A stretch of DNA of 56,762 nt, the filler included, from an uncultured virus (IMG/VR IMGVR_UViG_2049941000_000078) (lineage: Duplodnaviria > Heunggongvirae > Uroviricota > Caudoviricetes). It is 17 parts of one record of this genome, joined end to end, with 100 filler letters (N's around TTAATTAATTAA, not from the genome) between each part and the next. Parts side by side here need not be neighbours in the genome. Positions count along the whole stretch, not along the records: positions 16,237 to 19,800 come from IMGVR_UViG_2049941000_000078; positions 19,901 to 23,177 come from IMGVR_UViG_2049941000_000078; 15 more parts are not named here. One strand, given 5' to 3'. Position 1 is the first letter of the stretch. Each line of letters starts with the position of its first letter. Below are positions 1 through 56,762 of the stretch, piece after piece. Under the pieces are notes generated by a model, which was given only the letters and a program-made list of their open reading frames with translations, searched no databases and was not told the origin of the DNA. The position numbers and the translations under genes were made by a program.

Positions 1-53
1 AGAGTGAAGAATTAAAGGAACACGAATTACACGAATTGAACGGATTTATGGTA

Positions 54-133
54 GGAATGGAAAGACTGATAAAATAGAGCAATCAGCAAGTAAGACTTGG
101 CCGTGAGCGTGGGAGCGTTACCCACCCATTCCA
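54..133 (+). ncRNA. tRNA-like cloverleaf (non-canonical)
   Basis: GGAATGG (54-60) pairs with CCATTCC (126-132); T-arm-like GTGGG-AGCGTTA-CCCAC; internal hairpins CTGAT/ATCAG and CAAGT/ACTTG; no canonical anticodon loop. Confidence 0.4.
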
Positions 134-538
134 CGATGCACAGCGGTGCATTTCACTGAAAGATTTAATGAACAAGTATTAACGTTATCAGACCCGACAA
201 GGACGGGTCGCCGTGAAAGTCGGCATTAGTGATTAATTATGAAGAATTTTAATTCTCAAGTGTTTAACAAAGTGGACGGGGGCCGCAAGGCTTAGTTCCT
301 AAGAAAAGGGCACGTGGAAGGTTCCTGACGCTTCTTGAAAGGGAGCGGCAGGGGTGACAGTCATGCAAGGAGTGAATATGACGCTCATCTTCTCTTCACA
401 CAGCNNNNNNNNNNTTAGTTCTCTTTTATGTGTTCTGCAAGCACCCAAGAACGGAAGATTATCATGGTTGACTACTACAAAAGAAACGTGGGTACAGACA
501 GAGTTATCTCATTCGGTGACGTCTTTTAATATGTAGTG

Positions 539-566
539 CGGGAGTCGGGCGACCGGCTCCCTTTTT
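539..566 (+). terminator. Intrinsic terminator-like hairpin
   Basis: GGGAGTCGG-gcga-CCGGCTCCC followed by T6. Confidence 0.65.
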
Positions 567-581
567 CAAGACTTTACAATT

Positions 582-1120
582 ATGGCAACATATCAACGCA
601 AACCCGATGGCGCACGCTATCACCCAGCCTATGACCGCATCATGGAGCATCAAGGCTATGCGCTGCGCATCTATTGGAGCACGTCAATGCTCGACTATCT
701 GCGCAGGCACTACCCCACCACGCTCAACGAAGAGTTGGCAGGGTGTCTCGGTGTCAGTCAGCGCACCATGATTCGCAAGGCGCGAGAGTTAGGACTGGAG
801 AAAGACCCCGAATGGCTCGCAGCCGTATGGGAGGAGCGCAGGAAGTTGGCGCACGTCATCAGCAAGCGCAAAGGCTATCCTGGCGGTTTTNNNNNNNNNN
901 NNNNNNNNNNNNNNNNNNNNNNNNNNNNNNNNNNNNNNNNNGCGAACGTGCCAACCCTGCCGGAGAGTTCAAGGCTGGCGAACCTCGCAGCGAGGAAATG
1001 AAACGCAAGCAGGGCGAGGGCATGAAACGATGGTATAAACGACATCCACGAGAAGCGAGTGCAAAGGCTCTCAAAGCATGGGAGACACGGAGGGCAAATC
1101 TTCAGCTGACGCTCTTCTGA
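582..1120 (+). CDS. Hypothetical phage protein with HTH-like segment, gapped; ends in QLTLF
   Basis: NEELAGCLGVSQRTMIRKARELGL; after the gap the C-terminus continues in the 674..1120 frame. Confidence 0.55.
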
Positions 1121-1153
1121 CCCCATCCCTCATCCCTCAGCCATCGCTTCCGA

Positions 1154-1184
1154 GTAAACCCCCGACCGCATTACGTTAGTATAG
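1154..1184 (+). promoter_or_regulatory. Bipartite GTAAACC-N18-GWWWAG motif (putative phage late promoter)
   Basis: Same spacing at 11 sites; identical copy at 51447-51477, truncated copy at 7343. Confidence 0.55.
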
Positions 1185-1243
1185 TAAAGCCCTGCGGTTN
1201 NNNNNNNNNNNNNNNNNNNNNNNNNNNNNNNNNNNNNNNNNNN

Positions 1244-1255
1244 TTAATTAATTAA
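1244..1255. other. Artificial contig linker TTAATTAATTAA (first of 16)
   Basis: N-flanked six-frame stop linker; others at 3617, 8815, 12730, 14328, 15740, 16181, 19845, 23222, 26811, 31445, 33004, 44692, 47927, 50623, 52714. Confidence 0.95.
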
Positions 1256-1299
1256 NNNNNNNNNNNNNNNNNNNNNNNNNNNNNNNNNNNNNNNNNNNN

Positions 1300-1344
1300 G
1301 AAGATGTAAGAGGGCTGACGGGTGTCGGCTCTCTTGTTTTTTTT
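1300..1344 (+). terminator. Repeated hairpin/terminator GAGGGCTGAC-GGGT-GTCGGCTCTC plus T tract
   Basis: Near-identical copy at 6520-6551 and a variant at 14894-14930. Confidence 0.6.
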
Positions 1345-1363
1345 GAACACGAATTGAACGAAT

Positions 1364-2358
1364 ATGCACAAATTTCCATACCGATGGACGTTGAAAGACG
1401 CCCGATTTACGAAAGACAAGGGCAAGGTGTTCTCATGCTTTGCCTGCGGAGGTGGCTCAACGATGGGCTACAAGTTGGCAGGGTTTGACGTGATAGGTTG
1501 CAACGAGATAGACCCACGCATGAACAAGGTCTATGTGGCGAACCATCACCCACGGCTGAACTACCTTTGCGACATCCGCGAGATGGTGACAAAGGAACTC
1601 CCCGACGAACTCTACCATCTCGACGTTCTGGACGGCTCACCGCCATGCTCATCGTTCAGCACAAGCGGCAACCGCGACAAGGATTGGGGCAAAGAGAAGC
1701 ATTTCCGCGAGGGTCAGCAATCGCAGGTTCTCGACACGCTCTTCTTTGACTTCATCGCACTGGCGAAGAAACTCCAGCCGAAAGTGGTCATCGCCGAGAA
1801 CGTGAAAGGCTTGATATTGGGTGCGGCTATGGACTATGTGCGACGCATCCATGAGGCATTCGACGAGGCAGGCTACTACGTGCAACACTTCCTGCTGAAT
1901 GCGGCAACGATGGGAGTGCCACAACAACGTGAGCGTGTCTTCTTCGTCTGCCTACGCAAAGACCTCGCTGAGCCGTTCCTTGAAACTGTCGGACTATTCG
2001 ACAAGATGCCGTACATCGACATGGAGTTCAACGAACCGCCTATCCTATTCGGAGAGGTAGCCGNNNNNNNNNNGCCATCCGCATCTACGGCAAGAAGAAA
2101 TTCTTCAGCACTCGCCTATTCTACAAAGACCAAGTGGCATGGACGTTGGTGCCGGATTATCATTGCTGCCTATTGCACAAGGATGAGCCAGTCTTTTTGT
2201 CGGACTCGGAAATCGTCAAGTGTTCATCGTTCCCATCGGACTACGACAACCAAGACCAGAAGGTCGGCTATATGTGCGGCATGAGTGTCCCACCCGTTAT
2301 GATGGCACAAGTCGCATCGAGAGTGTACGACCAATGGCTAAGTAAAATTCAAAGTTAA
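1364..2358 (+). CDS. DNA (cytosine-5) methyltransferase, gapped
   Basis: FACGGG (motif I), GSPPC (IV), ENV (VI), QQRERVF (VIII); C-terminal CSSFP and GMSVPP (IX, X) in the 2134..2358 frame after the gap. Confidence 0.9.
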
Positions 2359-2400
2359 ACCCTTTAAATCGGATAAGAAATGGCAAAAGTTAAGTATTAT
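2352..2400 (+). repeat. Conserved leader and start of a MAKVKY gene, four copies
   Basis: AAGTTAAACCC..CGGATAAGAAATGGCAAAAGT at about 2352, 3508, 14234, 17620; each truncated by a gap. Confidence 0.8.
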
Positions 2401-2469
2401 NNNNNNNNNNTTTGCGCCAAACGTACAAAGGAGTGCCAGGAGAAATTGAAGGACTACGAATAAGGAATT

Positions 2470-2685
2470 ATGAGAAAGTATCATGTGGCAGTAGAGCAGA
2501 TACCAAACTCGTCGATTATGGGCATGTTTGGCGGTCCGATGGGATTCAGTGTGATTTACTTCACCTGCGAGATACCCGAAGGACAGCCCGTGAACCGCGA
2601 CACGCTCTACGAGCTGATTAACAGAGAACGAGACGAGAAACATAAGACGGGCAACGTGATTGCTTGGTCGAGAATTGAAGAGTAA
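2470..2685 (+). CDS. Hypothetical protein
   Basis: Complete ORF preceded by AAGGAATTATG. Confidence 0.55.
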   Translation: MRKYHVAVEQIPNSSIMGMFGGPMGFSVIYFTCEIPEGQPVNRDTLYELINRERDEKHKTGNVIAWSRIEE

Positions 2686-2697
2686 ACAAAAGGAACT

Positions 2698-2861
2698 ATG
2701 GACAGAAAACAAGAGTACCAGGATGAGCGATGGAAAGAGAGAGCCGCGCAAATCCGAGAGTTAGACAATCACAAGTGCGCTATGTGTGGCGCAAAGGATG
2801 TGGAGTTGCACGTGCATCACCTATCCTACCCACCGCCACCATTCCACCTATGGGACGCAGC
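2698..2861 (+). CDS. HNH endonuclease-like protein, partial
   Basis: W..RA.QIRELDNHKCAMCG...LHVHHLSY. Confidence 0.7.
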
Positions 2862-2963
2862 NNNNNNNNNNCTACTTAGGCAGGGCTATTACGGAACAGG
2901 TCATCACCTAAAACCGACAAAATCAGCAATGAATAACAATTACCACTTAAACGAAAAATAAAA

Positions 2964-3082
2964 ATGCCAAAGCGAAATATCGTACAAATTCAGCTGCCGC
3001 CAGAGAAGCCCGACTGCTGCGCCATGTGCCCGCTGGTCGGTTTGGTTCCAAAACACCTACGGCAGCACCGAAGCAAGGAAAC
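2964..3082 (+). CDS. Cys-rich phage protein, N-terminal fragment
   Basis: KPDCCAMCPL; homologous to 47384..47725. Confidence 0.5.
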
Positions 3083-3671
3083 NNNNNNNNNNACACGTCC
3101 GACATTGATGCCAGATAGGACGCTCATCTGCGAGCATCAGTACGTCAAGGACAAGACGGGCGAGAGGATGGTATCAAAGGAATTATATCATGAACTATTC
3201 GTAAGAGGATACGCGGGAAAGCCATACACTCAGCAGATTATCGACTGGATGACAACTGAGCATTGGGTTTATCCACATGCCGAAATCAATGGCATTTATG
3301 AAAAGTATGCCGATGGTAGAGAACGTGATAGGGCATCAGGCTTTAACTATGTGGGAAAGGTTTTGGAAATACGTGCATCATGTGTAAGCTGTACCGAAGA
3401 ATTTGAAGACTACGGCGATGCTGAGATTGCGGCAATTAAACTTGCAATCGGCATGATATAATGAGCGGTAACCTCTGACATCATCCCTCAGACATCAGAC
3501 ATCAAAAAAGTTAAACCCTTTAAAATCGGATAAGAAATGGCAAAAGTAAAGTATTATGCCAAGGAGAATTCCNNNNNNNNNNNNNNNNNNNNNNNNNNNN
3601 NNNNNNNNNNNNNNNNTTAATTAATTAANNNNNNNNNNNNNNNNNNNNNNNNNNNNNNNNNNNNNNNNNNN

Positions 3672-4173
3672 NTGGGCGAATGGGCGACACGTGAAGGGCG
3701 GTCTGCAGTTCTCGACACCAAGAGGCTCGCAGCACGTCCGGCTGATGCCGTTCCAGGCGTGGCTGATATTCGAGATTTACGCCTTCAAGGTGGACGTGCC
3801 GATGGAGCGCGAATACCACGAGGGCGACATGCTGCTGCCTACCGAATGGGTGCGCGACGGCTGGGTGTGGGACACGCGACGGCTGACGCAGGAGGCGCAC
3901 TGGTTCCTGACCCGAAAGAGCGGCAAGACGGAGCTGGGCGGCGCGGTGGACTTCACCGAGGTGGGATTCCTGGGCGACGTGAACGGGCAGGCACTCATCT
4001 GCACCAACTCCAGCGAACAGAGCCAGATAGCCTACAAAGCCATCCGCGAGTTTGCCATGCAAGTAGATCCGACGTGCTCGAACCGCATGGGCGGCAAGTA
4101 CTTCCGCATGACCCGCAACGGACTGAACTGGCAACCCGGTCACCCGATGAAGGGCGAAATCAAATGTATGGCG
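3672..4173 (+). CDS. Terminase large subunit, ATPase fragment
   Basis: LMPFQAW adenine-binding motif, Walker A-like TRKSGKT. Confidence 0.85.
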
Positions 4174-4183
4174 NNNNNNNNNN

Positions 4184-4475
4184 ACGGGTGAAGCGGTCGC
4201 TGCGGGCCATCGAGGGACAGTGGCAAGGCGGGCGACACATCAAGGGCGGTCTGCGGTTCTCCACTCCGCGAGGCTCGCAGCACGTGCGGCTGATGCCCTT
4301 CCAGGCATGGCTCATCTTCGAGATATACGCCTTCAAGGTGGACGTGTCGATGGAGCGCACCTACCACGAGGGCGACCAGCTGCTGCCCACCGAATGGGTG
4401 CGCGACGGCTGGGTGTGGGACACCAGACGGCTGACGCAGGAGGCGCACTGGTTCCTCACCCGAAAGAGCGGCAAG
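4184..4475 (+). CDS. Terminase large subunit fragment, second allele
   Basis: Near-duplicate of 3672..3930 with mostly synonymous differences. Confidence 0.8.
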
Positions 4476-4484
4476 NNNNNNNNN

Positions 4485-5093
4485 NTGCCGACGAGCACGG
4501 ACAGGCGGGCTACGTGAACGCCCACTCCGACATGCAGGCGGCAGTCGATACGTGTTGGGGCTCAACCGGTCCGCGTCGTGAAAAGCTGCTGCTGCACACC
4601 ACCACCGCCGGACGCATCAAGGAAGGCCCCTACAAGACCAAGTTGGAGCAGGTGGAGGCATCGCTGATGAGCGAGATGCAGTACCCCCTCGGACAGCCCC
4701 ACCGNNNNNNNNNNTGACACGTGTTGGGGCTCAACGGGTCCGCGTCGTGAAAAGCTGCTGCTCCACACCACCACCGCCGGCCGCATCAAGGAGGGGCCAT
4801 ACAAGACCAAGTTGGAGCAGGTCGAGGCATCGCTGATGAGCGAGATGCAGTACCCCCTCGGACAGCCCCACCGCACGCCCGACGACTACTGGTGCGCCTT
4901 CCTGCTCCAGCTCGACAAGTGGGAGCTGACCGACGACCTGACGAAGCTCGACGACCCCGAACTCTTCAAGAAGGTGAACCGCTCGATAGGCACCACCGTC
5001 CAGCCCACCTACTACCGCGAGCGACTGCACGAAGCCGCCACCGGCACCGAGGACACCAAGCAGGAGGTGCTGACGAAGGACTTTAATATGTGG
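4485..5093 (+). CDS. Terminase large subunit, middle fragments (two overlapping alleles)
   Basis: ADEHG Walker B end, HTTTAG motif III, KKVNRSIG; continues at 15795. Confidence 0.8.
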
Positions 5094-5315
5094 NNNNNNN
5101 NNNTGGTTATGAGAAGAAAGAGGCCAAGGGCTTCGAGGTTTGGATGGTCTATTGGAAGGCTATCAGGTACGACTATTGGAGAGACCCCGTTGAACGGGCG
5201 AAGTCTTTCATCGACAAGGATGATGCAGAAACCTTTGCCAAGTCACTCGACGAGGCAAACGCTTTGCTTCAGAATGATTTTGAAATCAAGGTGCGAATCG
5301 TAAAACAGAAGTGAT

Positions 5316-5522
5316 ATGTATCTACCAGACAATCATCCATTGAAGGACTTCATCGGTTTCTTCATCGCGACAATTATCGCGTTGGCATGTGTCGGGCTGC
5401 TGTTATTGCCTACGCTTTTTTTGAAGCCTGGCACATGGGCATGTGGCATCTACGCTATTTTCTTGCTCATCGTTATGTTTGCAATGCTTATGACTTGTCT
5501 AAAGCACATGTTTGACAAATAG
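5316..5522 (+). CDS. Small two-TM membrane protein
   Basis: Two hydrophobic segments in 68 aa. Confidence 0.55.
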   Translation: MYLPDNHPLKDFIGFFIATIIALACVGLLLLPTLFLKPGTWACGIYAIFLLIVMFAMLMTCLKHMFDK

Positions 5523-5560
5523 CCCCCTGCATTATAGCCGTCCCCCGATTTGCGGGGGAC
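5521..5560. repeat. Dispersed 40-bp repeat with GC hairpin
   Basis: AGCCCCCTGCATTATAGCCGTCCCCCGAT..GCGGGGGAC; also at 9324-9363 after the NUMOD4-HNH gene. Confidence 0.7.
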
Positions 5561-5604
5561 TCTAAAGGTGCTACTTGGAGAGCATCCGCACGGGNNNNNN
5601 NNNN

Positions 5605-6463
5605 GGACAAGCGTATGACAGGTGGCCGAATTTTGACGGAGGCCCCGACATCATGGAACCGATTCTCGGAGGTCACGAATTGACCATCTGCCAAAGTCAT
5701 GCAAAGAAGCAAGAAATCAAAGACCTGCTGTGCGAGTTCTTCAGGAATAACGGTGCTATGGTATTGCCGTCGTTCGATGATCGAGCCCAGATAGATGATG
5801 ACCTCTATTTCTTCAGCGACAAGCGCATCAATCCGCTGGGCGAGTGGACGGGCGGACCGAACACCGACAGCGGAGCGACGAACCGCAAGCTGGGCTCGGA
5901 CATGGGCGACGGTGTGAGCGGCGGCGGCATTAACGGGAAAGACCTCAGTAAAGGAGACGTTTCAATCAACATCGTGTGTTTCTTGAAGGCTGTTCAATCT
6001 GGGCAGACGGTGACGGCTTGCTGTTCGATTGGTGACGAACATGTGACGTTCCAATATGCCAGCGGTAAGACCGAGACCGAGACGTTTGCAGACGTGGTGG
6101 AAATGGCAAGACTATACATATTAACCGATTGCAACGGCTCGTTTGAAACCTTCAGTGAATACCTTCTCACCATACAGTACATTTNNNNNNNNNNNNNNNN
6201 NNNNNNNNNNNNNNNNNNNNNNNNNNNNNNNNNNNNNNNNNNNNNNNNNNNNNNNNNNNNNNNNNNNNNNNNNNNNNNNGAGCATTGCCGAGTCGCGACA
6301 GAGCTCGCCGATAGGCAACGGCATCCCGTATAAGGACATCGTGGAACAGGCAAGGCTCTACATCCACACCCTCGGCGGCTTCGAGAAGTTCGCGGAGTGG
6401 GGACTGGTGCGCCCATTGGCGACAACTCTGCGAGTAAGCGAGAGCGGTCACAAGCTGGCTTGA
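5605..6463 (+). CDS. metK: S-adenosylmethionine synthetase-like protein (phage type), fragments of two alleles
   Basis: INPLGEWTGGPNTDSGATNRKL and GGGINGKDLSKGD match the MetK NPTG..GGP..D.GLTGRK and GGAFSGKD.SKVD motifs; second C-terminus at 6279..6463. Confidence 0.8.
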
Positions 6464-7069
6464 TGACAGCCGAGCGTGAGCAGAGTCAAGGCGAAAGCCT
6501 TAAGTATGATGTAAGATGTAAGATGTAAGAGGGCTGACGGGTGTCGGCTCTNNNNNNNNNNTTCTTGAACACGAATTACACGAATTGAACGAATTAAATA
6601 ACAAGTATTATGCAAACATTGATTATTATTTTGATTGTCGTGCTGATTGCACAGACAAGCGTATTCATCTACGCAAACTTTATCGACCTGAGTAACAAAC
6701 GCAACGCTGCCGATACGCAGAANNNNNNNNNNATGGGCAAAGAAGTACAACGAACTTGTCGGCAAGTTCAATGCCCTTGGTGCTGAGTATGAGCGAGTGC
6801 GTAAGCTGTTGCCCGAAGAAGACGTAAAGCAACTGCCTTACATTCCGAACCCCGACCAAATCAAGAGCGTGTATGCCGCTGCCGGTATTCTGAGTTCAAT
6901 GAACGAGAAGACGGACTCCGACCACCTCATGGCTCTTTGGGCAGACCTGAAGGCTATGCACCAACGTTACAAGATTGGTGTTGACGTAGGCGGTGGTGAC
7001 GACCATTCACCAGAACCTCCATCGTTTGAAGAATCGCAAGGCGAGAGTGGAACGAATAAAGCATAGCGT

Positions 7070-7300
7070 ATGACCGTCAAGGAATTGGCAATGGCTAAGT
7101 GCCCACCGTTAAACTCTACAAATCCGAAGAATCGAAGCCGTTCAATGGCTCGGTTCTTCGGTTATCAGCAGGGCGCACTTGATGCGTTGAAAGAGATTGA
7201 GACACGAATAGAAATGGGCAGACATTCTTCGATGCAGACATCTGAATCCATTCTTGCATCCGTCGAAATGACCATCAAGGAATTAAAAGGAGAGCGGTAG
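7070..7300 (+). CDS. Hypothetical protein
   Basis: Complete ORF closely following 6797..7066. Confidence 0.5.
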   Translation: MTVKELAMAKCPPLNSTNPKNRSRSMARFFGYQQGALDALKEIETRIEMGRHSSMQTSESILASVEMTIKELKGER

Positions 7301-7448
7301 CAAATTCTTCACTCTTCACTCTTCACTTCGGCAAAGCCGACAGTAAACCCCCGACNNNNNNNNNNGTTGAGTCCCTTGGATGGTGGATGTTCGACGTGAC
7401 CATCTGCCAAAGCCATCTGAGCCGTGAGCAGGAGCCGGNNNNNNNNNN

Positions 7449-7730
7449 AAACGAGCAGGGTGCGCAGTTGTTGGAGCGCAGCTTCCGCGAATGTGGCGCG
7501 GGTCGCTCTGTGCTGATTGACAAGGACAACCGACTGGTGGGCGGCAACAAGGCGCAGAAGGGCTTCAAGGCTGCGGGCAAGAAGAAGGTTATCATCGTGG
7601 ATTCGGATGCGGACACGCTGGTGGCGGTTCGACGCAAGGACGTTAGTCTCGACTCTGCCGAGGGCCGCAAGATGGCGTATCTGGATAACCTCACGACGCA
7701 GGTGAACCTGACGTGGGACCAGACGGAACT
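7449..7730 (+). CDS. ParB/Srx-like domain protein, internal fragment
   Basis: LERSFRECGAGRSVLIDKDNRLVGGN; overlaps the N-terminal fragment at 49379..49506. Confidence 0.6.
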
Positions 7731-7740
7731 NNNNNNNNNN

Positions 7741-8608
7741 CATCGTGCAACACTCGTTCTACGATGACGAGATAGCCAAGGCGCGGCAGAACCCTGAGAA
7801 GATGAATGAGGTCATCTGCAAGTTGCTGAACGTGTACCAAGGTGCCAGAGTCACCAAATGGCTACAGGGCGATCAGATACGTCCGCGACAGATCGAAAGG
7901 CGCATCATGGACTGCGCGGCATCGCAGGGCTGGCGCGTGTTCGTGGGGCTCGACTTCGGTGGTACCGACGACATCTGGGCCTCGTGCTACCTCGCTGTGA
8001 ACTATCAGACTCAGCAGCCCGAAGGCCGGTTCTTTGCCGACCTTGATCTTTGGATCACCGAGAAGGCTCTCCAGGAATCGCCCAACCGCCCGCTTTATGA
8101 GATGTGGGTGCGCGACGGCTGGATGCACATTTGCCCAGGAGAGGTATTCTCGCACGAGATGGCGGTAAACCAAATCATGTATCGTGCCGGCTACGATGAG
8201 CACGGGCAACTGATAGTGGACCCCGCGCAGCAGATCGACATGGCCCTCTTTGGCTACGACCCCGCGCAGTCCATCCAGCCCATCAACCAGCTGAAGGCGT
8301 GGCTCCAGTCGCTCGGCATCGATGCGCAGGGCATCAAGCGCATGGTGATCCCAGTGCCGCAGACGTTCGTGGCCATGAACGGCCTGGTGCAAGAGATAGA
8401 GTACGCGCTGCTCACCGATCATCCGTGGTTGCAACTCAGCATGAATCCCGCGTGGCCGTGGATGTTCCAGAACGTGAAGCTCGAGATCAGCCCCAACGAA
8501 CTCAAAAAGCCCCTGAAGTCGGGAGCCAATGCCAAGGTCGACGGCGTTCACGCCCTGCTCGACGCACTCTATTGCTTCGACTTCAGCGAAGGTATGATAC
8601 AAACTTAA
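7741..8608 (+). CDS. Terminase large subunit, C-terminal nuclease domain (type A)
   Basis: VGLDFGGTDD, FGYDP, KVDGVHALLDAL. Confidence 0.85.
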
Positions 8609-8621
8609 TTCAAAAAAGACT

Positions 8622-8770
8622 ATGGCAAAGCAAGAGGAAACACAGACAATGGAGGAGTATCTGCTCTCGCAGCTGGATACGCCGGTGGTGCTGAAGGACG
8701 GCACGATGATGACGAAGCCCGACGGCTCGCCGATGACCAAGCAGGAGGCGATTGCCACGAACATCCTGAA
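8622..8770 (+). CDS. Hypothetical protein downstream of terminase, partial
   Basis: ORF directly after terL; probable C-terminus at 49194..49256. Confidence 0.45.
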
Positions 8771-8887
8771 NNNNNNNNNNNNNNNNNNNNNNNNNNNNNN
8801 NNNNNNNNNNNNNNTTAATTAATTAANNNNNNNNNNNNNNNNNNNNNNNNNNNNNNNNNNNNNNNNNNNNATTAAATAATAGGAACT

Positions 8888-9340
8888 ATGATCAAGAAGA
8901 AGAGAGTAAAACAGAAATTTCCCATCACGAAGGATTGGAAAGACATCGAAGAATGGGAGGGCTACTACATGGTGAGCCGAAAAGGAATGATAATGTCCTT
9001 AGAGCGCACACAGTTGAGAACGATGCCAGACGGCACAAAGCAACGCATGGGAGTGAGACGTAAGTTGCTTGCGCTGAAGAAAGCGGCAAAGGGATATAGA
9101 AGGGTGCAACTGACGAGAGAAGGGAGGCACGAATATTTCTTTGTGCATCAGCTTGTGGCAAGGGCATTTGTTCCAGGCTATCGGCCAGGACTCGAAGTGA
9201 ATCATAAGAACGGAATTAAAGACGACAACAGGGCTGAGAATCTGGAATGGGTTACTCCTCAGCAAAACATGGAACATTATCACAAAGTATTAAAACCAAT
9301 GCGGCAAGCTGCTACAAGGCTTCAGCCCCCTGCATTATAG
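8888..9340 (+). CDS. NUMOD4-HNH homing endonuclease
   Basis: WKDIEEWEGYYMVS (NUMOD4); VHQLVARAF, VNHKNGIKDDNRAENLEW. Confidence 0.9.
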   Translation: MIKKKRVKQKFPITKDWKDIEEWEGYYMVSRKGMIMSLERTQLRTMPDGTKQRMGVRRKLLALKKAAKGYRRVQLTREGRHEYFFVHQLVARAFVPGYRPGLEVNHKNGIKDDNRAENLEWVTPQQNMEHYHKVLKPMRQAATRLQPPAL

Positions 9341-10441
9341 CCGTCCCCCGATGGGCGGGGGACNNNNNNNNNNNNNNNNNNNNNNNNNNNNNNNNNNNNN
9401 NNNNNNNNNNNNNNNNNNNNNNNNNNNNNNNNNNNNNNNNNNNNNNNNNNNNNNNNNNNNNNNNNNNNNNNNNNNNNNNNNNNNNNNNNNNNNNNNNNNN
9501 NNNNNNNNNNNNNNNNNNNNNNNNNNNNNNNNNNNNNNNNNNNNNNNNNNNNNNNNNNNNNNNNNNNNNNNNNNNNNNNNNNNNNNNNNNNNNNNNNNNN
9601 NNNNNNNNNNNNNNNNNNNNNNNNNNNNNNNNNNNNNNNNNNNNNNNNNNNNNNNNNNNNNNNNNNNNNNNNNNNNNNNNNNNNNNNNNNNNNNNNNNNN
9701 NNNNNNNNNNNNNNNNNNNNNNNNNNNNNNNNNNNNNNNNNNNNNNNNNNNNNNNNNNNNNNNNNNNNNNNNNNNNNNNNNNNNNNNNNNNNNNNNNNNN
9801 NNNNNNNNNNNNNNNNNNNNNNNNNNNNNNNNNNNNNNNNNNNNNNNNNNNNNNNNNNNNNNNNNNNNNNNNNNNNNNNNNNNNNNNNNNNNNNNNNNNN
9901 NNNNNNNNNNNNNNNNNNNNNNNNNNNNNNNNNNNNNNNNNNNNNNNNNNNNNNNNNNNNNNNNNNNNNNNNNNNNNNNNNNNNNNNNNNNNNNNNNNNN
10001 NNNNNNNNNNNNNNNNNNNNNNNNNNNNNNNNNNNNNNNNNNNNNNNNNNNNNNNNNNNNNNNNNNNNNNNNNNNNNNNNNNNNNNNNNNNNNNNNNNNN
10101 NNNNNNNNNNNNNNNNNNNNNNNNNNNNNNNNNNNNNNNNNNNNNNNNNNNNNNNNNNNNNNNNNNNNNNNNNNNNNNNNNNNNNNNNNNNNNNNNNNNN
10201 NNNNNNNNNNNNNNNNNNNNNNNNNNNNNNNNNNNNNNNNNNNNNNNNNNNNNNNNNNNNNNNNNNNNNNNNNNNNNNNNNNNNNNNNNNNNNNNNNNNN
10301 NNNNNNNNNNNNGTTGAGATTGGTGATCCGAGGATAGTACATCGGATTTCTGGTCAGAATCTGCGAATAATACTCAATAATTATATGAAAAGAACAGGAA
10401 CAGACGAACAAATAACGTGGGAGTAACCCCAAAACGTAAAA

Positions 10442-10942
10442 ATGATGAAGAAGAAAAAGAGAATGATTGAACAATACAAGACATGGATTTGGAGTGTGGT
10501 GGGCATAGCCATCTGCATCGTGCTGGGGGCGTTGCTCTCTGGATGCTCTCTGACGAAGTACGTGCCCGTGCCCGAAGTTCACACTGAGCACCACTGGCAC
10601 ACGGACTCGGTGTTTCAGCGCGATTCAGTTGTCAAAGAAAGTTTGACTACTGTGATGCAGCTTGACTCCGCAGCGATGGCCGCGTATGGCATACGGCTGC
10701 AAAAGGCTGAGCGGGCATGGCTGGTAAAGACGCAGGAGATGGAGCGCATCATCCAGGAGCTGATGGCCAAGAGCGAGCGAAAGGACACGGTGCACGACTC
10801 CATACCATACCCCGTAAAGGAGATCGTGATACAAGAGCCAGCATGGGTCGTCAAGGGCCGACGATACATGGCAAGTATCGTGCTCTGCCTGATAGCCGTA
10901 GCGGTTATCATCTACACGGGCAAACGCTGGCTGAGATTATAG
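10442..10942 (+). CDS. Lipoprotein with C-terminal TM (u-spanin-like)
   Basis: Hydrophobic signal with lipobox LSGC; C-terminal hydrophobic helix followed by basic residues. Confidence 0.6.
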   Translation: MMKKKKRMIEQYKTWIWSVVGIAICIVLGALLSGCSLTKYVPVPEVHTEHHWHTDSVFQRDSVVKESLTTVMQLDSAAMAAYGIRLQKAERAWLVKTQEMERIIQELMAKSERKDTVHDSIPYPVKEIVIQEPAWVVKGRRYMASIVLCLIAVAVIIYTGKRWLRL

Positions 10943-11155
10943 TCTATTTTTCATTTAGTTATATTTTTATATGTTAGAANNNNNNNNNNACTGGCGGGGA
11001 GCTGGAGGGATAAAGACCCACCCCCTGCCCCTCCCTGCTGAGGGAGTGGAGTAAGAACTTAGAGGCTTAGTGAAACAGGCGGGTAAGCTCCGCTAAACAT
11101 CACGTCGGGCAGCGCACCCGAAGTTCCCGTGCAAGCCGTGGGGCCTCCGACAATA

Positions 11156-11189
11156 GGGAACCATCCGCAAGGGTGGTTCTCTTCTTTTT
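11156..11189 (+). terminator. Intrinsic terminator
   Basis: GGGAACCATCC-GCAA-GGGTGGTTCTC then TTCTTTTT. Confidence 0.7.
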
Positions 11190-11214
11190 ATCAACGAAGA
11201 AAATTAAAGGAACT

Positions 11215-11592
11215 ATGAAGAAAGCAGAATTGGCATTCATCAGCACATTTGTTGGTACGCCTCCATTCCATAACGATATGAATATACTCATAGGTATAAT
11301 GATAGACGGAAAGTTAATAACACACGTTCACTGCCTTCCTCGTATTATAACAAGTATATTCAAACAAATGCATGGCATCCACAGACAAGAGATTGCAAGA
11401 ATGTTTGCTCACGAAATCGTTAGGGAGATCAAGTTGGATAATTGCTTAGAGTTTGGTGAAATCGACATGAGTGATGTGTTTGAAGTCGTAAGACTCAAAT
11501 ATCCCATGCTGGTGATGAAGTTCTTGGATGGTATCAGTATATCTCAGAATCTTTGTACAGGAAACTATGAAGAAGAAAGGACAGACCCCTGA
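11215..11592 (+). CDS. Hypothetical protein (AT-rich accessory gene)
   Basis: Start after AAGGAACT; visibly lower GC than the structural genes. Confidence 0.55.
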   Translation: MKKAELAFISTFVGTPPFHNDMNILIGIMIDGKLITHVHCLPRIITSIFKQMHGIHRQEIARMFAHEIVREIKLDNCLEFGEIDMSDVFEVVRLKYPMLVMKFLDGISISQNLCTGNYEEERTDP

Positions 11593-11629
11593 CATACTCA
11601 ATTATTATTAACTTAAAAGTAAAGGAACT

Positions 11630-11845
11630 ATGAGAGAAGAAATCAAGATTTCGCGGTCGATGGCTCTTAGGATTAGATCCGCGCTGCATACAGGCGGCGA
11701 GGACTTGCACTGGATTGTATGGCGCGAAGACAACGATATGGTATTCAGCGGCCATGAATACCACCTCCAAAAGGCTCGCCAAATGCTGAAATTGGCGAAA
11801 AGTTTGGATAAAATAATCAAAAGTAAACCAAAAACGCAAAAATAA
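11630..11845 (+). CDS. Hypothetical protein
   Basis: AAGGAACTATG start; TAATG coupling to the next gene. Confidence 0.55.
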   Translation: MREEIKISRSMALRIRSALHTGGEDLHWIVWREDNDMVFSGHEYHLQKARQMLKLAKSLDKIIKSKPKTQK

Positions 11846-12288
11846 TGGAAATAAAAAAGATGCTTGAACAATACAAGACATGGATTTGGAGTGTGATTGC
11901 GATCGGCGTGTGCATCATCATCGGTGCGCTCTGCTCGGGTTGCACCACCACGAAGTTGGTGCCGGTGATAGAGCACCAGACCGACACGATATTCCTAACG
12001 AAGCACCAGCGCGACTCCATCTGGCTGCACGACTCCGTGATGGTGCAAACGAAGGGCGACACGCTGATCATAGACCGCTGGCACACCAAGTATGTGGAGA
12101 AACAGATACACGACACCACCTACATTGCCACGCACGACACCATTCCGCAGCCCTACCCAGTGGAGAAGAAGGTGCCCGCCACGCTCTCGTGGATTCAGCA
12201 GGCCAAGCAGTATCTGGCCAACCTGGTGCTGCTGCTGATAGCGGCTGTGGTCATCATCTTTGTGGGCCGCAGAATGCTGAGATTATAG
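11845..12288 (+). CDS. Lipoprotein with C-terminal TM (u-spanin-like), second variant
   Basis: Lipobox CSGC; homologous to 10442..10942 with an identical 3' flank. Confidence 0.6.
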   Translation: MEIKKMLEQYKTWIWSVIAIGVCIIIGALCSGCTTTKLVPVIEHQTDTIFLTKHQRDSIWLHDSVMVQTKGDTLIIDRWHTKYVEKQIHDTTYIATHDTIPQPYPVEKKVPATLSWIQQAKQYLANLVLLLIAAVVIIFVGRRMLRL

Positions 12289-12426
12289 TCTATTTTTCAT
12301 TTAGTTATATTTTTATATGTTAGAACCTGAAAACGACCTGCTGTGAAGCAGTATGCCACAGTCCGCGAGGAGGTAGGCACATGATTTTTGACAATCATAA
12401 ATAATATTTTTAGTTATTATGTTACG

Positions 12427-12460
12427 GGAGGGCTGGCTGACGCTGGCCCTCTTTTTTTTT
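12427..12460 (+). terminator. Intrinsic terminator
   Basis: GAGGGCTGGC-TGAC-GCTGGCCCTC followed by a long T run. Confidence 0.75.
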
Positions 12461-12785
12461 GTGTTTAGGCACAGATTAAATCTAATATTGGGAAAGGCTT
12501 CGATTAAGCGAAGACAGATTGGAAAGCCATTGCTTTCAGTCTGTTGAGCGTGAGAAGGCTCACCGACGAATGTCGGTAAACCTAAGCGGCATTTTCTTCC
12601 GCATTGTAAAGAGAAGAAAATGGCGAAAAATTACTCTATATCTTTTATGAGCCTCAGGGCGCACACCGTCTACACCGTGAACGTGNNNNNNNNNNNNNNN
12701 NNNNNNNNNNNNNNNNNNNNNNNNNNNNNTTAATTAATTAANNNNNNNNNNNNNNNNNNNNNNNNNNNNNNNNNNNNNNNNNNNN

Positions 12786-13314
12786 CAGTGGCGACATCAA
12801 CGTGCTGACCGACAGTGATCAGTCGCTGGCCATCAAGGGCACGGCGCGGCAGAGAACGTGGAATCTCATGCCGTTCTTCTCAAAGTTAACCGACCCAAAC
12901 TCGCAGGGAGTATTCCTCTCGATGGCCAACGTAACGCCATCGCAGGTCACTATCATGATGCACGGCAGCATCTATTGTATAGTGATGGCAGAATTTAATC
13001 AGGCTGGCACTACCATCTCATACACCATCGATGTGGTGAACGAGACCACCAGCGCACGCACCAACGCGAGCATCTACGTGGAGATTAAGAAGATACCAGC
13101 ATCGTCATCTACACCGCCCGAGGAATGGAGCGGCGACGTTTATCACACATACATCACGCGGACCATTGCAGCCAGCACCACCACCCACGTAACGGGCACG
13201 GCATCGGTGACATACGAACAAGACTACATCTATTGGATCATGGCAAGAGTGGAGAACGTGAGTGAGTCAACATCTGGCTACGAGCAGGTTGATGCGGATA
13301 TTTTTAGACCGTAG
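12786..13314 (+). CDS. Virion structural protein, C-terminal fragment
   Basis: Thr/Ser-rich, beta-type composition; followed by a holin-like start at 13337. Confidence 0.45.
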
Positions 13315-13483
13315 AACGTACAAAAAAGGAAAAGATATGGAAATTACATTAGAAGGAATCGTCGCGCTGATAACGCTATTCATTGGCGGTTCGGGCATTG
13401 GCGGNNNNNNNNNNTTCACCATTGAACATTGAACATTGAACATTGAGGGCGACCATTTGGCCGCTCTCTTTTAATTAGGAACT

Positions 13484-13777
13484 ATGAACGAGAAACAGAA
13501 AGACGAACTGCTGAAGCATGTCGTCGGTGCCATTGGCGCAATCAAGGCACAATTTGAAGTGGAGGTTATCAAGGACTACGAGATACCGCCACTTGTGAAC
13601 ACGAAGACGATGCAAGACATCGGATTCGGAGTTAAGTTACAGCTAAACACCCGTTACGACTACGACGAGGAAATGCTGACACAATGGAAGAACATGCTGA
13701 AAGCTGACGAATGGTATATCAGCGTCAAGCGTAACCAGTTGCACGTGACATTCAAAGTGAGATACAAGGAGGACTGA
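13484..13777 (+). CDS. Hypothetical protein
   Basis: AGGAACTATG start; complete ORF. Confidence 0.6.
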   Translation: MNEKQKDELLKHVVGAIGAIKAQFEVEVIKDYEIPPLVNTKTMQDIGFGVKLQLNTRYDYDEEMLTQWKNMLKADEWYISVKRNQLHVTFKVRYKED

Positions 13778-13780
13778 CGT

Positions 13781-14017
13781 ATGACAGAACAACAACGCAA
13801 AGCCATTGAAATACTGAATGGCATCAAGAACGAGCAGAAATTGGACGGTGAGCAAGTAATCAGCGACGACGATTATTTCTTCCTATTGTCGTTCATCATC
13901 GACAAACCGCAGGAGATAACCGTAGCACCGTACCCAGTGATTCAACCATTTCAACCGCTGACACCATACTACGGCCAGCGATGGGAAGTAACATGCAAAA
14001 TGCAAGATGGCGAGTGA
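13781..14017 (+). CDS. Hypothetical protein
   Basis: Tightly packed with neighbours; followed by a Cys-rich ORF 14017..14202. Confidence 0.5.
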   Translation: MTEQQRKAIEILNGIKNEQKLDGEQVISDDDYFFLLSFIIDKPQEITVAPYPVIQPFQPLTPYYGQRWEVTCKMQDGE

Positions 14018-14383
14018 TGGATTGTCAAATGGGTATTCACGTTCAACGTGACAAAAGCGACATCATAACCGATTGCAAGTATTGTCGAAAGACTGACCGC
14101 AAAGGTTTCGGCATGGATTACGCCTACGGTTATGAGTGCTGCATCAAGTACAACAAAAGGAATTGCAAACGCTGTCGGTATTGTTACTTTGGCAAGCGGT
14201 AGCAAATTCTTCACTCTTCACTCTTCACTTCTAAAGTTAAACCCCATAAAAACGGATAAGAAATGGCAAAAGTAAAGTATAGANNNNNNNNNNNNNNNNN
14301 NNNNNNNNNNNNNNNNNNNNNNNNNNNTTAATTAATTAANNNNNNNNNNNNNNNNNNNNNNNNNNNNNNNNNNNNNNNNNNNN

Positions 14384-14888
14384 CGCCGAGAAGAGTGCCA
14401 TCCGACCGATGTACGAGCAATGGGAGAAGGACGGGTGGTTGCACTACTCGCCAGGAGCCGTGTTCCAGCCCGCGCTGTTCGTCAACCGACTGTCCGAGCT
14501 GCTGGGCAAGGGTTGTCAGTTCATGTACTTCGGCTACGACAAGTACCAGTCGAAAGACCCCATCAACGCGCTGAAAGCCTTCCTCCAGTCGAACATGGGC
14601 ATCCAGAACCCCGACCCCTACGTCCAGGTAGTGAGCCAGCTGAACTCGGAGTTCAACGCCCCCACCGACGACCTCTATGCCGCGATGTTCGCCCCCGTGC
14701 CGTTCATATCGTACAGCGCGAGTCCCCTGTGGCCCTTCTGCTTCGGCAATGCCGTGCTCGAAATCGACGGGCGCGGCAACAAACGCCCCGTGAAGAGAGC
14801 CCAGACGGATAGTTGCAAAATCGACCCCGTGCAAGCCATCATCATGGCGTTGGACCTGTATGAGAGGTATGAGGGAAGTCAGCATTAA
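14384..14888 (+). CDS. Terminase large subunit, C-terminus (type B)
   Basis: FGYDKY, WPFCFGNA, KIDPVQAIIMAL; overlaps the end of fragment 15795..16136. Confidence 0.85.
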
Positions 14889-14982
14889 GATGGAAGATGT
14901 ATGAGGGCTGATGTAAGCGTCGGCTCTCTTCATTCTTTCCAATCTATAAAGAATTAGAAAGAATTATAAAGAATAAGGAACT

Positions 14983-15195
14983 ATGAAAGAGAACCATAAA
15001 TTTAAGATTGGCGATCATGTTATGCACATGCCGACTGGTACGCACACCGTTTGGGAAATATCTGGCTATAGTGAGAATGGTTACAGGGTAAAAGAACATC
15101 TTGACTCTGTACGGATATTGTATGAAAAAGAAGATGAATGGGAATTGTACGATTCAGACAAATATCAATCACTGATAAATAATAAGGAACTATGA
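14983..15195 (+). CDS. Hypothetical protein (KFKIGD.V, YorP/SH3-like start)
   Basis: AAGGAACTATG start; overlaps the next ORF 15192..15428. Confidence 0.5.
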   Translation: MKENHKFKIGDHVMHMPTGTHTVWEISGYSENGYRVKEHLDSVRILYEKEDEWELYDSDKYQSLINNKEL

Positions 15196-15424
15196 AGAAA
15201 GTCACGTTCAAAGGCTTAGACCCTGAAGACATGCACACCTGCCAGCATTGCCAGCACTCGTTTCACGACATCGGCATGAATCGGAAGGTGTGCGCCAGGT
15301 CAGGACAGCCCATAGCACCTATGGACTACATACAGGTGAATGACTGCGAGGAATACAAATCGCCGTACCTCTCCGACTATCGGCGAAGGACGGATTTGGA
15401 AAACGAACTTAAACTAAAGGAATT

Positions 15425-15695
15425 ATGAAAAAACAGAAATTGATCTATATCTCCGGCAAGATGGGAGAGAAGAAGCTGAGTCTGAAGACGATCAAGAAAT
15501 TCGAGGCAGCTCAGGAAAGATTGGCGAACGACGGCTGGGCGGTGATAAACCCTGCTGGGAAAGTATTTCAAATCGAAGCCCAGCAACATGTAAAGATTGA
15601 GGAAAAGAAATGGCAGAATCTCGACTTTGGCGAGTTTGACTGGTATGCATGGCTGCTATTATGGGACATGCACAGTCTCGCGCTGTGCGATGCCA
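15425..15695 (+). CDS. DUF4406/nucleoside deoxyribosyltransferase-like protein, partial
   Basis: IYISGKM...F..A..RL...G.AVINPA...D...LALCDA pattern. Confidence 0.65.
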
Positions 15696-15794
15696 NNNNN
15701 NNNNNNNNNNNNNNNNNNNNNNNNNNNNNNNNNNNNNNNTTAATTAATTAANNNNNNNNNNNNNNNNNNNNNNNNNNNNNNNNNNNNNNNNNNN

Positions 15795-16136
15795 NGACCT
15801 ACTACCGCGAGCGACTGCACGAAGCGGCAACGGGAACCGAGGACACCAAGCAGGAGGTGCTGACGAAGGACTTTAATATGTGGCAAGGTTCGAGCGTGGT
15901 GGAGTGGATCAAGGCCGAGCAGATTCGCCCCTTGCAACGCGACATGAGGATAGACCAATGCACAGCCCGCGACGGTTGGGTCATCTTCACAGGCTTGGAC
16001 TTCAGTCAGGGCGACGACCTACACACGGCGGCATATCTGGCGGCAAGAAAGCACCCCAGCGGGCGCGGCACCGAGTTCTTTGCCGACTACGACGCATGGG
16101 TGAAGGAGAGCACCGCCGAGAAGAGTGCCATCCGAC
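15795..16136 (+). CDS. Terminase large subunit fragment (type B nuclease start)
   Basis: TGLDFSQGDD; bridges the fragments at 5093 and 14384. Confidence 0.85.
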
Positions 16137-16482
16137 NNNNNNNNNNNNNNNNNNNNNNNNNNNNNNNNNNNNNNNNNNNNTTAATTAATTAANNNNNNNN
16201 NNNNNNNNNNNNNNNNNNNNNNNNNNNNNNNNNNNNTCAAGATATTAGGCATTAGTGTTGATTAGTTGCTTGTGAGAGTCGGCCAAATGGTCGGCTCTCA
16301 ACAATTCAAAAAGACATGAAAGAGATAACAATAAAAGAAATCGTTTGGTTACTGATTGCTACGGCAGTATTTGGATTGCTCGCGGTCGTATCTGAATGCA
16401 AAGATGTATTGGTCGTTGGCATGATTGTTTATTCAGCGGTCAAAATATCTTATTGGTATGGCAAATTATCGGAAAGGAAAGA

Positions 16483-17472
16483 ATGATTGAACTTGATACC
16501 CTATACAATGAGGATTGCTTGGAAGGCATGAAGCGAATACCAGCTGAAAGCATTGATGCAATTATCTGCGACTTACCATACGGCACGATGGTTCGTTCAA
16601 GCTACGGAAAAGGCGGTGAGTACATGAAAGTGTTCACCAAATGGGACTATGCAATCCCGACCGACAAGCTCTTTGAGCAATACGAGCGAGTGCTACGACG
16701 TGGAGGTGTGGCCGTACTATTCAGTCAAGAGCCATACACAAGCCATCTGCGAACCTATCAGGCAAAGAACCTGGAGTTCTTGTACCCAATGATATGGAAA
16801 AAGGATTCGCCAGGAAATGCTCTTATTGCGAAGTTGGCACCGTGTGGATATTTCGAGGACATCAATGTATTTCGCAAATCGAACCCGATAGTGCGCGACA
16901 TGAATAGCCCTCTGCGTGAATACGTTCGCAAGCTGATTGAGTACACAGGAAAGACAGCAACAAAACTGAAAGATGATTTAGTGTCGGCAGGTGTACCGAA
17001 TCCAAATAGTTATCGTGACTTCTTCTCGCCTAATGCTGAATGGTTGTTCAAACTTTGCATGAGGCATCAGTATGACGTGCTCATCGAACGTTATCACATC
17101 GACAAGATGGAAGGCTTCATGACGTGGGATGAATGCAAAGTGCTTTGGGATGAATCGAACATCGGAAAGTTAGGCGAAAACGTCTTTAATCTGCCAGAAG
17201 GTCAAAAGATATTATCGAACGTCTTGGAGTTCTCCAAAGACACCGACGGCTTTCATCCTACGCAGAAGCCTGTCGCGCTGATTCGTCGGCTCGTTCTCAC
17301 CTACACCAACGAGGGCGACACGGTGCTCGACAACTGTATGGGCAGCGGCACGACCGCCATCGCTTGCATCAAGGAGCGTCGGCACTTCATCGGCTTTGAA
17401 CTCTCAAAGGAATACTTCGACAAGGCCGTGCGACGCATCAAGGCAGAGCAGGCACAGCTGACGCTCTTCTAA
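16483..17472 (+). CDS. DNA N6-adenine/N4-cytosine methyltransferase (beta class)
   Basis: EDCLEGMK, DLPYG catalytic motif, HPTQKP, VLDNCMGSGTT; ends QLTLF. Confidence 0.92.
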   Translation: MIELDTLYNEDCLEGMKRIPAESIDAIICDLPYGTMVRSSYGKGGEYMKVFTKWDYAIPTDKLFEQYERVLRRGGVAVLFSQEPYTSHLRTYQAKNLEFLYPMIWKKDSPGNALIAKLAPCGYFEDINVFRKSNPIVRDMNSPLREYVRKLIEYTGKTATKLKDDLVSAGVPNPNSYRDFFSPNAEWLFKLCMRHQYDVLIERYHIDKMEGFMTWDECKVLWDESNIGKLGENVFNLPEGQKILSNVLEFSKDTDGFHPTQKPVALIRRLVLTYTNEGDTVLDNCMGSGTTAIACIKERRHFIGFELSKEYFDKAVRRIKAEQAQLTLF

Positions 17473-17964
17473 CTCTTCACTTAACATTATGACCGACTTC
17501 GACGAACTTAAACAAACCAAGGCACAGTGCCTGCGGGACATCACCGAGGCACTGCCCGACTACGTGAACCGACTNNNNNNNNNNTGAGCAGGCACAGCTG
17601 ACGCTCTTCTAAGGCAGTAAAGTTAAACCCTTTAAATCGGATAAGAAATGGCAAAAGTNNNNNNNNNNNNNNNNNNNNNNNNNNNNNNNNNNNNNNNNNN
17701 NNNNNNNNNNNNNNNNNNNNNNNNNNNNNNNNNNNNNNNNNNNNNNNNNNNNNNNNNNNNNNNNNNNNNNNNNNNNNNNNNNNNNNNNNNNNNNNNNNNN
17801 NNNNNNNNNNNNNNNNNNNNNNNNNNNNNNNNNNNNNNNNNNNNNNNNNNNNNNNNNNNNNNNNNNNNNNNNNNNNNNNNNNNNNNNNNNNNNNNNNNNN
17901 NNNNNNNNNNNNNNNNNNNNNNNNNNNNNNNNNNNNNNNNNNNNNNNNNNNNNNNNNNNNNNNN

Positions 17965-18444
17965 NTGCGCACCGTTACGCAGGCGGGCAAACCAGAGTTT
18001 GTGAACATTCAGAGCGCAGCAGCCGTGAGCAAGGACGGTGTGACCATCCTCACCATCGAGGGCACCACCAACTCGTCGCAGCTCACCTTCTCGCTCGGTA
18101 GCGGTGCCACGCTCGTGCTGACACTACCATCGACCTACAATGCCAACGGTCTGACCGTAAACAATGGCGACGCTATCAGCGGCGACCCAGGTGCGAGTGC
18201 CGAGTTCCCGTTCTCGATACAGTTCTCTAATATCGGAGTCAATCCGACCATCTCGACGCGCACGGCTCAGTTGACGGTGACCGACCACGCCGGCCATACG
18301 GCATCATGTACCATCACGCAGGCAGAGGGCGATCCAGTGCTTCAGGTATCTCCCGCAAGTGCTTCGCTCGACTGGAATGCTTATTCTGCTGAGACCTCTG
18401 CTTCATTCAGCGTTACCTCGAATACTAACTGGAGCATCGAGTAA
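17965..18444 (+). CDS. BACON/Ig-like tail accessory protein, C-terminal part
   Basis: TVTQAG, ITQAEG, SVTSNTNWSIE; N-terminus probably 29188..29285. Confidence 0.6.
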   Translation, partial: XRTVTQAGKPEFVNIQSAAAVSKDGVTILTIEGTTNSSQLTFSLGSGATLVLTLPSTYNANGLTVNNGDAISGDPGASAEFPFSIQFSNIGVNPTISTRTAQLTVTDHAGHTASCTITQAEGDPVLQVSPASASLDWNAYSAETSASFSVTSNTNWSIE

Positions 18445-18446
18445 CT

Positions 18447-18806
18447 ATGGCAAGCATCAGTATTCCTTGGCGAGACGGACCTGGCAACATTGTCCTGACC
18501 TACACGGGTCAGGGCAATGGCACGGTCGTAGTCACCTCGGACGCTGATAATCTCGACGGCAGGTTGCGCCAGCAGACGGTGACGTTTGTAGTGACCGACG
18601 GAGCCATCCGCAATGAGGTGACAACGGCCAGCAGCCACTTGATCCGTACATCCGACGGCAACACGGTGCGCTCGCTCGACAATACGATGAAGGTTACGGT
18701 GACGGTCATCCAGCAGAAGTCATCGCTGAAGGTGGTGCTGACCGCCAGCGACCATCTCGTTTGCACCGCTTCTGGAAATATCGTAAGATGCAATACTCCT
18801 AATTAA
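18447..18806 (+). CDS. Virion accessory protein with two short internal repeats
   Basis: TASSHLIRTSDGNTVR / TASDHLVCTASGNIVR. Confidence 0.55.
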   Translation: MASISIPWRDGPGNIVLTYTGQGNGTVVVTSDADNLDGRLRQQTVTFVVTDGAIRNEVTTASSHLIRTSDGNTVRSLDNTMKVTVTVIQQKSSLKVVLTASDHLVCTASGNIVRCNTPN

Positions 18807-18818
18807 AAGACAAAGATT

Positions 18819-19214
18819 ATGGCATATACAACAGGTATGATGAACAAGCGCGTGAAGATTGCCAAGCGCGTGGATTCGACGGGTGGCGACTTTGGGCGGA
18901 AATCGGGCGGACAGAAATATCAGATGCTCGGCGAGTTTTGGGCGGCTGAATCGTTCAACAAGGGCGTGAAGTCGATGCGCGAAGGTGCCGTGGATGCTTA
19001 CGACACGGTAATGTTCCGTATGCGCTTCCACGAAGGTATCGACCGCTGGTGCCTCGTGCAGTATCAGGGCCGTTGGTATCAGATTCAGTCGTTCAACGAG
19101 AATTATCAGACCAACGAGATTCAGATCACCGCTATCGAGATGGCTAATCAGCAGGTGACGATCATCGACATAAGTAGTTCCGAATTATCAGGGACTCAAA
19201 TTGGCGAAATATAA
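18819..19214 (+). CDS. Head closure / head-tail adaptor (SPP1 gp16-like)
   Basis: TGMMNKRVKI...FWAA...FRMRF...YQGRWYQIQS. Confidence 0.8.
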   Translation: MAYTTGMMNKRVKIAKRVDSTGGDFGRKSGGQKYQMLGEFWAAESFNKGVKSMREGAVDAYDTVMFRMRFHEGIDRWCLVQYQGRWYQIQSFNENYQTNEIQITAIEMANQQVTIIDISSSELSGTQIGEI

Positions 19215-19241
19215 TGTTTAACAAATAAAAAATAGCAAATT

Positions 19242-19800
19242 ATGGCAAATGGAATTTTTGACATCAGTCAGAGTGATGCCCAACTTCAGGCCATCCTCAA
19301 CAAGATTCAGCCCCTCGCCACTACTGGCGACATGGCCACATTAGGCTTCGGCTACGGTGTCTGCTCTACCGCAGGCTCAACCGCAGCCAAGACGGTGAGC
19401 ATCACCAACACCGTATNNNNNNNNNNNNNNNNNNNNNNNNNNNNNNNNNNNNNNNNNNNNNNNNNNNNNNNCTGGCGGCATTATCGCCGTCCTCTTCCAG
19501 AATGCTTTCACAGCTTCGAGTCCGACACTGAGTGTCAATGGATCAGCAGCAAAGCCAATCAAGTTGTTTGGAAATGCAATGCCGATGGGTAAGGTGAAGA
19601 ACAACACTATTCTCGTTATGAACTACGACGGCACAAACTTTAATGTGATTGCCATCGAATCACAGGTGGCAGCAGCACCAGACGGTGCCGTTGACCTTGC
19701 TCTGCCTTCCGGCGTGCTGTGGGCCGACAAGAACATCGGTGCCACTACACCCTACGAGGACGGTCTGTATTTCTCATGGGGTAATATTACCGGCCATACG
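19242..19800 (+). CDS. Tail-fibre-like protein, putative DGR target (gapped, C-terminus missing)
   Basis: YGVCSTAGSTAAKTV tail-fibre motif; VDLALPSGVLWADKNIGA..G.YFSWG, the N-terminal motif of C-type-lectin-fold domains in Bacteroidetes DGR targets. Confidence 0.75.
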
Positions 19801-19909
19801 NNNNNNNNNNNNNNNNNNNNNNNNNNNNNNNNNNNNNNNNNNNNTTAATTAATTAANNNNNNNNNNNNNNNNNNNNNNNNNNNNNNNNNNNNNNNNNNNN
19901 GAAACGAAT

Positions 19910-20416
19910 ATGGCAACTATCAAAGGACAGAACCTCCGTGTGTTTATGGAGAATGGCTCCGGCCATTACTCCGTGATAGCGGCTGCACAGCAGTGCGACC
20001 TGTCGCTCCGTCTGAATGTGAAGACATCATCGACAAAAGATGACACTGATGATTGGAACGTGGCGACAGTTGTAAACCTGACGTGGGAGATCAGGACACA
20101 GGGTCTCGTGGCCATAGACCCAGAGCGCAACGACACAGCATCACTGCTTGATCGTGTCGGTCAGACGGTGCGCGTAGAACTTGCGACTGCCAGCGGTGAG
20201 CAGAATAGTGATGTCGGCGAGATGATGTTGGCTGGAGATGCCATCATCAGCGACATATCCATCAATGCTCAGGTTGACGAGGAATCGACTTACAACGTGA
20301 CATTGACAGGCAAAAAGAACATGCTCACCGACATCCGCCTGATTATGACCAGCGACCAGCACTATGTCCGCACCACCGACGGCAACCTCGTGGCCGCAGA
20401 GCACGAGGAAATTTAA
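19910..20416 (+). CDS. Tail tube protein paralog with C-terminal extension
   Basis: MATIKGQNLR, SSTKDD...W. Confidence 0.7.
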   Translation: MATIKGQNLRVFMENGSGHYSVIAAAQQCDLSLRLNVKTSSTKDDTDDWNVATVVNLTWEIRTQGLVAIDPERNDTASLLDRVGQTVRVELATASGEQNSDVGEMMLAGDAIISDISINAQVDEESTYNVTLTGKKNMLTDIRLIMTSDQHYVRTTDGNLVAAEHEEI

Positions 20417-20432
20417 CAAGCAANNNNNNNNN

Positions 20433-20865
20433 NCTGACACTTGAAAAGGATAGAAAAGAACCTACATCATGGAATGTGATTCACATGTTCAAGGAGGGCT
20501 CTTTCTGGCACGCTTACGAATGGAGCGCATGGATCATTTGTGCCATCACCTATAATAACGAGAAGCACAAGCGCGACAAAGATACTGAACCTATCGCCGT
20601 AGTCCACAAACCGCTCGGAGGCAAGAAGCAGACAGGTTCATACGCAATGGTCGGCTTTCAGATGCGCTCGCTCGATAAGTATATCCCAAATCGTGTCAAT
20701 ATTGAGACCATCGAAGACAAGCAGATGGACATCACCATCGAACTGCCAAAACCAACCGACGGCTCGGAGATAACCTATGAACGTCTGCAAAAGGCATTCG
20801 AGACGTGGAAGGCCGCTCAACCTCTCAGCAAGAAAGATGATGATGATGACAATGCGCCACAGAAG
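20433..20865 (+). CDS. DGR accessory protein, MutS domain I-like (N-terminal fragment)
   Basis: IHMFKEGSFWHAYEWSA resembles MutS-I LFFRVGDFYELFFEDA; lies beside TR and RT. Confidence 0.65.
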
Positions 20866-20875
20866 NNNNNNNNNN

Positions 20876-21013
20876 CACGGCTCCAACGGGAACTACTGGT
20901 CAAGCTCTCTCAATTCATCAACCAACGGCTACAACCTGAACTTCAATTCAACAGGTGTAAATCCAGCCAACAACAACAATCGCTTCAACGGATTTACTGT
21001 TCGGGCTGTCCAG
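20876..21013 (+). ncRNA. DGR template repeat, 3' part
   Basis: 13 in-frame AAC/AAT codons; translates HGSNGNYWSSSLNSSTNGYNLNFNSTGVNPANNNNRFNGFTVRAVQ (YWSS...R..G..VR.V lectin motif). Confidence 0.88.
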
Positions 21014-21064
21014 CACTCATCAGCGATTTTCGGGCGAGCCTTTTACTTTTCAAGNNNNNNNNNN

Positions 21065-21163
21065 TTAGCGTGGCCATTAGAGCAGAATTCGCCCATCGAG
21101 ACCATCAACTTCGTGGCAGAACTGAAAAAGGAACTGACAATGATATTCATGCAAAGCAAATAA
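21065..21163 (+). CDS. DGR accessory protein, C-terminal fragment
   Basis: LAWPLEQNSPIETINFVAELKKEL..stop, directly upstream of the TR spacer. Confidence 0.55.
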   Translation, partial: LAWPLEQNSPIETINFVAELKKELTMIFMQSK

Positions 21164-21318
21164 TAAAAGGCTCCCAGAACTTCAAGACGAGTTCATAGGT
21201 TGTCCGTCCTTCGGAGGCCGCAAGGCCGAAGCGGGAAAAAGAAAAGATGATCGACGGCTTCCACATCAGGACTCCATCGCATACATCGTAACAGGTGGCA
21301 ACCGATAGAAGATACAGG

Positions 21319-21370
21319 ATTTTCTTCCCCGCCGCTGGCAACAGGAACGGGACTGGGCTCAACAACCACG
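21319..21370 (+). ncRNA. DGR template repeat, 5' part
   Basis: IFFPAAGNRNGTGLNNH; terminal CACG matches the CACGG start of fragment 20876. Confidence 0.85.
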
Positions 21371-21382
21371 NNNNNNNNNNTA

Positions 21383-22540
21383 TTCATTGCCTATGAAGAC
21401 GCTGCACGCCATAAACACAAGATGTCATACGTGCAGAAATATGAGAAACACCTGAATCAGAATATCGAAGCACTTTGCGATGAATTATTAGAACGCCGGT
21501 ATGTGGCGCAGCCATCTCATTGCTTCGTCATCGAATACCCTAAGAAGCGCGAAGTGTTTGCGGCGCTGTTCAAAGACCGCATCGTGCATCACCTGTATTT
21601 CAACTATACGCACGAAATATTTGAGCGCACATTCATCGCTGATTCCTATTCGTGCATCAAAGGACGTGGAACACATTATGGCATCAACCGACTTGCGCAA
21701 CATATCCGCCAGGAGAGCGACAATTGGCAGCGACGGTGCTATGCCATGAATCTCGACATACGCGGCTATTTCATGCACATCAATCGAAAGCGTCTGTTGG
21801 AAATATCCATTGACACACTGAACAAGATGGCCACGCACAAGGTATCAGCACATTCTTCAGAGACGTGGGCCGACGTGCGAGATATGGACTTCCTGAAATG
21901 GCTGACCGAACAGATAGTGATGCTCGATCCTAAGACTTCATGCGTTATCGTTGGTGACAAGTCGGATTGGGACGGATTGGACCGCAACAAATCGCTCTTC
22001 TGGACTGATGAAGGCTGTGGCCTGCCAATCGGAAACCTGACATCGCAACTATTCAGCAACGTGTATCTGAACGAGTTCGACCAATTCATGAAGCGCGAAC
22101 TTGGCTGCAAGCATTATGGCCGATACGTTGACGACTCGTTTGTGGTTTCATGCGACCGACAATGGATGCTGTCATTGGTGCCGGCTATTGATGAATTTCT
22201 GCAAAATCGGTTAGGACTGAAATTGCATCGAGGAAAGACGCATGTGGTTGACGTTCGCCAAGGTATCGAGTTTCTTGGTGCATTCATCAAACCATATCGC
22301 ATCTATATCTCAAATAAGACCGTGGCGAGAATGCGCCAGACATTGCGCGACCTGAATACACGCGACAAGATACACACGTCATTTTCAGTAAACTCATATC
22401 TCGGCGTGCTGTCTCATTCGTCATCTTTCAATCTGCGCAAGCGGATATTCCTCAATGACAAGGTGGCTCGCGTCGTTGAGTTTGATGATGACCTTTTGAA
22501 AAGTAAACCCAAGACCATGAAAGGCACGATAAGAAAATGA
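21383..22540 (+). CDS. DGR reverse transcriptase (5' end in gap)
   Basis: PKKREVFA, FKDRIVHH, DIRGYF, GLPIGNLTSQ (DGR-type SQ motif), RYVDD, FLG; frame open from 21383. Confidence 0.95.
   Translation, partial: FIAYEDAARHKHKMSYVQKYEKHLNQNIEALCDELLERRYVAQPSHCFVIEYPKKREVFAALFKDRIVHHLYFNYTHEIFERTFIADSYSCIKGRGTHYGINRLAQHIRQESDNWQRRCYAMNLDIRGYFMHINRKRLLEISIDTLNKMATHKVSAHSSETWADVRDMDFLKWLTEQIVMLDPKTSCVIVGDKSDWDGLDRNKSLFWTDEGCGLPIGNLTSQLFSNVYLNEFDQFMKRELGCKHYGRYVDDSFVVSCDRQWMLSLVPAIDEFLQNRLGLKLHRGKTHVVDVRQGIEFLGAFIKPYRIYISNKTVARMRQTLRDLNTRDKIHTSFSVNSYLGVLSHSSSFNLRKRIFLNDKVARVVEFDDDLLKSKPKTMKGTIRK
22503..22533 (+). promoter_or_regulatory. Bipartite GTAAACC motif
   Basis: GTAAACC-N17-CGATAAG within the RT 3' end; another copy at 23114-23144. 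Confidence 0.6.
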
Positions 22541-22562
22541 TAATTTTAAAAACTACAAAGTT

Positions 22563-23117
22563 ATGGTAAACAAGTATTCAGGAAATGTGAGCGACTTTCA
22601 GCCGGTGGTTGAGGACGCATCAAGAGTGGTAATCAGTTACGGCCTCACAGAGATGGGTGACGGAAAGGCCGAGTGGTTCGAGGTAGTGTTCTACAAGAAG
22701 CAGACCGCCAAGCCTACTATCGAGCAGGTGAAGAAAGCCGTGCTCGACGACATCAACAAGCAGACCGACGAGAAAATTCTCACCGGCTTCGTGTGGAACG
22801 ACATCCCCGTATGGCTTTCAGAAGAGAACCAGCGTAACTTCTCTGAGGCGCAGCGCATCGCCATGATTATGCCTGAAGCTATTCTGCCCGTGACATTCAA
22901 GCTGGGCGAGCAGGCCGACGAGACTCCCATCTATCATGAGTTCGAGACCAGTGAGGAACTGACCGGCTTCTACCTACAGGCCGTAGCCTTCATCAACCAG
23001 ACACTCGCCGAGGGTTGGCAGCGCAAGGACGGCATCGACTGGGCACCCTACGAGGCCGCACTGAATCCGCAGCCTGAGCAGACCGAAGGCACCAAGAAAT
23101 CTACGAAAAAAAAGTAA
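22563..23117 (+). CDS. Tail-associated hypothetical protein (DUF4376-like C-terminal half)
   Basis: ILTGFVWNDIPVWLSEENQRNF; follows the RT. Confidence 0.55.
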   Translation: MVNKYSGNVSDFQPVVEDASRVVISYGLTEMGDGKAEWFEVVFYKKQTAKPTIEQVKKAVLDDINKQTDEKILTGFVWNDIPVWLSEENQRNFSEAQRIAMIMPEAILPVTFKLGEQADETPIYHEFETSEELTGFYLQAVAFINQTLAEGWQRKDGIDWAPYEAALNPQPEQTEGTKKSTKKK

Positions 23118-23277
23118 ACCCACGACATGCTTACGCTCGATTGGTAGGAATATCAATCGGGCGTTTGTGCCCTAAATNNNNNNNNNNNNNNNNNNNNNNN
23201 NNNNNNNNNNNNNNNNNNNNNTTAATTAATTAANNNNNNNNNNNNNNNNNNNNNNNNNNNNNNNNNNNNNNNNNNNN

Positions 23278-24011
23278 ACCGCTATGCAGTGGAGTTTGTA
23301 GAGCACTACAAGAAGTTGGGCGTGTCAAAGATGTTTATCTACGACAACTATTTTGGTGACGAGGAGCCACTGGCCGTGACGCTGAAGAAATACGTCGATT
23401 CAGGATTCGTGGAAATAACCGACATTCCAAACAAAAAGGCCATGCAGTGCCGTGCGTATGAGCATTGTTACAAGTTGCACGGCAACGAGTATGCCTGGAT
23501 AGGCTTCTTGGATTTTGACGAGTATCTGCGTTGGAACTCGAAGAAGAAAATTGAGACCATGTTCCAACAGTACACAGGCGACTGCGTGCTGGTGAACTGG
23601 AGACTCTTCACCGACAACGGGCTGACTCACTACGACCCACGTCCGTTGAAGGAACGCTTCACGGAGGTGATGCCCATTGACAAGCATGTAAAATATGAAG
23701 ACCGCGAGGAGAACACCCACGTTAAGTGCTTCATCCGTGGAGGTCTTGGTGAGGTGCATTTCGGAAAGAACCCACACTCACCTATGAAGTCCGACAACCT
23801 CCGCTGCGTGAACACTGAGAACCAGCCAGTGTATTGCGGTGCCTTCGTCAGCCCGTTCACCCACAAGGTGATGCGCCTTGACCACTACTGGACAAAGACC
23901 GCCGAGGAGTGGATCGGCAACAAACTTACTCGTGGCTTCTGTAGCGGGAATACTTACATGGACAACTTCATCAAGGCACAGGAGCGGTACTTCTTCGCCG
24001 TCAACGAGCGC
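23278..24011 (+). CDS. Glycosyltransferase GT-A domain (GT92/GT2-like), fragment
   Basis: EFVEHYKKLGVSKMFIYDN, WIGFLDFDEY, LDHYWTKT. Confidence 0.85.
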
Positions 24012-24021
24012 NNNNNNNNNN

Positions 24022-24448
24022 CCTGCTTTTGGATTCTGACGTGCTCATCAAGCAGAGCGTTGACTTTATGTTCCAGGACTCGCAGGTGGCCGTCGGGCAC
24101 GTTCAGATGCCACAGCCTGGCAACAACTTCCATTTGGGCCGTCTGGTGCCGATGGTGTGCTATATCAACGTACCGTTGTGCCGCAAGTACGGGCTGACGT
24201 ACTTCGACCCAAAGCGTGCGTGGATGATCCATAGCATCGACCTGCAAGACAAGTGCAACTGGTATGACACCGGCGCATCGTTCTACGAGGATATTCACGC
24301 CAAGAAAAACGGATGCCGTGGCAAGCGTGTTGACATCCGTCCTCTCATGGAGCACTATAAGCGCGGATCATGGTGGGGCAACTGTAAGGGCGACCACCTG
24401 AAATGGATGGATCGACACAAGAATCTGTGGGAGCCAACACCATCCATG
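24022..24448 (+). CDS. Glycosyltransferase N-terminal GT-A domain, internal fragment
   Basis: LLDSDVL DxD motif, WYDTGA, HYKRGSW; second allele at 31105..31400. Confidence 0.65.
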
Positions 24449-24458
24449 NNNNNNNNNN

Positions 24459-25606
24459 AAGCGACACCGGCACCCATCAGTGCCGCTGGTGTACCATCGA
24501 CCACCGACCCGAATGCTGCGAACAACAAGCCTTCAGAGAACAATGGTTCATACGAAGAGAAAATCATCAGGGTGAGCAACCCGAACACGTCGCTCACCAT
24601 CTCAGCCGTTTACCGTGCCGTTGAGCTGAAGGCCAAGACCATCGGACAGATGGAAATGCAATATCAGCGCAAGGACTCGGAGAAGGGCAACTATGTGCAG
24701 TCAATGTGGGGAGAAGGCCGCATCCTGAACTGGCTGATGCAGAAACGCGCCAACCCGATTATGACCGGCAGCGAACTCTTCCAGCAGATGTCGATACACC
24801 GTGAGCTCCTGGGCAATGCTTTTGTCTACATCGAGCGCGACTATGACGGACAACCGAAGAATCTCTGGTTGGCCCTATGTGGTGGTTATAATCCCATGAC
24901 GGGTACTTACACACTGACGTATAATACAGACCGGGGAATGCGCTCGCGCTTCGAGGCTCCGGCTGAAGACGTGATCCATTGGCGTAACACCTACCGACAC
25001 CCAGATGGCTACATGGGTCTTCCGACTCACCTCTACGCCATCCAGACGCTCTCGCTCATCGCAACCGAGAAGCAGCAGGCAATGGAAACGGCTGCAAAGG
25101 GTGGTCGTATGAAATTGCTCATCGGTGAGGACACCAGCAAGACGGTGGCACCGATCTCAGCAGGTCTGTACGACAAGAAGGAGATGGATAAGTATGCCGA
25201 CGAGATCAACGACCGCATCTACTCGAAGGATGTGACTGCCCTTCGTGCGCTTGATAAGGTGATGAACATCTCGCTCAGTGCGCAAGACCAACAACTCATT
25301 GAGCAACTATCTATCGGTTTGGATGACGTGGCAAGATATTACGCCACCCCGCGTCCGCTGCTGATGCTTGATACCAACTCCCACTACAACGACTATACCA
25401 ACGCCACGATGGAGTACCTGCAACGAACCATCGCACCGTTGGCCCGTGAATTGGAAGATTTGTTCGATGCCAAGTTCCTGACCGCATACGACTACGGCAA
25501 GCGTCGTTTCCACATGTGCGAGCTTCCGCTGATGCGTATGGACTTGGAGAAGCAGGCCAAGGTCGATCAGTTGCGCTTGCAGATGGGTTGGACGGTCATC
25601 CATTGA
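24459..25606 (+). CDS. HK97-family portal protein (N-terminus at 30453..30517)
   Basis: SAVYRAVEL, LLGNAFVYI, DVIHWR, VARYYATP..L; 10-nt overlap AAGCGACACC with the fragment ending at 30517. Confidence 0.9.
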
Positions 25607-25831
25607 NNNNNNNNNNGCGGAGAAGGTGGATCGGAAGAGGGCTAAAACCTTTATTCCTAATCAAACACCCACCTTCATTAGTAATCAAGGTGCCACCTTC
25701 ATTAGTAATCAAATTTTGAACGACCAAAATATGAGCTTATGACACCCAACCCAACGAAAGAGGAAATCGACGCTCTGGAGCGCGAGATTCAGCAACAGAG
25801 AAAGAAGCGCGAAAGCCGTGTGCATCGCGCA

Positions 25832-25862
25832 GTAAACCCAGGACGCTAAAACGCCCGATAAG
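25832..25862 (+). promoter_or_regulatory. Bipartite GTAAACC motif upstream of prohead protease
   Basis: GTAAACC-N17-CGATAAG; equivalent site at 53090-53120. Confidence 0.6.
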
Positions 25863-25893
25863 TAGATAACATTTTCAAATGTAAAACGAGAAT

Positions 25894-26247
25894 ATGAAAC
25901 AGACAAGATTCATCCAAACCGACACTTGCGGGCTGCACGTCCGTGAAACGGAGGACGGTCAGCAGAGCCGCACCATCGAGGGCAAGCCCATCGTGTTCGG
26001 TGTGCGCTCCGTCAACCTGACTCCGTGGAGCTCTACCCGCGAGGTCTATGAGGTGCTGGAGCCTGGATGTATCACCAACGAGCTATTGCAACGCTCGGAC
26101 GTGATCCTCAATCTGAACCACTCCAGTCTGGTGCCCGACGTGCTTGGCCGTTGCATGAACGGCAAAGGCACACTCTCTCTGCGACTTGCAGGCGACCATA
26201 TCGAATGCAGTTGCGACCTGCCAAACACCAACAATGCCAACGATGCG
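25894..26247 (+). CDS. HK97-type prohead protease, N-terminal fragment
   Basis: RTIEGKPIVFG, LNLNH; allele of 53149..53934; C-terminal piece at 30931..31094. Confidence 0.85.
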
Positions 26248-26280
26248 NNNNNNNNNNTTTGAAAGAAAAACGTGTAAATA

Positions 26281-26312
26281 CTTGCACATATCAAATATAA
26301 TGCTTAACTTTG
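26281..26312 (+). promoter_or_regulatory. Bacteroidetes housekeeping-type promoter
   Basis: TTG at 26282 and TAACTTTG (TAnnTTTG) at 26305-26312. Confidence 0.65.
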
Positions 26313-26377
26313 CAACAAGAAATTTAAATAGTAACACTTAACACTGGGAGCAACAGTATAAACAACGCAACAAAGTT

Positions 26378-26766
26378 ATGAAGACTACAAAGGTTAATCA
26401 CAGCGAGATTCTCAACAGCCTGAAGGCAGAGTTCACAACCCTTACAAGTGCTTACGAGTCAGCAAGCAACGCATGGAGAAACAGCGGTACCACTTGCGAA
26501 GACCGCGACGCTTACCTGCTGAGAACAATGAGCAGCATCCGCGAGCAACTCCGAGACCTCGAAGCTCAGATGAAGTTCCACGAGATTATGCTTCAGGATA
26601 AGAAGTACGCTACCGAGTGGCTTTGGACCGATGCACACGCCTACGAGATTATCGAGGAGAAGAGCGAGAAGGTGATCATCGTTCGCCGCATGAAGGCAAC
26701 CATTAAGAAGGAAGCACAGAAGGCATTGCACGACAGCTTTGTACCTGGCGGTTTCTGCGGACACTT
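26378..26766 (+). CDS. Hypothetical protein, partial
   Basis: ORF downstream of the host-type promoter. Confidence 0.6.
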
Positions 26767-26895
26767 NNNNNNNNNNNNNNNNNNNNNNNNNNNNNNNNNN
26801 NNNNNNNNNNTTAATTAATTAANNNNNNNNNNNNNNNNNNNNNNNNNNNNNNNNNNNNNNNNNNNNAGAAGTTTAATTATCAAAAATCGAAGAAA

Positions 26896-27066
26896 ATGAA
26901 GAAAATCTATTATTTCTTGATGACCTGCCTGTTCGCCCTTGGCTTTATTGGCGGTCTCGGATATACGCTCTACAACGAGGCGTATGTTCCCGCAGTTGGT
27001 GTGCTCGGCCTGACTTGGCTTGCTCTGCCGAAAGTTCGTGAATGTCTTATCGGTTTGACATTGTAG
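26896..27066 (+). CDS. Small two-TM protein, holin candidate
   Basis: MKKIYYFLMTCLFALGFIGGLGYTLYNEAYVPAVGVLGLTWLALPKVRECLIGLTL; upstream of the lysis genes; below the ORF track cutoff. Confidence 0.5.
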   Translation: MKKIYYFLMTCLFALGFIGGLGYTLYNEAYVPAVGVLGLTWLALPKVRECLIGLTL

Positions 27067-27070
27067 GCTT

Positions 27071-27725
27071 ATGGAAATCACGTTAGAAGCCATCATCAGT
27101 CTCATAGGACTGTTCGTCGGAGGAGGTGGCGGTGCCTTCTTTACGTGGCGATACATGCGGCGCAAGGCGAAAGCCGAGGCCATCACCGCCGAGGTGGATG
27201 CTGCCAAGGATATGCAAGACCTCTACCAGNNNNNNNNNNNNNNNNNNNNNNNNNNNNNNNNNNNNNNNNNNNNNNNNNNNNNNNNNNNNNNNNNNNNNNN
27301 NNNNNNNNNNNNNNNNNNNNNNNNNNNNNNNNNNNNNNNNNNNNNNNNNNNNNNNNNNNNNNNNNNNNNTCTACCAGCAGATGCTCAACGACACCAAGGA
27401 AGAGCGTGAAGATCGCAAGCAGCAGATCTGCGAACTGCGGGCGGAGCGCGACCACTACAAGCACGACCGTAATGAGTTGCGCGAGCGGGTAGAGAAGCTA
27501 CAGGAGAGCATATTTGAGTGGAAAGACATGGCCGAAAACGACCGTGCAGAGATGAAACAGAAAATCGCCCGTCTTGGCAGAAAGGTAGATGCGATGGCCC
27601 CTTTTATGTGCGGAAACCTCGCTTGCAAGCTCCGTCAGCGCGTAACCATCTCGGAAGACGGGGAGATTAAGACAAAGCGACCATCGAAGAAAAACGACAT
27701 CGAACCAAACAACGAGGAACTATGA
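27071..27725 (+). CDS. N-terminal TM plus coiled-coil protein (holin-like), gapped
   Basis: Single N-terminal TM, coiled coil; overlaps the lysozyme start. Confidence 0.55.
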
Positions 27726-28139
27726 GAGCAAGTCAGACATTGATTAATCAGATCAAGAAGTTCGAGGCGTGCAAGCTGACGGCTTACCAAGATTCGGCAG
27801 GCGTATGGACCATCGGTTATGGGCATACGGCCGGCGTGAAGCGTGGTGACCGTTGCACGCAGTACCAGGCCGAGCAATATCTGAAGGAAGACCTCGCCAA
27901 GTTCGAGGCCGTGGCGAATAAGTGTAAGAACCTGACAACGCAAGGCAAGTATGATGCCGTGCTGGACTTCATATATAACTGCGGACCAGCGAAATTCAAC
28001 AGCTCGACACTAAAAAAATACATCGAGTCGAACCGCAAGACGTGGGAGATACAAGAGCAGTTCTTACGCTGGGTAAACTCTGGTGGCCAGAAACTCGGCG
28101 GGCTTGTCACACGTCGCATCTGGGAAGCCAACCGCTTCG
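27722..28139 (+). CDS. Endolysin, GH24 lysozyme (3' end in gap)
   Basis: FEACKLTAYQDSAGVWTIGYGHT; GLVTRRIWEA. Confidence 0.93.
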
Positions 28140-28195
28140 NNNNNNNNNNTATTGATTACATAATTACTTAAAGAGTTAGTGGTATTAAATTTATA

Positions 28196-28218
28196 GGAGC
28201 CAGCGGGCTCCTTTTTTA
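28196..28218 (+). terminator. Intrinsic terminator
   Basis: GGAGCC-AGCG-GGCTCC followed by a T run. Confidence 0.7.
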
Positions 28219-28237
28219 TTCCAAACGAGAAACACAA

Positions 28238-28268
28238 GTAAACCCACACGGCTTTTTTGTCGGATAAG
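28238..28268 (+). promoter_or_regulatory. Bipartite GTAAACC motif upstream of head-tail connector
   Basis: GTAAACC-N17-GGATAAG. Confidence 0.6.
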
Positions 28269-28294
28269 AAAGAACGATAAAAAAGCAAAATAAC

Positions 28295-28933
28295 ATGAAG
28301 TGGTTGACACTTAATCAAATCAAAGCGCAGTTGCGCATCGAGTCGGACTTCACGGCAGAGGACACGCTGCTGGAGAGTTACGGCGAAGCGGCAGAAGAGA
28401 CGCTGCTGAACTATCTGAACCGTCCGTATCAGGACATCATCGAGTGCTATGGCCGTATGCCGGTGACGCTCATCCAAGCATCGCTAATGCTCGTCGATAC
28501 GAGTTATCAGTACCGCTCGCCTGTCAGCGTGACGAATATTTCCGTGGTGCCTTACACCTTCGACATCCTCGTGAAGCCCTACATGCGACTGGCATCGCCG
28601 GAGGGTGCCGACGAGATGCAGACCGTGACGCTCGGTAGCGACGTGAAGATAGAGTTTACAGCAGAACTGCCCGACGGACTAAAACTCGCCGACGTGGACT
28701 TCAGCGGCAAGGTGATCAATGCCGACGCAAAGAATACCGACATCGACTTCACCAAGGCTGACTGTATCTCGATAGAAGGTGGAGAGAGTTTCGTGGTGAT
28801 GGTAGATAGCACAGAACTCGGTGTCGGACTGCTGATGCTGAAGTTGACGGTACTGATACCTGACACCGACTATCAGAGCGGCACGCGCAAGCAGGTCGTG
28901 AATATTAACCCACATATCAAGATCATCGGATGA
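28295..28933 (+). CDS. Head-tail connector (HK97 gp6-like) with extra C-terminal domain
   Basis: LTLNQIKAQLRIE...EDTLL...YLNR...LVKPYMRL, then about 100 additional aa. Confidence 0.85.
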   Translation: MKWLTLNQIKAQLRIESDFTAEDTLLESYGEAAEETLLNYLNRPYQDIIECYGRMPVTLIQASLMLVDTSYQYRSPVSVTNISVVPYTFDILVKPYMRLASPEGADEMQTVTLGSDVKIEFTAELPDGLKLADVDFSGKVINADAKNTDIDFTKADCISIEGGESFVVMVDSTELGVGLLMLKLTVLIPDTDYQSGTRKQVVNINPHIKIIG

Positions 28934-29175
28934 AAGGATCGGCAAGACTGGTAACGGGAAGCCTTCGGGCATCGGCTCACGCAGTAGGTGGCATGGCTGT
29001 CAGGGCGTGGGCATTGCCGTCGGGTGTGGCTGTCAGCGCAAGGCCGACAGATGCCGTAAGTCTGCTGAAGTATCTGCGCGTCATGCCTGAGCAACCACAG
29101 GGCTTGGTATGGCTCGTGCCGCAGTATGGCATTGACTACACCATCGAATCGAATACGAATTGGAATATCAAATAA
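28930..29175 (+). CDS. Small virion accessory protein
   Basis: Ends IESNTNWNIK like 17965..18444; ATGA overlap with the upstream gene. Confidence 0.55.
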   Translation: MKGSARLVTGSLRASAHAVGGMAVRAWALPSGVAVSARPTDAVSLLKYLRVMPEQPQGLVWLVPQYGIDYTIESNTNWNIK

Positions 29176-29187
29176 AACGAAAAGATT

Positions 29188-29285
29188 ATGAGTTATGCAG
29201 CATGGCTCGTCCCGAGCAAGACATCAGGCAGCGGTAACGATACCGTAAACGTGACCGCTGGCAGCGACAACACAGGTCGCTCGGC
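29188..29285 (+). CDS. BACON-like protein, N-terminal fragment
   Basis: WLVPSKTSGSGNDTVNVTA..NTGR. Confidence 0.65.
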
Positions 29286-30003
29286 NNNNNNNNNNNNNNN
29301 NNNNNNNNNNNNNNNNNNNNNNNNNNNNNNNNNNNNNNNNNNNNNNNNNNNNNNNNNNNNNNNNNNNNNNNNNNNNNNNNNNNNNNNNNNNNNNNNNNNN
29401 NNNNNNNNNNNNNNNNNNNNNNNNNNNNNNNNNNNNNNNNNNNNNNNNNNNNNNNNNNNNNNNNNNNNNNNNNNNNNNNNNNNNNNNNNNNNNNNNNNNN
29501 NNNNNNNNNNNNNNNNNNNNNNNNNNNNNNNNNNNNNNNNNNNNNNNNNNNNNNNNNNNNNNNNNNNNNNNNNNNNNNNNNNNNNNNNNNNNNNNNNNNN
29601 NNNNNNNNNNNNNNNNNNNNNNNNNNNNNNNNNNNNNNNNNNNNNNNNNNNNNNNNNNNNNNNNNNNNNNNNNNNNNNNNNNNNNNNNNNNNNNNNNNNN
29701 NNNNNNNNNNNNNNNNNNNNNNNNNNNNNNNNNNNNNNNNNNNNNNNNNNNNNNNNNNNNNNNNNNNNNNNNNNNNNNNNNNNNNNNNNNNNNNNNNNNN
29801 NNNNNNNNNNNNNNNNNNNNNNNNNNNNNNNNNNNNNNNNNNNNNNNNNNNNNNNNNNNNNNNNNNNNNNNNNNNNNNNNNNNNNNNNNNNNNNNNNNNN
29901 NNNNNNNNNNNNNNNNNNNNNNNNNNNNNNNNNNNNNNNNNNNNNNNNNNNNNNNNNNNNNNNNNNNNNNNNNNNNNNNNNNNNNNNNNNNNAGACAGGA
30001 ACT

Positions 30004-30321
30004 ATGAACCAGAAAAGACAAGTAGCAATCGTGCATTTCAACACGCCGGAGATGACGGAGGCGTGCATCTACTCCATCCGCAAGCACGGCGGCATGGACT
30101 ACCACATCACCGTCTTCGACAACAGCGACGAGCGACCATTCACGGCGAAGATGGATGGCGTGACCGTTATCGACAACACGAAGGGGCAAGTTATTGACTT
30201 CAATAAGGAGTTGTCGAAATATCCGAAGGCAAAGCATGGCGAAGTGAACAACTATGGCAGCGACCGCCACATGATGTCGGTGCAGAAGATGTGGGACATC
30301 ATTGATGAAGATTGCCAAGCG
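30004..30321 (+). CDS. Glycosyltransferase (GT2-like), N-terminal fragment
   Basis: AIVHFNTPEMTEACIYSI...ITVFDNSD. Confidence 0.7.
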
Positions 30322-30406
30322 NNNNNNNNNNGCCGGAGAAGGAGCAGATATTGCGCGACGGCATTCAGAAGGTTGTTGACAACCACGAGAACATGGTTTT
30401 CAGACG

Positions 30407-30437
30407 GTAAACCCCACGCATGGATTTGTAGGATTAG
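30407..30437 (+). promoter_or_regulatory. Bipartite GTAAACC motif upstream of portal start
   Basis: GTAAACC-N17-GGATTAG; ATG at 30453. Confidence 0.6.
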
Positions 30438-30527
30438 AAAACAGAATAAGATATGAATATACTTGGATTATTCGCACCAACAGGCACGCTGCCCATCTTT
30501 CGACGTGAAGCGACACCNNNNNNNNNN

Positions 30528-30920
30528 GATGAATATGTTGCACGACAGAGACCTGACCGTCGCACGCTGCAACCAAGGCAAGGGAAGTATGCGCCTGTCA
30601 GTTGACGAGCGCGGTGTGAATTTCGAGTTCGAGGCTCCGAAGTGTGATCTCGGCGACCGTTGTCTGGAGATGGTTCGCCGTGGCGACTATTCGGGTTGCA
30701 GCTTTGAGTTCTATCCGAAAGACTACGAGGTGGAGCGCACCAAGGGTGCCGACGGCAAGGATGAAGTAAAGATCATCCACAAGGAGTTTGAGTTTATCTC
30801 TGCACTCACCATCGGCATGGACCCAGCCTACCGCCAGACGACTGTCAACGCCCGCGAGTTGTCGAAACCACAGGAAACTGAGGAGGAGAAAGCAGCCCGC
30901 GAGAAGGCCGAGCGTGAAGA
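30528..30920 (+). CDS. HK97-type prohead protease, divergent type, fragment
   Basis: NMLHDR, VRRGDYSGCSFEF, DPAYRQT. Confidence 0.8.
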
Positions 30921-31104
30921 NNNNNNNNNNCGCATCACAGGCTTGTATGACGTGGCTATCGTCACTCACCCTGCCTACCAGCAGACCAGTGTCGCCACCC
31001 GCGAGGCTAACGATGCCATCGAGCAGGCTATCGAAGCACAGCTGAAGCGCGAGAAACCACAGGAGACGGAGGAAGAGCGCGAAGCCCGCGAACTNNNNNN
31101 NNNN

Positions 31105-31400
31105 ATACTTCGACCCAAAGCGTGCGTGGATGATCCATAGCAGCGACCTGCAAGACAAGCGCAACTGGTATGACACCGGCGCGTCGTTCTACGAGGACAT
31201 TCACAACCACAAGAACGGAGCCCATGGCAAGCGTATCGACATCCGTCCGCTGATGGAGCACTACAAGCGCGGCTCATGGTGGGGCAACTGCAAGGGCGAC
31301 CACCTGAAATGGTTGCAGCGACACAAGAAGCTGTGGGAGCCGACACCATCCATGCGAGGCATCAAGAAGGTGGCTATCTGTGCCATCGGACGCAACGAGA
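31105..31400 (+). CDS. Glycosyltransferase fragment bridging the two GT domains
   Basis: Allele of 24200..24448 continuing into KKVAICAIGRNE. Confidence 0.7.
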
Positions 31401-31500
31401 NNNNNNNNNNNNNNNNNNNNNNNNNNNNNNNNNNNNNNNNNNNNTTAATTAATTAANNNNNNNNNNNNNNNNNNNNNNNNNNNNNNNNNNNNNNNNNNNN

Positions 31501-32199
31501 CGCATCGGCTTGAAGGTACCTGTATCTAACATGGCCATCGACAACGCTGCATTCGACCTGATGTCGTTCGTGCAGACAAAGTTCACCTTGGCACTGCGTA
31601 AGTACCTCGCCAAGAAAATCTACTCTCAGGCTGCCTGGGCTAAGAACAAGGGTCCGTTCTCTGGCTTGACTCCAAAGGGCACCATCACCATCGGCAGCGG
31701 TGCTTACAAGAGCATCCTGAAGGCTGTTGCCGAGTTCTCTGACAAGGGCTTCTACGAGGGCGGTGTTATGCTTATCATGGACCGTGCAACTGAGGCTGAG
31801 TTGAAGGCAACTCCGAAGATTGAGGGTGCTGCTGGTGGCTTTGTCATCGAGAATGGTCTGTGTGCAGGCTATCCCTACGTGCTGACTCACTACATCAACA
31901 CCACGCTGTCAGGCAACAAGCTCGTGCCTACCGCTAACAAGTGCATCGGTATCGGTTACTTCGAGTGGTTCGCACTCCAGCAGCACGGTGATGTCCGCTT
32001 CGTGATTGATCCTATCACCCAGGCTGACAAGAACGTGACACGACTGATCCTCAACACCGCTTGGTCTATGACCGACCTCTCTACTCACATCAATGGCGGT
32101 ACTCCCGTCAGCGACGGTAAAGGTGGTTACACCTATCCCACACAGGCATTCGCCCTGTACGAGGTCGTAGGTGGCGACATCAGCTCCAGCGAAATCTAA
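31501..32199 (+). CDS. Major capsid protein, C-terminal part (variant 2)
   Basis: AIDNAAFDL, IGIGYF...QQHG; homologous to 53958..55205; N-terminal piece at 32663..32959. Confidence 0.85.
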   Translation, partial: RIGLKVPVSNMAIDNAAFDLMSFVQTKFTLALRKYLAKKIYSQAAWAKNKGPFSGLTPKGTITIGSGAYKSILKAVAEFSDKGFYEGGVMLIMDRATEAELKATPKIEGAAGGFVIENGLCAGYPYVLTHYINTTLSGNKLVPTANKCIGIGYFEWFALQQHGDVRFVIDPITQADKNVTRLILNTAWSMTDLSTHINGGTPVSDGKGGYTYPTQAFALYEVVGGDISSSEI

Positions 32200-32347
32200 A
32201 TCTCTCTCGCGCGTCTTCTTGCATGGTTCCTGACTCCGGCGGTATTCGCCAATGCAACAGCAACAGGTCGTAAGGCCGTCGGAGTTTCCCATGTCTAACG
32301 AAGACGGATAAGTAACAACGATTAACAACAAGTTGCAACAGTACGCA

Positions 32348-32652
32348 ATGTCTCTGATAACTGATAAGGTATTCTACAATGCTCTTCGCTCAAACGCCTC
32401 CATGATGGCGCAGGTTGGAGGCCGTATCGAATCGACCTCCATCCCTGTGCCTGATGAAGAGCTCGACAACACGCCCGTGCCTTACATCATCATCACCTTC
32501 GACGGCCTTCAGAATGATGGCTTTACGAAAGACAATGATTTTGAAGGTATCACCGACCGCGTGCAGATTTCCATCGAGGTGGCAGCGCAGAGCCGCGACG
32601 AGCTGGGGCAGATTATGACAGACATCCGCCAGACGGTGATCAACTATTTCGA
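32348..32652 (+). CDS. Tail completion/terminator-like protein (C-terminus at 33060..33190)
   Basis: VPYIIITFD, VQISIEV; homologous to 55339..55785. Confidence 0.65.
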
Positions 32653-33194
32653 NNNNNNNNNNTCAGAGTTGGCCAAGATGCGCGAGGCTGAGGACAAGAA
32701 CGCCAAACTGCGTGAGCTGTTGAAGGACAACGGTCAGAAGCGTGAAATCGTGCTGACCAATGACGGTAGTGCCACCAATCCTGTTGGCGTGTACTCTAAC
32801 TCAGGAGCCATCAACCTGACCATCCACGAGCTCATCCCAACCCTGCACGAAGGTCTCGACCTGCCCAGCACGCTGCGCGTGGTAACTGGTGTTACCGGCA
32901 ACGAGATTTGGCCTGTCAACGTCGACGACGTTGAGATGTGTGTTTATGGAGAATGGCTCNNNNNNNNNNNNNNNNNNNNNNNNNNNNNNNNNNNNNNNNN
33001 NNNTTAATTAATTAANNNNNNNNNNNNNNNNNNNNNNNNNNNNNNNNNNNNNNNNNNNNGGGCCACGCCTGGGACGATTACGACTACATACCGCAGAACT
33101 ACACGTTCACGGCAGGCAAAGTCAGCTACGACTCCATGAAGCCTTGCTACTATCAGACACTGACGTACAACTGCGACACAACACCCTAATAGAT

Positions 33195-33620
33195 ATGGCA
33201 ACAGTAAAAGGTCAGAATCTTCGAGTCATGGTAGGTGGCAAGTGCATAGCAATGGCCACCAGCTGCACATTCCACATCAGCGCACAGACCGAGGATTCGT
33301 CAACGAAAGACGACGCGAATTTCTGGGCCTCTAACGAGGTCACTGGTCTCTCATGGGATGCGTCTACCGATTCTTTGGTGACACTGACCGACAATGGTAC
33401 TAACGGTGAGATTCCGTCTGACCTGATGTCGCTCATCATCAACAGGACGCTGGTAACACTCACCTTCGACGTGACCAACGGGACAAACAACCGCACCGGC
33501 ACCAACTCTGTCATCAAGCGCAGCGGCTCGGCATATCTCACCGACCTGTCAGTCAGTGCGCCCAACAGACAGAACTCCACTATCACCTGCCAATTCAGCG
33601 GTAGCGGAGCCCTCTCATAG
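33195..33620 (+). CDS. Tail tube protein
   Basis: MATVKGQNLR, DSSTKDD, FSGSGALS. Confidence 0.8.
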   Translation: MATVKGQNLRVMVGGKCIAMATSCTFHISAQTEDSSTKDDANFWASNEVTGLSWDASTDSLVTLTDNGTNGEIPSDLMSLIINRTLVTLTFDVTNGTNNRTGTNSVIKRSGSAYLTDLSVSAPNRQNSTITCQFSGSGALS

Positions 33621-33643
33621 AGTCAGTATGTCCTTATATAATG

Positions 33644-33678
33644 AGCCCCGCTGCCCTTCGCGGGCGGTGGGGCTTTTT
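33644..33678 (+). terminator. Intrinsic terminator
   Basis: AGCCCCGCTGCCC-TTCGC-GGGCGGTGGGGCT followed by Ts. Confidence 0.75.
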
Positions 33679-33711
33679 GTTTAGTGTTTAGTGTTTAAAG
33701 TTTAGTGTAAA

Positions 33712-34103
33712 ATGGCAACTATCAAGGGACAGAACCTTCGAATACTTATAGGAGCGACTACAGCATCACTGAAGTGCGTGGCCGCTGCCAGCTCGTGCAC
33801 CATCCACCTGCAAACCAATCTCGGCGACACCTCAGACAAAGACACCGAGAAAGCATGGATTCAGCAGGAGCCCATCTCGCTGGCATGGGATGTCACAGTC
33901 GAGGCAATGGTCACCGACACCACGGCGACATCCGCCATCCGTCCGCAAGACCTCACCATCGGTCAGAAGTACGTCCTCAGATTCTCACAGACGGCAGAGA
34001 CGGCCAACACACAGAACCGCTCGCCGCTGACCAACGTGCTGCAACTGACGGGCACCGCCATCCTGACCGACTTCCAATATACCGGCACCAACCGACAGCC
34101 AGG
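33712..34103 (+). CDS. Tail tube protein paralog, partial
   Basis: MATIKGQNLR; contiguous with 33195..33620. Confidence 0.75.
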
Positions 34104-34275
34104 NNNNNNNNNNNNNNNNNNNNNNNNNNNNNNNNNNNNNNNNNNNNNNNNNNNNNNNNNNNNNNNNNNNNNNNNNNNNNNNNNNNNNNNNNNNNNNNNN
34201 NTGGTCGGCCAAGTTTATCGGCGACTCCGACCTGACGCAATATCACACTTAATTATTAATTATCAACAAGGAACT

Positions 34276-34635
34276 ATGAAACAAGAAAAGAAAAATCAAG
34301 TCACCATTCTCGGCGAAGAGATAGACATCCGCTTCTGCATGGCTGTCGAAATCGCCTACGAGGAAATCACGGGAGAGCAGTTCAACATCGAATCGCTTAA
34401 CTCGCAGAAGAACTCCATCGCCCTCTACATGGCCGCGATACTCACCGCCAAGCCAGACACAGAGATCACCGTAGACCGACTGCTGAAGGAAGCCAGCGGA
34501 CAAGAAATCGTCCACGTAGCAACCGCCGTCGTCAATTCCATGACAGAGTGGATGCGGATGCCCACCATCATACCTGACGACGAGCCACAGCCTGAAGACG
34601 ATGAAGAGGCGGAAGGGGACAAGCAAAAAAACTGA
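34276..34635 (+). CDS. Tail assembly chaperone with putative -1 slippery site
   Basis: VTILGEEIDIRFCM..EIAYEEITG; ends A AAA AAC TGA. Confidence 0.7.
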   Translation: MKQEKKNQVTILGEEIDIRFCMAVEIAYEEITGEQFNIESLNSQKNSIALYMAAILTAKPDTEITVDRLLKEASGQEIVHVATAVVNSMTEWMRMPTIIPDDEPQPEDDEEAEGDKQKN

Positions 34636-34707
34636 AATNNNNNNNNNNCTCACAAGCCGACACCATCCCATAAGTAAACCCCCGACCAACAATCGGGGGA
34701 TTATTGT

Positions 34708-35331
34708 ATGGGTGTATATTCTAACAATCCAGACTATTGGAAAGGGAGCCGGTCATCAAGCAGTAATACTGAAAGAAATGGCGACGTGGTTGTTTCGGGA
34801 TTCAAGGAAAATTCCGAAACGCTTGGCCGTCTGATGACCAAAGACCCATATATGGCTCAGGAAATGAAAACGTTCATCCGAAAAGCCCTGAAGGAAGCCA
34901 GAAAAAACCTGTCGAAGGATGCTGCAAACTATATGAATAGTGACCCGCGAAAAGCAGCACGAGCTGTCAAATATGCCGTGTATAAAAGTCTCTTCGGTGG
35001 TAATCTGAGCATTTTGGCAAAGCGTAGGGCCGGTACACCTTCAAGCTATGTGCGCCCCCATACGCTGAGTCCTGGTCAGCGTGGAGGAAACCGCATAAAG
35101 AGAGAGGATGATGACCGCAATCGTCTTGACAAATACTTCGGCGCAGATCGTGGATTCATCCTGAGATTTATATCAAGCGGAACAGAGGAGCGTGAATCAA
35201 GGTATGGAAAGCGCGGAAGCATCCGCCAAACAGATTGGTTCGGACATACAGCACCGTGGCAGTTGGAATCGGCTGCCGAAAAAGTGGCTGAAGCAATAAA
35301 TGAATATGTAAAACAACAGACAAATGGCTAA
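34708..35331 (+). CDS. Tail/neck component (HK97 gp10-like)
   Basis: Basic protein immediately before the tape measure; preceded by the GTAAACC motif at 34674. Confidence 0.55.
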   Translation: MGVYSNNPDYWKGSRSSSSNTERNGDVVVSGFKENSETLGRLMTKDPYMAQEMKTFIRKALKEARKNLSKDAANYMNSDPRKAARAVKYAVYKSLFGGNLSILAKRRAGTPSSYVRPHTLSPGQRGGNRIKREDDDRNRLDKYFGADRGFILRFISSGTEERESRYGKRGSIRQTDWFGHTAPWQLESAAEKVAEAINEYVKQQTNG

Positions 35332-36686
35332 AAGTGATGTACTTGTCCGCATGAAAGCGGACACCAGTGGATATGATGCCAATATAGCGAAGGCACGCAG
35401 GCAACTCGACCAGTTCAAACAAGACAACCTCACACTTGGAGGAGTCTTAAAACAAACAACTGGCAGCATTGTCACCGCCGCTGCTAAATACGCATCGTTT
35501 GCAGCCGTTCTTGGTACGGTAGCAAATGGTTTCCAAAATGTAATATCCGAAGGTTCAAGAATGGCGAAAGAGATGGAAGGTGTCAAAATGGCATTTGACA
35601 GACTCAATCAGCCAGGGCTTCTTGATGGTCTAAGACAAGCTACACATAACACGGTCAATGACCTGGAGCTGATGAAGAATGCCGTAAAATTTGATAATTT
35701 CGGATTGTCTTTGGAGCAGATGGGAACATTCCTTGCCTTTGCACAGCAGCAGGCAAAAGACACCGGCCAGTCCGTTGAATATCTTGTGGATTCTATTGTA
35801 ACTGGTCTCGGAAGAAAGTCTTTGCCAATTCTTGACAACCTTGGACTTTCAGCCACGGAAATCAGAGAAAGAATGGCTGAGACAGGCGACATGACAAAAG
35901 CAGTCGCAGACATCATCAAAGACAGAATGGATAAGGCTGGTGGTTATATCGAGACCGCATCCGACCGTGCTGCACAAGCGCAGGTGAAGCTCGACAATGC
36001 AATGACAGAGCTAGGAAATACATTCAACACACTTACTGGTTCGGCTGCATCTTTATGGACCGAGTTAGAAGTAGGAGCTGTCAATCTCTTGAACACAGCC
36101 ATCAAACCATTGATTGCAGCATTCAACTCGCTGGTGAAGTATATTAACGGGCAGTCAACTGAAGACATCATCACTAATTCCTTAACAGATGTCACTGATA
36201 CCGTCGATGATAATGGAAAATTAATCAGAAAGAATGCAATCCAAGGCATTCCAGAAATTACCGTCACAGGTTCTAAAAACAAAGTAAAACCTAAAAAGGT
36301 AAATACTAAAAATACAAAGCCTACGCCGGAGGTCCCAAAGCACGAATTGGCAGCGGTTGACGTTGGTGCGATGACGCTCGGACAGCTGGCACCTGAGCCG
36401 ATACCCATCAAGTTCGACGTTGACATGTCGGGGCTGACTGCCCTGCAAATGTTGGAGGCGCAACTTGAAAACCTCAAAGAACAACAGGAAGCCTTCGGCG
36501 GTGTGTCGTCCGAGGTATGGCAGCACTATCAGGAATTAATCAATCAGGCACAGGCCAAGATTGACGAGTTCAAGGGCAAGACACCAGTAAAGAACCTCGA
36601 AGAGGATGCCGACGGCACGGCCAAGGCTTTCGGGAAGGCTGCCAGTGCCATCAGCAGCGTTGGCTCTGCGATGTCTCAAATCGAAG
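35324..36686 (+). CDS. Tape measure protein, N-terminal part
   Basis: VRMKADTSGY start, GLGRKSLPILDNLG, Ala-rich helical sequence; C-terminal part at 39476..39867. Confidence 0.85.
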
Positions 36687-37052
36687 NNNNNNNNNNNNNN
36701 NNNNNNNNNNNNNNNNNNNNNNNNNNNNNNNNNNNNNNNNNNNNNNNNNNNNNNNNNNNNNNNNNNNNNNNNNNNNNNNNNNNNNNNNNNNNNNNNNNNN
36801 NNNNNNNNNNNNNNNNNNNNNNNNNNNNNNNNNNNNNNNNNNNNNNNNNNNNNNNNNNNNNNNNNNNNNNNNNNNNNNNNNNNNNNNNNNNNNNNNNNNN
36901 NNNNNNNNNNNNNNNNNNNNNNNNNNNNNNNNNNNNNNNGGCCGTCGCACTGGTCGCGGAGAGTACGTCACCACCAACTTCCAGCGCGGGTAAACCTTCA
37001 GCGCAGATGTGTCGGTATAGCAAAGGAATTGAGTTTATATAACAACATAGAT

Positions 37053-38948
37053 ATGGCAAAACGCTGGACTATACCGTTCTATTCTCAAAATGGCAAATAC
37101 TGCCATGTTGATATTTACGACCGAGACTACAGCGGCTCGACCGTAACAACATTGCAGGGAGCCGACATTCCGTTTGAATTTGAGGAAAATAATGATGAAG
37201 ACTTACTGAGCGTCATCAGATACAGAACTGGTTATATCCGTGTCATTGAGCTTAACAGCAGCGACCCAAACTATATTGACCTAAGCGGACTTTATCCGAA
37301 AGACGATACGTCGCATTATGTGGAGTTCTATTATGACAGCACAAAGATGTTTGTCGGTTATATCAGGCCAGAAGAATTTGATGATGCTTGGATAGCAGGG
37401 CCTCGTGAAATTAATCTGCCAGTAACATCTCCTATGGGACTTCTTGAAAGCAAGAAATTTGATGCTAAAGTCAGTCCGGGGTATTACACGCTTGGAGAAT
37501 TGTTATATGAGGTCATCACAGGGTTAGGATATAATTATCCGCTTATAGCGTTTCCTGACACGTCAAACGTCGACTTTAAAGGAGAAATTCATTCATTGGT
37601 TATCAGTCCGTACAATTCAGATTTCAGTCAACTGAGCGGCACTGTCACCTCCCTCTTCAAGCCTGTTACATACCAAGACTTTGTGGAAGGTATATGCAAC
37701 GCTTTTGGATTTATCCTACATGATATGCCTGAAGGATTGATTTTTACTCAATTCGCATGGACTGGCTCTTATGTCAAATATGCACTAAGCGACTTGCGTT
37801 ATCAGACAAACAAATCGTCTACTGGTTACAATGGAGGCACGATGTCATATATTGATACCGACTTCAAACTTGCTGATGCAAATGCAACCATATCTATCGT
37901 CAATCCTTATCGAGAGATAACGTACAACTTCCAAGGCGAATATCCTTCGAGTGTACCATTCCCTTTTGAAAGATGTCTTTATAATGGGAAAGAGCATACG
38001 ACACAGGCTGCTCCAGATACACGGTCTTATGTCGCATGGCTGAAGAAGATAGGTAATGACATATCCGGCTCTTATTTGCTCGATTCAAATACACTTGCTT
38101 CCGATGGAGCACTGAGTGGTTCTAAAGGTATTATGATTACGGTCAGCGGAGGGTACGACACCATCAACAACAGACTGATCATCAAGAATAATTCCAGCTG
38201 GAGTGGTAATACAGAACTCATGCAGTTCACTATACATAACCACCCATTCGGGGAATGCAAGATAAGAATGACCATTACTTCAGGTAACNNNNNNNNNNTC
38301 AATGCCCTAAAAAACATTGATACAGAAAATCATTATGCTGTCTATATGAAGGTTCAGGTCGGCAACCTATGGTATCATTACATTGACGAGGATCACGGGT
38401 TTGAATGGTCAAGCAGTCAGAGTTCATCAATTGCTGTAAACACTTCCTCTGGCGATGATGTTACTCTTATTGACGTTCCGAAATACGGTGCAATGATTAT
38501 CCATATATATCCTGCTACAAAAGTAGAAACGCCAGCACTTGATGACGGCGCACTCGTAGGTATTGCAAATCCGTCCATTGAGCAGGTCAGCCATTCATAT
38601 AACGAATTAGGAACTGAAGATAAGAGCACAAAAACTGTCAGTCTGTATAACGTTGTATCAAATAAGACCGGAAGCGTTGATTGTCTTTTCTCATTCGACG
38701 AAAGGTCAAAGTTCAATCAAATTAAAACGTCTTTATTAGCACCTTCAATCAGTTATGGACCGTATTTCGTAGTACAGCAGAGATTAGTCGCAAAATTCAA
38801 ACACTATATCTATCCAGGATATGCCGCATATATCTACAAATGGTATTTCTGGAATCTTAGTTATCGCTGGAGAATAATGGCAATGTCTTTCAATCCGCGT
38901 GATGATGAATGGACGTTGACTCTGCACAGAAGCTCAACAATCGAATAA
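37053..38948 (+). CDS. Tail tip/distal tail structural protein
   Basis: Long aromatic-rich ORF after the TMP; preceded by the GTAAACC motif at 36990; probable allele start at 12620. Confidence 0.65.
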   Translation: MAKRWTIPFYSQNGKYCHVDIYDRDYSGSTVTTLQGADIPFEFEENNDEDLLSVIRYRTGYIRVIELNSSDPNYIDLSGLYPKDDTSHYVEFYYDSTKMFVGYIRPEEFDDAWIAGPREINLPVTSPMGLLESKKFDAKVSPGYYTLGELLYEVITGLGYNYPLIAFPDTSNVDFKGEIHSLVISPYNSDFSQLSGTVTSLFKPVTYQDFVEGICNAFGFILHDMPEGLIFTQFAWTGSYVKYALSDLRYQTNKSSTGYNGGTMSYIDTDFKLADANATISIVNPYREITYNFQGEYPSSVPFPFERCLYNGKEHTTQAAPDTRSYVAWLKKIGNDISGSYLLDSNTLASDGALSGSKGIMITVSGGYDTINNRLIIKNNSSWSGNTELMQFTIHNHPFGECKIRMTITSGNXXXXNALKNIDTENHYAVYMKVQVGNLWYHYIDEDHGFEWSSSQSSSIAVNTSSGDDVTLIDVPKYGAMIIHIYPATKVETPALDDGALVGIANPSIEQVSHSYNELGTEDKSTKTVSLYNVVSNKTGSVDCLFSFDERSKFNQIKTSLLAPSISYGPYFVVQQRLVAKFKHYIYPGYAAYIYKWYFWNLSYRWRIMAMSFNPRDDEWTLTLHRSSTIE

Positions 38949-38960
38949 AACATAGAAATT

Positions 38961-39359
38961 ATGGCAACGAACGGAAATAATATCATCGTATATTGGAAGA
39001 TAAACAGCACATGGACGGCGATTGCAGCCACGAAGTCTAACGAGATACAGACAGGATGCGAGACCATAGAGGTGAGTGACCCGTCGCAAGGCGTATGGCG
39101 CAAATTCATAGCCGGGCGCAAAGAATGGTCGGTGAGCGTCAATTTCCTCGTACTGAACGTTGGAAGCGGAAACGCAAGCGTGCAGGACTTGGTGAAGGTA
39201 GGCAACACCTACGATCTGCAATTTTCTGCAAACGACGCAAATCACACGGGAGGTGTCTCAGGCTCTGCGATACTGACTCAGTGCAAAATCACCGCCACAC
39301 GCGGAAACCTCGCCGTCGGCTCATTTACTTTTAAGGGCATCACGGCTCTGACGACCTAA
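38961..39359 (+). CDS. Tail tube-like protein paralog
   Basis: WRKFIAGRKEWSVS, GSAILTQC, SFTFKG. Confidence 0.7.
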   Translation: MATNGNNIIVYWKINSTWTAIAATKSNEIQTGCETIEVSDPSQGVWRKFIAGRKEWSVSVNFLVLNVGSGNASVQDLVKVGNTYDLQFSANDANHTGGVSGSAILTQCKITATRGNLAVGSFTFKGITALTT

Positions 39360-39475
39360 CAGTTTTTTATTATAGATAATAATATTGTTAAAAGGTTTTT
39401 AGTTATAGGTAATATGTTAGTAATGACTTGGGGGAGCAGCGGCTCCCCCGTTTTTTTCCATTCTGNNNNNNNNNN

Positions 39476-39867
39476 ATGTCGCAAATCGAAGACCCGACGG
39501 CGAAGATACTCGGCATGATAGCCGAGGCCATCGCCACCATTGCGCTCGGCTTCTCGCAGGCCATCGGAAAGGACATCGGTAAAAATGGTAACGTCTGGTA
39601 TGCTATCGCTGCCGCTGCTGCGGGTGTCGCCAGCATGATCACCACCATCTCAGCCATCCATTCGGCGACGGGTTATGCACAAGGCGGTGTCATCGATGGC
39701 ACGCACTACTCTGGAGATATGGAATACGCTCGCGTGAATGCAGGCGAAACCATCCTGACGCGGGCACAGGCTGGAAATCTCGTTTCGCAGCTCGAAGGCG
39801 GTGGCTTGCAGAACCTCCGGCTGTCTGCGACCATCAGCGGCGAGCAGATACGTCTTGCGCTCAACAA
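39476..39867 (+). CDS. Tape measure protein, C-terminal fragment
   Basis: GYAQGGVI...ARVNAGE; MSQIE overlaps the end of fragment 36686. Confidence 0.8.
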
Positions 39868-40381
39868 NNNNNNNNNNNNNNNNNNNNNNNNNNNNNNNNN
39901 NNNNNNNNNNNNNNNNNNNNNNNNNNNNNNNNNNNNNNNNNNNNNNNNNNNNNNNNNNNNNNNNNNNNNNNNNNNNNNNNNNNNNNNNNNNNNNNNNNNN
40001 NNNNNNNNNNNNNNNNNNNNNNNNNNNNNNNNNNNNNNNNNNNNNNNNNNNNNNNNNNNNNNNNNNNNNNNNNNNNNNNNNNNNNNNNNNNNNNNNNNNN
40101 NNNNNNNNNNNNNNNNNNNNNNNNNNNNNNNNNNNNNNNNNNNNNNNNNNNNNNNNNNNNNNNNNNNNNNNNNNNNNNNNNNNNNNNNNNNNNNNNNNNN
40201 NNNNNNNNNNNNNNNNNNNNNNNNNNNNNNNNNNNNNNNNNNNNNNNNNNNNNNNNNNNNNNNNNNNNNNNNNNNNNNNNNNNNNNNNNNNNNNNNNNNN
40301 NNNNNNNNNNNNNNNNNNNNNNNNNNNNNNNNNNNNNNNNNNNNNNNNNNNNNNNNNNNNNNNNNNGTGATAGACATATTT

Positions 40382-40453
40382 GGAAGGATGGCCGAGAGGC
40401 AAGGCAAGGTAGCGCACAGCACCAAAAGGTGGGTTCGAGTCCCATTCCTTCCG
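40382..40453 (+). tRNA. tRNA-like gene with irregular anticodon arm (possibly degenerate tRNA-Cys)
   Basis: Acceptor GGAAGGA/TCCTTCC, T8, D-arm GCC..GG..GGC, T-arm GTGGG-TTCGAGT-CCCAT; anticodon arm bulged. Confidence 0.6.
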
Positions 40454-40826
40454 CAAACCCCGGAAAAGCGCAAGCGAACGGACGGCTCTAACTACAGGGA
40501 AGTCGGAGGCAGGGAAGTAGCACCGAGTAGCCATAGTCATTGACGAGTGCTGATGCAAAAGGTGGATGGGATGCTCGAAAGCACGCAGATAGCCAAAAGC
40601 TAATATGTAAGAGTGCGGAGCGGACAAAGGACTCTAATGCGGCCACCATGCCTATATGGTGCGTGAAGNNNNNNNNNNAGACCCGCATGGCGTGGAACAC
40701 TCACAGGGATGGCTCTATCCGCTGCACGAGATTCTGGAGATGGTAGAAGACGGAAGAATTAAAGAATTGAGGGAAAATTAATACTCGATAGAGCGTGGAG
40801 GAAACCGCATAAAGAGNNNNNNNNNN

Positions 40827-41238
40827 CTTCTATCCTTTTTTCTTTCTCTACAAGTTGAAAACGAAGGTCGGCCATTTGAGACTTCAGTGTGGCAATCAAT
40901 TCTTCTTTCAATAATTCTTCACGGCTCGTTTGCCGAATTTCATCACAAGCATCCTTAGCTTCTTTCAGTGCTTGATTCATCTTTGCTTCAGACTCTTCGC
41001 GTTTGGTCTTATAAGGACTTCGGCCATAAAAGAACTCTTGGTTCAGTTGATCAAAGGCTTCACAGAGTTTGCTGATCGTTTTGTCGCCAACATTGACATC
41101 TCCATTTTTTATCTTGGATATGCAACTTCTGCCGAGTTTAGCTTTCTCGACGATAAATTCCTGTGTATATCCGTATTCACTTTTAAGGAATCGGATAATT
41201 TCAAGGAAATAGCCATTGATTTCTTCTTGTTTTACTAT
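40827..41238 (-). CDS. XRE-family HTH repressor (CI-like) with non-canonical start, 3' end in gap
   Basis: Manual translation IVKQEEINGYFLEIIRFLKSEYGYTQEFIVEKAKLGRSCISKIKNGDVNVGDKTISKLCEAF.. in frame with 40759..40980; in-frame stop at 41244-41242. Confidence 0.7.
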
Positions 41239-41319
41239 AATTTACCGTCATTTACTTTAAAAGAAGTTAAAATTTACCACATTTTACCACGATTTACCTC
41301 GTGCTTTGAAAATTGTTTG

Positions 41320-41327
41320 TATATTTG
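41320..41327 (+). promoter_or_regulatory. Bacteroidetes -7 box, rightward promoter
   Basis: TATATTTG(CA). Confidence 0.6.
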
Positions 41328-41410
41328 CACCCAAGAAAGTAACAAACTAACAAGGGCACAGAAATAGCCGTCGGACGTGTGACACGCCTTTGCTAAATAG
41401 AGTTGGATTG

Positions 41411-41418
41411 CAAATATA
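41411..41418 (-). promoter_or_regulatory. Bacteroidetes -7 box, leftward promoter
   Basis: CAAATATA on plus = TATATTTG(CA) on minus. Confidence 0.55.
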
Positions 41419-41478
41419 CGGCTTTTTCTCCCTTGTTGTAACAAAGTAACTAATTATTTAAGAAAATTTAGGTGAATT

Positions 41479-41700
41479 ATGGTAAAAGACAAGGTAACAA
41501 AGGAAGATTTGATGAGGTTTGCCGTTGGCGACCAGAAGACCTTCACGCTGCCTAATTGGGATAAAGCTAAAAGTGCTTCTGTCTATGCTTACCAGGCCAA
41601 GAACCGTCAGGAAACATACGGTTGGAAGTTTAAGGCCGTTATCGGTGATCCCGTTGAAGGTTCTATGCAGCGCAGTATAACCATCACAAGACTTTCGTAG
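41479..41700 (+). CDS. Small DNA-binding protein (cro-position gene)
   Basis: First gene divergent from the repressor; 73 aa, basic. Confidence 0.55.
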   Translation: MVKDKVTKEDLMRFAVGDQKTFTLPNWDKAKSASVYAYQAKNRQETYGWKFKAVIGDPVEGSMQRSITITRLS

Positions 41701-41850
41701 TTATGAGCGAGAAGATACTGGAGGCGAAGATTGTGGCGGCGGGGAGCAAGGCCATGCGAANNNNNNNNNNCGGCGCGGTGATAGTATTCATACTTTTTGC
41801 CGCTGCCGCAGTATGGGACGCAGTGATGCACTGGATTTCTGGATGCTGAT

Positions 41851-42255
41851 ATGTACGACGACAACGGTCAAGAGCTATTCGGACGCGATTGGAGGTATCG
41901 CCCTCCAATGACGGTCTTATTGCCTGCAAAGTTTAGTTACGAGGTCAGAACAGACAGCCGAGATCACGACGGCCTTCGCACATCCAGGATTATAGAACTT
42001 CAGCCGTTTGTGGATTTATTCGACTGCCCTGCTGCCATCGGTGGTGACTATATGTTCATGGCTGGCGGGTGGAGATACGTCTTGCCGACGTGGAGCATCG
42101 GGCGCATTGAGGTAGACATATTTACAGAGAATTATCTGTTATTGCCTGAAGATAAGCATCGGTGCGAAGTCTACGACCGCCTTAATAAAGCGGGGTACTA
42201 CTATCAAATTATAGGAGAAAGGGAATTTATCAACATCAAAAGAACTCAGCAATGA
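41851..42255 (+). CDS. Hypothetical protein
   Basis: Packed early operon with 42252..42491 and 42498..42830. Confidence 0.5.
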   Translation: MYDDNGQELFGRDWRYRPPMTVLLPAKFSYEVRTDSRDHDGLRTSRIIELQPFVDLFDCPAAIGGDYMFMAGGWRYVLPTWSIGRIEVDIFTENYLLLPEDKHRCEVYDRLNKAGYYYQIIGEREFINIKRTQQ

Positions 42256-42834
42256 AGATAAGGTTAGCACATAACGCCACCACCTTCGATGGTGGCATGG
42301 AGATAAGCCCCGAGGAAATCGGCGGCAAAATGTGTATTAATAGAGTGCAACAGTTATTTAAGGCCGGAATGGATATAGCAACAGATGTGCTCAAAAAGTA
42401 CCCAGAAATCAAACAGGTGACGCTCGACACTATGACAGACGAAGAGCGAAACTTGATTGAAATAGCAACATCATGTAAAAATAAAAATTAGAAGAAAATG
42501 AAAAAGATTGAAATGTCATCGACAGGCGTGTACATGATAGACGGCTTGTTCTTAGAGTTGCTGGGTCAGAAGTTCAGACTCAACGACTGGGTTTATTCAA
42601 GTTTCGAAAACGTAGACCCAAAGCGACTTGTGGCTGTTGTCAGACAGCACGATTTTCAGTACGGTGAGACATCCGTCGGTTATGTTTGGAAGTTCGAGGC
42701 CGATAAGGAAGGTATTGTATCTGGTAATATTCGGCTCGGCATGAGCGACGAGGGCGATGGGAGTTATACACCAATCCACACATCAGAGATTATTGGCTGG
42801 TGCTATTTAGACGAACCTGTAAATAAATAATGTT

Positions 42835-43284
42835 ATGGAAATAACAGGTATATTAATGCGAAAGCTGGGCGAGCGCGAAGGCGTAAGCCAGCGCAATGGT
42901 CAGCCGTGGAAGACGGCAGAGTTCTTGGTTGATATACCGGGGCAATATCCGCGTCACATCAACTTTTCGGTGCGCGATGGTCAGGTAGGACGTATCGCAC
43001 GGTTTGAGTCGATGATCGGCAAAACGGTCACAGTCAGTTTTGATATTGATGCCCATGAGTACGAAGGCCGTTGGTATAATGAACTCGGAGCATGGGGCGT
43101 GATGGAATATGTCGCAGGCCGACAGATACCGCAGACGACCGTAGCACCACAGCCACAGCAGGACGGTGGCACTGGTGCGCCCACATATGCTGCATCACCA
43201 ACGACTTGCGAATCACCGTCACCGCAGCCGAAAGGCAGTAGCGATGCTAATCAGGAAGGAGGCGGCGATGATCTCCCGTTCTGA
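42835..43284 (+). CDS. DUF3127 SSB-like protein
   Basis: MEITG...GVSQRNGQPWK...VSFDIDAHEYEGRWYN; acidic tail DDLPF. Confidence 0.85.
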   Translation: MEITGILMRKLGEREGVSQRNGQPWKTAEFLVDIPGQYPRHINFSVRDGQVGRIARFESMIGKTVTVSFDIDAHEYEGRWYNELGAWGVMEYVAGRQIPQTTVAPQPQQDGGTGAPTYAASPTTCESPSPQPKGSSDANQEGGGDDLPF

Positions 43285-43398
43285 TAACAAATTCTTCCCT
43301 GAGAGCCGTCCGACAGGATGGCCTCAGAGAAGTTTCCCGAACCAGTCGAACCATCTGCCTAATCGCATCTGGCGAAAGCAATCTAAATAAGTAGGACT

Positions 43399-43869
43399 AT
43401 GGCGAAGAGAGAGTTATTGTACGTGAGAGTTGAGACGCTGCCGAATGGCTATGCCTTTACGGTTGGCAGTAAGGAATATATGTGTTACACCGAAGAGCAG
43501 CTGGTAGACGAGGTGTTTACAAGAATAGCCATCGGTGAGCGCGAATACCTCGACAAGGAAAACGTCTCGGCTATCATGGAGGCTTGTGCCAAATGGCAAA
43601 CTATTGGCGACGCACTAAAGGCGAATTCACAACTGTTGGCAGAAACTCGCCGAGCCCAGCGTCACGAATGTCTGGCAAACACTGCCCAGGCGAAGGCCAA
43701 TGAGCGTGCCGAGAAAATAAAGAAGGAGCGCGACGAGCTATGGAATGAAAATATCCAACTGAATATGGAGCTCGAAACACTCTCGAAGAAGATGAAGTAT
43801 TTCGACAACATTCTTGTCGGTGATTTGCCAAAAGACGACAGACACAAGAAAAATCACAAGAAGCGATGA
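43399..43869 (+). CDS. Hypothetical coiled-coil protein
   Basis: Complete ORF within the operon. Confidence 0.55.
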   Translation: MAKRELLYVRVETLPNGYAFTVGSKEYMCYTEEQLVDEVFTRIAIGEREYLDKENVSAIMEACAKWQTIGDALKANSQLLAETRRAQRHECLANTAQAKANERAEKIKKERDELWNENIQLNMELETLSKKMKYFDNILVGDLPKDDRHKKNHKKR

Positions 43870-44157
43870 GANNNNNNNNNNNNNNNNNNNNNNNNNNNNN
43901 NNNNNNNNNNNNNNNNNNNNNNNNNCGGCGACAGCGCGACCATGAGCGGTACTTAGAGAAGCGTGAAGAGATACTTGCAAAGCAGAAGTTATACCGCGAA
44001 ACCCATAAGGAGGAAATTAAGAAAAGAAGGCGTGAGCGGAACTTTGTAAAAATCTATCTCAATCCGAAGAAACCAACTAAAACACGCTCGGAACTGAATC
44101 ACTCATATTACATGAGACACCGTGAGGAAATCCTCGCCAAATGGAGAGAGAAATATT

Positions 44158-44647
44158 ATGGAAAAAGAAGAGAGTAACAATATACCACAGCCACAGACAT
44201 TCGAGCAAACGGGCATGGAAGAACTAAGACCATATCTGCTCGATGCGAGCAGAGACTATCCAGAGCCATTCTACATGCTTGAATATAATGGCGTACCATT
44301 CTCGGCTATCGGCGGCATCCAGGCACTAAGCGGACAGAAAAAGAACGGCAAGACGTTCGTCATTGCCCAGCTGATTGCCGTATGCCTTGCCCCTGATTCG
44401 CCGAGAGTGCATGACAACCTGCCAGGGCTGACGGTGCCACAACGCACGCTCGACCATCTCGGCCACATGCCGAAGGTTTTATGGATAGATACCGAGATGG
44501 AGCAGTTGAACTCGGCGAAGGTGCTCAGGAGAGTGCATTGGCTGATAGAACAACCGCTGAACGTGCCGCATGAGCGATTCCACGTTCTATGGATGCGTAC
44601 CGTCGAAGGCTCAGAACAAGAGCCAGCATTCCGAAAACGGTTCCGTC
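44158..44647 (+). CDS. AAA/RecA-like ATPase (helicase-like), N-terminal part
   Basis: Walker A SGQKKNGKT, VLWIDTE; probable C-terminus 46026..46304 ending DLPF. Confidence 0.8.
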
Positions 44648-44747
44648 NNNNNNNNNNNNNNNNNNNNNNNNNNNNNNNNNNNNNNNNNNNNTTAATTAAT
44701 TAANNNNNNNNNNNNNNNNNNNNNNNNNNNNNNNNNNNNNNNNNNNN

Positions 44748-45463
44748 GCAAACATGGTCATACAATATTCTGGCAGATAGACGAACAAGGACGACTGCGC
44801 ACGGGGAAGATGATGAAGTACCGCGAGGACGGCCACCGCGACAAGGAGGCCAAGTGGAACTTCGACTGGATTCACGCCACGCTCAGTCGACACTGGGACA
44901 CGGAACGTCAGGAGATGACCGACGAACCGCCTTATCCATTCCCACACCTGTACGACCCATCAAGGCAGGAGCCGCATATCACCTTCTTCGGTATGCACCT
45001 GCTGAACCGATGGAAGCGAAATGACATCGGGCAGACGGTGTGCATCGTGGAATCGGAGAAGACGGCCCTGCTGATGGCAATAGCCTACGGCAACCATGCT
45101 AAGCAAGTATGGATCGCTTGCGGCGGATTGGAGATGCTGACGCGCGAACGGCTTCAACCCATCATCGACCAGCGACGCAGAATCGTCCTCTACCCAGACC
45201 GCGACGGCATCAAGAAATGGCAGCAGAAGGCCGAGCAGTTGCACTACGACCGCCTGACCATCGACACCACGCCAGTCACGAAATGGTGGAAGCATGAAGA
45301 CGGTGAGAAGGCCGACATCGCGGATGTAGTCGTCCGAATGATCAACGAGTCGCTTCCGCTGACAACCATCGCCGACGTGAAGCGCGAAATGCCGAACACG
45401 GCACCATTAATCGACAAACTTAACTTAGAGATAGACAATGACAGAACAAAAACAAGTGACTGA
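44748..45463 (+). CDS. Toprim primase-like protein (DUF6371-like), C-terminal part
   Basis: FFGMHLL, CIVESEKTA, WIACGG, LYPDRDG, ADIAD. Confidence 0.8.
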
Positions 45464-46015
45464 AGGCGGCAACGCGACATTCTCAGTGAAGGTGTCGCAA
45501 GCGGTGTACGACCTGATCAACATACTGGCTGAAGGGCTTGCGCACGGCACGAACGGAAATGACCTGCTGAAGATGTTCATCCAGTCGTTCATCGAGAGCG
45601 CGAAGCACGACGGCCCCGTGTCGCCGGAGATTCAGATGTTCCTGAACATGCTGAAGATTGACCCCGCGTGGCACAAGGCTTTCAACTTCGCGGACGTGAC
45701 GGCACAGATGGACGTGGCTCAGTTGGTGATGATTCTCCAGCAGCCAGGGCGCAAGGGCTTTGGGTTGGTGATGATAGACAAGCCGTTCATGGGCGACGCG
45801 ACGATGACCTACTGCGTGGATGATATACTCGAAAGGATTCTGAAACTCGCCATGCCTGGACTCGACAAGCGGCTGGAGTGGATAGAACAGCAGTTCCATT
45901 GCACGTCCAGACGTGAGACGCTGATACTGCTGTGCGAGTACATGGCAGACTACTTGAAGCGAGAGCAAGACCTGAGCGAAATGCCTGGATATGGCACATA
46001 TCACGACTTCGGAAA
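45438..46015 (+). CDS. Hypothetical protein, partial
   Basis: Long ORF overlapping the primase end. Confidence 0.6.
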
Positions 46016-46699
46016 NNNNNNNNNNGCCGGAGGCAGCAGCACACCACCGCCAGCGAAGAAGGTGGAGCCAGACAGCCGTGAAGACATCCTAAAATGGATC
46101 AACGAGGGCATGAGTCGCCACGACTGGCCGATGAGCAGGTCATCTATTAAGCAGCTTATCTTTGAAGAGATTGGTGGTGTCAAGCGGAGCGACCAACAGC
46201 AGGCAGACCTGATAGCTGCCATCAACTATGGATTCCTCGAAGAATCGACTATCAAACAGAAAGGCTATTACATGCTTCAGCCACCTGAAGATTTGCCATT
46301 CTAAAATGTTATCCCAACTGTCCCTCTATCCCTAAAGGGATAGGTGATGTTGTCCCAATNNNNNNNNNNATATGGTCAGAAGTATAAGCGCAAGCCGCAC
46401 CGCACACCCGACTCACTCGCCAACTCTCAGCAGCTAAGACTCTTTGACCCTGACAAGCCATACGGTGAGCAGGCCGNNNNNNNNNNAAGAGATGGAGAAG
46501 TTGTGCTATAATCCCAACAACATCCGCTTGCTATGCGTTGCCTGCCACATCAAGACCCATGCCGAGGCCAAGAGCCACACGAAGGAGCAAGTAAAAGCAA
46601 ACAAGGCGCGANNNNNNNNNNAAGTATCTGGCCGACCTCGAAGAGCGAGCAAAAGAGGATGAGTTAGGCTTCAGACCATTCGACCAAGAGTATTGAACC

Positions 46700-47074
46700 A
46701 TGAGCAGAGATCCAAGATACCAGAAGCTGCTGAACCGTAAGCTGTGGGACATCACAAAGGCTTTCGTGTGGAAGCGTGCCAACGGATGCTGTGAGATGTG
46801 CATGAAGGAAGGCATCGTGACTGGTAGCCTGACGAAGCAACTGGACTGCCACCACATCGTGCCGGTTGAGTCAGGGCGCACGGTGCAAGAGATGGAGCGA
46901 CTGTGCTACGACGTGAACAACATCATGTTGGTGTGCCAGGATTGCCACATCAAGATTCACACCGAGGCCAAGAGCCACACGAAGGAGCAAGTAAAAGCAA
47001 ACAAGGCGCGAGCTCGACGGAGGTTTCTCGAAGCCAACGATCCGAACTTCGTGCCTGATGGTGATGGCGGATAA
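46700..47074 (+). CDS. HNH endonuclease (packaging-associated type)
   Basis: CEMC..DCHHIVP..N..LVCQDCH..IH; second allele at 46487..46611. Confidence 0.85.
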   Translation: MSRDPRYQKLLNRKLWDITKAFVWKRANGCCEMCMKEGIVTGSLTKQLDCHHIVPVESGRTVQEMERLCYDVNNIMLVCQDCHIKIHTEAKSHTKEQVKANKARARRRFLEANDPNFVPDGDGG

Positions 47075-47383
47075 AACCCCGCGCGGGTCGTTTTAGTTTC
47101 AAGCGACTTTTTTCCCAAATAGANNNNNNNNNNCACGTGCTCGAACCGCATGGGCGGCAAATACTTCCGTATGACCCGCAACGGCTTGAACTGGCAACCC
47201 GGTCACCCGATGAAGGGCGAAATCAAGTGCATGGCGNNNNNNNNNNATATCCAACGGGTGAAGCTACCACCCACCAAACCTGACTGCTGCGCCAAGTGTC
47301 CGCTGCTGGGACTGGTGCCGAAGTCGGCTGACAAACCGCGCTACTCGAAGAAGAGCCATCTNNNNNNNNNNTCGACAACGACT

Positions 47384-47725
47384 ATGAGTAATATTCAGAG
47401 GGTGAAGCTACCACCCACCAAACCTGACTGTTGCGCCAAGTGCCCACTGCTGGGGCTGGTGCCGAAGTCGGCTGACAAACCGCGCTACTCGAAGAAGAGC
47501 CATCTGTGCATCGGACTACAGAAGGCGATGACCGAGGACAAGGCGAACAAGCGCGAGAGTGAATGCACCGACCCGAAGCACCCGCTACAGCGTCCGTGCG
47601 ACTTGCACTGGGACCGATGGATGACCTACCCGCACCAGATTATCAAGGTGAACAAGGCTCTCTACCGCGACAGCCGCGACCCCTATCTGGAAACCCGACA
47701 ATACACTATTGACTTCGACGATTAA
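47384..47725 (+). CDS. Cys-rich hypothetical phage protein
   Basis: KPDCCAKCPL; allele fragment at 47247..47361. Confidence 0.6.
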   Translation: MSNIQRVKLPPTKPDCCAKCPLLGLVPKSADKPRYSKKSHLCIGLQKAMTEDKANKRESECTDPKHPLQRPCDLHWDRWMTYPHQIIKVNKALYRDSRDPYLETRQYTIDFDD

Positions 47726-48000
47726 GCGATATGAAACAGGAAGAATTTGAAGCAAAAGCAAAAAGCGCATCAAAGGAGATGCTGAAGAAGAAAGCACCGA
47801 CGCGACCTGAGACCCAGTTTGTGAAGGGTGCCATGTGGGCGTGGGAGTTGCTGATGACGGGGCGCACGGTGGCGGAGTATGANNNNNNNNNNNNNNNNNN
47901 NNNNNNNNNNNNNNNNNNNNNNNNNNTTAATTAATTAANNNNNNNNNNNNNNNNNNNNNNNNNNNNNNNNNNNNNNNNNNNNCAACACGAATTTATACGA

Positions 48001-49140
48001 ATGACCCACGCATCAGTATTTAGTGGCATAGGTGGACCCGAAGTCGCAGCAGCGATGCTTGGGTGGCAAAACTTATTCCATTGCGAGATTAACCCATTCG
48101 GGCGCAAAGTGCTCGATTATTGGTTCCCAGATTCAAAGAGTTATGAAGACATCACAAAGACCGATTTTAGAGAATGGCGAGGACGAGTCGACGTTCTCAC
48201 TGGAGGCTTTCCGTGCCAGCCTTTCAGTTGCGCCGGGAAGCGAAGAGGCGCGGAAGATGACCGCTACCTCTGGCCGCACATGCACCGCTGCATTAACGAA
48301 ATCCAGCCCACTTGGTTCGTTGGTGAAAACGTTGCTGGAATCCTCACGATGGTTGAGCAGGGTAACGTTCATGAAGTGGCAAGTCAGGCAACTCTATTCG
48401 GAGAGGAAGATAGCATTCACGGATACGAATACCGAGGAACCTTTACCTTGGAACGAATCTGCCGCGATGTCGAAGCCGACGGATATGAAGTCACACCGAT
48501 ACTTATTCCAGCTTGCTCCATTGGGGCTCCCCACCGACGAGACCGAGTGTTCATCGTTGGGCGACGAATTGATGCCGACACCGCTGGCGGTGGAAGTACA
48601 CCACAAGGCTCGGACACAACGGGCACTCGACAAGGGGCAGAAATCCTTTCGGGGCAGACAGGACGAGGGGAGCGACACGCACCCGTCGGGAATCATGGAC
48701 TATCTTCAGTTCAAGGGGATGCTCCCGACCCCGACGGCGATAGAGGGCTACAAGTACACGAACACATGGAACCCGAACTCGCAGATGGGGCAGAGTTTGT
48801 CGGCAATGGCTGGCAGTGGGATGTTGCCGACACCGAGAGTGAGCGGTCAGGAGGGCTACGAATCGAGGGCGAAACGCAAGGGTCACGAATGCGCCATGTC
48901 CTATTTGGAAACGGCTGTCGATTATGTCGCACACCAGACGCAATCGGTTCCCGATGGCGAGTCTTCCCGTCTGTCGCCCCTATTCACCGAGGAAATGATG
49001 GGCTTCCCTTTGATGTGGACGACCTTACCATTTCTTTCCCGAAATGGCGAAACGAGTCAGTCAAAGCCTACGGAAACGCGATAGTTCCGCAGGTCATGTA
49101 CGAGATATTCCGAGCCATCGAACAAGTAGAAACCCCATAA
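48001..49140 (+). CDS. DNA (cytosine-5) methyltransferase, alpha-type polypeptide lacking motif IX
   Basis: FSGIGG, GGFPCQ, ENV, PHRRDRVF, KAYGNAIVP. Confidence 0.92.
   Translation: MTHASVFSGIGGPEVAAAMLGWQNLFHCEINPFGRKVLDYWFPDSKSYEDITKTDFREWRGRVDVLTGGFPCQPFSCAGKRRGAEDDRYLWPHMHRCINEIQPTWFVGENVAGILTMVEQGNVHEVASQATLFGEEDSIHGYEYRGTFTLERICRDVEADGYEVTPILIPACSIGAPHRRDRVFIVGRRIDADTAGGGSTPQGSDTTGTRQGAEILSGQTGRGERHAPVGNHGLSSVQGDAPDPDGDRGLQVHEHMEPELADGAEFVGNGWQWDVADTESERSGGLRIEGETQGSRMRHVLFGNGCRLCRTPDAIGSRWRVFPSVAPIHRGNDGLPFDVDDLTISFPKWRNESVKAYGNAIVPQVMYEIFRAIEQVETP
48257..49084 (+). CDS. Nested +1-frame gene, putative beta subunit of the C5 MTase (start uncertain)
   Basis: Frame open from 48032 to 49084; MPTP/LPTP three times; RLSPLFTEEMMGFP..WT resembles motif IX. 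Confidence 0.7.
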   Translation: MTATSGRTCTAALTKSSPLGSLVKTLLESSRWLSRVTFMKWQVRQLYSERKIAFTDTNTEEPLPWNESAAMSKPTDMKSHRYLFQLAPLGLPTDETECSSLGDELMPTPLAVEVHHKARTQRALDKGQKSFRGRQDEGSDTHPSGIMDYLQFKGMLPTPTAIEGYKYTNTWNPNSQMGQSLSAMAGSGMLPTPRVSGQEGYESRAKRKGHECAMSYLETAVDYVAHQTQSVPDGESSRLSPLFTEEMMGFPLMWTTLPFLSRNGETSQSKPTETR

Positions 49141-49152
49141 AACGACAAAATC

Positions 49153-49183
49153 ATGTTTGAGAAAGTGAACCCAAGCCACCCGG
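49153..49183 (+). CDS. MetK-like protein, N-terminal fragment
   Basis: MFEKVNPSHP, equivalent to the MetK ESV..GHPDK motif; directly after the MTase. Confidence 0.6.
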
Positions 49184-49378
49184 NNNNNNNNNNCGTGAAG
49201 GCTGCCCAGTACATCCAGAACATTCAGATGAGGGCGAAGATCATGAAGAAAAAATAAACCCCAATAATATGATGGATTTGAGCTATCCCGACAAACGGGA
49301 AGCGGCGGACTCCGAGCTCTGCTCGCCTGAGCACCAACGGAGCGCAAGAAGCCTAAGGGCAAAATTAAACAAACGAAT

Positions 49379-49506
49379 ATGAAACAGGAAGATGTGAACA
49401 TCGAGGTGGTCAGCATCGACGACCTCATTCAAGACGACCACAATTTCAACAAGGGTAACGAGCAGGGTGCGCAGTTGTTGGAGCGCAGCTTCCGCGAATG
49501 TGGCGC
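49379..49506 (+). CDS. ParB-like protein, N-terminal fragment
   Basis: SIDDLIQDDHNFNKG; second allele at 50516..50578. Confidence 0.55.
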
Positions 49507-49594
49507 NNNNNNNNNNTTTGAGCGTTCCCGTTAATCGGGAAGCGGCGTAAGCCTAAGGGCAAAACGAACACGAATTACACGAATTGAACGAATT

Positions 49595-50497
49595 ATGAAA
49601 ATCGGACTGATAGACGTTGACGGGCACCACTTCCCGAACCTTGCACTGATGAAGATTGCGGGCTACCACATAGACAAAGGCGATAGTGTGGAATGGGTGA
49701 ACGGATTCGAGCACTACGACCGCATATACAAGTCGAAGGTGTTTACGTTTACGCCTGACGATACGACGTGCTACGATGCCGACGAGATAATCACGGGCGG
49801 AACGGGCTATGACATCAAGGCGAAACTACCAGACGAGATTGAGTCGTGGCGATCGCCATACTATCCGCTGTACCCACAGCATCAATTCTCGTTGCAATTC
49901 TACTCACGCGGTTGCATCCGTCATTGTCCGTTCTGCCTGGTACACGACAAAGAGGGTGGCATACATCCAGTTGAGCCGCTGAACTTGAACCCGTTTGGCA
50001 AATGGATTGAAGTGCTCGACAATAACTTCTTCGCCAATCCCGAATGGCGCAAAGCTGCCGAGGACTTGAAACGGACGGGCAAACCTGTTAAGTTTCACGG
50101 TGTGGACGTTCGCATCATGGATGAAGAGCAAGCGTGGTGGCTGAATGAACTCAGACTGAAGAACGGCGTACACGTCGCATGGGATTTGCCACAACTCGAC
50201 CTCACGGAAAGGTTGCAAGCCATGACGAAGTACATCAAGCCCTACAAGATTGTGTGCTACGTGCTCATCGGTTTCAACTCTACACGAGAGCAAGACCTGT
50301 TCCGACTGCGGACGCTGAAACGTCTGGGCATCTACCCATTCGTGCAAGCCTATCGTGACTATGAGAACAAGCGCAAGCCATCGCAGTATGAGCGCGACCT
50401 TGCACGCTGGGCAAATCGTGCGTGGCTCTTCAAGGCTATGGACTTCCTCGACTTCGAGCCTCGCAAGGGCTTCAAGTGTGCGGAGTATTTCAAATAA
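49595..50497 (+). CDS. Radical SAM protein
   Basis: SRGCIRHCPFC (CxxxCxxC), LDNNF, FPNLALMK. Confidence 0.9.
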   Translation: MKIGLIDVDGHHFPNLALMKIAGYHIDKGDSVEWVNGFEHYDRIYKSKVFTFTPDDTTCYDADEIITGGTGYDIKAKLPDEIESWRSPYYPLYPQHQFSLQFYSRGCIRHCPFCLVHDKEGGIHPVEPLNLNPFGKWIEVLDNNFFANPEWRKAAEDLKRTGKPVKFHGVDVRIMDEEQAWWLNELRLKNGVHVAWDLPQLDLTERLQAMTKYIKPYKIVCYVLIGFNSTREQDLFRLRTLKRLGIYPFVQAYRDYENKRKPSQYERDLARWANRAWLFKAMDFLDFEPRKGFKCAEYFK

Positions 50498-50714
50498 CGA
50501 ATTAAACAAACGAATATGAAACAGGAAGAAGTGAACATCGAGGTGGTCAGCATCGACGACCTCATTCAAGACGACCACNNNNNNNNNNNNNNNNNNNNNN
50601 NNNNNNNNNNNNNNNNNNNNNNTTAATTAATTAANNNNNNNNNNNNNNNNNNNNNNNNNNNNNNNNNNNNNNNNNNNNGAACACGAATTACACGAATTTA
50701 ACGAATAAGGAACT

Positions 50715-50972
50715 ATGGCAGCAACAGATTATGTTATTGTGACGGGATGGATGAACGCCTACCTCACGAAGAAAAAGAAGCCCACGAAGAAAGGGCCGCA
50801 GACAATGAGTGAAGACCGCCGACCTATCACCGAGGGCGAAATGATTGGGCTCTTTGAGTTCTATCTGCGCAAATGGTGTGAGGAACACGAAGGCGAGGAC
50901 ACCGTAGTAATCACCAACAGCGAAGGCAAGAAGATATTCGAGGCGACGCTGTTAGACAAGGAGGAGGAGTGA
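50715..50972 (+). CDS. Hypothetical protein (DUF7336/phage-type)
   Basis: Complete ORF after the CACGAATT leader and AAGGAACTATG; family assignment unsure. Confidence 0.5.
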   Translation: MAATDYVIVTGWMNAYLTKKKKPTKKGPQTMSEDRRPITEGEMIGLFEFYLRKWCEEHEGEDTVVITNSEGKKIFEATLLDKEEE

Positions 50973-50975
50973 ACT

Positions 50976-51413
50976 ATGAAGTACATTGACGCAGATAAAC
51001 TGATTGCCGAGATAAACAAAAGGCTGATGGATGTAAATCTTGAAGAGCTGCACAACATGGGGTCGCACAGGGTTTGGGCCTATAATGATGTCAAGTCCAT
51101 CATCGACGAGATGAAGCAGGAAGAGCCGACACCTCCAGGCATCGAAGAGGAAAGTAAGAGGAAAGGCTGGCTCGACTACGGACTGATGATGAGCGAGATT
51201 GGATTGCACCGCTACAATGCGATACACCGCATCAAGGAGCACAAGGAGCAGTTCAACCCGCAGGCCGTTCCCGACATCTATCACGTCGCAGAATACTACA
51301 AGGCCGTAGGTGTGGAGTTGACGTGCTGCTGCCTACAGGCATACGGCAAGGACTTCATCTTCACGCAGGACGAAGTGAAGGAAATCATCGAGAAGGAGGG
51401 CATCGACCTCTGA
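50976..51413 (+). CDS. Hypothetical protein
   Basis: MKYIDADKL start common in phage early genes. Confidence 0.55.
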   Translation: MKYIDADKLIAEINKRLMDVNLEELHNMGSHRVWAYNDVKSIIDEMKQEEPTPPGIEEESKRKGWLDYGLMMSEIGLHRYNAIHRIKEHKEQFNPQAVPDIYHVAEYYKAVGVELTCCCLQAYGKDFIFTQDEVKEIIEKEGIDL

Positions 51414-51502
51414 CCTCACCCCTCAGCCATCATCCATCGCAACCGAGTAAACCCCCGACCGCATTACGTTAGTATAGTAAAGCCCTGCGGTTNNNNNNNN
51501 NN

Positions 51503-51867
51503 CTACACGCCCGACGTGGTGTACGATGCCGTGGCCGAATGGGTGGCAAGCGAGTACAACGTGAGCCGTGCCAACTTCGTGCGCCCCTTCTATCCCGGTG
51601 GCGACTATCAGAAGGAGCGATACAAGCCGACCGACATCGTGGTGGACAATCCCCCGTTCTCAATCCTTGCTGAAATTACCCGATTCTACAAAGAGCACAA
51701 TGTCCGTTTCTTCCTGTTCGCCCCTCGCATCAGCAACCTAAGCGTTGCAAGTACGCAGGGATTCACCAATATATGCGTAGGTGCTGGAATCACTTACGAA
51801 AATGGCGCAATCGTGCCGACCTCATACATCACGAACCTTGAAGGCGAGTACATCGCAAAGTCTTCGC
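51503..51867 (+). CDS. Adenine methyltransferase-like fragment
   Basis: YTP..VY, VVDNPPFS catalytic-type motif, FFLFAP. Confidence 0.65.
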
Positions 51868-51892
51868 NNNNNNNNNNTTGCGCTGGGTAATC

Positions 51893-51937
51893 CTACGACC
51901 GAATTACGACCGAATTACGACCGAATTACGACCGAAT
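51893..51937 (+). repeat. 11-bp tandem repeat TACGACCGAAT, four copies
   Basis: Read directly; precedes AAGGAACTATG at 51956. Confidence 0.9.
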
Positions 51938-51955
51938 TTTAAAACAAAAGGAACT

Positions 51956-52363
51956 ATGAGAGAAGATTTGATTATGGCATTGGCTGAGGACATTACGATG
52001 GTGATGATCCTCAGCATTGTGATTGGATTGGTTGCTGGGTGGTACTTCACTTATCTGTACTACCACCGCCACGATTCTGAAGTGACGGACCTCGTAAAGC
52101 GACTGCCACCATCGCAGCTACTGGCACCACCGACACACGATAAGTGTCAGGGATGTGACAACAAGAAAGGCAGCGTCACATGTCACGATGGGGATCAATA
52201 TGAGCACAGTGTTCTGAAGATGAGTGATGGCCTTGTCTTGGAGTGCAGAGTTCAAGTCAACGGAATGAATGAAAGGTATCTGCTGATGCACAACCCAGTC
52301 ATCAACGACAATACACTCAATGAAGGCGACAAGGTAAAAGTAATCATCATTAAAAAGGATTGA
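51956..52363 (+). CDS. Hypothetical membrane-anchored protein
   Basis: N-terminal TM helix. Confidence 0.55.
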   Translation: MREDLIMALAEDITMVMILSIVIGLVAGWYFTYLYYHRHDSEVTDLVKRLPPSQLLAPPTHDKCQGCDNKKGSVTCHDGDQYEHSVLKMSDGLVLECRVQVNGMNERYLLMHNPVINDNTLNEGDKVKVIIIKKD

Positions 52364-52769
52364 CCTGTGACTGAAATTCTAATTGTGACAATCATCATCG
52401 CTGTGGCGGTGGTGGCGGGCATTGTGATAGTATGGCGTGAGCAGAGGCGGTTAGTAAGTGAGGCCGAATGGCTGAACAGGAACAGACCGCAGCCGAAGCC
52501 TCGCAGAGACATCAAACGAGAACTCTNNNNNNNNNNGAGCAGTGCCAAATTGGATTTGAGCACTGCCGAGGGGCGACAGAGGTGGGCGCAAGCCAACCCG
52601 AAGGTGGCCTGTGAGGTGCTCATCGGTCACGGCGAGTGCAACATCCAAGTGGAGACGAGCGAGCAGATCNNNNNNNNNNNNNNNNNNNNNNNNNNNNNNN
52701 NNNNNNNNNNNNNTTAATTAATTAANNNNNNNNNNNNNNNNNNNNNNNNNNNNNNNNNNNNNNNNNNNN

Positions 52770-53016
52770 CGAGAAGCCGCTGCTGGCTATGGACCCCGAA
52801 CGTCAGGCGAAGGTGGACAAGATGTATCTTGAGGCAGGCGTAAAGACCGTCAACGAACTGCGCGGCGAACACGATATGCCAGCTGTAGAAAATGGCAACG
52901 AGCCAATGGCTTCAGCAAACCTACTGACTCTGAAGGCTCTTTTAGCCAAGAGCGCACCCGAGCCAGGCCGACCCACAACAGAACCTAACAACGAAAACAA
53001 TGAAACTAACAAGTAA
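52770..53016 (+). CDS. Portal protein, C-terminal fragment
   Basis: GVKTVNELR...DMPAVENG. Confidence 0.8.
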
Positions 53017-53148
53017 GGAAATCGAGGACGAGCTGGAGAGAGAAATTCAGCAGTCGGCAAAGAAACAGCAGCGACGTGTGCGTCGCGCAGTAAACCCACA
53101 ACGTGGATTTGGCTGTTAAGTAGTAATATGTTTTAAATCAGATAGAAA

Positions 53149-53934
53149 ATGAAGCAAACAAGATTCACCCCGATTGAGACCTGCGGCCTGCAAGTACGCG
53201 AGCCACAGGAAGGACAGACAGAGAGCCGCACCATTGAGGGCACTCCAATCGTATTTGGCGTGCGCAGCGTGAACCTCACACCTTGGAGCGACACTCGCGA
53301 AGTCTATGAGGTATTGGAGCCGGGATGTATCACAAACGATCTCTTGCAGCGGTCAGATGTGATTCTTAATCTTAACCACTCCAATATGGTACCCGACGTG
53401 CTGGGGCGTTGTCGTGACGGCAAAGGTACTCTCTCTCTCGAACTTCGGGAGAACAAGATAGGTTGCCGCTGCGAACTGCCACGCACTAACAACGCAGATG
53501 ACGCTCTGGAACTAATGCGCCGTGGCGACATCACTGGTATGAGCTTCGCGTTTACTGATGACTACCAGGATAGCGAGAATGGTGTGTCGTATGAGCGTAC
53601 CGACGAGAAGACCGAGGACGGCAAGGAAGTATGGCTGCGCCATGTAAAGCGCATCACTGGCCTCTATGACGTTGCCATCGTGACCCATCCAGCCTACGAG
53701 CAGACATCAGTAGGTACACGTGAGGCCAGCGACGAGATCGAAAAGGCTATAGACGAGCAGCTGAAGCGCGAGGTCGGACATCAGGAAACCGACGATGAGC
53801 GAGAAGCCCGCGAGGCCAAGGAGCGTGAGGATCGCGAACTCGAAGAGCAGGCTGAGAAGGCACGCGTGATGCAGATGCACCGTCTGCGTAGTCAGCGACG
53901 CCACATCATTGAGAATGTGATTAATAAATTATAG
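53149..53934 (+). CDS. HK97-type prohead protease
   Basis: LNH, RRGDITGMSFAF, LYDVAIVTHPAY. Confidence 0.92.
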   Translation: MKQTRFTPIETCGLQVREPQEGQTESRTIEGTPIVFGVRSVNLTPWSDTREVYEVLEPGCITNDLLQRSDVILNLNHSNMVPDVLGRCRDGKGTLSLELRENKIGCRCELPRTNNADDALELMRRGDITGMSFAFTDDYQDSENGVSYERTDEKTEDGKEVWLRHVKRITGLYDVAIVTHPAYEQTSVGTREASDEIEKAIDEQLKREVGHQETDDEREAREAKEREDRELEEQAEKARVMQMHRLRSQRRHIIENVINKL

Positions 53935-53957
53935 TTTAACTTAAAATTTTAAGCGTT

Positions 53958-55205
53958 ATGAAAAAGGATTTGACCTATTGCCAGAACCGCCATCACGAGA
54001 TTCTGGTGGAGCTCGACAAGATGGACGAGCTCATCGAGAGAGAGAACCGCGCCTTCACTAAAGAGGAGGTGGAGAAGTACGAATCCCTGATGCGTGAGGA
54101 CAATCGTCTGAACGGCATCATCGAGGGAATGCTGACCGGGAAAAAGCTGGAGGAGCACCGCGAGCGCAAGGCTAAGAGCCAGATTCTGCGCGAGCTCTTC
54201 ATAAAGTGCCGCGAGGACAAGGTTGCTCTGGCCGAGGATATGCACGATCGTGAGGCTGCCAACAGCACCACCATCCTGCTGAACCCTGCCGCTGGTAATA
54301 CCAAGGCCAACATCGAGGCATCTGGTGCAATCCCCCTCACCATCCACGAGCTCATCGATACCAAGGTTCCTGGTCTGGAACTCCCTGGCGATCTGAAGCT
54401 GCTGACTGGCGTGACTGGTAATCAGGTATGGCCATATGCCATCGACGACGTAGAGTTCACCGTTGCAGGTGAGGTAGAGAAGATTGGCGAGCAGAACCTC
54501 AGTTTCGCTAACCTGACCGCTAACCCCGAGCACGTTGCTGCCGCTCTCGCTATCTCTAACAACGCCATTGACAATTCCGACTTCGACCTGTACTCGTTCT
54601 GCCAGTACAAGATGACTAAGGGCCTGGCCAAGTTCAAGGCTCTGTACATCTACAGCCACTGTGCATTCGAGCACAACCTGAAGCCTATCTTCTCGATGGT
54701 TGACGTTGAGGAGATCACTCTGGATGAGAACTTCGGCAAGAACCTCGCCCTGAAGATCGCTGAGATGTGGGACAAGGGTTTCGAGGGCGACCCCTGGCTG
54801 ACCTTCGACAAGACCATGGAGACCGAGATGATGTTCCAGCGTCGTCTGCCTGGTCAGATCGGCGACCGCACCGTCATTCAGGATGGAAAGTGCCTTGGTC
54901 ACTCTTACACCATCAGCCCATTCATCAACTATGCTCTGGATGGCAATGGTGTTCCAAAGCCCGACGGCAACCACTACATCGGTATTGGTCACTGGGGATA
55001 CTGCGCCTTCCAGCAGCATGGAGTATTTAGAGCTACGGTCGATGCAACTTCTGCCGAAGTCGCAAAGCGTAATACCACCGTGCTCACTGTCTCAACGAAT
55101 TTCTCAATTTCAGAATTGAGTAAGCTCGTCAACGGCAAGAACGGAAAGCCTCAGGCATTTAAGTTGCTGAAGGTTGTGCCATCTGCCTCAAGCTCTGAAA
55201 TCTAA
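53958..55205 (+). CDS. Major capsid protein (HK97 fold with delta domain)
   Basis: Follows the protease; coiled-coil N-terminus; AGEVEKI, CLGHSY. Confidence 0.88.
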   Translation: MKKDLTYCQNRHHEILVELDKMDELIERENRAFTKEEVEKYESLMREDNRLNGIIEGMLTGKKLEEHRERKAKSQILRELFIKCREDKVALAEDMHDREAANSTTILLNPAAGNTKANIEASGAIPLTIHELIDTKVPGLELPGDLKLLTGVTGNQVWPYAIDDVEFTVAGEVEKIGEQNLSFANLTANPEHVAAALAISNNAIDNSDFDLYSFCQYKMTKGLAKFKALYIYSHCAFEHNLKPIFSMVDVEEITLDENFGKNLALKIAEMWDKGFEGDPWLTFDKTMETEMMFQRRLPGQIGDRTVIQDGKCLGHSYTISPFINYALDGNGVPKPDGNHYIGIGHWGYCAFQQHGVFRATVDATSAEVAKRNTTVLTVSTNFSISELSKLVNGKNGKPQAFKLLKVVPSASSSEI

Positions 55206-55338
55206 AATCTCTCATGGTTCCTCCTTCTGGGTTTCAACCCCGACGGGCTGCTCCGATGCGCAGCAAAGGTTGTCAACCCGTCGGCTCCCCAGAATGGTTG
55301 GAAATAATATGTAAGTATTCACCACAAATCGCACGGAT

Positions 55339-55785
55339 ATGCAAGAACTCGACGAGATCATCTACGCGGCCCTGACTGCAAATACGGCACTCATGACGGA
55401 AGTAGGCGGACACATTAAGTCTACCTGTTTCGAGGTGCCTCCGACCAGCGAGGACAATGTGCCGCTGCCTTACATTATCGTTACCGACGATCCTTGGCAA
55501 AACGAGCAGGAATCGAAGGACGATGAATGGGAGAGTGACAGCGACATTGTGCAGGCCAGCGTGATTATCAATGCTAAGAGCCCAAAGGACGTGAAACGCC
55601 TGCGCAGGCAAATCCGCCACATCATCGCCGAGTATGTCGAAGATATGGAGTATGAAGCAAGACCAGAGCTCCGATCGTTGTCTAACGAAGGAATCTCATG
55701 GGACTGGACGAAGCCATGCTACTTCGATACATTGCATTATCAATGTGAGATTTACTTAAACATCGAAGACAATGAGCAAGATTAG
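55339..55785 (+). CDS. Tail completion/terminator-like protein
   Basis: LPYIIVTD; between capsid and tail tube start (55772). Confidence 0.65.
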   Translation: MQELDEIIYAALTANTALMTEVGGHIKSTCFEVPPTSEDNVPLPYIIVTDDPWQNEQESKDDEWESDSDIVQASVIINAKSPKDVKRLRRQIRHIIAEYVEDMEYEARPELRSLSNEGISWDWTKPCYFDTLHYQCEIYLNIEDNEQD

Positions 55786-55843
55786 AGGCCAGCACTTCAG
55801 ACTATTCGTTGATTCAGCGGCAGTCCCTGAGGANNNNNNNNNN

Positions 55844-56171
55844 TCTCTTCCACGACGGTGCGATTGTGCTCGCCCTCCATGAGACAGATTCGCCAAAAAA
55901 GCAGCTGGTTGGTCACGTAACCCTCCATATCGTTCACAGAGTTCGCGCCGGTGTTCAGTGCATCGGCCGGAGTCAGGACGAGTGCTGATCCGCTGATGTC
56001 GTATGTCTGACCCGTCACCTCATACTCCAGAGCATCGCCCGTGGTGTCCTTGGTTGAGCTCTGCTCAGTCTGAGCCGATCCGTGGAGCGACATCGTTTTG
56101 GCGGCTGCAATCACCTTCGATGGATTGGCCGCTGCTGCCAGAAGCAGTCGATAGTATTGTCCTCTTTTCAT
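55844..56171 (-). CDS. Tail tube protein paralog, partial (inverted fragment)
   Basis: RGQYYRL, SSTKDT. Confidence 0.7.
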
Positions 56172-56174
56172 AGC

Positions 56175-56570
56175 TTAACTGAGGGCTCCTGTACCCTGGA
56201 ACTGAAGTGAAACATTGACGGCCGTTCTGTCGTCGAACTGCATGGAGAAGTCGTTAAGCAGAGCCTGACCGCTTCGCTTGAAGTTGGCATTCTGAGCCAC
56301 GCGGTTCTGAGAACCTGCGGTCTGATCCCAACCTACGGCAACGGGTGCGGCGGCATTGAACGTGGTGAGGATGGCGCGAAGCTGCGATGGTTCAGCCTGA
56401 TAACTATCCACCTGTGCGCTCCATGCAGTCGATACCACATCTTCTTTTGCATACAGACCTTCTGTGTCTTTCGAGCTTGTGTCCTCCGTATTGCCAGACA
56501 GCGTGATGCTGACGTTGGTTTCCTCAGGGACTGCCGCTGAATCAACGAATAGTCTGAAGTGCTGGCCTCT
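56175..56570 (-). CDS. Tail tube protein (inverted fragment; start at 55772 on plus)
   Basis: RGQHFRL, DTSSKD, FQGTGALS. Confidence 0.75.
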   Translation of the reverse strand, partial: RGQHFRLFVDSAAVPEETNVSITLSGNTEDTSSKDTEGLYAKEDVVSTAWSAQVDSYQAEPSQLRAILTTFNAAAPVAVGWDQTAGSQNRVAQNANFKRSGQALLNDFSMQFDDRTAVNVSLQFQGTGALS

Positions 56571-56762
56571 NNNNNNNNNNCTCCTCAGGGACTGCCGCTG
56601 AATCAACGAATAGTCTGAAGTGCTGGCCTCTNNNNNNNNNNGGTGAGTTCCACGTTTGCGCTCGTTGCTCTGTCGGCAGCAGTCTCTACGTANNNNNNNN
56701 NNTGTTTTGTTCCATATTATTGGGGTTTATTTTTTCTTCATGATCTTCGCCCTCATCTGAAT

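What the first reader, a model, noticed from the sequence alone, without database searches (positions are those of the whole stretch)
19242..22540. Diversity-generating retroelement acting on a tail-fibre-like gene
Seen: an RT with GNLTSQ and YVDD. An AAY-rich template repeat can be rebuilt by joining 21319-21370 to 20876-21013 through the CACG overlap, giving IFFPAAGNRNGTGLNNHGSNGNYWSSS..NRFNGFTVRAVQ with 17 Asn codons. A nearby gene carries the VDLALPSGVLWA..N.GA motif. Known: DGRs (Bordetella phage BPP-1 type) mutate adenines during TR-to-VR retrohoming to diversify C-type-lectin receptor-binding domains. Inference: true order is accessory gene, spacer, TR, RT, and the target's VR is missing because hypervariability broke the assembly after 19800. 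The VR itself is not visible.
Basis: partly seen in the sequence, partly recalled or inferred. Interest (0 to 1): 0.85.

Follow-up and report, generated by a model that had tools for sequence, protein, structure and literature searches.

The report
Avd-less phage DGR with RNA leader
This is a real targeted-mutation system in a cattle-gut phage that rewrites the tip of a surface protein; unusually, it lacks the helper protein the model system needs and instead carries a MutS-like gene and a conserved folded RNA in front of its template.

Summary
The DGR is real. The window is a scrambled multi-scaffold bin. In 28 gap-free related TR/VR pairs, 468 of 1283 adenines but 33 of 3828 other bases change.

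The accessory gene is not Avd but Msl (MutS-domain-I-like). All 16 Msl DGRs of Wu et al. 2018 also carry avd. Here 0 of 40 related RT clusters do, nor do 4 near-complete phage records, while three sister RTs carry both. A covarying ~120-nt RNA (no Rfam match) precedes TR in 30 of 32 clade loci searched, and the post-TR spacer is short and unconserved.

Not shown: the link from the target's 5' part (a separate scaffold) to this VR, a tail-fibre role, and what Msl or the leader do. Avd supplied by the host is not excluded. The scan noted Msl before, with Avd; my searches found no Msl-only case.

The parts
19242..19800 (+). 5' part of the probable target gene (N-terminal helix and beta domain, start of a DUF1566/CLec2-type domain). 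On a separate scaffold, with a 55-N gap at 19417-19471.
   Evidence: 91% identical to the L022 target over both fragments. Full-length relatives end in a VR. Lcl_C hit in 7 of 16 alignment rows, best E 1.2e-7, below cut-off for the row shown. Only target-gene fragment in the window.
19801..19900 (.). Artificial scaffold linker (N44-TTAATTAATTAA-N44), one of 16 in the window
19910..20416 (+). Tail tube gene, misplaced in the scaffold; it really follows 23177
   Evidence: Pfam Phage_tail_2. Joint 23177->19901 in runs X1, X2 and X6; 20423 continues into the piece at 29993.
20434..20865 (+). Msl (MutS-like) accessory gene, 5' part. Its start and the VR lie upstream in sequence absent from the window.
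   Evidence: Joint 21013->20434 with 115 letters between (VR copy to msl) in 4 of 4 runs. Pfam MutS_I sub-threshold in 10 of 17 rows. Foldseek top hits are MutS. hhalign 97.7% to the Msl of an Msl+Avd DGR.
21065..21163 (+). Msl 3' end (conserved C-terminal helical hairpin)
   Evidence: Joint 20865->21065 with 63 in-frame letters between; alignments A1 and A6
21180..21311 (+). Conserved structured RNA leader upstream of TR: closing helix, two inner stems, an A-rich linker
   Evidence: Covariation in A4: 18 of 27 pairs change on both sides, 91% of cells paired versus 35-56% when slid. Model R1 hits 30 of 32 clade loci. No Rfam match.
21319..21370 (+). Template repeat, 5' piece (last 4 letters overlap 20876-20879)
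20876..21013 (+). Template repeat, 3' piece, ending in the IMH*-type end
   Evidence: Laid with 0 differences as TR and 13 (X1) or 14 (X6) as VR
21014..21054 (+). Short post-TR spacer (44 nt to the RT start codon, counting 3 gap letters)
   Evidence: Joint 21054->21381 with 37 letters between. Column conservation falls to mostly 0.3-0.5 beyond about 8 nt past TR in 22 relatives.
21381..22540 (+). DGR reverse transcriptase (start codon in the gap before 21381)
22563..23117 (+). DUF4376 gene: a phage structural-module gene flanking the cassette, not a DGR part
   Evidence: Pfam. Follows the target and its hairpin directly in the DGR-less relative L032.

Best explanation
A functional diversity-generating retroelement in a tailed phage of gut Bacteroidales, with the layout target(VR)-hairpin-msl-RNA leader-TR-RT, inserted between the head-completion gene and DUF4376/tail tube. 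The RT copies the TR RNA with errors at adenines, and the cDNA replaces the VR at the 3' end of a virion-associated C-type-lectin-like adhesin. SHOWN: the layout, the TR/VR pair, adenine-specific differences (fully in relatives, partly in the element itself), Msl identity, no avd in cis, and a covarying leader. INFERRED: the lineage lost avd from an Msl+Avd ancestor and works without it. My preferred mechanism (about 0.45 on its own): the folded 5' leader takes over the RT-scaffolding and stop role that Avd and the long 3' spacer play in BPP-1, while Msl, which keeps the MutS Phe but not the Glu of the recalled Phe-X-Glu motif, binds the mismatched cDNA:VR heteroduplex at the integration step. 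The confidence given is for the DGR and its Msl-only layout.
For:: one 2550-nt contig of X1 carries VR-msl-TR-RT in order. X6, an independent study, has a VR with 14 differences while its TR piece has 1 in 179; it shares one printed change (20924) but not the other two. All 5 printed VR differences are at TR adenines (20912, 20924, 20959, plus 20885 and 20891 in an X5 loose end). Relatives: 573 of 621 mismatches are at TR adenines in 32 pairs; 468/1283 A versus 33/3828 non-A in the 28 gap-free pairs, p 1e-265, though pairs are related. Avd: PF22296 in 0 of 12 virus records, 4 of them at least 90% complete; NF033474 0 of 5; positive controls Bacuni F1 and G007 were found. Gaps between VR, msl, TR and RT are at most 267 nt in the 19 Msl-only loci of 20 measured, too short for Avd. 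Tree: the 41 rows with no avd seen form one side of a branch (SH-aLRT 84), with Msl+Avd Bacteroidales RTs next to them. Wu et al. PMC5758913: all 16 MSL rows of Table S1 list AVD.
Against: About 10 of X1's 13 VR differences and most of X6's 14 were not printed, so adenine specificity of this element rests on 5 positions. X2's VR piece is listed with 0 differences; depths suggest each record is tallied once per place, but that is my inference. X1 and X2 may be the source sample. The target 5' part was never laid onto the VR, the bin mixes related phages, and the closest RT relative (L130, 79%) has a different target N-terminus. MutS similarity is weak by every single test (Pfam best E 0.005, Foldseek E 0.025, VIA Z 4.2). 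Clade support of 84 is unstarred and comes from a quick tree. The leader is not found in 2 of 4 Msl-only cassettes from the genome sweep (L237, L249) and has a weak partial hit in one Msl+Avd cassette (L238, 17.8 bits, E 0.008). The window's leader alone is not unusually stable (z -1.1). No function of Msl or the leader was tested.
Confidence: 0.87

Rival explanations
1. Msl replaces Avd directly as the RT cofactor: it oligomerises through its C-terminal helical hairpin, binds the leader RNA and is needed for cDNA synthesis itself.
For: msl sits where avd sits in BPP-1 and Bacuni F1, between VR and TR. It is kept in 37 of 40 clusters; the other 3 are two short contigs and one decayed remnant. 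The C-terminal hairpin is conserved.
Against: The same two-part Msl occurs beside Avd in sister DGRs, so it has a role apart from Avd's. Its pI is 5-9, mostly acidic to neutral, unlike the basic Avd proteins (mean 9.5 in PMC5758913).
Confidence: 0.25
2. The cassette is not Avd-independent but borrows Avd, or an Avd-fold protein, in trans from a host DGR.
For: Msl+Avd cassettes exist in likely hosts: 8 of 14 Msl matches in 401 Bacteroidales-order genomes had avd adjacent. Host genomes carry Avd-fold IVP proteins (L129).
Against: Those cassettes were seen in only 8 of 401 genomes, yet VRs are diversified across the clade. The post-TR spacer, which binds Avd in BPP-1 (10.1101/2023.10.23.563531, sections 10-11), is short and unconserved here. 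The host MAG G006 showed only an IVP-type hit away from its DGR.
Confidence: 0.2
3. The DGR is real, but 19242-19800 belongs to a co-binned sibling phage, and the cassette's own target has another N-terminus.
For: Separate scaffolds; several terminase, portal, protease and tail tube copies in the bin; L130's target differs at the N-terminus.
Against: One RT and one target fragment in the window. Synteny of head-completion gene, target, msl, TR and RT in relatives such as L022 and L035. X5 and X6 loose ends before 21318 encode the residues that precede the VR in this target family.
Confidence: 0.18
4. Not a DGR: a retron, group II intron or decayed RT next to an Asn-rich repeat joined by chance.
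For: The best NCBIfam name is group II RT/maturase (111.6 bits). My tree had no intron or retron outgroup.
Against: That score is far below the cut-off of 300, and the retron and DRT models are also below theirs. The TR join is a real joint, a VR exists, and mismatches are adenine-specific.
Confidence: 0.02

Closest known systems
Architecture D (MSL-containing) CLec2/DUF1566 DGRs of Bacteroidetes, e.g. TG-MSL-AVD-TR-RT in Bacteroides thetaiotaomicron VPI-5482 and Prevotella sp. oral taxon 306 (Wu et al. 2018, PMC5758913, Table S1); Msl-bearing pilus DGRs of 10.1101/2024.11.15.621889
   Same: Related RT (46-50% to Msl+Avd sisters L049, L050, L166), homologous Msl over its full length, DUF1566-type C-terminal VR, TR of about 185 nt, same gene order apart from avd.
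   Different: No avd. A covarying leader lies between msl and TR. Phage-borne, with the target among virion genes; none of the 16 MSL rows of Table S1 is labelled phage in the source column.
Bordetella phage BPP-1 DGR (mtd/VR-avd-TR-brt)
   Same: Phage DGR, target-accessory-TR-RT order, adenine-specific TR-to-VR changes, hairpin after VR in relatives.
   Different: RT 28% identical. Msl instead of Avd. The conserved RNA lies upstream of TR, whereas the BPP-1 spacer with Avd-binding, priming and stop elements lies downstream; model R1 finds nothing in BPP-1.
Bacuni phage DGRs of Bacteroides uniformis (PMC8143477)
   Same: Bacteroidales siphophage DGR with DUF1566/Fib_succ_major targets; the best cultured-phage RT match (36-37.5%).
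   Different: Bacuni has Avd and no Msl. Msl had no tblastn match among 50,697 GenBank phage records.
Avd-less DGRs of Wu et al. (Lineage 3; Architectures A and E/CH1)
   Same: No avd; Avd-independent retrohoming was already proposed there.
   Different: Those have no accessory gene or have CH1, which occurs only without MSL. I did not compare sequences with Lineage 3 RTs.

Membership tests
Diversity-generating retroelement | Intact RT with DGR-type motifs | tested here: met
   GNLTSQ and YVDD, RVT_1, PHROG 1423 E 9e-83; group II, retron and DRT models all below cut-off
Diversity-generating retroelement | RT branches within DGR RTs, apart from intron and retron RTs | tested here: inconclusive
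   Nested among RTs with proven TR/VR pairs, but no non-DGR outgroup was included
Diversity-generating retroelement | TR and VR pair | tested here: met
   One contig of X1 and one of X2 carry both copies; X6 carries a VR contig
Diversity-generating retroelement | Differences confined to TR adenines | tested here: met
   Own element: 5 of 5 printed differences, most not printed. Relatives: 573 of 621 mismatches and 468/1283 versus 33/3828.
Diversity-generating retroelement | VR at the 3' end of a protein-coding target | tested here: met
   Relatives; target-type coding sequence precedes the VR in X5 and X6 loose ends.
Diversity-generating retroelement | IMH and a GC-rich hairpin after VR | tested here: inconclusive
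   A long hairpin folds after the stop codon in 20 of 20 relatives, without a shuffle control. The element's own 115 letters were not printed.
Diversity-generating retroelement | Ongoing mutagenic retrohoming | not testable with these tools
   Only contigs were served. VRs differ between X1 and X6 while TR is nearly constant, which is suggestive.
BPP-1-type (avd-TR-RT) DGR | avd gene in the cassette | tested here: not met
   with positive controls
MSL accessory protein (Wu et al. 2018) | Small (112-283 aa), near-neutral, MutS domain I-like | tested here: met
   185-217 aa in alignment A1, pI 5-9. Weak but concordant MutS_I evidence. Full-length homology to the L050 Msl.
Architecture D DGR (Wu et al. 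2018) | MSL always accompanied by avd | tested here: not met
   0 of 37 Msl-bearing clusters at 53% RT identity or more have avd
CLec2/DUF1566 target | C-type lectin fold in the VR domain | tested here: inconclusive
   Lcl_C in 7 of 16 rows, best E 1.2e-7. Model pLDDT 53 and poor over the VR domain; no PDB sequence hit.
Phage tail fibre | Tail-fibre fold and attachment to the baseplate | tested here: inconclusive
   Weak Foldseek matches to a phage baseplate/tail-fibre entry (E 0.003), a capsid spike (E 0.015) and tailspike N-termini; no PHROG hit

The most novel reading that the evidence does not exclude
A lineage of gut-phage DGRs runs mutagenic retrohoming with no Avd at all. A previously undescribed structured RNA upstream of the template replaces the Avd-bound downstream spacer as RT scaffold and stop signal, and Msl is the only accessory protein. 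That would be a minimal, mechanistically distinct DGR in which the role of Msl can be isolated.
Probability: 0.4. Interest if true: 0.75.

Novelty: new variant of a known kind. Interest (0 to 1): 0.5.

Why it matters
As a phage DGR it is ordinary. The lineage is useful for two open points. The function of Msl was not tested in any passage I read, and every catalogued Msl DGR also has Avd, which hides Msl's role; here Msl stands alone. Avd is needed in reconstituted BPP-1 (PMC12875486, passage seen), and how Avd-less DGRs work is unexplained; this clade offers a short cassette, many natural variants and a covarying RNA to dissect. A compact Avd-free DGR could also simplify DGR-based directed evolution.

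Tried and rejected
No VR or second target in the window: non-A-weighted scan and profile search.

Accessory as Avd: rejected. The one weak Avd hit in host MAG G006 is a 23S IVP-type protein away from the DGR.

Msl C-terminal hairpin as the MutS tetramerisation domain, an idea from recalled resemblance: no support from PDB or Pfam; unproven.

Conserved pairing between the leader and the TR end or spacer (a priming or stop duplex): whole-region duplex energies were mostly near shuffled values in 32 loci, and no register paired fully in more than 9 of 22 loci. Not found.

Rfam: 0 hits at gathering score in 8 loci and 0 at E<=5 for 20400-21700. No sigma-70-type promoter in 21065-21370.

The target model was too poor to name a fold. 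PDB sequence searches gave only chance hits or none. The careful tree did not finish; a quick tree is reported. RT-Msl binding could not be modelled. The L050 RT found no viral relatives.

Literature: 7 searches found no Msl-only DGR or this leader. The library lacks most subscription papers, and bioRxiv supplements, such as the DGR tables of 10.1101/2024.11.15.621889, were closed and could hold such cases.
Full report
WHAT THE WINDOW IS. The record is 17 scaffolds joined by 16 identical 100-nt linkers, with many 10-N gaps inside. A PHROG scan of 74 selected ORFs shows terminase, portal, protease, capsid, tail tube, endolysin and methyltransferase genes, several of them more than once, so it is a bin of related tailed phages. 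The best-holding runs are labelled bovine gut metagenome. The closest cellular RT matches are in Bacteroidales MAGs, so the host is probably a gut Bacteroidales (inference). The finding spans a linker at 19801-19900.

OBSERVATION. The RT motifs, the two TR pieces, 17 Asn codons and the target motif are all present. The TR is the most Asn-rich stretch among 16,282 windows tested. No VR is in the window.

TRUE ORDER. Contigs of 4 runs were laid on 19901-23177. One 2550-nt contig of X1, a possible source sample, reads: a VR copy (13 differences over 20876-21013), 115 letters, 20434-20865, 63 letters, 21065-21366, then 20876-21054 with no difference through a 4-letter overlap, 37 letters holding the RT start, and 21381 onward. 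A further joint links 23177 to 19901. X5 and X6, from other studies, show the VR-to-msl, TR and TR-to-RT joints. X6's VR has 14 differences, while its TR piece has 1 in 179. Five VR differences are printed and all are at TR adenines; the rest are hidden among 132 unprinted rows. X2's VR piece is listed with 0 differences; depths indicate that one piece per record is tallied at a place, which would explain it, but I could not check. Loose ends before 21318 in X5 and X6 encode the residues that precede the VR in this target family.

RELATIVES. Viral, genome and metagenome scans gave 203 RT loci with long matches. Those at 42% identity or more formed 44 clusters at 95% identity, 40 of them at 53% or more. 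Of these 40, 32 show a TR/VR pair, 37 have msl and 0 have avd. The 3 without msl are two short contigs and a decayed remnant. Mismatches fall at TR adenines in 573 of 621 cases; pairs were accepted at 75% or more adenine mismatches, so that figure is partly by selection. In the 28 gap-free pairs (4 with indels dropped), 468 of 1283 adenines and 33 of 3828 other bases changed. Of 26 target-bearing viral loci, 7 end 232-343 nt past the point matching 19800, in or just before the VR, and 4 end earlier, so this region often breaks assemblies. L032 has target and hairpin followed directly by DUF4376, and L042 has an internal deletion from msl to the RT end, so the cassette is a module that is gained or lost.

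ACCESSORY GENE. It is Msl. Pfam MutS_I is sub-threshold in 10 of 17 rows. The model of the L014 protein (pLDDT 83) has MutS chains as the top 5 Foldseek hits (best E 0.025), and MSH2, MSH3 and Taq MutS at ranks 1, 2 and 4 by VIA (Z 4.2, rmsd 3.8, 88 aligned). Each test is weak, but they agree. The profile aligns over 162 columns (97.7%) with the Msl of L050, a pilus-type DGR in which a Pfam-positive avd follows msl. The Phe that matches the MutS wedge is nearly invariant; the Glu two residues on is replaced (the MutS motif is recalled).

NO AVD. Pfam bAvd found nothing in 12 virus records, 4 of them at least 90% complete, and did find Bacuni F1 and G007. The intergenic gaps are too short for avd. 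In a quick IQ-TREE tree of 61 RTs, the 41 rows of this clade are one side of a branch with support 84, and Msl+Avd Bacteroidales RTs lie next to them, which suggests loss of avd (inference; root at midpoint, long branches present). In a sweep of 401 genomes of the same order, 14 Msl matches split into 8 with avd, 4 cassettes without, and 2 truncated remnants.

LEADER RNA. The msl-TR interval is conserved in sequence and structure. On the unfitted 13-row alignment, 18 of 27 pairs change on both sides and 91% of cells pair, against 35-56% for slid partners; the closing helix is 98% paired. The structure was derived from these sequences, which favours it. Model R1 hit 30 of 45 sources: 30 of 32 clade loci and 0 of 13 others, including L049, L050, L166, Bacuni F1, BPP-1 and 4 distant Avd-only loci; a few hits are the training sequences or near-copies. 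In 302 genome searches it hit 6 places, 5 of them between msl and TR without avd and one with no DGR gene nearby. It missed 2 Msl-only cassettes and weakly hit one Msl+Avd cassette, so it is typical of the Avd-less clade but may not be exclusive to it. Downstream of TR, conservation fades after about 8 nt. In BPP-1 the downstream spacer carries the Avd-binding loop, the primer and the stop element (10.1101/2023.10.23.563531; abstract and sections 7, 10, 11 read). I found no conserved leader-to-spacer duplex.

TARGET. Relatives such as L022 are about 310 aa, with an N-terminal helix, a beta domain and a DUF1566-like C-terminal domain ending in the VR. The gene lies between the head-completion gene and the cassette, in the virion module. 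Fold matches point weakly to phage tail-fibre, spike and tailspike parts. A receptor-binding virion protein is likely; tail fibre is not shown.

MECHANISM. Shown: layout, TR/VR pair, adenine bias, Msl, lack of avd in cis, covarying leader. From established DGR biology: error-prone reverse transcription of TR RNA and replacement of VR. Inferred: Avd-free operation with the leader as RT scaffold and stop signal and Msl acting on the mismatched heteroduplex (about 0.45); Msl as RT cofactor (0.25); host Avd in trans (0.2).

COMPARISON AND NOVELTY. Wu et al. (PMC5758913; passages of the main text and all 16 MSL rows of Table S1 seen) defined MSL, stated that MSL DGRs also contain avd, and noted Avd-less lineages. 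The Bacteroides preprint 10.1101/2024.11.15.621889 (passages) reports Msl together with Avd. Bacuni phages (PMC8143477, passages) have Avd. Passages of PMC5737381, PMC8144416, PMC12875486, PMC10053308, 10.64898/2026.07.21.739853 and 10.64898/2026.09.22.753630 describe neither an Msl-only DGR nor this leader. Seven searches found none, within the library's limits. Earlier scan notes recorded Msl with, fused to, or apart from Avd, and leaders in CPR DGRs, but none of those shown was an Msl-only cassette. Verdict: a genuine DGR and a new variant of a known kind; interest 0.5.

Noticed in passing
window 1-56762: A bin of at least two related phages: repeated terminase, portal, protease and capsid pieces, four tail-tube-like ORFs (19910, 33060, 33706, 38949) and several DNA methyltransferases.
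   Followed up: partly
window 18447-18806 and 19910-20416: A short motif of the form T(A/S)S(D/S)HL(V/I)xTxxGN recurs in the 18447 gene and at the end of the tail tube gene; also in L022. Possibly a shared decoration or docking peptide.
   Followed up: no
window 23289-24448 and 29993-30321; L022 10340-12052: ORFs that look by eye like glycosyltransferases sit among the virion genes; the 29993 piece directly follows the tail tube gene. No PHROG hit; no Pfam test.
   Followed up: no
L032 880-1150; L042 1440-2100; L047 4300-5885: An empty site (target and hairpin then DUF4376), an internal deletion from msl to the RT end, and a decayed remnant with TR and truncated RT.
   Followed up: partly
L046 10570-10761: A second, remote target diversified by the same TR (22 of 23 mismatches at TR adenines).
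   Followed up: partly
L009 5503-7059; L046 4545-6215; L231 37-1611; L238 2391-3428: The TR reading frame runs without a stop into the RT frame in these loci.
   Followed up: no
L009 1272-4850; L011 326-3409; L130 1230-2810; L004 3338-4054: Target N-termini are swapped freely (238 to 1192 aa) in front of the same VR-bearing domain.
   Followed up: partly
window 1153, 23113, 25831, 28237, 51446, 53089; and 13, 1340, 6562, 49561, 50674: A recurring AGTAAACCC element before genes and a GAACACGAATTACACGAAT repeat family (D9, D10, D13, D15); possible phage promoter or operator motifs.
   Followed up: no
L233 1501-1611: A weak leader-RNA hit (26 bits) with no DGR gene within 1.5 kb.
   Followed up: no
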